A DNA stretch of 37,139 bases from a virus. Taxonomy: Duplodnaviria > Caudoviricetes. The stretch lies in IMG/VR virus record IMGVR_UViG_3300014657_000001, positions 1-37,139 of that record. One strand, given 5' to 3'. The position numbers were made by a program, and so were the translations under genes. Numbering within the stretch: the first letter of the stretch is position 1; every line of letters begins with the position of its first letter. The notes under the pieces are model-generated. The model saw only the letters and a program-made list of their open reading frames with translations. It made no database searches and was not told where the DNA came from. Positions 1-37,139 of the stretch are shown piece after piece.

Positions 1-123
1 CATTGGGATTTTGCCGCTCGCGGAACTGGAACACGAGCAACCGCTATACGCGCGTCCCCGCATCAAGGAACTGATGGCGCAGGAACGGCAACGCAAATCC
101 GCAGAGCCGCCGATACCGGCGCA
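1..123. repeat. Terminal direct repeat, copy 1 (identical to 37017-37139); circular-assembly overlap
   Basis: Exact 123-bp identity read directly; an ORF runs in frame through the junction. Confidence 0.95.
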
Positions 124-370
124 ATTGCAAGGCGAAATGGCGTACGCGGCGCGCTGCCATGCCGCTGCAAGCCGGTTGCTTGCCGAAGGCTCCGCGATTC
201 ACGGCGATGCCCTTGCCGACCCACGCACCGTTGAGGAATTGCGTGCAGCGTTGGCCGAATTGACCGCACGATGCGATGGCGAGGAAGGCGTCAGGGCAGA
301 CGGATCGAACATTCAAACGATGCGCGCTCATGCCGCGCTCGCCGCCGCACCGAACGCACAGGAGGAATGA
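11..370 (+). CDS. 3' part of a ~261-aa modular Ea/Ead-like protein that starts at 36601 and wraps across the join
   Basis: Position 11 equals 37027, which is in frame with ATG 36601; ends AAAPNAQEE* like 36156-36491. Confidence 0.8.
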   Translation: MPLAELEHEQPLYARPRIKELMAQERQRKSAEPPIPAQLQGEMAYAARCHAAASRLLAEGSAIHGDALADPRTVEELRAALAELTARCDGEEGVRADGSNIQTMRAHAALAAAPNAQEE

Positions 371-372
371 TG
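337..372 (+). repeat. 36-bp direct repeat R1, copy 2 (gene end + GGAGG RBS + next start)
   Basis: GCTCGCCGCCGCACCGAACGCACAGGAGGAATGATG identical to 36458-36493. Confidence 0.95.
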
Positions 373-636
373 GAAAAAGAATACGTCGTTTGGCGCCCCG
401 ATCAAGGCCAAGAGGAAGAAGACGGACACAAAATCCGATGTCGCGACGACGAATATACCGCCGCCGAACTTTGGGCCGATTGGAGCGATTGGAACAGCGC
501 TGACTACAGCATCGTCAAAGGAAACGACGCCACAGTTTTGGTGCGCCGGATAGACAAACCGGGCTGCAAAATCTTCAAATTCAACGTGACCGGCGAGTCG
601 GTTCGCCAGTACTACGCTGCGATTGCAAAGCCATGA
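367..636 (+). CDS. Hypothetical phage protein (MMEKEYVVWRPDQ...AIAKP, 89 aa)
   Basis: GGAGG RBS, ATGA overlap with upstream stop, acidic/aromatic composition. Confidence 0.8.
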   Translation: MMEKEYVVWRPDQGQEEEDGHKIRCRDDEYTAAELWADWSDWNSADYSIVKGNDATVLVRRIDKPGCKIFKFNVTGESVRQYYAAIAKP

Positions 637-655
637 AAGACGCGCCGATCAATCT
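628..655 (+). repeat. 28-bp direct repeat R2, copy 2
   Basis: AAGCCATGAAAGACGCGCCGATCAATCT, 27/28 identical to 36596-36623. Confidence 0.9.
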
Positions 656-722
656 ACCTGCCCCATCGCCCGCAGAGCCGCCTGCCGCTCCCGAAGATCA
701 GAAGCAAGGGGACGAACGATGA
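633..722 (+). CDS. 29-aa linker-only mini-ORF MKDAPINLPAPSPAEPPAAPEDQKQGDER (deletion derivative of the 36601 gene)
   Basis: ATGA overlaps at both ends; shares start and SPAEP linker DNA with the 36601 ORF. Confidence 0.6.
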   Translation: MKDAPINLPAPSPAEPPAAPEDQKQGDER

Positions 723-1222
723 AACCTTTGGTTACCCATGAACGGTTGAAGGAATTGCTTTCCTACGATCCAGAAACAGGAATCTTTACGTGGAAAGTAA
801 CTCGCGGATGGGTGAAAGCTGGCGACGAAGCGGGCAGCGTTTTTAATAACGATTACGTCCGCATCGGGATTGATGAAAAGTTCTACAAGCGGTCTAGGCT
901 GGCTTGGTTTTACGTTCATGGCGTCTGGCCCAAGGAACTCATCGACCATAAGAACGGCGTTAAATCCGACGACAGATTAAGCAACCTTCGGGAAGCAACA
1001 AAGGCAGAAAACAACCGTAACGCCCAACGTTTCAAGAAAAACGCAACCGGGTTGAGAGGCGTGCATTGGAGAAAAAATATAGGCCGTTGGGAAGCCAGAA
1101 TAAGAAATGGTAACGGCAACATTTATCTTGGGTATTTCCAAACCAAAGAGGAAGCCCACAAAGCCTATTGCGAGGCATCCGCAAAATTGCATGGGGAGTT
1201 TTCATGTCTGAATCGACTGTAA
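719..1222 (+). CDS. HNH endonuclease with C-terminal AP2-like domain
   Basis: LKELLSYDPETGIFTW N-terminus; IDHKNGVKSDDRLSNLREAT HNH_3 motif; GLRGVHW...W.ARI...YLGYF.T.EEA AP2 motif. Confidence 0.95.
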   Translation: MKPLVTHERLKELLSYDPETGIFTWKVTRGWVKAGDEAGSVFNNDYVRIGIDEKFYKRSRLAWFYVHGVWPKELIDHKNGVKSDDRLSNLREATKAENNRNAQRFKKNATGLRGVHWRKNIGRWEARIRNGNGNIYLGYFQTKEEAHKAYCEASAKLHGEFSCLNRL

Positions 1223-1608
1223 CCAACACCAGCGCTCCCGCACAGCAGGAGCCGGTGGCGTGGCGCGGTACTTGCAAGTCTATGCCGCAGCCGGACTGGA
1301 CGTATGAAACGGAGCGCGGGTATCTGGTTGAGTTTGGCTGCGACCACATTGAGCCGCTCTACACCCACCCATCGGCAGACCTGCGGGCGGAGCTTGAGCA
1401 ATACAAAGAACTGGCTCGTACAGCCTGCCTCGGATCGCAAGAAGAACAGGACAAGCGCTTGGCTGCGGAGGCCGAGCGCGACAGTTTGCGGGCGCTGCTA
1501 TGGAATTGCCGCGATGCGCTGGACGAAATTGACCGCCAGCCGCACATGGAAACAGCAAGCCGATTGATCGAACGCATCGACGCCCTCTCAAAGGAACGCC
1601 ATGAGTGA
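1204..1608 (+). CDS. Ea22/Eaa-like modular early protein with coiled-coil C-terminus
   Basis: QQEPVAW and PLYTHP motifs typical of lambdoid Ea/Ead proteins; GGGGAG RBS. Confidence 0.75.
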   Translation: MSESTVTNTSAPAQQEPVAWRGTCKSMPQPDWTYETERGYLVEFGCDHIEPLYTHPSADLRAELEQYKELARTACLGSQEEQDKRLAAEAERDSLRALLWNCRDALDEIDRQPHMETASRLIERIDALSKERHE

Positions 1609-1759
1609 AGTTCTGCAATTCAATTCCGAGTACCGCAGCCCAGAGCAGATATTTGCCGACATTACAAAGGCGCTACCAAATGCCCGCAACTGCATCATCT
1701 TTCTTTTCGACGCCAGCCCTAAAGGTTTTGGTAGGTACACTGGTAACGATGATAACTAG
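1601..1759 (+). CDS. Small hypothetical protein (52 aa, MSEVLQFNSEYRSPEQIF...)
   Basis: AAGGA RBS; overlaps the upstream stop; fills the operon gap. Confidence 0.6.
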   Translation: MSEVLQFNSEYRSPEQIFADITKALPNARNCIIFLFDASPKGFGRYTGNDDN

Positions 1760-1767
1760 GAGGCATC

Positions 1768-2121
1768 ATGATGATAAATGACGGTCATACCCATCACTAC
1801 GGTTGCATTTGCCGTGAGGCTTACGTTCGCAGCCTGGAAAAGCAGTGTGCCGATCTACTACGAGCTATAGACCATCTTAATAGCGCGGTTTCAGTAACTC
1901 TTGGTGAAGGGAAGGAGCAAGTAATCGACAATGGCTTGAGCAAGCTTGCCACGCCAGGTCAAAGCCTCCGTAGCTATGTTATGAGCCATACGTTTGCTGA
2001 GAGTGAGCGTTTGCATGGTGGGCAATTGGACGAACACGGCTGTTCCGACGCTGACATTGAGGCAAACATCAAATGTCAAAAACACCAACCCCACCCACCA
2101 TATCATCAATTTCCCAAGTAA
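1768..2121 (+). CDS. Hypothetical protein; 3' part overlaps the opposite-strand gene
   Basis: GGAGG RBS; HTHHYGCICR N-terminus followed by a helical segment. Confidence 0.55.
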   Translation: MMINDGHTHHYGCICREAYVRSLEKQCADLLRAIDHLNSAVSVTLGEGKEQVIDNGLSKLATPGQSLRSYVMSHTFAESERLHGGQLDEHGCSDADIEANIKCQKHQPHPPYHQFPK

Positions 2122-2220
2122 AGGTACTTTTACCCATCCAAGATTCATTACTGATGCGTACGTTAAAAAACAGGAGTAGAACAACGAAAGAGCTATATAG
2201 ACATAGAGAATCCAAATCAT
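1891..2220 (-). CDS. Membrane protein (2 predicted TM segments), phage family of unknown function
   Basis: GAAGGAG RBS; hydrophobic helices; DV..N..VGT..F.QLP...TLS.R...WR..LA pattern. Confidence 0.75.
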   Translation of the reverse strand: MIWILYVYIALSLFYSCFLTYASVMNLGWVKVPLLGKLMIWWVGLVFLTFDVCLNVSVGTAVFVQLPTMQTLTLSKRMAHNIATEALTWRGKLAQAIVDYLLLPFTKSY

Positions 2221-2327
2221 AATTGCTTTACTCCTTCGACATTACGAGTTGCTTTCCGTGCTCTCCAAGCGGCTATCTTGCATGTCAGACACTCTCTTAT
2301 CTTTCTGGCCATCTCATTTATTATCAT
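2217..2327 (-). CDS. Small basic protein (36 aa, MIINEMARKIRECLTCKIAAWRARK...)
   Basis: Stop overlaps the start of 1891-2220 (ATGA); CxxC motif. Confidence 0.45.
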   Translation of the reverse strand: MIINEMARKIRECLTCKIAAWRARKATRNVEGVKQL

Positions 2328-2404
2328 CCCGCCTTCAAGTGTGTTTCACCGCACAGTCACGCACTAGGGTCTAGCATAGTCTAGGTTTTCCAAAGGAGCA
2401 TCAA

Positions 2405-2734
2405 ATGACTATCGCCACTATTGCCACCCTCTCTGCCACCCCGGCAGCTACCCCAATCCCCGCAGGCTCCGCAGCCTTCGGCCATTGGAACTTTGATTTC
2501 GTCGATTCGGCGGGAACCAAGGCTCCGACTCAAACCGGCGATGGCGTTACCGTCATGTCCGCCAACTTCCCGGTCTCGGCTTCTGCGGCTGGATTGGCTA
2601 CTTTCACGATCACCGCAGTTGATTCCACCGGAACGGTAATGGGTATTCCTGTAACTGTTACCGCCACCCTTCCCTTTACCATCGTTCCAGCGACATTTCC
2701 TGCGCCTACCGCTGCAACCCTGACGTTTGCGTGA
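2405..2734 (+). CDS. Ala/Thr/Pro-rich beta-sandwich (Ig-like) protein
   Basis: AAGGAG RBS; TFTITAVDSTG Ig-like strand motif. Confidence 0.7.
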   Translation: MTIATIATLSATPAATPIPAGSAAFGHWNFDFVDSAGTKAPTQTGDGVTVMSANFPVSASAAGLATFTITAVDSTGTVMGIPVTVTATLPFTIVPATFPAPTAATLTFA

Positions 2735-2862
2735 TGGTCAAGAGCCTGTGGGGATACTGGAGGCTAATCGAACGCCTCTTGGTCTGGATATGGTCTCATC
2801 ATGGCCACCGCCATCGTAAGACCTATCCAGCCCCATCTTCTGCGTCAGTGACCTTCAAGTAA
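2734..2862 (+). CDS. 42-aa protein MVKSLWGYWRLIERLLVWIWSHHGHRHRKTYPAPSSASVTFK
   Basis: TGATG coupling to the upstream gene; C-terminus parallels the upstream C-terminus. Confidence 0.6.
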   Translation: MVKSLWGYWRLIERLLVWIWSHHGHRHRKTYPAPSSASVTFK

Positions 2863-3064
2863 GCTCTCGCATGATCTTCACGGTTACGGCAATCTCTACA
2901 AGTCCTACGTATTCCCTTCCCGTCTTTAGGTCTTGAGAATGCGCGGATTTGTAGAGGTTGATGGTTTTACCGACCGGCATATGTCCCCTTCCGGCCTTGC
3001 GTAGAGCGCTATTACATAGCCTCTCAAATGTCACGTCATCGTGGACGGTGAAGGCTTCGGACAC
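2855..3064 (-). CDS. Hypothetical protein
   Basis: ORF immediately after the holin, last in the late operon. Confidence 0.55.
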   Translation of the reverse strand: MSEAFTVHDDVTFERLCNSALRKAGRGHMPVGKTINLYKSAHSQDLKTGREYVGLVEIAVTVKIMRELT

Positions 3065-3065
3065 G

Positions 3066-3476
3066 CTATTTTGTGCCTTTTATCTGCTCATTCATGTGCA
3101 TGCCCCCAAGACCTAACAGGCCCAGGAGCATCGGGATCGTGGTTGATGTATCAACGGACGGAAGTGTAATAGGATGGCCTGCCAACGCGCATCCCCATTC
3201 TATTGGCGACTTCAAAGCCGTAAGAGCGAACCCGGCTACGCAGGTCCATCCAGCCCCATCCCGGAACGTGATACCTGGCTTTGCTTCAGCAGCTGCGTTG
3301 GCCTGAATCTGGCTTAAATTAAGCTGAAACTGCTGATCCATTTCCTTGAACAAGCCAGAATTCTGAGCTTGCAGGATTGCCGCCTCGGCTTCTGCCTTCT
3401 TGGCTGGATCAGGCCAAATCTTGTCGATCCCATCTTTCAGCAGATCAGCAACAGAGGTAATTCCAAGCAGATCCAT
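3066..3476 (-). CDS. Holin (GTA-type 'holin of 3TMs' family)
   Basis: IDKIWPDPAKKAEA, QIQANAAAEA, FRDGAGW, MLLGLLGLGG motifs; next to the endolysin. Confidence 0.85.
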   Translation of the reverse strand: MDLLGITSVADLLKDGIDKIWPDPAKKAEAEAAILQAQNSGLFKEMDQQFQLNLSQIQANAAAEAKPGITFRDGAGWTCVAGFALTALKSPIEWGCALAGHPITLPSVDTSTTIPMLLGLLGLGGMHMNEQIKGTK

Positions 3477-3494
3477 ATGCGATCCTTAGCGACT

Positions 3495-3920
3495 TTATGC
3501 TACCGGCATAAGCCTTGCACCAGCATCTAGCTGCGCAAGACTCAATCCCTGGGTGTATTGGACGTGGGCAAGTTCTCGAAAAGTTGTCCATCGTCCAGCC
3601 CATTCCATTCCCAATCCTTCAGCAATAACGCCAACTCTTTCAAACAATCCGGCATCGTTCCAATCGCATTTCCCGTTGACGAGTGGGCAGAAGTCAAGAG
3701 CGACCCGATAGTTGTGGAAGGATTGCCCCCCTCTGGCGTTGGTGACGATGTTTCCTGGGGTGGTACGTCCTTGGGCGTATAGGGCATTTTGGGACTCGAT
3801 ATCTCGGTAGGTGGATGTAACCAGCAGGTCTATGCCTTGTGCGATACAAGCGGCTATTAGGGCCTCTGCTTTGGCTTTTACGATGGGGTCAAGGTCGTCA
3901 AGACTGCGGCTGTTGATCAT
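3495..3920 (-). CDS. Endolysin, peptidase M15 (L-Ala-D-Glu/VanY-like)
   Basis: TYRD..SQNALYAQGRT.PG.IVTNARGGQSFHNY..A.D and E..HVQ zinc-site motifs. Confidence 0.93.
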   Translation of the reverse strand: MINSRSLDDLDPIVKAKAEALIAACIAQGIDLLVTSTYRDIESQNALYAQGRTTPGNIVTNARGGQSFHNYRVALDFCPLVNGKCDWNDAGLFERVGVIAEGLGMEWAGRWTTFRELAHVQYTQGLSLAQLDAGARLMPVA

Positions 3921-4111
3921 TTCTTCAGCGCCTCTTTGGCCGCGTCCCAAATAAAAGCCATGACGCCGCTCGACCCAACAATGAGGGCGATTGCCCGGAG
4001 CGCCACACGCGAGAGTTGAAGTTGTATACGTTCCCAGATTGCTTGTACGAGGTCCTCGTACTCGTCGTGGGAGAGCCTGCCTTGTCGTCTGCGTTCATCT
4101 CTGGTGTCCAC
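3917..4111 (-). CDS. Small single-TM protein (holin/antiholin-like)
   Basis: ERRR N-terminus, one C-terminal TM segment, ATGA coupling to the endolysin. Confidence 0.6.
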   Translation of the reverse strand: MDTRDERRRQGRLSHDEYEDLVQAIWERIQLQLSRVALRAIALIVGSSGVMAFIWDAAKEALKK

Positions 4112-4170
4112 TTTGCGATCCTATTCATTGCATACTCGCCTTGAATTTTAAGAGCAATTGCGTATTAACG

Positions 4171-5127
4171 CTATCTAACCATTTCCACTAGAACAATGTT
4201 GGAAGTAATGCTAGTAGTTCCAGCAGAATTGACAATACTGATGCCAAGCTGGTTATTTATCGTAGTGTTAACCGTTCCGCCACCGGAACCTATTTCACCA
4301 GATCCAGAGTTGATACCAGTCGTTCCTTGATTGAACAGCCAACCGTACACAGTGAAAGTCCCTGAAGAACCAGTGGTGGCAGAGAAAATATCGAAATCCA
4401 AGATGAATGGAATGTTCGTTCCAGTAGTAGCGGACGTAAGCGTCAATGCCCCTAATGCTGTGTCGGCAGTAGTGCCATTAGGACCGCATCTGACGTTTAG
4501 GTGAACTGTGTTAGCAGCGCTGGACGTGCAAACGCCCCAAACCTTTATCCTGTAATGCTGGTTTGAACCTATGGTGTTTGCCGGTATCTGCAATGGCAAG
4601 CCCATGTACATTTCTACCGTCGTCACAGGCCCGTAGTTCGTGTTTGTGCCAGCGGCAGACGATTCAATGAGAACACCGTTAACGGCACCAGTAACTGACA
4701 GGGCTCCGCCTATTGTCTCGTTTCCTGCTACAGCGTTATTCCCACCTATAGAAGAATTCCCCGTTACCGTAAGAGACGATCCTTCCAGCGCAAGACCGCT
4801 TGTGGTCAGATCATTTATTCCGACAAGGTTATCCCACGTTCCATTGGGAATAGGGTTTCCTTGGCTATCTTGCAGAACCATCTTGTAGCTGAAACCTGGA
4901 ATCCACCAAATCTCATACGGTGGGCGCCCGTCGCTTTGCAGAACAATCGGATTGGTGTTTGCAATCGTTCCTGCACTGGTGGTGTATGTCGTTACAGGCG
5001 TGGTCGTTCCAGCTTGGTATATGTATAGCAGGCCAGCAGATAGCGGGACGTTAGGGCTTGAGGCAGCAGTATTACCGCCAAAGAACTGTTGGCCTGCTCC
5101 TAGAGGGCTTAATACGACTGTAGTCAT
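4171..5127 (-). CDS. Tail fibre/receptor-binding protein 2
   Basis: PLSAGLLYIYQAGTTTP...NTNPIVL..DGR.P.EIW...YK.VLQD virion-attachment domain; beta-rich C-terminus. Confidence 0.85.
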   Translation of the reverse strand: MTTVVLSPLGAGQQFFGGNTAASSPNVPLSAGLLYIYQAGTTTPVTTYTTSAGTIANTNPIVLQSDGRPPYEIWWIPGFSYKMVLQDSQGNPIPNGTWDNLVGINDLTTSGLALEGSSLTVTGNSSIGGNNAVAGNETIGGALSVTGAVNGVLIESSAAGTNTNYGPVTTVEMYMGLPLQIPANTIGSNQHYRIKVWGVCTSSAANTVHLNVRCGPNGTTADTALGALTLTSATTGTNIPFILDFDIFSATTGSSGTFTVYGWLFNQGTTGINSGSGEIGSGGGTVNTTINNQLGISIVNSAGTTSITSNIVLVEMVR

Positions 5128-6245
5128 CAGAATAGTTGTACCACGGAAAATGAAGCGCCATCAGAAGCCCCGCCTAACCATGATGTTAAAGTAGTGCTAT
5201 TTGTAATGTTTGAAATAGTTGCAGTTTGCCCTGCTGTAGCCGACACCATTGCTGCTCCGCTTGCTACAAAATTAACCGAATTCGCGACGAAACAGGATGA
5301 CCCAGGAATAGCAACGCTATTTACAAGAAAATTGAATCCTACTGATTCAGTAACTCCAGTGATATTCGTTATGAATCCAGAACATGTCAGAAGATAGACG
5401 CCAGTATTTGGAAATGTGTAGACACCCGTAGCACTGTTGTAATTTGTTCCCCCTTGCTGCTCGTCTATAGTATTAAAAATGACGGTCGCAAAGAATCCAA
5501 AATTGGTGTTCGTTGAAAGATGCGCCTTAAAAAATGGTTGTGCTGTACTAGACCAAGTGCTAGCGCCACTTATCGTCGCATTAGGCAGAGTTGCAGAAGT
5601 AGTCGCTGTAAGGACGGTTGCGGTTAATGGATAAGGCATAACGCCTGGAACGCTAGGATGCGATCCATTAAGGAAGCCTACGTTTACTTGGGATAGGCCA
5701 CCATCTAAGGCCATCCCCGTATCCATCAACAGTGTAACTAACGTGCTAGTAGTGAATGCAGAAGCCGTTACAGTTCCATAAACCGTCCCTGCCGTTACAA
5801 GTGCCTGTACCCGTCTGCCAATCTGGAACGTGCTAGTAGTATTTCCCGGAGTCGTGAAAGACGTAGCGCTAACGAATGTCGGCACAAACCCGGTAGATAC
5901 CCATTCACTAACGCCACCGCTTCCCGATGTATCGTTTATCCCAATGATGTTATCTAGCGTCCCATTGGGGATATTGTTTCCCTGCGAATCCTGCAAGACG
6001 AACTTGTATGCCCCTCCAGCAGCAAGCCAGATAGCGCCAGGCACACGCCCGTCAGGGCCGAGTACAATCGGATTAGTCCACGCTATACCGGCATTCGTGG
6101 TATAGACTGGCGTTGGAGTTACGGTTCCGGCAGAATACGTCCAGAGCAATCCACCGGATAAAGGATTGTTCGGGGTCGAGGCGGCAGTATTGGAGCCAAA
6201 ATTGCTGAACCAATTTGCAACGGGCGCGAGGTTGTAGGAGGACAT
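5127..6245 (-). CDS. Tail fibre/receptor-binding protein 1 with C-terminal C1q-like domain
   Basis: Paralogous N-terminal attachment domain; C-terminal F.A...VIFN......NYNSATGVYTFP.TGVYL...SFS.VQL pattern. Confidence 0.85.
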   Translation of the reverse strand: MSSYNLAPVANWFSNFGSNTAASTPNNPLSGGLLWTYSAGTVTPTPVYTTNAGIAWTNPIVLGPDGRVPGAIWLAAGGAYKFVLQDSQGNNIPNGTLDNIIGINDTSGSGGVSEWVSTGFVPTFVSATSFTTPGNTTSTFQIGRRVQALVTAGTVYGTVTASAFTTSTLVTLLMDTGMALDGGLSQVNVGFLNGSHPSVPGVMPYPLTATVLTATTSATLPNATISGASTWSSTAQPFFKAHLSTNTNFGFFATVIFNTIDEQQGGTNYNSATGVYTFPNTGVYLLTCSGFITNITGVTESVGFNFLVNSVAIPGSSCFVANSVNFVASGAAMVSATAGQTATISNITNSTTLTSWLGGASDGASFSVVQLF

Positions 6246-6320
6246 ATGCTCTATCTACTCGGATTGGCGCTTTTCATCGCTATCGAATTCATTTACTGGC
6301 TGACGGTGGAACGTAGTTAA
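6246..6320 (+). CDS. 24-aa single-TM peptide MLYLLGLALFIAIEFIYWLTVERS, antisense to the late operon
   Basis: AGGAGG at 6236-6241 just upstream of ATG; one hydrophobic helix. Confidence 0.5.
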   Translation: MLYLLGLALFIAIEFIYWLTVERS

Positions 6321-8250
6321 GACCAGGATACTTGTCCGGAGGGCCGCTAAAGGCTTTCCCGAGCAATGCGCCGCCCTTTCTTACCGCCGTTCCGACCGGG
6401 AATGGCACCCCACTAGCGTAAGCCTTCGCATTGAGCCCGCTCTCCAGCGTATTTGCTCCGTGCTGCTGTAGAAACTGCCGGATAACCGTAGCCGTACCGC
6501 TGTTATTTACAACCGCACCTTCCGGCGGATTGTTGATGTAATGCGATACGTTCTTGATTGTCTGCAAGTGATCCAGCGTATCAGGATCGAATAACATCTG
6601 ATCCTTACCGCCAACAGATAACGCATTGAGCTTGTTAGCGAACGTCTGCGGAGCCTTGAACTGCGTCTCTCCTTGCGGGCCTTCCAAGACAGTTCCATCC
6701 TTCAGATAGCGCATTCCCACGGCAGGAAGTATCTCTTGCGGATATGGCGCTTCAGCAGAAGCAGGAGCAGCGTCTAGTTTTTGCTTGAGCAGCCCGACTT
6801 GCGTAGGCGTAGCTCCAATAACGTATTTCTTTGTGAACTTCGACGGATCCGGGTTTGCTTCGCTCATAGCATAGTCATAGGCTGGATCTGCCTTCATTTC
6901 ATCGAAATGGCTTTTCCATAGCCCGCGCGCCGTATTAGCCAGATCCCTTACGTTTCCTGCGGCTTGATCTGTCAACGGCATATCCTGCATAGCGTCGCGC
7001 ATGACGCCAGCAGCAGCAGCGGTCGTTCCTCCTGCTTGCTGCTTCATACCTAAATTGCGATAGATAGACAGATACTTGTCCATCCCCATTCCGCCGCGCT
7101 GCGCATCGGCCATCAAAACTTGCAGTTGATCCTGTATCCCAGGTTCGTTTATCAAACCCTGCTCGGTCAGCTTTGCATGTACTTGCTGAGCCATTGCGTT
7201 CGCATCAATAGGTGAAACACCTTGATTTGCGTCAAGCACAGCCTGCGATGCGGCCTTGGCAGCGGCGATCTTCGGTGCGCCGTATGCCTGCAAAGCCTTG
7301 ATGGCTTTCGCTCCATCTTCTTCCGAATCGGATGTTGCAAGATTTGGACGAACGCGATCCTCGGCAGCAATTACTTGATTCGCCAAAGCCGTCTTTTGTG
7401 CCGCACGCTCGGCAGCGGTATCCGTGCGCGTATTCCAATCGTTAGCCCAAGTGCTAGGATCTCTAGTGACCTGACCTTCTCCAACAGGAGTCATCCCAAG
7501 CTTGTCAAAATCCAGATTCCTAGCTACCACGTCAGGATTGATTGGTCCATTCTGCGCCGCCTTGGCTACAGCAGCCTGTAGTGCTGGGCTACCCTCTGCC
7601 TGCACCTGAGCAAGCGCTGACGTTCCGGACGCTCCTACAGAGCCGTATTTGGCTCCAGGGATAGGCTCTGCATTGGCTATCGGTATATTGTTGTCAGAAG
7701 CGGCAAGGTCTTGCAACCCATCAGAAGCTACGACAGATATATTCTGCTTCAACTGACGCGCGGCCATTGCAGCAGGACCAGCTATTTCCGGAGTTGCAAG
7801 TTCCGGCATTACAGGAGGGATCTTTGCCGCGTCCAAAGCACTTCCTAGCGCTTGCAATTGCGACTTTCCTTGGTCCGTCTGCGGGATGTATGTAAGGCGC
7901 TTCGTAATAGCATCGTACATATCTTGGAAATGCGGATCGCGTCCTTGCGCTGTTTCCGTAATTCCAGATATTCCAGCCCCAATAGCAGCAAGCGGCTGAG
8001 CAACCATGCCGCTAACCGCAGATGCTCCTGCCTCCGCAGTACCTAGGGCCTTCTGATACCAAGGCGCATCAGGCTCCGGAGCTTTCGCAGTAGGCTTCGG
8101 CATTCCTGGAATATCGTCTGGATTTGTTGCTGCCACAGACGAGCCACCAGCATTTGCCGCTGCGCGCGCCAGAAATGCATCAGCATCAATCGGCGGTACT
8201 TTCTGAGCCGATGCTGCTGCTTGCTGTAGGTACGCGCCGCCAGGATCCAT
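6289..8250 (-). CDS. DNA ejection/internal virion protein (P22 gp16 position)
   Basis: 653-aa Ala/Gln-rich helical protein, third of three ejection-type genes. Confidence 0.75.
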   Translation of the reverse strand: MDPGGAYLQQAAASAQKVPPIDADAFLARAAANAGGSSVAATNPDDIPGMPKPTAKAPEPDAPWYQKALGTAEAGASAVSGMVAQPLAAIGAGISGITETAQGRDPHFQDMYDAITKRLTYIPQTDQGKSQLQALGSALDAAKIPPVMPELATPEIAGPAAMAARQLKQNISVVASDGLQDLAASDNNIPIANAEPIPGAKYGSVGASGTSALAQVQAEGSPALQAAVAKAAQNGPINPDVVARNLDFDKLGMTPVGEGQVTRDPSTWANDWNTRTDTAAERAAQKTALANQVIAAEDRVRPNLATSDSEEDGAKAIKALQAYGAPKIAAAKAASQAVLDANQGVSPIDANAMAQQVHAKLTEQGLINEPGIQDQLQVLMADAQRGGMGMDKYLSIYRNLGMKQQAGGTTAAAAGVMRDAMQDMPLTDQAAGNVRDLANTARGLWKSHFDEMKADPAYDYAMSEANPDPSKFTKKYVIGATPTQVGLLKQKLDAAPASAEAPYPQEILPAVGMRYLKDGTVLEGPQGETQFKAPQTFANKLNALSVGGKDQMLFDPDTLDHLQTIKNVSHYINNPPEGAVVNNSGTATVIRQFLQQHGANTLESGLNAKAYASGVPFPVGTAVRKGGALLGKAFSGPPDKYPGLNYVPPSASK

Positions 8251-9758
8251 CAGAATCCCGGAATGATGCTCTGGATAACCTTGCGCTTGGCCGCTAGGTC
8301 GTTAATGTCGTCGGCTGTTTTGTAGGCACCATTCGGCCCAACAAGCCGCGCTAATTCGGCAGTATCGTTGTTCTTGATGGCAGACTCGAAGCGCCATACG
8401 TCAGGATTTGCACTGGCAAACTTCGCGTCATAGCCCTGTTTCGCGGCCCAATTATTCGCGCTTCCATATCCAACAGCATTGGATAGACCACGGTTGTAAT
8501 CATTCGCCATCTTCAATGTTGCTTCCGTTTGGCGAACCTTCTCCATCAATGCCTCTTGATTGAAATGACCAACATTTCCGGTCATAGATTGACTAGCCGC
8601 AAGCCCAGCATTTGTCTGCGGGATTCCAGATTGCGCCATTGCCGTTGCAGCCAATCTATCGAGATAAGCACCCGCTTCCTGCGGATTTGTTGCCCCGCCA
8701 AATACTCCGCGCATCTCATTTGTCCATTGCGTTCCAGGCCCGAATGAAAACACCGGAGAAGATCCGATAATGTTTTTCAAGTGCGATACTGCCGAAAGAC
8801 TTTGCTGTATAGCTCCTGTATTCTGCGGGTCCAGCGCTTTGACAGTTTGATCTTGTGCAACCCCTATATTCTTTGCCTGGAAAGATGACGGGTTCGTAGT
8901 CCCGGCGTTCGGCATGGTCAACCGGCTAGGATTTGTCCCGCCAGTAGCGCCGGTGGTACTTGGAATCCTAGGAGGCATTCCAGGAGAGAAAGCCTGTTGA
9001 CCGTATTGGTTTGTAAATGCGTAGGGAGCAACTCCCATAGGAACTGCTTGTCCGACTGCTTCCCCTTGTTTTTTACCGCTCCAATTTGGAAGTTCTACAG
9101 TAGGCTGTACCTGAGTGCCCTGATTGACCATCCCAACACCAGGCTGGCGAGCATTTATAATGTCTCCAATAGCCTTGGTCCGAAGTCCAGCCATCTGCAA
9201 AACGCTATCCACTTTTGGCTGTTCGTCGCCAGCAGCATTAAGGCTAGTCAAAAGCTTGTTTCCAAGCATCTGCACCTTAGATTTATTCGCGCCGGTCGAG
9301 TTGCTATCCATCCACTCCTGAATTCCAGCAGCAGCGACAGAGCGCGGTTGACCAACTCCAGCGGCGGCAACAGATGAAAGGCTATCGCGCGTTTCCTTGT
9401 CCAATCCAGTAAGCGCACTATTTACAGTAACATTCCCAGCGTTCGCTGTATTGATGTTCTGCGCATATTGGCTGTACGTCTGCGGCGCAGCGGCCATCAG
9501 TTTTGGCATTACCTTAGATTGATCGATAATCCCATCAGGCCCAGGTTTGAAATCCGGGTCATTCTGCACAAGCTGGATGACGTTCTGGCGTTCTTGATTC
9601 GCTTGCTGCTGCGCTTGCAGGTCAATGGCCTGCTTTTGCTGCTGGATCTGTCCGGTTTGGTATCCCTGAACATTACGTGAAAGATCAACCATATTCCCCA
9701 GCGTCTGCGTAGCAGGCGTCGGGTTATAGCCAGTAGCGGCAATATTAGAAACAGTCAT
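8250..9758 (-). CDS. DNA ejection protein (P22 gp20 position)
   Basis: Gln/Ala-rich; synteny. Confidence 0.7.
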   Translation of the reverse strand: MTVSNIAATGYNPTPATQTLGNMVDLSRNVQGYQTGQIQQQKQAIDLQAQQQANQERQNVIQLVQNDPDFKPGPDGIIDQSKVMPKLMAAAPQTYSQYAQNINTANAGNVTVNSALTGLDKETRDSLSSVAAAGVGQPRSVAAAGIQEWMDSNSTGANKSKVQMLGNKLLTSLNAAGDEQPKVDSVLQMAGLRTKAIGDIINARQPGVGMVNQGTQVQPTVELPNWSGKKQGEAVGQAVPMGVAPYAFTNQYGQQAFSPGMPPRIPSTTGATGGTNPSRLTMPNAGTTNPSSFQAKNIGVAQDQTVKALDPQNTGAIQQSLSAVSHLKNIIGSSPVFSFGPGTQWTNEMRGVFGGATNPQEAGAYLDRLAATAMAQSGIPQTNAGLAASQSMTGNVGHFNQEALMEKVRQTEATLKMANDYNRGLSNAVGYGSANNWAAKQGYDAKFASANPDVWRFESAIKNNDTAELARLVGPNGAYKTADDINDLAAKRKVIQSIIPGF

Positions 9759-10552
9759 TGCAGAGGCCCTATGAACGATGGCGAATTAGGGTTACCAGCA
9801 GGGTTTGCATATCCTGGGTTATTCGGGTTGTAATATGAAGTAGGGCTGTTCTGCTGCAGCATGTTGCCGTACATATAAGCACTAGCTAAACTATTTACGC
9901 CACCACCCAAAGCATTAGCGACGCCCATTTGCCCGGCAGCATTTGCATTACCAGCGCCTATGATAGAATTTGACATGCCGCCGGCAAAGGCACTCCCACC
10001 CAAAGCACTGTTCGTTCCGGAGGCTTGACCCAATTGGGCTAGGTTTCCCAATCGACTGTAGATGTTGTTCTGGTTGTTGTTGTAATTGTTGTATGCCTGC
10101 TGGTAAGCACTTCCTGCCGTATTTTGCGCAAATGCTTGCTCACCAGCAAAAGCATTTCCGCCACCAGCGCCACCAGCAGCAGCGTTCTGATTGGCGAGCA
10201 TTCCCTCGTTTTGTCCTAGCTGGAATTGATAATTCGGAGCAATGTTGGCCTTTAGGTCTGCGGCTCCGAACTGATGCAAAAGACCAGGCGCACCACCAGG
10301 CCCCCCCGTCTCGCTGGAATTCAAATATCCTTGAAGCGTTCCAAGGTCTTGAGAACCAGCGCCCATATAGGGAGCCATATTTCCCTGTATGGTGTTAAAC
10401 ATACCAAGCTGCTGAGCAGTGGCATTGTTCGCGGCAGACGCTTGCGTATCGGCTGCACTTTGAGAAGCATTTGCGCCGATAACAGATCCAACCACACCTA
10501 GAGCACCAGCCCCAAGTATCGCTGCACCAACGCCCGTAATACCGGCACTCAT
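9755..10552 (-). CDS. DNA ejection protein (P22 gp7-like)
   Basis: Gly/Ala-rich hydrophobic N-terminus; APY..AG, PNYQFQLGQ, RL..LA.LGQ motifs. Confidence 0.85.
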   Translation of the reverse strand: MSAGITGVGAAILGAGALGVVGSVIGANASQSAADTQASAANNATAQQLGMFNTIQGNMAPYMGAGSQDLGTLQGYLNSSETGGPGGAPGLLHQFGAADLKANIAPNYQFQLGQNEGMLANQNAAAGGAGGGNAFAGEQAFAQNTAGSAYQQAYNNYNNNQNNIYSRLGNLAQLGQASGTNSALGGSAFAGGMSNSIIGAGNANAAGQMGVANALGGGVNSLASAYMYGNMLQQNSPTSYYNPNNPGYANPAGNPNSPSFIGPLQ

Positions 10553-11364
10553 TGCGTTACCCTTTCAAGAGGAACTAAACCGGCACCATTAACACTCATG
10601 GAGTTGCGGTAATCAACGGTTATTTCCTCTCCTTTTCTTATTGGACGCAATGCTATAGCCGCAATGCTTTGCTCCTGCGCTTGAACAAACGTCGCATTAG
10701 ATTTTCTGGAATGATTCATCAACCATCCAGCAGGAGTGCGCTTATCCCGTATCCTTATCGGAGAGATAAATTCCCTCTCTGCAAAATCTCTGGTGGCAAA
10801 AGTTCCTACGCCGTGTATGGTAGATTTCCTAAACTCTATCGATGGAACATGAATATCAATTCGATCCGATCGGTTATCTACCAACTTCATCACTACGCCC
10901 TCAGTAAGTCCGTATTCCTCTAGGAACTTTGAGTAGTCGATTCTGTCTAGGTTCGCCTCGTTATTCAATAGTTGAATGTTTTGCGATCCACCCATCAATT
11001 CTTCGCGGGTGGATTCAAGTATTTCCGCCGTTATCTTATCCAGATCGGTTTCATCCCCAACCCAATGATAGGTAGTCCATACCGTCGTCTCGATTGCATA
11101 ACCCACTCGCTTTGCTCCGGGTTTTGAAATGAGCGTGTATGGCGCGCAAATCTCTTGCATCCCATCATCTGTCGAAACCATTATTCGACCCTGCGAAACG
11201 GTGCATAAATGCTCATGCCGATGCACTGCGCCAGTCAAAACAACACCGCCAGGAATGGTCATTTCCCGAGCATACAAACCACCAGCCAAATAATGCCGCA
11301 CAGGGCAATGCGCCTGCGGGAATTGCTGGATTTCATGCTCAAGAGCAATGACTTTTTCTAACAT
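10549..11364 (-). CDS. Cupin-like domain fused to a SET domain (putative methyltransferase)
   Basis: N-terminus HYLAGGLYAREMTIP.G..LTG..H.HEH...G cupin; C-terminus S.IHG.G.FA, MNHS..SN, I.KGEEITVDY SET motifs. Confidence 0.88.
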   Translation of the reverse strand: MLEKVIALEHEIQQFPQAHCPVRHYLAGGLYAREMTIPGGVVLTGAVHRHEHLCTVSQGRIMVSTDDGMQEICAPYTLISKPGAKRVGYAIETTVWTTYHWVGDETDLDKITAEILESTREELMGGSQNIQLLNNEANLDRIDYSKFLEEYGLTEGVVMKLVDNRSDRIDIHVPSIEFRKSTIHGVGTFATRDFAEREFISPIRIRDKRTPAGWLMNHSRKSNATFVQAQEQSIAAIALRPIRKGEEITVDYRNSMSVNGAGLVPLERVTQ

Positions 11365-11750
11365 GGGAAATACGTCACTGTAGGAGCGGTTGTATAGGTA
11401 ATCGTCAAAATGTCTCCGTCACTTACCGGAAAATACCCAATTGTGCTAGGCAGATTATAAGTCCCCTTGCGGGTAATTGTAAGGCTTACGCCAGTCCCGC
11501 CTACTATCAAAATCTGGCTGTCGGTAGGAGCGACAAAAGCGGTCGGAGAATTACCCAAAATAACGGCCGATTCCTGCATCGGTGGACCGGCAAGTATCTG
11601 GAAAAACCGCCATAGAATCGTGCCGACATAGGCTTTGCCAATAATGTCGCCTTTGGCGTTTTTAACGTCTCCGATGGCCTGATTCATCTTCGGGACGCTG
11701 GCGTCATCCCCTAGTTGGTTATTCTGCGCAATGTAGGCACGGGAGGCCAT
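11358..11750 (-). CDS. Tail needle/plug-position virion protein
   Basis: W.RFFQ.L motif and beta-rich C-terminus; follows the gp10-like gene. Confidence 0.6.
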   Translation of the reverse strand: MASRAYIAQNNQLGDDASVPKMNQAIGDVKNAKGDIIGKAYVGTILWRFFQILAGPPMQESAVILGNSPTAFVAPTDSQILIVGGTGVSLTITRKGTYNLPSTIGYFPVSDGDILTITYTTAPTVTYFPC

Positions 11751-12317
11751 CTAGACCGCCATGTCCGGCCAAGTGCGATTGCCTTTAGATATGTTTTCTC
11801 TAGCAGGGATAACCCGTAAGTTATTCTCTACGTGGAGTCCACACACCCTATTGCTACGCAAAGGAACAATATGGTCAACGTGCCATGCGAAGCCGGTGCA
11901 TTTTGTTCTGCGCTGCGCCAAGTCATACGCTTCTTCAATAAAGAATTCATTTGCCCATTTGGGAATTGCCTGTAACTTGCCGGCCTGATATGCGGCACTA
12001 TTGGCATTAGCCTTTGCTGGATTGTTTATCCGGTATTTCTTTGCCAAGGCTCGATATACAGATGGGTTTTTCCAATACTGTTCTTTGAACAAATTTGGAT
12101 TAGCCTCGCGCGCTCTCTTCATATTCTCTCTGCGGTATTTCCTCGCCTTATCAATATTATTGACTCGCCATTTTTCTATAGCCGCATACGCTTGTATTTT
12201 GTTTCGGCTTACCCACTCCAATTTTCTAATGTGCGCGCACCTAACGCAATCTCCCTTAACGCGTTCTCCATTGGTTTCTGGATGCTTAATACAAATCTTT
12301 CCGAATTTCTTTTCCAT
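11751..12317 (-). CDS. HNH homing endonuclease inserted in the tail operon
   Basis: C..H...R...C..C N-terminus; PKWA...WHVDHIVPL....VCGLHVENNLRVI...EN..KGN. Confidence 0.93.
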   Translation of the reverse strand: MEKKFGKICIKHPETNGERVKGDCVRCAHIRKLEWVSRNKIQAYAAIEKWRVNNIDKARKYRRENMKRAREANPNLFKEQYWKNPSVYRALAKKYRINNPAKANANSAAYQAGKLQAIPKWANEFFIEEAYDLAQRRTKCTGFAWHVDHIVPLRSNRVCGLHVENNLRVIPARENISKGNRTWPDMAV

Positions 12318-12318
12318 G

Positions 12319-14010
12319 TTAACTATCCTCTGCAACCGCATCTAGTTCACATGAAATTATCACCCAATTAACAGGATCAGTCACCTCTACTTTGAATATA
12401 CGGTCACGCGCCATTCCGAGTCTGCGCCATATTGCGCGCGCTCTATATTTACCCTGCATTCCTATTGGTTTTCCATGCGGCGTAGACCATGTAGACCCGC
12501 CGTCATTGCTCCATGACATAGTCGCAATAGGATTTACACCCTGTCCGCTTACCAAACCTACGCCCGGTTGGAACTGAAGCTGTAGCGCGTTGTATTCGAC
12601 CCTGCGCAGCCCTTCCGTCAAGTGGGTAGCCTGGCGCATGCGATAGATCGGTTGACCATTGTCGGTGTAAATGCCGTCTTGCAGCGAATAGAGATTGCCG
12701 TTCTGCCAATCTCCTACGATTATCTGATTGGAGAAATTAGCCGCGCAGTTTCCTCTGTCGCGGTGCAGCACGTTATTTGTGTCTCTCCATGCGCGTTCAT
12801 GCCAAAGACCTACGTTGTTATCGTAGACCCATGTTGCATCGGCGCTAGGGAAATTTAGGACGTAGAACTCGTGCCCATCTTTTTGATAGGTATAAGCCCG
12901 AGCGTCAGAGATGATCGGATAATTGCTGATTGCTTCCTCTACAGCATATGTCGATATGCGCTCTGGAATATAACCGGCCATTCTCCATACGTAACCTTGG
13001 CCACGGGAATCTTTGCCTAAGAAAGCAAAAGATTCCCCGAGGCGCGAAACACTATATGCAGCCGCACAACCATGTTGCCCCGACGTTCCGGGAAGCCGCG
13101 CAAAGGGGAATGGGTAAGAGCCCTGATCGACCCACCATTCATAAGTGCGCTCACCCAAAAGACATACTTCCCGATTGACCACCATCAAACAAACTACGTA
13201 ATCGGCGCTTCCATCCTTGAAACTGAAGGAAAGCGGTTGCGATGATGGAGACCCCGCATTTATAACGCCCGGCGACCCGCTATTGCTCGATCCCCATTCG
13301 TTACTGTTCGGATTGGTGTAGACGAAGAAAGTATCTACTTCCTGCACGAAATTGGAGTTTACGAATGCCCCATCCGCACAACTCATCGGAATCGGGCCGA
13401 TCGTCTGCGAAACGCTCACAGAATATGTCCCAACCCCTCCAGCGCCCGTCAGGAAAGCCGTTATGACTGTCCCTGCTGCTGCCCCACTCACTACTTGCTG
13501 CAAGCCTATAACACCAGTTACGGGTCCTGTAACGGTCAACGTTCCGCCACCCGTAGCCGGAACGATCTGCCCTGTAAACATCGCAGGAGTTGCTAGGCTA
13601 GTGAAATATCCAGTAGTGATGCCTGCGGCTGTTCCGAACAGATAGACGTATCTGGCTATGCCATCAACAATCATTGCCCACGTTCCATTATCGGCAATGG
13701 CCACAGGGCCAGTGCTGGAGGATAGTGTCCCTATCTTGTTGATGATGAAACCCGTCGAGACCGTGTAAACACTCGATCCACAGACGGCTAGCATGACCGT
13801 GCTACCAGACAAAACGCCTAATCCACGGACCTCTGCCTGATCCGGGAATTGCAAGAGCAGTTGCTTTCCAGGCGTCGGATACAGCGCCATGCGTGCGCGC
13901 CCGTCATTGCGTTCAACCTGTAGGTTTTCGCAATACCAGTTAATGCAGCGCTCGGCCTGCTGGTAGATTGATCTGGCGGTGTAGCTGCCGCCGCAAAAGT
14001 TAAAGTCCAT
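12319..14010 (-). CDS. Tail hub/packaged-DNA stabilisation protein (P22 gp10-like)
   Basis: RCINWY.E, LYPTPG, YQ.DGH.FYVL.FP.A..TWVYD...WHER, G..G.Y..R..WRRLG.ARDR.F. Confidence 0.92.
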   Translation of the reverse strand: MDFNFCGGSYTARSIYQQAERCINWYCENLQVERNDGRARMALYPTPGKQLLLQFPDQAEVRGLGVLSGSTVMLAVCGSSVYTVSTGFIINKIGTLSSSTGPVAIADNGTWAMIVDGIARYVYLFGTAAGITTGYFTSLATPAMFTGQIVPATGGGTLTVTGPVTGVIGLQQVVSGAAAGTVITAFLTGAGGVGTYSVSVSQTIGPIPMSCADGAFVNSNFVQEVDTFFVYTNPNSNEWGSSNSGSPGVINAGSPSSQPLSFSFKDGSADYVVCLMVVNREVCLLGERTYEWWVDQGSYPFPFARLPGTSGQHGCAAAYSVSRLGESFAFLGKDSRGQGYVWRMAGYIPERISTYAVEEAISNYPIISDARAYTYQKDGHEFYVLNFPSADATWVYDNNVGLWHERAWRDTNNVLHRDRGNCAANFSNQIIVGDWQNGNLYSLQDGIYTDNGQPIYRMRQATHLTEGLRRVEYNALQLQFQPGVGLVSGQGVNPIATMSWSNDGGSTWSTPHGKPIGMQGKYRARAIWRRLGMARDRIFKVEVTDPVNWVIISCELDAVAEDS

Positions 14011-14125
14011 CAGGCCACCGCCACGCAAGCGTGATGCTGGCAGTCAGTGACAGCGGAAGATACGACGCCTGCGCTGGCTGGACGGCAGAGCCGCCGAATA
14101 CCCAACTAAAACCTGGACCGGGCAT
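14000..14125 (-). CDS. Possible 41-aa protein MPGPGFSWVFGGSAVQPAQ...
   Basis: Purine-rich RBS; fills the gap before the gp10-like gene. Confidence 0.35.
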   Translation of the reverse strand: MPGPGFSWVFGGSAVQPAQASYLPLSLTASITLAWRWPDGL

Positions 14126-14139
14126 ATTGATTCCCTACC

Positions 14140-14811
14140 CTATAGCCGGAACTGCTGCATCAGGAAAAAGTTTCCGCCACTGGCCAAGGCGGGATTGTTC
14201 TGCAGACTGACCGCCGCAATGCTGCCGTAGGTAGATAGAGAAGCAACGAAATTTGGAGTAATCAAACCACTGCCAGCCTGGGTCTGCCACTGGAAAAGCG
14301 TGCCAGAACCGAGGCCTGCCACGGGTACATTCGTGCCGCTCTGAGATGCCCACGCAACAGCACCGCCATCCACGAAGCTGACCACAGTATCGTTTGACTG
14401 TACATTCGTGAGCGCTTGTGCATACGTGGCCGATGCGCTGTTATAGTTACCACCCGCCTGATCCACAAAAGAGCCAGTTGGGTTGGAAAAATTCATCCAT
14501 ACATTGGTGCTGGCGACTGCGGAGGCGAATGTCGGCGTAATCGTGTGCGAACCGGGGTTGGCATTGACCAATGCGTAGATGCCAATGGAATGGTTAAATG
14601 AATTTTGAACAGAAGCAGCAAGTGACAGTGGACCCTGAACCGAATCAACCACGCTCGTTGGCAAAATCGTCGGGTTTGCATTGGTACTGTTAATTATGAA
14701 GAACAGAATGGTGTCAAGCGGATTACAACCCGTCACTCCGACGTTATACGTCGCCAGCGCCGAAGTTACGGCAGTGGCAAGCGAGTTGTTAAAGGTTGGT
14801 CCAGAAGCCAT
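14140..14811 (-). CDS. Beta-rich virion-associated protein
   Basis: Ser/Thr/Ala/Asn-rich all-beta composition within the structural operon. Confidence 0.7.
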   Translation of the reverse strand: MASGPTFNNSLATAVTSALATYNVGVTGCNPLDTILFFIINSTNANPTILPTSVVDSVQGPLSLAASVQNSFNHSIGIYALVNANPGSHTITPTFASAVASTNVWMNFSNPTGSFVDQAGGNYNSASATYAQALTNVQSNDTVVSFVDGGAVAWASQSGTNVPVAGLGSGTLFQWQTQAGSGLITPNFVASLSTYGSIAAVSLQNNPALASGGNFFLMQQFRL

Positions 14812-14820
14812 CTTTTTCTC

Positions 14821-16908
14821 TTACGGTGCGTGCGTAGTAGTCCAGTTGTAAATGATTGTGCCATAACCCGGATTGGCGTTGAGCGGCGTGTCAGTCCCAT
14901 TGGTCATCTGGTTATCGAACCCGAGCACGTTGTACCAACCAGAAACCGGGCCATAGCAAAATGGGAGCATGGAGACGTTGTTCGCATCGGCCCAAGCGGT
15001 AATGGCCGATGACCATGGGGCGCCGACTATGCCTGTGCCCGCATGCTCGCCAATCTCCGTGCAGATGATCGGCACTCCAACGTTGCCGTTGAAAGTGTTT
15101 TTAAGCGCCACTACCTGCGGCCACACTGGTTGATCCGGCCAGCCACTTTGAATAACACCACGGAAGGTCAAGTTAAAAGTGGCGCCTGTGCCCGCGCCGG
15201 TAGTGCTCCCCCCAGGGCCAGATTGCGGCACGGGGTTGGTGGGCAACAACATGTTCAGGTACACACCGCCTTGCTTGGAGGTCTGCCCTGCCAGGAACGG
15301 ACCCTGCCCGGTATTCACGTCCTGTCCGGCGTTGCCTCCCGGCGTGCCGTACACGCAGGGGCTGAGTGCCACCCCGGTAAGGCTGCCACCACCGCCGACA
15401 GAAGTAACGTAAAGCTGAGCCTGCCACTCCACGCTGCCAGAGTACGCACCGCCCGTCTCATCCATCGGCAGGTTGATGCAGTCCCCAACGGTGTAGACGT
15501 TACCAATGGCGCTGGCAGTGGTGGCGCTATAGAACGTCAGCACCGTCGCGGTGTTGGTATGCACGCGCGAATACTTGCCGGTAGTGGCGTTGTAGCACAT
15601 GGCATTCGCCCACTGGTTCACCGCCCATGCTTGTGTCGTGTCGATTAGCGTGGTGGTGGTGCCGTTCGCGCTCGCCGTGCCGTTGGTGCAGGCGTAGCCG
15701 GTGCCCGCTGCGGCTATTGTTGCCGCAGTAATAAACGTGACGTACGGGTACGGGTGCCACGTCGCAGCAAGCTGCGGCGTCCACGCGCCAAGGCCCAGTG
15801 TTGCCCAGTTGACCGGCGCCACGTAATCCGTGGGGGCGTAGGTGCCCCACTGCGCAAGATACTGGTTGTAGGAGGATGAACTGAGCAAGCAGGGCGTGCC
15901 ACAACCCACGGTGCCCACGCCCACGCTTGCGCGCACGGCGGCCAGCAAATCCTTGTGGCCCGCCACGTACCATCCGCGCGTCTGCGTTACCGCCGTAGCG
16001 CCCGACGTTGTGCCAGTGATCGTTGAACCATTGGCCACAGCGCTGCTAAACCCCGACGACAGGTACAGCGACCACTGTCCAAAATTTGGCGACGAAGGCT
16101 CGGAGTTCTGGTAGGCAGAAATCAACGTTCCCGTGGCTGCGCCGCTCGTTACCGTCTCACCCTGGATGAACGTGCCGACCGGAGCATTGACTTGGTACGG
16201 AACGCACAAGTACGCACTGCCGTTAACCCCGGTGTAGAAGAAACTCTCGTTGGCAATCCCACCATTCATCACGATGTTGTCGTTTTGGTAATACTGCGGC
16301 TCATTGCAAAGCTCAAACAGCACCGAACGATCGTCCACCGTGCCACCGTTGCGCTTGAGCGCGCTACCACCGGGAAAGCCGAACATATTGGCCACGCTCT
16401 TCCACAGCGTGATCGAGTTGTCCTGGTTGGCCATATGCTGGTTCTGGTTGCCCACTTGCAAACGCCCAGCCATGGCCCAGCCCAGCACAAGAATCACGTA
16501 GTAGCCACGGGAGTTAAAGTCCGCAATAGCTGCTGTAAGTTGAGCCTTGAATCCATACGGGTCGGGGGTGGGCCACGTGGTGGTGCCGCCCTCCGCGTAG
16601 GTGGTGTAGTTGTTCCACGTGGCTTCGTTAATGCCGAGTCGCACGCAGTTGAACTTCCATGCGTCTAGGTTTGCGGCATTGGGGCCACCCGCCGGTTGGT
16701 TCAGCCCCCACAGCCCGTTGCCATTGTGCAGGTACGGCTGATTCACCGGGCCTTCCAAGGTAGTGCCGCGCAGTTGCACCGTCGTGCCGTGGCCGTTGAC
16801 AATCCCGGCTCCGCTGACTTGTATCGTGCCGTCATAGCCGTACACAATCCCACCGCTTCCTGATGGAAAGTAGTTGGAATGTGCAGCTCCGAGTTGACAC
16901 GGATTCAT
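14821..16908 (-). CDS. Glycoside hydrolase family 5 (cellulase-like) with inserted beta domains; putative virion depolymerase
   Basis: G..V.LRG, N.VRL.IN, G.YVIL, LFEL.NEP (acid/base), WHPY, PII.TE.G (nucleophile). Confidence 0.88.
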   Translation of the reverse strand: MNPCQLGAAHSNYFPSGSGGIVYGYDGTIQVSGAGIVNGHGTTVQLRGTTLEGPVNQPYLHNGNGLWGLNQPAGGPNAANLDAWKFNCVRLGINEATWNNYTTYAEGGTTTWPTPDPYGFKAQLTAAIADFNSRGYYVILVLGWAMAGRLQVGNQNQHMANQDNSITLWKSVANMFGFPGGSALKRNGGTVDDRSVLFELCNEPQYYQNDNIVMNGGIANESFFYTGVNGSAYLCVPYQVNAPVGTFIQGETVTSGAATGTLISAYQNSEPSSPNFGQWSLYLSSGFSSAVANGSTITGTTSGATAVTQTRGWYVAGHKDLLAAVRASVGVGTVGCGTPCLLSSSSYNQYLAQWGTYAPTDYVAPVNWATLGLGAWTPQLAATWHPYPYVTFITAATIAAAGTGYACTNGTASANGTTTTLIDTTQAWAVNQWANAMCYNATTGKYSRVHTNTATVLTFYSATTASAIGNVYTVGDCINLPMDETGGAYSGSVEWQAQLYVTSVGGGGSLTGVALSPCVYGTPGGNAGQDVNTGQGPFLAGQTSKQGGVYLNMLLPTNPVPQSGPGGSTTGAGTGATFNLTFRGVIQSGWPDQPVWPQVVALKNTFNGNVGVPIICTEIGEHAGTGIVGAPWSSAITAWADANNVSMLPFCYGPVSGWYNVLGFDNQMTNGTDTPLNANPGYGTIIYNWTTTHAP

Positions 16909-17696
16909 GCTACCGCGACCACGCGCCACTTGCTGGTTACGGAATTCCAGATGCAGCCGATAGAGATTTTGTTCGTGCTAACCGTGGTCGTCGGGAATGT
17001 TATGGTGCTGTTTTCGTAGCTGGTTCCCGGGGTTAAAGCCACGGCACCAGTCCCGGTTATGTTCCAGGTGAGCGTAGAACCTACCGTTGGAGTCCCGGTA
17101 AGACCGCTGGTAAAGGATGTTATCGCCGCACTTTGGGCTGTAATCTCGACATTGTTGTAGATGTCCGTATCTACCGCCGGGGTTGCAGAGTTTGCCGAAA
17201 GAACGAGAGTCCCTTTGGCAATAGGACCGAACATGCAAAGCCACAGACTCGCAGCCGAATTCCAGATATAGCCGGAATATAGGACGTTAGTACCGTAGGT
17301 CGTAGTCGGTAGCGGGGACTGTCCGGCGCCAAAAGAAGCCCCCGGCGTGAAGGCTATTACTCCTGTAGCCGTTAGTTCAATGAGCAGGAATTGGCCCTCT
17401 GTAGGGGTTCCGGTGACCGTAATGCTGGTGATCGGGGTAGATTGCCCGGTGATCTTGAAAATATCGGTTACCGCACTGTTAATGCTGTAGGTAGCCGTAT
17501 TCGTGGTTGTGGTGACTACTCGCTGCGTTATCGCGGTATTGATCAGCGTTTGCGGACCATTAAGCGAAGCGCCGCCAGCGCCTACAATAGTTACCGGCTG
17601 CCCATTAGCACCATAGAGTCCGAGGACGTTGCCAAACGAATCGTAAGAGGCAACTACAGGCTCTAGCGTCTGATTGTAGTAATTGGGACCGCTCAT
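16905..17696 (-). CDS. Tail fibre-type protein with two tandem homologous beta domains
   Basis: Two copies of IT.QS..ITS...TGTPT.G......T.TG..A.TPG.S......PTTT..TN....G.IWNS..S.W. Confidence 0.75.
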   Translation of the reverse strand: MSGPNYYNQTLEPVVASYDSFGNVLGLYGANGQPVTIVGAGGASLNGPQTLINTAITQRVVTTTTNTATYSINSAVTDIFKITGQSTPITSITVTGTPTEGQFLLIELTATGVIAFTPGASFGAGQSPLPTTTYGTNVLYSGYIWNSAASLWLCMFGPIAKGTLVLSANSATPAVDTDIYNNVEITAQSAAITSFTSGLTGTPTVGSTLTWNITGTGAVALTPGTSYENSTITFPTTTVSTNKISIGCIWNSVTSKWRVVAVA

Positions 17697-17722
17697 CGGA
17701 TATTCCTGTAAGTCATTGATTA

Positions 17723-18916
17723 TTAACCAGAAAATCCTCCGGATAACACCCAACCTGCGTCTGTATGGCTTCTGTTCTGCATAGCATCATCGAAGCGCGA
17801 TTCCATCTGTGGTTGCGCATTCGTGCGTTTGATCATCTTGCGTGCTTTGTCGGCTTGTTTGGTAATCATCATTGCCATTGTCGGATCCTTCTTGCCGTAT
17901 TCGGGCATCAGAAGTTCCGATAGGCACCAATGGATCGCCCCCTGGTAGCCCTGTGGCAGCATCACGTTATCGTAGAGGCTGGCAAAGTTGTTTAGCACCG
18001 TGTCTGCAAATAGGTGCATCTCGCCCTGACCTGGATTTGGCCAGTAGTTCAAGACGCCTAGAGGCTCGGTAGGCTGGTAATAAACCGCTCTTGGCCACGG
18101 GCCGTTAAGAGCCTTTAGCCCCAATAGTTGGTATTTTTCGTACGCAAGGACTTCGCAGGGATAATCGAGCGTGCCAGTAATAGAATTAACAATCCGCACA
18201 AAAGCAGAGTTAATCCTGAGAGGCCGAGGAGCGTAACTAGTGAAAGCAGGAGTAATTGTGACACTTCCTGACCCAATCGTCGGAATCGTGTTAACAGACG
18301 TGAGGTTATATGTTCCCGTTCCACCAGTCCCGGTCCCTAGTGAGGTGATGTAGACAAGATTCGGCAGCGTTCCAGCACTGGAAAACGACACCACCGTACC
18401 CACCACGATGCTTCCCGAAGCAACAGCGCTTACCGTCAAGACGCCCGTATTTCCAGTGCCCGTGATAAACCCCGTAACGCTTGCCCCGAATATGTTGTTC
18501 GACAGGTTTACCTGATAGGTTCCCGTACCGTTAGGCGTCGTTCCTGCAAGACCTGATTGCAGGCTGGTAATCGCGGTTCCATTGATGACTCCTGAACCCT
18601 GGATGACTTGCCCTGCGGATATAGCCCCGGCAAGCATCTGCGATATGGTCAAGGTAGTGCCGTTGAGGGTCCCGTAGAACGTAGCGCCTACGGAGCCTCC
18701 AGGGCCTATCGTGTAGATATATTGACCCCCGGTCAGGGTTTGGATGATTTCCTGCTGCGTGAAGATCATCAGATGGTCGTTTGACCATTGATCCAGCATC
18801 TCATTTAGGAGGTTGAAACAATCGGTAGCCATTGGAGCATCCGGTTGTTCTCCAGACTCCAAAGCGCCTATAGACCGCAGGGCACTTGTAATCGAGTTGA
18901 TTGGTTGATAGGCCAT
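17723..18916 (-). CDS. Head-to-tail adaptor (P22 gp4-like) with two inserted beta domains
   Basis: I..ALR.IGAL.SGE.P......D....LN.MLDQWSN N-terminus; P.GY..A..W.L...L.PEYG C-terminus. Confidence 0.85.
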   Translation of the reverse strand: MAYQPINSITSALRSIGALESGEQPDAPMATDCFNLLNEMLDQWSNDHLMIFTQQEIIQTLTGGQYIYTIGPGGSVGATFYGTLNGTTLTISQMLAGAISAGQVIQGSGVINGTAITSLQSGLAGTTPNGTGTYQVNLSNNIFGASVTGFITGTGNTGVLTVSAVASGSIVVGTVVSFSSAGTLPNLVYITSLGTGTGGTGTYNLTSVNTIPTIGSGSVTITPAFTSYAPRPLRINSAFVRIVNSITGTLDYPCEVLAYEKYQLLGLKALNGPWPRAVYYQPTEPLGVLNYWPNPGQGEMHLFADTVLNNFASLYDNVMLPQGYQGAIHWCLSELLMPEYGKKDPTMAMMITKQADKARKMIKRTNAQPQMESRFDDAMQNRSHTDAGWVLSGGFSG

Positions 18917-19458
18917 TACCAAGCCGGTATGTAACGAGTCGTGCCGTTATCGGAAATAGGAATCCATTTCGTCGGATTCCCGGCAGTAGGTCCGTTGGTC
19001 ATGGTCGCCGTTTGTGCCGCAGCCCCATTAGTAAGCGCGATATTCGTAGCTAGCAGCGTGGCAGACCCGAAGGTTTGAAGCCCCGTAGTCAGATCAATCT
19101 GGTATACCTGAGTGAAAGTGCCTGGAACCGTACCCGCAGCCCCCGTAGCGCAGGAATACATACGCCAGATAGGAGCGTTAGTTCCTATCCCCTCAGTCAA
19201 TACAATGATTGCACAAGGTCCAGCATCATCGCGTGGAAGGAAATTACCGTTGCCATCCAGGCCGACGTTATGGCTCCAGTACTTCATCACGATATCGCCT
19301 ACCAGCGTGTATATCTGGCCTGACGTATAGAGCGACCAAGAACCCTCCCGAAGAGGTGAGCCGTCCTGGCTATCGATTACCTGATCGCCGTTAGGAAGCG
19401 GGGCAGACGTTGCCGTAAGTACCGAATTCGGCGTTATGGTACTTGCGGGCGCTGTCAT
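18916..19458 (-). CDS. Virion structural protein
   Basis: C-terminal T.TNGPTAGNPTKWIPI.DNGTTRYIPAW fibre-tip-like motif. Confidence 0.65.
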   Translation of the reverse strand: MTAPASTITPNSVLTATSAPLPNGDQVIDSQDGSPLREGSWSLYTSGQIYTLVGDIVMKYWSHNVGLDGNGNFLPRDDAGPCAIIVLTEGIGTNAPIWRMYSCATGAAGTVPGTFTQVYQIDLTTGLQTFGSATLLATNIALTNGAAAQTATMTNGPTAGNPTKWIPISDNGTTRYIPAW

Positions 19459-19634
19459 TTGTTTCTATCCCGGCCTGGCGATTGATCTATTAGCGTCGTT
19501 TTCCCGTTTCCGGGAGCGTTTCCAAACTGCGCGGTATACAGATACGCTTGGTACTCGGCTGAATTTACGTCTCTAACAATCACCTTCCCATCACTCATCC
19601 TGTGAATGATGTTATTGCTATCGACGTAATACAT
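19455..19634 (-). CDS. 59-aa protein resembling small tail-assembly chaperones
   Basis: I.R.SDG.....D.N..EYQ.YL.....GN.P pattern; overlapping start/stop on both sides. Confidence 0.55.
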   Translation of the reverse strand: MYYVDSNNIIHRMSDGKVIVRDVNSAEYQAYLYTAQFGNAPGNGKTTLIDQSPGRDRNK

Positions 19635-20008
19635 CAGCTCTGCTCCACGTACCCCATGTAAACAACCGCAGGACCAGCACTAGCACCAATCATCGTTACC
19701 GACATGCCGCCAGAGGGAACCGCAACAACGATTCCAGCAGGCGCAGCAGGCAGGACGAATGTCGGTTGCGTTTGCGGAGCCGTAGGGGTTCCTGGCACCG
19801 GAAACGCAAGCGGGATCGTTACTGCCGTCTGGTTCGATGGCAGTTGGTTCACGGCAACGCAAACTGCGTTCGTCCCGGTGTTCTGGAATATCGCGTAGTT
19901 TGCGTTCGTGTTTTCGCTAGGTAGAACCGCGACCGAAGAAGCTGAAGCCGTTACCGAAAGCGCATAGGTCGGACCGGCAATCCGATATGCGTTCGAGGTC
20001 GCGGACAT
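19634..20008 (-). CDS. Virion structural/decoration protein
   Basis: All-beta composition, N.GTN motif, position after the coat gene. Confidence 0.7.
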   Translation of the reverse strand: MSATSNAYRIAGPTYALSVTASASSVAVLPSENTNANYAIFQNTGTNAVCVAVNQLPSNQTAVTIPLAFPVPGTPTAPQTQPTFVLPAAPAGIVVAVPSGGMSVTMIGASAGPAVVYMGYVEQS

Positions 20009-20368
20009 TTAGTTTGCATTCAACGGAAGGTTTCCGGGAGCTTCCGGGCGGGTGATATTCATCGACCACACACCAGTCGGGATGGTCAGCGAACCGCCAG
20101 TGGAATTTATCCACGTAACCGCCAAAGTGTTAAGAGCCGATACCCGAACGTTGGAGATTGTCAGTCCTGTGGTCATAGCGACATTCAGATACAGGTCACA
20201 CAGATCACCAGGTACAAGTCCAGGAATAGTAGTAGTCAACTCGGAAGTGGTGGTAGCCCCAAGAGACGCAGTAGACCAAGTAAGCGTACCGGCAACCAAT
20301 CCCAGCGTACTAGGCTGGATGATGAAATCATAAAGCTCATTACCGCGAGCAATTGTAGTTCCAGGCAT
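20009..20368 (-). CDS. Virion structural/decoration protein
   Basis: GL..GD and GLTI.N.RVSA.NTL motifs; GGGG RBS. Confidence 0.75.
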   Translation of the reverse strand: MPGTTIARGNELYDFIIQPSTLGLVAGTLTWSTASLGATTTSELTTTIPGLVPGDLCDLYLNVAMTTGLTISNVRVSALNTLAVTWINSTGGSLTIPTGVWSMNITRPEAPGNLPLNAN

Positions 20369-20379
20369 ATCTATCCCCT

Positions 20380-20406
20380 AAAAAGCGCCCTCCCCGGAGG
20401 GAGGGC
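20380..20406 (-). terminator. Intrinsic terminator after the coat/decoration genes
   Basis: GCCCUCCC-UCCG-GGGAGGGC hairpin (UNCG loop) followed by GC-UUUUU. Confidence 0.75.
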
Positions 20407-20416
20407 TAACGGAGGT

Positions 20417-20917
20417 TTAAGTCAGGTCATAGCCCCAAACAAAAATGTCTACCGTCGCGGTGGCTAGAGCAGTGCCAACGTTGATGTAGATATTCTGGTT
20501 TGTGCCAAGCGTTACAGGGATAGCCGTGGTCAAAGTGGCTGCAACCACGGTAGATTTCAGGACAAAATACTGGCTGGTCAACGTCGTTAGCGCAGCGTTG
20601 GCAACCACGCTAACCCCCGTAACCGCAGGGCCAGTGTTGATCGACAAAGCCGCAGTTGCGACAGAACCACCGACGCCAGCAAGCTGAGCGTTAGTGATGA
20701 TGACCGCAAACGGGTTGTAGAGCGAAGTGTTGATGACGGGAATTACCGCCGCATCGCCCAAAGCCGCCAAGGAGACACCGCGCGCCGCCGCAATCAGGCG
20801 AAGCGCGTTAGTCCCTTGTACGGGGCCTGCATTGGTATTGACCAGAGGCGTAACAATCGGAGCCGTTACGGCTTGGCTGTTGGTGGTAACGGTAGTGCTA
20901 GGTCCGGGATTTGCCAT
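20417..20917 (-). CDS. Capsid decoration-type protein
   Basis: Directly after the coat gene; MANPGP start, ATVDIFVWGYD end; AAGGAG RBS. Confidence 0.75.
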   Translation of the reverse strand: MANPGPSTTVTTNSQAVTAPIVTPLVNTNAGPVQGTNALRLIAAARGVSLAALGDAAVIPVINTSLYNPFAVIITNAQLAGVGGSVATAALSINTGPAVTGVSVVANAALTTLTSQYFVLKSTVVAATLTTAIPVTLGTNQNIYINVGTALATATVDIFVWGYDLT

Positions 20918-20926
20918 GATTGCTCC

Positions 20927-22180
20927 TTAAGCGGTAACGCGGCAGGCAAGTTCCGGGTACAGCGGCGCTACCCCGTACAACACGTCCAATCGACATGGAA
21001 TTGCGTCGTTATTGATCGTGTACTGTCGAACCACCCGAATACTCAGCCCGATTTCCTCATCCGAAGCCCGTCCTGCAAAGTGCACGCCTTCCGGCAGCTC
21101 CAGATCCGCTACAGCCAGCGTAAAGCTGTTGCGGTGGAATACCAGGTTCTGAGGCCCGGAGATCGCACCAGCAGCGCTAGAAGCCATCGACAGCGGGGTA
21201 ATCGCTGCCGTAGCAGCCGGGCTTGCAGTGACGTTCTGGAACTGGCCACCATAGATAAGAGCCGGGCTAACCACCAGCGTTTGCGCACCAGTAACGGCGC
21301 TCAGCGCTTGAGTCACGACAAAGTTACGCAGCCGGTTCGAGCCATAAGCACGGCGATTCTGCGGGTTGACCGCATACACACCGGCAATCTGGATCGTGTC
21401 GCCCACGTTGAACGTAAACGTCTGCGCACTCGTGATGCCCAGACTCGACGTTGCAGCCAAACCCGTCGCCAGACCCTGGCCCGTAGTGGCGGACATGGTA
21501 ATGGTGGGGGCTGAAGTGGCAAAACCGAAAGTGTGGGTCAGGATATTCTGATCCATCTTCCAGTTCATGCCGTTAACATCGCGGCCCATCAGGCCCTTTT
21601 CGTACTGATCGCCAATCTTGGCGGTAGGCACAAACAGGCCCTTGAGGGAATCGATAATCGCGGCATTCGTGAAAGGCTCGATCACGCACGCCCGGCGACC
21701 GTCACGCGGCGCGCCTTCTGCATCAAGATAAGCTTGAGCAGTCGCGTAGGTAATCAGGCCAGTCGGAGGCGTTCCCGGTACACCGACGATATTTGCCGTG
21801 CCGTTAGCCATCGCAACAGCTACGTCGCTGTCGATACGGTTGGCAATAGCAGCAATCTGCGGTTTCAAAACGCGGTCACTGAACATATCAATGCTCAGCG
21901 CCAGGTCTTGAGTCGTAAATTGCGTGTCGGTATGGAACTGAGTCGTCAACGTAACCGGAATGCTGGTTTCGTTGAAATCCTCGACGTTCAGGTTGGGTCC
22001 GGTCGTTCCAATCACGCGGATCGGACGCCTAACATTGACAGTTGCCCCGATTTTGGCACCGACCACAGCAAATTGGTCGTCATAATCGCGGCAGATTTCA
22101 CTAGTAATGGTCAATTCGTTCTCAAGAACGAACAGAGCCTCATTAGTGATCTTGCTTACAGTTAATTCCGTGTTGGCCAT
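20927..22180 (-). CDS. Major capsid protein (P22 coat gp5 family)
   Basis: EAL.VLEN.L, KIG.TVNVRRP, DL.LS.D.FS.RVLKP, RLDVLYG...LYPELACR. Confidence 0.96.
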   Translation of the reverse strand: MANTELTVSKITNEALFVLENELTITSEICRDYDDQFAVVGAKIGATVNVRRPIRVIGTTGPNLNVEDFNETSIPVTLTTQFHTDTQFTTQDLALSIDMFSDRVLKPQIAAIANRIDSDVAVAMANGTANIVGVPGTPPTGLITYATAQAYLDAEGAPRDGRRACVIEPFTNAAIIDSLKGLFVPTAKIGDQYEKGLMGRDVNGMNWKMDQNILTHTFGFATSAPTITMSATTGQGLATGLAATSSLGITSAQTFTFNVGDTIQIAGVYAVNPQNRRAYGSNRLRNFVVTQALSAVTGAQTLVVSPALIYGGQFQNVTASPAATAAITPLSMASSAAGAISGPQNLVFHRNSFTLAVADLELPEGVHFAGRASDEEIGLSIRVVRQYTINNDAIPCRLDVLYGVAPLYPELACRVTA

Positions 22181-22319
22181 TTTGGCTAACCCCTATGAAA
22201 GTTGAGAAGGTCCGTTCGACCGTCCCAAACTCTCATGGGGACAACACGAGATTTTCGCTATTTGGCGCTAGCTACACGCTCCGGTATGTCGCCCCGGCTG
22301 GCGAATCTGTAGTGTCAGT

Positions 22320-22348
22320 AAAATACCACTAACGCATTGCAATGTCTA
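22320..22348 (-). promoter_or_regulatory. Putative sigma70 promoter for the coat gene
   Basis: TAGACA-17 bp-TATTTT with extended -10 TG. Confidence 0.45.
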
Positions 22349-23197
22349 GGATATTTTGCCCTGTTTACGCGCGGCTTTGTAGTCCTGATAACTCCCGGTT
22401 ACATTGCCTTTCGTATCCACAATTCCTAAACCAGCGTTCATATTCGATCCATTGAGCGTAGCAATTGGAGCAGGCGCTTTTGGGCGTTCTTCCCTCTCTG
22501 CCTTGCGCTCTGCCTTCTCGCGCTTTGCTTCGTTCTCAGCCTCTATACGCGCTTCCAGACGGCCTATATAGCGTAGAGCAGCCGCAGCACTCATATCGTT
22601 GATCTTTTCGGCTTCCTCGCGGTTGCCGGACAGGAAATAATGAATCTGCGGCCCTACTTCGCTTTCAAATACGGCGTTAATCACGTCAGGCTGAAGCACA
22701 AGCTTCTCGCCCATGATGACTTCCTCGAAATCCTCGATTTCCTTGGCTGCGGCGGAATATCGCTTGTTCCAAGCCTTTGCAACCTTGTCCTGTCTCTCCG
22801 CCTCTTTAGCCTTAGCCGTCTTTTCGGCTTCTTCTTTCACTTTTTGCCCGAACTTCCAATCCGCTAGGGCGTCGGCGTACTTCTCAGCTTCGGTAAAGTC
22901 GGCAGGGTTGGGTTTGGCGTCCTTCGGAGCATTAGCCTTGCGAATCTCGGCTAGCTCTTTTTCGAGTCTTTCTGCCTTTTCTTCAGCCTCTTTACGCTGC
23001 TCGGCCATCTTTGATAGCCGCTCGTCAATAGTGTGCTTTTTCTTGGGCTTATCGCCATCTTCGGGCTGCTCAACCACTTCCTTTTTGGCGTCAGCAGTAG
23101 GGGGATCTTCAGCTTTAATCTCCGGTATTGGCGTCTTTGCTAGCTTTGCCGCCATGTATTCTGCGCGAGTTTCCGATGTGACCACTTCTGATGCCAT
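22346..23197 (-). CDS. Scaffolding protein
   Basis: Charged coiled coil between portal and coat; SEVGP...Y.L, IGRLEA, Y..YKAARK.GKI. Confidence 0.88.
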   Translation of the reverse strand: MASEVVTSETRAEYMAAKLAKTPIPEIKAEDPPTADAKKEVVEQPEDGDKPKKKHTIDERLSKMAEQRKEAEEKAERLEKELAEIRKANAPKDAKPNPADFTEAEKYADALADWKFGQKVKEEAEKTAKAKEAERQDKVAKAWNKRYSAAAKEIEDFEEVIMGEKLVLQPDVINAVFESEVGPQIHYFLSGNREEAEKINDMSAAAALRYIGRLEARIEAENEAKREKAERKAEREERPKAPAPIATLNGSNMNAGLGIVDTKGNVTGSYQDYKAARKQGKIS

Positions 23198-25275
23198 TAT
23201 TGCGCTCCGTTCATCGATTTGGCTGATGTTTCAGCCTCTTGTTGGCTAGTCGCGGCTTCAAATACCGCAAGGTCTCGCTCATGCGCATGGTCTTTTGCCT
23301 GCGTCAGTATCTTGATAATCCCTTCCAATTCCTTAGAACCAAGGCTGGCAAAGGCTTTCGTGTGCTCGACTTCCTTGTAAGACTCGTTTTCCATGAAGCG
23401 GCGCTTTGTCTCCTCGCGCTCCTTAATTTCCATACGATGCGTCTCGCCGGCTTCTTGGTGCGCCACAACATCGCCACGAGTCTTGATCAACAAACCGGCC
23501 TGCTGTAGCTGCTGCTGCAATTGCTGAATGGCTTGTTCCTGCTGCTTGATCTTCATTTGCGCAGCCGGAGGTACTTCTGACTTGTCATCAATCTGGGCTA
23601 AGGGATTCTGCGCTGCCATACGATCTGCAATCACATCGGCACCAGGCATATCACTGTTTCGGAACAGCAAATCGCCCGCTATCTGCATCAGTGGCGGGTA
23701 TGCCTTGGCAAGATCGGTCATCATTGCATAGGCTTCCTGACGCTTGGAGTTGTAACCAGGTCCCGTCTCCATCACTACGTCATATTCCCCGACCGTCACG
23801 TCATTCTCGATCTTTCCGACCGCCTGCGTGTCGTTGATCGTGATCATGTCGGGCTTGCCATCATCCCCAATGATCCGCATGACCCGTCTTTCGGGGTAGT
23901 AATGGCGAATCCACGAGAGTTTTATGCGCTCGCTGTGCTTCAAACCTCGGGTAAAGTTATCGTAGAAATGGAAGTTGGATATATCGCTGTTCTGCTGGTC
24001 GGCGTTCAAAGCTTTCCCGCTGGCATTCCCTGCGATCCTTTGCGCTGGATCAATCATTCCCATGACGCGCTGCAAGTTCAGATGAGCATTTGCGGCAACC
24101 GACATTGCCCCTTCGGGCGGCGGTTCCGGCTGGATCCGAATAGGCGGCGGCATTGGATTACCAGAATCATCACTGGTCTTGTATGGGAGATAAGCGTAAT
24201 TAGATACATTCGCCTGCTCCCAAACCTTCTCGAATCCCTCGATCTGGCCCTCACCCACTAACCACTTGGCCTTTGCAGCCATAGCCACAATCTCAGCCGT
24301 CGAGGTGTTCCAAAAGTTGATCATCCTTTGCGGGTCTTTAGCCCCGCGTGTCATGCCAAAGATTCTTTCCTTGCCCTCAATCAGGACTTTCTCGCCATAA
24401 ACCGGAACCACGGGGATATAGATCCCCGGCAAAGTGCGGCTATCAATGGTTTGAACTGCGGTGCATTTGTACCACTTGACCAGCTTTCGCCAGCTTTCAC
24501 GGTCACCCACAACCTTAACCCCGACCTTCTTCAGCAACTCGGGATCTGGCAACTCATTCTTCCAGAACGTATTCCCATCACTGGTCTTTATAAGGATATC
24601 CCGCTGGCGCTCGATCTTGTAATACTCCGCGACCCGTATCGAATCCTTCTCAATCCAGTCGCCGGTAATGTCTCCTACCGCACGGAATGTGAAGTTTGAC
24701 TCATCCGCATCCGGGTATTCCTGGCGAAAGACTTCCTTGCTGATCATGTCGCTGATCATGCATTCCATCTGGTCCGATCCGTCCATCGACCGGCTATGGG
24801 GATCAAATCCAACCGTAAACGGGTTGTAGACAGGCTTGACCTTTATATCCTGGTCAAAAGACTTATCCCCGCAGTATTCCCCGACCAGCCTCCAGTACCC
24901 AATCCCCATCCGTACTTGGAAATTGACCGCAGTATCGTAGGCAACGTCTGCATCGCTGATCTGGTCAATGTGTCTTGAGACGCCGGTAATGATCTGCGCA
25001 ATCTTCTCGTCGGCCTGGTTATTGATGCCGTGCGCAACCCCTCTAGGACGCTGTTGCCGGATCTGGTTGCAGACTTGCCGGATGTAGGTGTCTGTCTCAT
25101 TTACCACAAACCAAGGACGGCCATCAAGATGACGGGTGTTCTGCATCTGGACGCTCCATTGCTGTCCAAACGAGAAATTGAGGTCATCGAGCCATTCCTG
25201 CCGGTTATGGCTATGCCAGTCGTTAGACCGGCGCAGGAAATCTACTGCTTCCCCGGGAATGGTGTCATCGGACAT
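23197..25275 (-). CDS. Portal protein (P22-like)
   Basis: DDL.F..G.QW, RP....N, IP.VPVYG, KDPQRM.NFW, SGKAL, G.YDV...TGP.Y.SKRQE; Gln-rich barrel. Confidence 0.96.
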   Translation of the reverse strand: MSDDTIPGEAVDFLRRSNDWHSHNRQEWLDDLNFSFGQQWSVQMQNTRHLDGRPWFVVNETDTYIRQVCNQIRQQRPRGVAHGINNQADEKIAQIITGVSRHIDQISDADVAYDTAVNFQVRMGIGYWRLVGEYCGDKSFDQDIKVKPVYNPFTVGFDPHSRSMDGSDQMECMISDMISKEVFRQEYPDADESNFTFRAVGDITGDWIEKDSIRVAEYYKIERQRDILIKTSDGNTFWKNELPDPELLKKVGVKVVGDRESWRKLVKWYKCTAVQTIDSRTLPGIYIPVVPVYGEKVLIEGKERIFGMTRGAKDPQRMINFWNTSTAEIVAMAAKAKWLVGEGQIEGFEKVWEQANVSNYAYLPYKTSDDSGNPMPPPIRIQPEPPPEGAMSVAANAHLNLQRVMGMIDPAQRIAGNASGKALNADQQNSDISNFHFYDNFTRGLKHSERIKLSWIRHYYPERRVMRIIGDDGKPDMITINDTQAVGKIENDVTVGEYDVVMETGPGYNSKRQEAYAMMTDLAKAYPPLMQIAGDLLFRNSDMPGADVIADRMAAQNPLAQIDDKSEVPPAAQMKIKQQEQAIQQLQQQLQQAGLLIKTRGDVVAHQEAGETHRMEIKEREETKRRFMENESYKEVEHTKAFASLGSKELEGIIKILTQAKDHAHERDLAVFEAATSQQEAETSAKSMNGAQ

Positions 25276-25468
25276 GTCTATTCCTGTAAGCCTCTATCTG
25301 ATGACTCGCATCTACCAAATCCTGCGCTAGAACCTGAGCTTCCTCCATATCGCAACCCTCAGCCTTGCGCTTGTGTAACTGACGCCAGCATCGGTAAAAG
25401 TCCAGCAATAGATCAACCTCCCGGATCTTAGGAGGCATCGCTAATAGCTTGGCTACTCCATTACTCAT
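25265..25468 (-). CDS. Hypothetical protein
   Basis: Overlapping start/stop within the operon. Confidence 0.6.
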   Translation of the reverse strand: MSNGVAKLLAMPPKIREVDLLLDFYRCWRQLHKRKAEGCDMEEAQVLAQDLVDASHQIEAYRNRHVR

Positions 25469-26025
25469 GCGTGAATCGTCAGTTTCGGACCGTTCTTGCT
25501 CTCATCAACCTTAACAACCACTCCTCCCCGGCTGCGCTTCATCGGCTCCGGTGGCGGGCGCGTCGGGGCTGGAACAGCGCCAAAGGCTACTTGCGGGATA
25601 GGCCCGTCAATGATCTGTGCGCCTTCGGCTTGAGGCGGAACATCGGCTTGTGGCTTCTTCCAGCCCTTCGGACGGCCGCGCTTCTTTGGTGTTTCCGCAA
25701 CAGTCTCTTGGATATAGGTCTGCGGATTCTGGCGCCCCATCATCTGAGCCATCATCGCTTTCATCTCATCCAACTGCGCCTGCAAGCTCGTCTCACGCTC
25801 AGTAGCCTGCACTTGCTGGAATTTCTTGCCTCGGCTCGATTCCTCGGTCATTACAAGCTTTGCCAATGTATTCATTAGCTGCGCCTGCACGTTCGGAATG
25901 CTGTCCTCCAGCCGGCAATTACCCTGTACCCGCAGCCCGCTGGCAGTATGGATAAGCGTTACCCAATGCGGCATAGGCCCCGCTCGGGTCTCGATCTGTG
26001 TCTGTACCGATTCAATGTCAAGCAT
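25465..26025 (-). CDS. Hypothetical protein with KKRGRPKG AT-hook-like motif
   Basis: GGAG RBS; coiled coil; low-complexity tail. Confidence 0.7.
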   Translation of the reverse strand: MLDIESVQTQIETRAGPMPHWVTLIHTASGLRVQGNCRLEDSIPNVQAQLMNTLAKLVMTEESSRGKKFQQVQATERETSLQAQLDEMKAMMAQMMGRQNPQTYIQETVAETPKKRGRPKGWKKPQADVPPQAEGAQIIDGPIPQVAFGAVPAPTRPPPEPMKRSRGGVVVKVDESKNGPKLTIHA

Positions 26026-26188
26026 TTGGCATCTCCGTAAGTAACTCGCCTTCATAGACAAGTTTGTATGTAGTCCCGTTTTCCATGCTAACAATCAATA
26101 CGGCATCGTCAGTGACTTGCAAGCCAGCTATCGCTCCACCGCAAGGAGCCGTCCAAAGCCTTGTTGGCCTAGTCTGCAATTCCATCAT
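26018..26188 (-). CDS. 56-aa hypothetical protein MMELQTRPTRLWTAPCGG...
   Basis: ATGA overlap with the terL stop; fills the gap. Confidence 0.55.
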   Translation of the reverse strand: MMELQTRPTRLWTAPCGGAIAGLQVTDDAVLIVSMENGTTYKLVYEGELLTEMPNA

Positions 26189-27420
26189 CCCGCCCAAACT
26201 GCCGGTCGATATGGCTTATGCGCCACTGATCTCTTTACAATCCCACGCCTCGCACCCTCACACGCATACCGCAGTGCGTCAATGACGTGGTTATCCTTAT
26301 CCTCCAGGATCGGAACTACCTGGTTCGTCAATGGATCTGTCTTGTAGCTGTACATCGTTAGCTCATCGATCAAATGGATACAGCGCGGATGCACAATAAT
26401 GTCAAAGGATTTAAGGAATTCTACCCCTTCTTCCAATGACTTAGCGCCTTTAATTGCGCTCTGGATCTTCGGAAACCCGTGCTTTCTCATGTGGCTGATA
26501 GTCTCCGGTCTCGCGCTGTCTGCGGTTATGGGCCACTTCTCAGCCTCTGGAACAGACATGAACAGATCCGGCAGATTTACGATTTCACATCCGACGCTAT
26601 AGGCTTCGTAGTCCACATACAGGCGGTTACCGTCAATGCTACAGCGGACCAGTACGCTAGGATCAATACTAAAGCCCCAATCGGCGCCCAGGCGATGGAT
26701 CGTTCCGGCTGGTCTGTCAAACTCCTCAACTGCCCAGTTTCTGAATACGCGGCTTTCGGAGTTCCTTTGATACTCCCCAAGCCAGACGTGCGCGTACTTA
26801 TCTGGGTCACGCTGGCGGTCATATTCCATCTCCTTCTGTAAGACAGATGGAAACCAGGGGTTGTCCCGGTAGTTCGCTTCCACCACGTAAGAGCCTGTCG
26901 GCTTTTGCTCTTGCCTCAACAATACGTCTATAGGGTCCGTCGAGAAGTTCGGGTTCCAACTGAACCAGAGTTGGGAATTGTCCAAGCGAATAGTAGGCCG
27001 GAGCAGGTCTAACGACTTCTGGCTCAAGGACTGCGCTTCCTCCACCCAGGCTATGGAAAAACCCTCCAAAGACTTTATCGACTCTGCCGTGTGGTTCTGC
27101 ATGCCTTCGAAGATGATCTGGCCGCCCCTCTTGCTCTTGATTTTGGCGTCCATTACTTCGAAATGCTCTCCCACTTGCATCTGATCTATCTTGATTTCCA
27201 GGAGCTTCTTGCAGGATTGAGCCAGGCTCTTTTGATTTTCCCGGATGCACACAATGTCTGTTTTGCAAACTAGGCTGCGGAAGATAGCCAACTCGGCAAA
27301 GAAATGGCTCTTGCCACTGCCACGCCCACCGTGGGCTCCGAGATACCGTGCGTTCTTCGGGGCCGTCAGCAGGGGTTCGAATACTTCCGGACACCTAATC
27401 TCCAGGCTTGACAATGACAT
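26185..27420 (-). CDS. terL: Terminase large subunit (PBSX/Terminase_3 type)
   Basis: GGRGSGKSH Walker A, WVEEAQ Walker B, GADWGFS.DP, D..NH.IDALRY. Confidence 0.97.
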   Translation of the reverse strand: MSLSSLEIRCPEVFEPLLTAPKNARYLGAHGGRGSGKSHFFAELAIFRSLVCKTDIVCIRENQKSLAQSCKKLLEIKIDQMQVGEHFEVMDAKIKSKRGGQIIFEGMQNHTAESIKSLEGFSIAWVEEAQSLSQKSLDLLRPTIRLDNSQLWFSWNPNFSTDPIDVLLRQEQKPTGSYVVEANYRDNPWFPSVLQKEMEYDRQRDPDKYAHVWLGEYQRNSESRVFRNWAVEEFDRPAGTIHRLGADWGFSIDPSVLVRCSIDGNRLYVDYEAYSVGCEIVNLPDLFMSVPEAEKWPITADSARPETISHMRKHGFPKIQSAIKGAKSLEEGVEFLKSFDIIVHPRCIHLIDELTMYSYKTDPLTNQVVPILEDKDNHVIDALRYACEGARRGIVKRSVAHKPYRPAVWAG

Positions 27421-27676
27421 GCTTGATTTCTCTCAGGCTCACTTCTGCCGTCATGTCTATCTCGCTAGGCTGTACCGCTTTGCCCTCTAGCCTGTCTCCT
27501 AGCTCTTTGAGAGCTTGGAAGTCGCCTTCATCAGCAAGCGCTAGGAGCTTCTCTGCCAGTACATCTAGGGCTACTATCCCATCCCTCTTGGATCGTGCAG
27601 CCAAGGCCCGCTCAATGGCTTGGGACCATACTCTGCCCTTCCTGCCGTTCTGGTTGCCTAGTGGCGCTCCAGCCAT
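27395..27676 (-). CDS. terS: Terminase small subunit
   Basis: GAPLGNQN motif, A.KE..DRLEGKA, directly upstream of terL. Confidence 0.8.
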   Translation of the reverse strand: MAGAPLGNQNGRKGRVWSQAIERALAARSKRDGIVALDVLAEKLLALADEGDFQALKELGDRLEGKAVQPSEIDMTAEVSLREIKHVIVKPGD

Positions 27677-27717
27677 ATTGGTCTAATCCTATCCGTTTGA
27701 TAATGTGACACTTTTGG

Positions 27718-27858
27718 TCACTTGCGCTTCTTCTTTCCTGCTTCCCGCTTTTCAGCGTAGGCGATTGCCAGACTTTGCTTTTCCGGCTTGCCGGACTTTA
27801 GCTCGGCTTTCAGATTATGTTTGAAAGCTGCTTTGGACTTGCTCTTTTCCAGCGGCAT
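27718..27858 (-). CDS. 46-aa basic protein MPLEKSKSKAAFKHNLKAELKSGKPEKQSLAIAY...
   Basis: MPL.K..S..AF..N...E...GKP.KQA.AIAY pattern typical of packaging regions. Confidence 0.75.
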   Translation of the reverse strand: MPLEKSKSKAAFKHNLKAELKSGKPEKQSLAIAYAEKREAGKKKRK

Positions 27859-28174
27859 CGTCTTTCTCCATAACCATAGTAATGTCTTTGTCCTGAAGCA
27901 GGAAATGTTCCTCGCCGTTTAGCTTTACACGCTGGAACATGAATTCCCCGAAAGCTACGTGATCCCCGATGCTTACTTCCATCGGTAGGATTTCTCCTTT
28001 GCGGGTTTTCTTGCCAGGCCCAACCGCAACCACTACGCCAGTCCTGCCTAACTGTTGCTGGCTATCAATGATCTTTCCATCGCGCGGGGCTATCACTATC
28101 CCGCTAATGGTTGCGTGTTCTATTGCAGCATCAGGCTTTACGAGGATTCGATCCCCGGTAGGCTCAAATGTCAT
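27815..28174 (-). CDS. groES: Co-chaperonin GroES-like protein
   Basis: P.GDRILVK, T.SGIVI, G.VVAVGPGK, V..GD.V.F, L.GEE...L...DI. Confidence 0.92.
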   Translation of the reverse strand: MTFEPTGDRILVKPDAAIEHATISGIVIAPRDGKIIDSQQQLGRTGVVVAVGPGKKTRKGEILPMEVSIGDHVAFGEFMFQRVKLNGEEHFLLQDKDITMVMEKDDAAGKEQVQSSFQT

Positions 28175-28509
28175 CGTTCGTTGTCTTTGGTCAGCTTCTC
28201 GCCAGCCATGACGCTGTTCGGGTATGCCTCTTTACCATGCCGATAGAACGTCCCTTCGGTGCGGCCCTCATTAGCTTCGCCAACGTCGCCTTCAAACTTG
28301 CCTACGTCCTTCTCTCGCATGGTGTTGTCCTTCATCCCCAGGCCAATCCCATTGACTACGCGGCCACGACGCTCTCCGCCTTCATCGCTCGCCTTGGCAG
28401 ACTTGGGAATCTTTTCCCCGCTCTCGCCCTGAAGGCCGTAATCTGTGCGGTCCTGGCGCATACGCGGGTTAGGCGTGCCTTTGTCTTGCCCTTTATCCAT
28501 CTTGCCCAT
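28171..28509 (-). CDS. Hydrophilic Gly/Lys/Glu-rich hypothetical protein
   Basis: ORF in the late operon with ATGA coupling to groES. Confidence 0.65.
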   Translation of the reverse strand: MGKMDKGQDKGTPNPRMRQDRTDYGLQGESGEKIPKSAKASDEGGERRGRVVNGIGLGMKDNTMREKDVGKFEGDVGEANEGRTEGTFYRHGKEAYPNSVMAGEKLTKDNER

Positions 28510-28559
28510 TTTCTTGATCCTTTGAAGTGTGAAATACCCTACAGCCTGTTCGCTGTATT

Positions 28560-28733
28560 TTAGAGCCCAAGCAGCTTTAGAGCAGGGGCAATCCAAGATT
28601 TAAGCGCCTCAATCTCATGCTCGGCAAGAGGCCCAATAGCAGCCAAGTCCGCTACCAACTTCCCCTTTTCAGCCGTATATGCGGCGTCAAGGTTCGCTAT
28701 CTTTGCTTCAATTTCTTGCCGAATCGTGGACAT
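28560..28733 (-). CDS. 57-aa helical protein MSTIRQEIEAKIANLD...
   Basis: GGAAAGG RBS; fills the gap. Confidence 0.6.
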   Translation of the reverse strand: MSTIRQEIEAKIANLDAAYTAEKGKLVADLAAIGPLAEHEIEALKSWIAPALKLLGL

Positions 28734-28756
28734 TTGGGCCTTTCCGTATCATCCTG

Positions 28757-29032
28757 TTATAGCAAAGGATTTAGCTCGCGTCTAGTATCTTCAAGCAATT
28801 CTGCCTCTGTCACCCCATACTTGGCTTCGAAGGCTCGCTTACCCAAGCCATGAATTCCGGTCTTGCCAACGTGATGCTCAAAACAGAGCGGAATTCCATC
28901 GTTTCCCCGCTTTCCAAGCATTCCGTTTCTAACGTGGTGGAAAAGGCTTGGGGAGTCGTCAGATATGCCCAATCTCCGGCATAAGCAGCAAGGACGGTCT
29001 TCATAGTATTTACCCTCTTTTGACTTTGCCAT
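28757..29032 (-). CDS. Ref/DUF968-like zinc HNH nuclease
   Basis: CCLC...HH.R.G....IPLC.EHH.G.TGIH.LG.RAFE..YG..E.ELL. Confidence 0.8.
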   Translation of the reverse strand: MAKSKEGKYYEDRPCCLCRRLGISDDSPSLFHHVRNGMLGKRGNDGIPLCFEHHVGKTGIHGLGKRAFEAKYGVTEAELLEDTRRELNPLL

Positions 29033-29297
29033 CTTCTTTAAGCATTCTCAGTAAAGAATTGTTTTTGGTGATGTTTATACACATCAAATCTAGGTAACTC
29101 ATCCCGCCTTTAATCGGAAATCGGTGGCAAGCGTATGTAAACACTCCAGCCACCATGCGCTCTTTAGGTTCGACGCATTTATGACTAGAAGATAGAGTAT
29201 TAGATATAACTTCCGTAATCGTCGGGAATCGCTTGTTCCAAGCCCTCTTTACAAGCGGCGTGTATTTGCTCTTTTTCGGCCCATCGCGTTCTAGCAT
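29010..29297 (-). CDS. Hypothetical protein
   Basis: Overlaps both neighbours in the operon. Confidence 0.5.
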   Translation of the reverse strand: MLERDGPKKSKYTPLVKRAWNKRFPTITEVISNTLSSSHKCVEPKERMVAGVFTYACHRFPIKGGMSYLDLMCINITKNNSLLRMLKEDGKVKRG

Positions 29298-29602
29298 TTC
29301 AATGCCCTTTCAATCCAATTTAACGCCTTTCCAGCCTTGATCTGGTCTCCAGTTACCCTGAGTACCCTCCAGCCTGCTATCGCTGCTTCTGAGGCTTTCT
29401 CGCAATCGCTGGATACATGTTTTCCCCTTACATGCGCTCCGTTGTTCCAAATCCCGCCCTCGACCTCTACCGCAACCATGAATTGCGGCCACGCAAAGTC
29501 AAATCTCCACATCCGTGAATCATGGAATCGCAGCTCCCGCACAAACTCCGGTAAGTGACATAGCCTCATTTGTGCTGCCAATTCGTCCTCAAGAGCGCTC
29601 AC
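29291..29602 (-). CDS. PD-(D/E)xK nuclease, DUF559/Vsr-like
   Basis: E.RFH..R.WRFDFAWP...VAVEVEGG.W..G.H...D.EK...A...GWRVLR. Confidence 0.88.
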   Translation of the reverse strand: MSALEDELAAQMRLCHLPEFVRELRFHDSRMWRFDFAWPQFMVAVEVEGGIWNNGAHVRGKHVSSDCEKASEAAIAGWRVLRVTGDQIKAGKALNWIERALKC

Positions 29603-29829
29603 TTAAGCAATTCCTTGATTCTTTGGATGTCTTTCCTGATAACTCCCAAGTGATAAGCACTCGGAGTACCTGCCTCAATCGCCCTACACGCGAATTCCAA
29701 TCCTCCCATTGCAATCGAAAGGCATTGAGATGTCTTTAGGAGATGGCTCGAATAACTGCAATCTGCTTCTCCAATTCCCGTATCTCCGCTTGTATCAGCT
29801 TCGGTGCGTTCCAAGGTAGTTTTCTCCAA
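29599..29829 (-). CDS. Hypothetical protein
   Basis: ORF overlapping the downstream start. Confidence 0.45.
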   Translation of the reverse strand: MEKTTLERTEADTSGDTGIGEADCSYSSHLLKTSQCLSIAMGGLEFACRAIEAGTPSAYHLGVIRKDIQRIKELLK

Positions 29830-29851
29830 TAGGGGTTTGCTGCTACTCGCT

Positions 29852-31090
29852 TTAATGATGCGAGGCGGAATTCGTTATTTCCGGGAAAATGTTCCATTCC
29901 TTACGTCTTTTTTTTGAAAGTTCAACATATTTTTCGTATGCATGGCTCTTGGTAGGACTAAATCCCAATCCCTTGCACCAGTAATCATTCCGCAGGAATG
30001 TCTTTACCACCTTGCGCCAGCTCGGCACCTTACCGGCGCTCTCTAGCCGCAATTCCGCAAGATCAGGAATTCCATCGTCGTACCCACGTTTACTCCACCA
30101 TTTAATATAGACGGCGAGCTTGTTTTTGTAGTGTTCGCTAGTGCGTGGAGGCATCGTCTTTAAAAGATGCTTGGCAAAAGATTCATAGGTATGGTTAGGC
30201 GGCAGAGCTACATGATGGTTGCCTAGAACGGCGCCCTTATCCTGGCAATATAAAGCGCCTGTATTAGCTCCTGCAACCCGCAGACATACCTTCGCCCACA
30301 TTGCAGGTTCGACTACCTGATACAGCCATAGCCCTTTTCTAGCCTCATCCCCAAACGGTTCACAGATCCGCATTTGGCTAATCTTCACTCCGGCCTGGTG
30401 CATGCGGTCATAGAGCTTGTTATAGGGCTTGCGCTCTTTAGCAAAGTACGTCCAAATATCTTCGGTTCTCCAGTCGTATATCGGGTAGACATTCCAGACA
30501 TCGTCTATGCAATTAGTCGTCCATGCCTTCCCGTCATACATTGGCTTGTCACCACGCGCCACGGTACGAAAGCGATTCAGACTTTCATCGGCTCGAATCC
30601 CAACGAAGCAAGCACAAGATTCACCATCCGCATACCACGCTCCGAAAGCCGGCACAAATTCTTCAAACGGCATTCCTTCGTAATAGAACGGGAAATAGGT
30701 CAAGTCGGTTATGCTTTCCGGTTCCGGCTGGCGCACCCACAATTCGCACTTCTCTCTGTCCCAAGCGGTCCATTCAGGCTCAATTTGCGAGCATGAATTC
30801 CAAGTCTTTATTGGAAGAGCAACCCAATAAGGCTCAACATTCTCTGCATATTCCGCATACATGCGCTTTGCAAAATCAACGGTAAGCCCTATCTGGCATT
30901 CCCAATCAAGCATGAACATGCCAACCTTACGGCCGCGTTTCTTTGCTTCATCCATCACAAGGTGGAGCATCGCGGTAGAATCTTTCCCAGCGCTAAATGA
31001 CAAATAAATCTTGTTGAAGTTGTCGAATGTCCATTCTATCCGCTGTCTTGCTGCGGTTAGCACGTCGAGGTTCAGTCCGCGTTTTGGCAT
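29852..31090 (-). CDS. ibrA: IbrA/YbdN-like PAPS-reductase-family (PP-loop) protein with DUF3440 C-terminus
   Basis: SFSAGKDS PP-loop, VGIRADESLNR, YPIYDW, MRICEPFG, NDYWCKGLGFSPTK. Confidence 0.92.
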   Translation of the reverse strand: MPKRGLNLDVLTAARQRIEWTFDNFNKIYLSFSAGKDSTAMLHLVMDEAKKRGRKVGMFMLDWECQIGLTVDFAKRMYAEYAENVEPYWVALPIKTWNSCSQIEPEWTAWDREKCELWVRQPEPESITDLTYFPFYYEGMPFEEFVPAFGAWYADGESCACFVGIRADESLNRFRTVARGDKPMYDGKAWTTNCIDDVWNVYPIYDWRTEDIWTYFAKERKPYNKLYDRMHQAGVKISQMRICEPFGDEARKGLWLYQVVEPAMWAKVCLRVAGANTGALYCQDKGAVLGNHHVALPPNHTYESFAKHLLKTMPPRTSEHYKNKLAVYIKWWSKRGYDDGIPDLAELRLESAGKVPSWRKVVKTFLRNDYWCKGLGFSPTKSHAYEKYVELSKKRRKEWNIFPEITNSASHH

Positions 31091-31457
31091 ATTTTTCTGC
31101 CCAATAGGCTATTGCGTTATCAGCGGCAGCGTTTGCTGCATCCTGTTGTACCTGCGTCAATGTTCGCCACGCAAGCCTAGTTAGATCCTCCGAAGCATTG
31201 TGATTTATCGCACAGCCTGCATGCCCTATCCATGCTTGATGATTCATTGTTGAGGCAGTAAAAGCCGCTTCGCAGGAATTGGGCCATTCGTCTATCGCTC
31301 GTTTGCATGCTGATTCGAAAGCCTTGCAATCAATCATTAACAAGGCGGAGTTGTCTTGCATCGCCTGCCGTTGCTCTATCGGTATCACTTTCCACATATT
31401 GCTCTTGTATTCCTCGCACTTCTCCCAATGGTGAAATACCCTCTTGAATTTCCTCAA
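30993..31457 (-). CDS. Unknown protein between ibrB and ibrA (likely TTG start at 31457)
   Basis: GAGG RBS before TTG; RVFHHWEKCEE, W.NSCE, N.QAWIG.A.C, R.AW..L...QQ..AN..AD.AI..W. Confidence 0.8.
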   Translation of the reverse strand: MRKFKRVFHHWEKCEEYKSNMWKVIPIEQRQAMQDNSALLMIDCKAFESACKRAIDEWPNSCEAAFTASTMNHQAWIGHAGCAINHNASEDLTRLAWRTLTQVQQDAANAAADNAIAYWAEKYAKTRTEPRRANRSKTADRMDIRQLQQDLFVI

Positions 31458-32091
31458 TATCTTCCTCGCCAGTAAATGACTCGGCTTCCCATGCTTCGGA
31501 AAATTCTCTATCAGCAAAAAGTCCAGAAAGCCCGGTTATCTGTTGCAGCCTCAAAACCTCATCCGATTCCATTCCAAGCTCTATTGCAATCTTTTCGTCT
31601 GACCAGAAACGGCGCTTCAACTCCACGACAATTTCCGACATGGATTCAATCTTGTGCTTTCCACGCGCCCGGTTATGCCGAATGGTAGAAGCCATCCGAT
31701 CATTCTTTCCCTCCTGCGACTCCTTTATCGTAACTACAGGCAAATATCCATGAACGCGCATATGCACGTCCTGACATTCTTTCCCTACTCTTTTACGGTG
31801 GAATCCGTCGACAACTTCTCGCAAATCATCCCGAGGAAAAGTAACGATAGGTTGCGTATACCCGTCCGTCATAATCGAATGACGCAACAATTCCATTTCA
31901 GGCGGAGCAACGCTGTTAGGGTTGTAATCGTTGGAATGAACCGAATCGCACCTGACCCATTGCACGCAATCGACAGGCTCATCTCGGAATGGACTAATCG
32001 CATGAATAGCCAAACGCAACTCATTGATAGCAGCAATCCGATCATCTATCGGCATTGCCTCAATCTCCGTAAGTATCTCTTTTATATTCAT
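31330..32091 (-). CDS. ibrB: IbrB/YbdM-like ParB/sulfiredoxin-fold protein
   Basis: SPF..EPVDCV.WV, NDYNPN.VAPPEM.LL..SI..DGYTQPIV, VVDGFHR, ASTIRHNRARGKH, LGM..DEVLRL.Q. Confidence 0.93.
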   Translation of the reverse strand: MNIKEILTEIEAMPIDDRIAAINELRLAIHAISPFRDEPVDCVQWVRCDSVHSNDYNPNSVAPPEMELLRHSIMTDGYTQPIVTFPRDDLREVVDGFHRKRVGKECQDVHMRVHGYLPVVTIKESQEGKNDRMASTIRHNRARGKHKIESMSEIVVELKRRFWSDEKIAIELGMESDEVLRLQQITGLSGLFADREFSEAWEAESFTGEEDIEEIQEGISPLGEVRGIQEQYVESDTDRATAGDARQLRLVND

Positions 32092-32099
32092 AGTATCCC

Positions 32100-32290
32100 C
32101 GGTGGTGAGCGAGACCCAGCCATCCCTAGCGGTTTAGCTAAGCCTTCACAAAGCATCCCCGTATGGAGCCGCATTGACCCGCCAGTCTTTCACCCACAGG
32201 CACTAGCTTCGCCACCTGGTCCGGTCTCTCAGGGCTTTCCCACAGTACCGGCTATCCATCAACCCTGCCGCTGAGACCGCGACGATTGAT
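32100..32290 (-). ncRNA. Candidate structured RNA (multi-stem), unassigned
   Basis: Stems 32273-79/32222-28, 32261-67/32230-36, 32214-18/32197-201, 32137-49/32109-20, with G-U pairs valid on the minus strand. Confidence 0.55.
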
Positions 32291-32295
32291 CGGAC

Positions 32296-32330
32296 AACAA
32301 AAAGCCCCGGACCCTTGCGGGTACGAGGCT
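32296..32330 (-). terminator. Intrinsic terminator-like hairpin
   Basis: AGCCUCG-U-ACCC-GCAA-GGGU-C-CGGGGCU then UUUUGUU. Confidence 0.75.
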
Positions 32331-32430
32331 ATGATTACTCTTTAGGGAGATGCGGAGTGGAGGCCGCAGCGAGGAATGTTTGGCGCGAAGCAAGGGGAGT
32401 TGCCCCCGCATCTCTCCAAAAAGCAATCAT
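32331..32430 (-). other. 25-bp long inverted repeat (RNA hairpin)
   Basis: 32331-32355 vs 32406-32430: 21/25 Watson-Crick, 3 of the 4 others are G-U on the minus strand. Confidence 0.8.
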
Positions 32431-32484
32431 TCCTAGCATTGGAATCCTTTACGCAACTCCCCAGTTGCCACGACCATTATGGCA

Positions 32485-32739
32485 TCAATTTCCACGCTTG
32501 CGCAACCCCCTGCAACCGTCACTTGTAACAACTCCCCCAGCCCTCTCGCAAGCCTGCTCCATAGCCTGCTGCTGCTTGAATAAATCATCTATCTGTGTAT
32601 CCCATGCTACGAATAAATAACGGATAAGGACACATATTGCTAGCAGGGCTATGACGACATAGCGAAGTGGGGGATGGTCATGCTCTTGGGCGAATAGCTT
32701 GCGGTCGAGCTTTTCTAGGAATTGGTCATAGTTCATCAT
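32485..32739 (-). CDS. Single-TM hypothetical protein
   Basis: AAGGA RBS; hydrophobic segment; C...GG.....C tail. Confidence 0.7.
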   Translation of the reverse strand: MMNYDQFLEKLDRKLFAQEHDHPPLRYVVIALLAICVLIRYLFVAWDTQIDDLFKQQQAMEQACERAGGVVTSDGCRGLRKRGN

Positions 32740-32908
32740 CTGTTTCCTTTATCCGCTTATCAATAAACCAATCTTGATCCAATCTACCTGCCTGGTATGG
32801 TACCGGAGGCTCTATAAGCGGCGGAGCAGCCCATAGATCATCCGTTGGATGCGGAGGCGTCCTGGGACGCGGCTGGTAGTTGTTAGACCATTTTGTCGTT
32901 GTTTTCAT
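32726..32908 (-). CDS. Pro-rich hypothetical protein
   Basis: GGGAG RBS; overlaps neighbours. Confidence 0.55.
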   Translation of the reverse strand: MKTTTKWSNNYQPRPRTPPHPTDDLWAAPPLIEPPVPYQAGRLDQDWFIDKRIKETDDEL

Positions 32909-33158
32909 GCAACTCCCTCAGGCATTTGTATTGAACCTCGTTGAGCCTTTCGCCAGAGTCGCGCCTAGCTGCCAGTAGGTAAAGCCACGCACGGTTTCCT
33001 ACCAGCTCATCTAGCCGTTTCCTCGCATACGCCTTCCAATCTGGCGGAATGCTCGTATGGTTGCTGATGATGATTGCAGCGCACCAGGCTTCGCGCGTTT
33101 TGAACTTCCCGCTAGCTATTGCGTTTTCGCATCGTTGATGTGCGTCCATGGTTGACAT
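32883..33158 (-). CDS. Hypothetical protein, first gene of the leftward operon
   Basis: RAW...L.AR...GE.L...Q motif; GGGAG RBS suits the Met at 33149. Confidence 0.65.
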   Translation of the reverse strand: MSTMDAHQRCENAIASGKFKTREAWCAAIIISNHTSIPPDWKAYARKRLDELVGNRAWLYLLAARRDSGERLNEVQYKCLRELHENNDKMV

Positions 33159-33179
33159 TCTCCCACCAGTTGATAGAAT
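33152..33179 (+). promoter_or_regulatory. Sigma70 promoter at the divergence point
   Basis: TTGACA-16 bp-TAGAAT with extended -10 TG. Confidence 0.7.
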
Positions 33180-33204
33180 AAGTCAATATACAAGGAGCAA
33201 TTAA

Positions 33205-33363
33205 ATGGGCGCGAAGCAACATCCCGATACGGCCAAAGCAATCGAACGAATTCTTAAGGGATTGCCAGTCAAAGATGCTGCCATACTCTACAAACTGCAT
33301 CCGACTACGCTTTGGAAGGCTTTGCGCAAACTTAAAGGCGTAGGGCAGATTCCTACCGCATAA
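33205..33363 (+). CDS. 52-aa helix-turn-helix protein (absent from the ORF track)
   Basis: AAGGAG RBS; KAIERILKGLPVKDAAILYKLHPTTLWKAL fits an HTH pattern. Confidence 0.8.
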   Translation: MGAKQHPDTAKAIERILKGLPVKDAAILYKLHPTTLWKALRKLKGVGQIPTA

Positions 33364-33379
33364 GTAGTAGATACCCTAC

Positions 33380-33408
33380 TAGACATAGACGAATAATGCG
33401 ACTACAGT
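33380..33408 (+). promoter_or_regulatory. Putative promoter for the early rightward operon
   Basis: TAGACA-17 bp-TACAGT; adjacent palindrome TAGTAG-N5-CTACTA at 33365-33381. Confidence 0.55.
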
Positions 33409-33439
33409 ACGTACATCAACAACGTACTTGGAGCAGCAA

Positions 33440-33700
33440 ATGACCACCAATCACACCCCCGTGGTTACCTACACCATCACCGAAGGGCAGCTTGTGCGCC
33501 TGTGCGATGGCGTGCAAGAAGACGCAATTGATTGCTCTGTCGCGTTTGCAGCACCGGATCTGCTGGCCGCGCTGGAACGCATCACCGGCAATTTCAGCGC
33601 CACGCGCCTCATCATGAAGGACGCCGAAACGCGCGCCATGGCGACCGAGACAATCGAAATCGCCCGCGCCGCTATCCGTCGCGCCAAGGGGGAAGCATGA
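33440..33700 (+). CDS. Hypothetical phage protein
   Basis: GGAG RBS; AAPDLLAALE...ARAAI..AKGE motif. Confidence 0.8.
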   Translation: MTTNHTPVVTYTITEGQLVRLCDGVQEDAIDCSVAFAAPDLLAALERITGNFSATRLIMKDAETRAMATETIEIARAAIRRAKGEA

Positions 33701-34002
33701 CCCCCGAACTGATCCTAGCCTTAGCACTAACGGCAGTTGATGCTAGCCAGACCGAATACCTAACCCGCCATTACCAACCCTGCCAAGGACACGAGGGCCG
33801 GTATGAAGAAAATCCTCTGTTAGGTCGTCATCCATCGCAGATCAAGGTTGCAGCCTGGTTTGGGGCTAATGCGGGGGCTTTGATGGTTGCGAATCAATAT
33901 CTACCGCCGGCATATTCCAAAGCACTGAACTACGTATGGATTGGTGCGGAAGGAGCTACGGTAGCCCATAACCTGCGTGTAGGCGTGCGGTTTTCTTTCT
34001 GA
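33697..34002 (+). CDS. Hypothetical membrane/secreted protein
   Basis: Hydrophobic N-terminus; D..QT, E.NPLLG.HPS, V.HN...G motifs. Confidence 0.75.
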   Translation: MTPELILALALTAVDASQTEYLTRHYQPCQGHEGRYEENPLLGRHPSQIKVAAWFGANAGALMVANQYLPPAYSKALNYVWIGAEGATVAHNLRVGVRFSF

Positions 34003-34011
34003 GGACAAAAA

Positions 34012-34515
34012 GTGATTACAACTACTTTGAACCGGATTCGCACACACGGTCCTTGCACTGATGGTTGGAAGAAACTCAAGAAATCTTTGGGGCCGGAGTG
34101 GGGCGACGACGATGCCATTCCCTATGAATTTATCGTCGTATCCAATGGACTGGATGATGCGCTGTGGTGCTGCCGCGCCGAGTCTGATCGAAAGGAATGG
34201 CGACTGTTTGCGGTTTGGTGCGCTCGTCAGGTTGAGCATTTGATGACCGACCAGAGAAGCAAGGATGCGTTAAATGTAGCCGAGCGTCATGCAAATGGCG
34301 AGGCCACTGAAAAAGAATTGGCTGCGGCGGGGGCTGCGGCGTGGGATGCGGCGTGGGATGCGGCGGGGGCTGCGGCGTGGGATGCGGCGTGGGATGCGGC
34401 GGGGGCTGCGGCGAAGGATGCGGCGTGGGATGCGGCGAGGGATGCGGCGAAGAATGCGGCGAGGACTGCGGCGTGGGATGCGCAAAAAACCAAATTCTTG
34501 GAGATGGTGTCATGA
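34012..34515 (+). CDS. Phage protein with (AAWD/AAGA) tetrapeptide repeats
   Basis: [42 protein letters not shown]. Confidence 0.85.
34323..34482 (+). repeat. Coding tandem repeat: 13 x 12 bp (TGCGGCG-N5), with a 36-bp higher-order unit
   Basis: Counted directly. Confidence 0.95.
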
Positions 34516-34745
34516 GCGTTGGCCCAGACTGGAGTTACTTCTACGATCCCCGCGACGATCAAGAAGTCGAAGAAGATCCCCGCGAACGAGTCTCTTTTGA
34601 TCTGATGTGCTGGCTAGGAAACGACAAAGCCAGGCTTGCAAAGCTGCTGGATCATTGCATTGACCAGCTTGACGTAACCGATGCCGATGCTTTCCTTAAG
34701 GAAATAACGGGGAAGCGGCATGTAAACCTTATGGTGCAGGAATGA
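34512..34745 (+). CDS. Acidic hypothetical protein ([13 protein letters not shown]...)
   Basis: GGAG RBS, ATGA overlaps. Confidence 0.7.
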
Positions 34746-34933
34746 ACTTCAAAGAGATATTCGACGTGGGCAATCCTTTTGCTGATGCCAAGTACCTAGA
34801 TCGGCGCATGTTGAAGGCTGCGGTAGAGAATCACCCGGCCAGGCGCGTAGAGGATCGCGTAGAGCCTTGCCCTGATTGCGATGGCGCCGGTTGTGTCGAA
34901 TGCGATGGTCCAAATCATAGGAGTGCAGCATGA
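34742..34933 (+). CDS. Small protein with CxxCxGxGCxxC zinc motif
   Basis: CPDCDGAGCVEC. Confidence 0.65.
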   Translation: MNFKEIFDVGNPFADAKYLDRRMLKAAVENHPARRVEDRVEPCPDCDGAGCVECDGPNHRSAA

Positions 34934-35568
34934 GCGTCTACAAAGCCATAAACGCGGTCCAGGCAGATATCGCCAGGATTGGGATATCCAAGTCCCAGGA
35001 AAACAAGTTCGACAACTACAAATTCAGGGGTATTGACGATATTTACAATGCCCTAGCTCCTCTCGTTGCCAAACATGGCCTTGTGATTCTTCCGGAGGTT
35101 GTGAACCATCAAATCGAGGAGCGCAAAAGCCAAAAAGACACGGCGCTGTTCTATGTCCGTATCCATGTCCGCTATCACATGACGGCCGTTTCTGATCCAG
35201 ATAAGAGCGTAACCGTGACCATGATGGGTGAGGCTATGGATCGCGGAGATAAAGCGATAAACAAAGCCATGTCCAGCGCTTATAAGAACTTCGCTTTCCA
35301 GACATTTGTTATCCCCACGGAAGGCGATAACGACACGGAAAACCAGACGCATGAAGTAAAGGCAATGCCGGATCGCACCAAGGTCATGAAAGTCGCGGCA
35401 GCGATAAACGACAAGTTTGCCAATGACAACGAAATGGGCGCCTTGAACGAATGGGAAGAAGTCCGGGATGACCACGACTTTGCGGGGATGGTCTGGTCGC
35501 AGCTTCCGACTCCGAACCGGGCAAAGCTCCGGGATCTGGCAACCGCATCGGCCAAGGGAACAGTGTGA
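34930..35568 (+). CDS. erf: ERF-family single-strand annealing protein
   Basis: YKFRGIDD.YNAL.P...KHGL, GEAMD.GDKA.NKAMS.AYK...FQTF.IPTEG.ND. Confidence 0.93.
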   Translation: MSVYKAINAVQADIARIGISKSQENKFDNYKFRGIDDIYNALAPLVAKHGLVILPEVVNHQIEERKSQKDTALFYVRIHVRYHMTAVSDPDKSVTVTMMGEAMDRGDKAINKAMSSAYKNFAFQTFVIPTEGDNDTENQTHEVKAMPDRTKVMKVAAAINDKFANDNEMGALNEWEEVRDDHDFAGMVWSQLPTPNRAKLRDLATASAKGTV

Positions 35569-35897
35569 TCACCGAGGCACAAATAGAAGTGGTTCTCGAT
35601 TGGCTGGTAAAGAACGCCGATCCTGCGGCAAAAGCCCGTGCCGACCGCTGTCACATTGAAGAATTCAGGAAAAGCAAGAAAGCCATCCTAATGGCCCAAA
35701 GCGACGCCAAGACGGTTGCAGACAGGGAGGCATATGCGTATAGCCACCCGGAGTATTTGGAGTTGCTAGCGGGCTATAAAGTGGCCGTAGAGGCTGATGA
35801 GAAGTTCCGCTGGCTGATGACCGCAGCAGACGCAAAGATAGAGATTTTCAGGACGATGCAGGCCAATGCCCGCGCACAAGGAAAGGCGGTTAGTTAA
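35565..35897 (+). CDS. Helical recombination-region protein (UvsY-like coiled coil)
   Basis: EEFRKSKKAILM, RE..AY.HPEY..LL.G...AVE..E, A.IE..RT..AN.R. Confidence 0.65.
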   Translation: MITEAQIEVVLDWLVKNADPAAKARADRCHIEEFRKSKKAILMAQSDAKTVADREAYAYSHPEYLELLAGYKVAVEADEKFRWLMTAADAKIEIFRTMQANARAQGKAVS

Positions 35898-36152
35898 ATG
35901 GCATTCCAACAGCAACCAGGCGGCTTTGCCCTGTTCCGCAATATCCGCAAAAAGGAAGGATCCGACCAACCAGATTACCGGGGGGAGGGTTTGGATACGG
36001 ATGGAACCCCGATAGAAATAGCAGCTTGGATAAAGGACGGGGCAAAGGGGAAATTCATGGCTTGCCAGATGAAGCCAAAGACGGACCCGCCTAGGAGAGA
36101 TCCTTCCAGAATGCCGCCACCGCGTGATGATGATTCTGATATCCCTTTTTAG
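35898..36152 (+). CDS. Small SSB-like OB-fold protein
   Basis: LF.N..K....QPDYRG.....G....IAAW.K; acidic DDDSDIPF tail. Confidence 0.8.
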   Translation: MAFQQQPGGFALFRNIRKKEGSDQPDYRGEGLDTDGTPIEIAAWIKDGAKGKFMACQMKPKTDPPRRDPSRMPPPRDDDSDIPF

Positions 36153-36155
36153 GAA

Positions 36156-36491
36156 ATGGAAATGACCGAAGACGCAAAAGCCGAAGCCCTGCGGCTGGCG
36201 AAAGAGGCTGGATTTCTGGTAAACGTGGAAACGAATCCGCTTTTCGTATGTGTTGACCGTGATGTTATTCGCGAACTAGAAGCATCGTTTGTCCGCCTCA
36301 TCGCCCTCGCTCGCGCTCCTCAAGCTGGGTGGGTGCTGGTACCGAAGGAGCCGACGGACGCAATGATTCAGGCGATGCAGGCGAGCATGTACGACGACGG
36401 CCCTGCGAAGCGCGGCCACATTGAATACGCGCTGTGGGAACAGGTGTATGGCGATCTGCTCGCCGCCGCACCGAACGCACAGGAGGAATGA
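36156..36491 (+). CDS. Ea/Ead-like modular early protein
   Basis: GWVLVPKEPT.AM..A and Y..LLAAAP motifs. Confidence 0.8.
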   Translation: MEMTEDAKAEALRLAKEAGFLVNVETNPLFVCVDRDVIRELEASFVRLIALARAPQAGWVLVPKEPTDAMIQAMQASMYDDGPAKRGHIEYALWEQVYGDLLAAAPNAQEE

Positions 36492-36493
36492 TG
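36458..36493 (+). repeat. 36-bp direct repeat R1, copy 1
   Basis: Identical to 337-372. Confidence 0.95.
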
Positions 36494-36604
36494 AGATTCT
36501 ATTTTGGCTACCCCGGATGGGGCTGGAAAATGTACGGCATTGGGTACAAGACCACTTGGTTCCTCGGATTCAGCCGAGCCCTTCCTAATAGCATGAAGCC
36601 ATGA
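36488..36604 (+). CDS. 38-aa aromatic-rich peptide MMRFYFGYPGWGWKMYGIGYKTTWFLGFSRALPNSMKP
   Basis: GGAGG RBS from R1; ATGA overlaps at both ends; same boundaries as 367-636. Confidence 0.65.
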   Translation: MMRFYFGYPGWGWKMYGIGYKTTWFLGFSRALPNSMKP

Positions 36605-36623
36605 AAGAAGCGCCGATCAATCT
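36596..36623 (+). repeat. 28-bp direct repeat R2, copy 1
   Basis: 27/28 identical to 628-655. Confidence 0.9.
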
Positions 36624-37139
36624 GCCGCCGCTGCCAGATGCTGTGCGATTTCTAAAGCCATCGGAGCGCTTGGTAAGACAGCAAGTGGTGCCGATTCTTG
36701 AAGCCTACGCCCGCGCCGCCATCCTTGCAGACCGTGCTGCCGCGAGTGCAGAGCCGCGTGCGCTGGAACCCGTGGGCGTCATCCACCACAAGCCGAGTTC
36801 AGTGCGCGGCATAGACGTTGAGCAGTTTGCCGTTTGGGCGCGAGAACTGGAACCGGGAACTACGCTTTACGTCGCCGCCCCATCGCCCGCAGAGCCTTGC
36901 TCAGAGTGTGGCCGAGGATGCGGATGCCACAAGCCGTCTTGTTCGTATTGGACTGGTAGTGCGCCCGCAGAGCCAGACCAACCAGTTGCGGAAGTAATCA
37001 TAGGCGGGAACGGCCACATTGGGATTTTGCCGCTCGCGGAACTGGAACACGAGCAACCGCTATACGCGCGTCCCCGCATCAAGGAACTGATGGCGCAGGA
37101 ACGGCAACGCAAATCCGCAGAGCCGCCGATACCGGCGCA
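36601..37139 (+). CDS. 5' part of a modular Ea/Ead-like protein (continues to stop at 370)
   Basis: Open frame MKEAPINLPPLP...AYARAAILADRA...EPVG...LYVAAPSPAEP-CSECGRGCGCH...; missed by the ORF track because no stop precedes the window end. Confidence 0.85.
   Translation, partial: MKEAPINLPPLPDAVRFLKPSERLVRQQVVPILEAYARAAILADRAAASAEPRALEPVGVIHHKPSSVRGIDVEQFAVWARELEPGTTLYVAAPSPAEPCSECGRGCGCHKPSCSYWTGSAPAEPDQPVAEVIIGGNGHIGILPLAELEHEQPLYARPRIKELMAQERQRKSAEPPIPA
37017..37139. repeat. Terminal direct repeat, copy 2
   Basis: Identical to 1-123. Confidence 0.95.

Follow-up and report, generated by a model that had tools for sequence, protein, structure and literature searches.

Initiation of replication through an R-loop is established for ColE1 and T4, as set out in part of PMC5333043. 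On the basis of the same part of that paper (PMC5333043), the logic which we propose to be shared by ColE1/pMB1 RNA II, the T4 R-loop origins and the phage element described here is that a transcript made from a promoter folds, hybridises again with its own template and takes over from an initiator protein. The iteron origins of lambda (O/P) and P22 (18/12) occupy the same genome slot as this element and likewise have an AT-rich tract, and relatives carrying the RNA keep an O-like C-terminal domain and sometimes a P-like loader. They differ in that the RNA loci are without the N-terminal DNA-binding domain, while the window (the whole stretch of DNA analysed, 37,139 nucleotides) contains no iteron array at 31500-33500 (repeat search) and no O or P remnant (PHROG and homologue comparison). 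ColE1 RNA II is about 550 nt long and uses a fixed G-tract as its hook, while the phage element is about 200 nt long and carries a variable direct repeat. As with a ColE1-type origin, no origin-binding initiator was found in the window or in the relatives, with the exception of L146 (see below). Unlike ColE1, the element is found in temperate-type phages with initiator fragments and its origin activity is a prediction; Rfam gave no RNA II or RNA I match to it at E values up to 10.

HK022 put is a structured RNA of two hairpins (about 70 nt) near an early phage promoter; the present element lies similarly near an early promoter, but put has no link to initiator loss. Among plasmids, ARRPOF, GEBRO and PAGEV are structured motifs of 223-349 nt tied to replication regions by a mechanism that is not known, and ARRPOF sits in a region sufficient for rep-independent replication (both from part of PMC5737381) and has four pseudoknots (part of PMC12990946). 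ARRPOF is thus an earlier example of a structured orphan RNA belonging to a replication region that does not depend on rep. The three motifs differ from the element in being of plasmid rather than phage and in forming separate families, which have no Rfam match to it. Considering the sequence comparisons below, we estimate a probability of about 0.6 that the element is an RNA-based origin of replication and stands in for an initiator protein that binds the origin.

The RNA element and its direct repeat

The full structured element, as delimited by the homologue alignment, extends over 32092-32293 of the minus strand. The first-pass annotation had suggested a novel ncRNA here and an Rfam search to check it. 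That search found the element already catalogued: RF02932 (Betaproteobacteria-1) matches 32177-32293 (minus strand) over its whole model (1-120 of 120) with 89.6 bits, the gathering cut-off being 49.4. By the tested criteria the element belongs to RF02932 and is therefore not a new RNA, so that novelty falls away for the 5' 117 nt and stands for the 3' domain. The homologues are conserved for about 80 nt past the end of the model, to 32092, and the model thus misses P4-P6, the direct repeat and a long-range GGUGG pairing (see below). An extended model, R1, gives the window element 122.6 bits, the window sequence being among those from which R1 was built. RF02932 also matches in all 20 homologue loci tested. 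A pattern scan of part of IMG/VR yielded at least 119 loci (about 660 are estimated in total), and a GTDB scan yielded 65 RNA loci, with hosts mostly from Betaproteobacteria. Before counting, 4 of 113 homologue rows and then L098 were left out; the structural alignment leaves out 5 of 76 rows that have no PKb anchor and another 8 in which the 3' anchors are missing.

In Rfam, RF02932 carries no function and is typed as sRNA; we take it to be a motif from a 224-motif survey. The main text of that survey (PMC5737381) does not name a Betaproteobacteria-1 motif. A literature search, whose reach excluded most subscription papers, found no paper on RF02932, and the name Betaproteobacteria-1 led only to papers that are unrelated by title and abstract opening. 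Searches on origins and RNA returned nothing or general replication papers only, and in the literature searched we found no publication that describes the 3' domain, the code in the repeat, the sister modules or a connection with truncated initiators.

Covariation supports six helices and three pseudoknots in the element, all on the minus strand. These comprise P1 (32293-32284/32264-32256), P2 (32251-32247/32225-32221), P3 (32218-32214/32201-32197), P4 (32176-32171/32154-32149; 87-92% paired), a small P5 hairpin and the P6 hairpin (32112-32144), together with the pseudoknots PKa (32235-32232/32195-32192) and PKb (32207-32202/32186-32181) from covariation and PK0 (32268-32265/32245-32242) from mutual information in 81 model-aligned sequences. 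In an unfitted alignment of 61 sequences, 85.5% of the cells of this structure are paired, compared with 69.1% in shuffled alignments (0 of 500 as good) and 36-43% in slid-register controls, and the two pseudoknots left out of the covariance model reach 97.5% and 99.2%. The motifs quoted in the first-pass annotation were all found in place, and two of its stems are borne out, CAGGU/GCCUG as P3, which covaries (93-94% paired), and the GUGA(A)-side stem GGCUUAGC/GCUGGGUC as P6 (82-84% paired). Its nested stems CGGUCUC/GAGACCG and CAGGGUU/AGCCCUG were rejected, with 52.3% paired cells against 50.6% in shuffles; their letters belong instead to P1, P2 and a pseudoknot. The GGUGG at 32216-32212 of the RNA is invariant; the invariance of GGUGGCGAAG is partly imposed by the search patterns with which the homologues were gathered.

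The fold is specific to the minus strand, wobble pairs included, as had been claimed from the letters: the minus-strand fold beats chance (z -2.82, matched by 1 of 200 shuffles), the plus-strand fold is no better than chance (z +0.52), and the sense strand folds better in 80 of 81 homologues. The covarying helices hold 214 G-U against 19 A-C cells, an excess which fixes the RNA strand. The earlier statement that the minus strand has no credible ORF agrees with the homologues, in which no conserved ORF was found and at most 14 of 75 are stop-free in any single frame. A protein-coding reading of the region was rejected because of stops in most homologues, the absence of frame bias in the lengths of the 3' domain (22/22/19 modulo 3) and the lack of a family match, the 206-aa plus-strand ORF having none in Pfam or PHROG.

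Several pairs of alignment columns covary by identity rather than complementarity and outline an imperfect direct repeat of about 27 nt. Copy 1 (32155-32181, minus strand) overlaps P4 and P5; copy 2 (32095-32118, minus strand) is found at the 3' end of the RNA and in the window includes the ibrB ribosome-binding site, and P6 lies between the copies. The two copies of one element align better (score 19.0) than copies from different elements (8.6) and share longer words (6.8 against 3.8 nt at the longest), and the own pair is better than a nearest-neighbour swap in 53 of 58 homologues, 5 mis-parsed rows being left out of these repeat comparisons and of the GGUGG comparison. The 3' part of the repeat varies among homologues yet agrees within each one. 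The 5' part may also owe its agreement to pairing, as an alternative, with the 5' strand of P6 (-7.1 for own and -6.0 for cross pairs), and UCACC of copy 2 (32108-32104) is able to pair with the invariant GGUGG; full pairing of GGUGG with the 3' pentamer is possible in 52 of 58 sequences, compared with 25% in shuffles. No complementary RNA partner of the repeat was found upstream, in the 5' domain or downstream (within 600 nt), so the template strand remains its simplest partner.

Directly 3' of the RNA lies an AT-richer tract (32052-32091, minus strand; 35% GC against 52% for the genome). In the window this tract is modest and coding, as it forms the start of ibrB; in 48 of 58 homologues the first 40 nt past the element are more than 10 points below the GC content of the locus.

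Replication genes around the RNA

The window is a circular phage genome of 37 kb with a 123-nt terminal repeat, in line with the earlier view that it is complete. Its Pfam and PHROG matches include a P22-like portal and coat, terminase, Erf and SSB. Divergent promoters at 33152-33186 (promoter scan) and a 52-aa HTH-like ORF, recognised by eye and without a family match in Pfam or NCBIfam, form an early switch at 33152-33363. From these promoters, leftward transcription would pass three small ORFs, the RNA region, ibrB, the middle gene and ibrA, nin-like nucleases and the late genes. The cumulative GC skew minimum at 33-34 kb is uninformative on the origin because the coding strand switches at the same place. 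Scans of 40 ORFs with Pfam and PHROG, of 20 with Pfam (19 of them newly scanned) and of 20 with NCBIfam revealed no initiator, helicase, primase or polymerase, which upholds what had been read from the translations. A loader-type protein is likewise absent from the window, as is a full-length O-like initiator with the N-terminal DNA-binding domain, which is also absent from the phrog_270 matches of the RNA-bearing relatives. A 91-aa ORF (32883-33158) had no usable Atlas match.

The RNA sits between cro-like and nin-like genes, the slot that the first-pass annotation had named, and a cro-like gene was found upstream in 39 of 75 viral loci. The proposal that the relatives simply have no replication genes is too strong, since 55 of the 75 loci have one within 3 kb of the RNA (20 have none). 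The commonest neighbour is a downstream protein of about 124 aa (38 of 75), which matches just positions 179-259 of 383 of the initiator family phrog_270; its longer relatives bear HTH_36, DUF1376, Phage_rep_org_N or Phage_rep_O domains. The 29 RNA-bearing virus records contain 17 phrog_270 matches, which without exception fall in frames of 117-151 aa that do not include the N-terminal part. Besides, an SF2 helicase and/or a short Toprim primase, which matches just positions 72-325 of an 802-position family, lies beside the RNA in 15 of 75 loci. Both replication gene sets, the O-type C-terminal domain and the short primase with helicase, are without an origin-binding domain, and judged from these protein matches the relatives appear to lack origin recognition and not replication genes.

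Individual loci vary. In L074, another O-like C-terminal domain (phrog_678, 219-296 of 346) and a P-like loader directly follow the RNA; L080 has a full primase-helicase; G015 has a short O-like gene 2.2 kb away on the opposite strand; and in L008 the RNA adjoins terminase genes. For instance, the cultured Acidovorax phage AP1 has the order ParB, helicase, primase, RNA. L146, with a ColE2-type replicase 1 kb downstream of the RNA, is the exception to the absence of an initiator. G005 and G011, which have terminal repeats, resemble the window in that no replication gene was found among the ORFs scanned (the scan took in 110 of 361 cluster representatives from nine genomes, with structural genes mostly left out).

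The initiator C-terminal domain has a confidently predicted structure (pLDDT 90) and no PDB sequence match; the best structural comparison reaches Z 6.0, the candidate matches include small SAP/Rho-N-like ones and SPP1 G39P at Z 4.1, and the nearest named Atlas cluster is Phg_2220_C at 0.89. As a window counterpart of this domain we obtained a sole match of 31 aa in the ibr middle gene (E 0.006), which was not accepted.

Truncated initiators and other modules of the slot

In a protein-first selection of 160 distinct loci with the C-terminal domain (11 with short context and 3 at edges were left out), 106 of 114 stand-alone domains carry a module in the slot, namely 41 the RF02932-type RNA, 36 family B, 15 B2, 7 C and 7 D, and 8 carry none of the five. 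None of 32 full-length initiators carries any module, and 23 of them have at least 2.5 kb of upstream sequence. For the RF02932-type RNA alone, the contrast is 41 of 114 stand-alone against 0 of 23 full-length loci (Fisher p 2e-4), so the anticorrelation with initiators that had been put forward as a check is present. The counts are of loci and not of independent events, and lineage may inflate the contrast: the profiles for B, B2, C and D derive from stand-alone loci, and of the 32 full-length controls no more than about 5 have at least 4 neighbouring genes in common with the module phages. Among 73 distinct short-primase loci, 37 have the RF02932-type RNA, 20 have family D downstream and 16 have none of the five. 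The RF02932-type RNA and family D both occur with both gene sets, which means that two RNA families exchange between unrelated sets.

At least four further conserved modules occupy the same slot, with no Rfam match in the 16 loci scanned. Family B, a structured module of about 230 nt that precedes the stand-alone initiator domain, has a long-range GGUG:CACC pair, an AT-rich tail and no Rfam match; it covaries, with double changes in 25 of 34 predicted pairs (L202:1179-1410, L212:4196-4440, L229:3934-4165, L243:2171-2405 and about 30 more; variant B2 in L254:4666 and L255:3535). Family C is a conserved non-coding slot module, again without an Rfam match (L218:3675-3880, L231:3299-3507, L252:4795-5001). 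Family D (L257:2931-3145, L260:1885-2100, L457:1765-2000, L454:3616-3850) has 5' hairpins in common with family B, and its last hairpin contains a G4-TA-G6/7 run followed by U-rich bases, reminiscent of mitochondrial CSB2; the repeat around this hairpin changes in step (29 of 30 concordant), with only three sequence types. Other conserved or structured-looking modules, as yet unclassified, follow a terminator in the same slot in L452, L466 and L469 (130-400 nt past the primase stop), and more lie at L224:1-400 and L207:4140-4400.

Upstream region, origin model and rival explanations

Directly upstream lies a second structured element (32296-32469, minus strand), a long stem with a three-way junction (fold z -3.97) and no Rfam match. 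It ends in a terminator-like hairpin (32330-32304, minus strand) followed by a U-run; this terminator of the first-pass annotation is seen as hairpin and U-run in the fold, but was not called by a terminator scan. The loop CAACUCCC (32402-32395) is complementary to three GGGAGUUG sites (32461-32454, 32536-32529 and 32917-32910), one of which falls at the ribosome-binding site of ORF 32726-32908. To our eye the element resembles the CI/C4 antisense RNAs, and such a CI/C4-like element likely gates transcription into the RNA. Upstream of both elements, an extended -10 promoter-like site, TG-n-CATAAT (32476-32484, minus strand), was recognised by eye and missed by the promoter scan; the terminator-like hairpin separates it from the RNA. 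Similar hairpin-plus-terminator units were seen ahead of the slot in many relatives.

The RNA-primer or R-loop origin of the first-pass annotation agrees with the genomic context, namely initiator fragments, short primase with helicase and no module beside a full-length initiator; its mechanism is what we infer. Host RNA polymerase would start at the upstream promoter (32484-32476), and read-through of the gating terminator would yield an RNA of about 200 nt that folds its three-pseudoknot core. Repeat copy 1 may then hybridise with the template strand of the DNA for copy 2, so that an R-loop would persist at the border of the AT-rich tract, where the RNA 3' end would prime synthesis and the displaced strand would take up a helicase. 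Loading might be helped in some relatives by the stand-alone O-type C-terminal domain (plus the P-like loader in L074) and served in others by a helicase and short primase of their own. Neither of these gene sets is encoded in the window, so that this phage would rely on restart proteins of the host in the manner of ColE1.

We also consider, quite tentatively and as something that may well prove wrong, that a widespread class of betaproteobacterial phages swapped the DNA-binding half of the initiator for interchangeable structured RNAs, of which the RF02932-type RNA would guide the opening of the origin by a two-strand grip with a built-in variable specificity code. At the 3' end of this RNA's own gene, copy 1 would hold the template strand, and the displaced one would be caught by GGUGG together with the 5' strand of P6.

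Some of these observations would also suit a cis-acting regulator of transcription in the early-right/late operon, a put-like antiterminator or co-transcriptional switch in which copies 1 and 2 alternate in pairing with P6 and GGUGG and so switch a downstream terminator or ribosome-binding site. The RNA lies early in a long operon, 31 of 75 loci have a T-run immediately ahead of it and 18 of 75 have a -10-like box (by crude patterns, counted without chance control), the pairing of GGUGG with the 3' pentamer competes with P3, and copy 2 in the window holds the ibrB ribosome-binding site. However, downstream genes and their distances from the RNA vary widely. The specific idea of a riboregulator of the ibr trio was rejected: relatives of ibrB (ParB-like), the middle gene and ibrA (PAPS reductase/DUF3440), which lie at 29852-32091 (minus strand) as passengers and not as a conserved partner, occur in 0 of 145 RNA-bearing loci, and a literature search on ibrA/ibrB found no RNA link. 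A regulator would further leave unexplained the AT tract and the loss of the initiator N-terminus wherever a module is present, and we consider it unlikely. An origin that acts as folded single-stranded DNA, recognised by primase or primosome, accounts for the replication context equally well; the element often begins within about 20 nt of the primase stop codon, and comparative methods detect motifs of single-stranded DNA too (part of PMC5737381). Against this, the DNA would first need melting by something, promoter-like boxes abut the RNA 5' end in several homologues, and the element has three pseudoknots and many invariant U-G pairs. Such features are typical of RNA, and a DNA origin of this kind seems distinctly unlikely to us.

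The compact three-pseudoknot core with its many invariant bases (partly fixed by the search patterns) and a hairpin flanked by direct repeats bring to mind a ribozyme that cuts or rejoins RNA at equivalent positions of the repeat copies, for example for a primer end or a small circle. The element matches no Rfam ribozyme family and we judge this improbable, though such an activity would be compatible with the origin model and not an alternative to it. Hardly probable, finally, is a trans-acting sRNA or mobile RNA cassette without a replication role that lands in an accessory hot spot after cro, for which the sRNA type in Rfam and the lone, sometimes multiple Burkholderiaceae copies with their own promoter-like site speak. 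This does not accord with the finding that the RNA and full-length initiators exclude each other, or that the RNA and family D replace one another in both replication gene sets. About two dozen Burkholderia/Caballeronia copies are lone promoter-plus-RNA cassettes amid unrelated genes (part of the neighbours were Pfam-scanned). This subfamily (L120-L122, L128, L130, L131, L137-L139, L157-L160, L184 and others) is dispersed, several per genome, with a conserved promoter-like leader of about 100 nt; flanks vary and some copies are truncated, so that the cassettes look mobile.

If the RNA-based origin is real, it would give a function to the orphan family RF02932, account for the replication of many complete phage genomes from fresh water and soil in which no initiator can be recognised, and place beside ColE1 and T4 a class of phage origins that are defined by RNA and use several independent folds. 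It would also offer a 200-nt protein-free candidate replicon for Betaproteobacteria, and the covarying repeat lends itself to a direct test by compensatory mutation.

No small rep-less plasmid with the RNA was found, the search giving just a 1.5-Mb Burkholderia replicon and one weak match. Among cultured phages, the window, L020 and family B queries had no match and the L032 query had one. For the homologue L037 no RNA data set was listed, and the one sequencing run examined yielded a contig of 157 nt, which extends into sequence on the promoter side and may stem from DNA. Exchangeable genes flank the RNA in relatives, such as PAPS-reductase-like genes, methyltransferases and others of no known function (L022:2149-2895, L037:2059-2898, L065:3098-3664, L072:786-1364), and the ibr trio looks like one of these passengers. 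The window also contains a GroES-like co-chaperonin gene (27815-28174, minus strand) immediately ahead of the terminase genes and a gene for a SET-domain protein (10549-11364, minus strand) within the virion genes.
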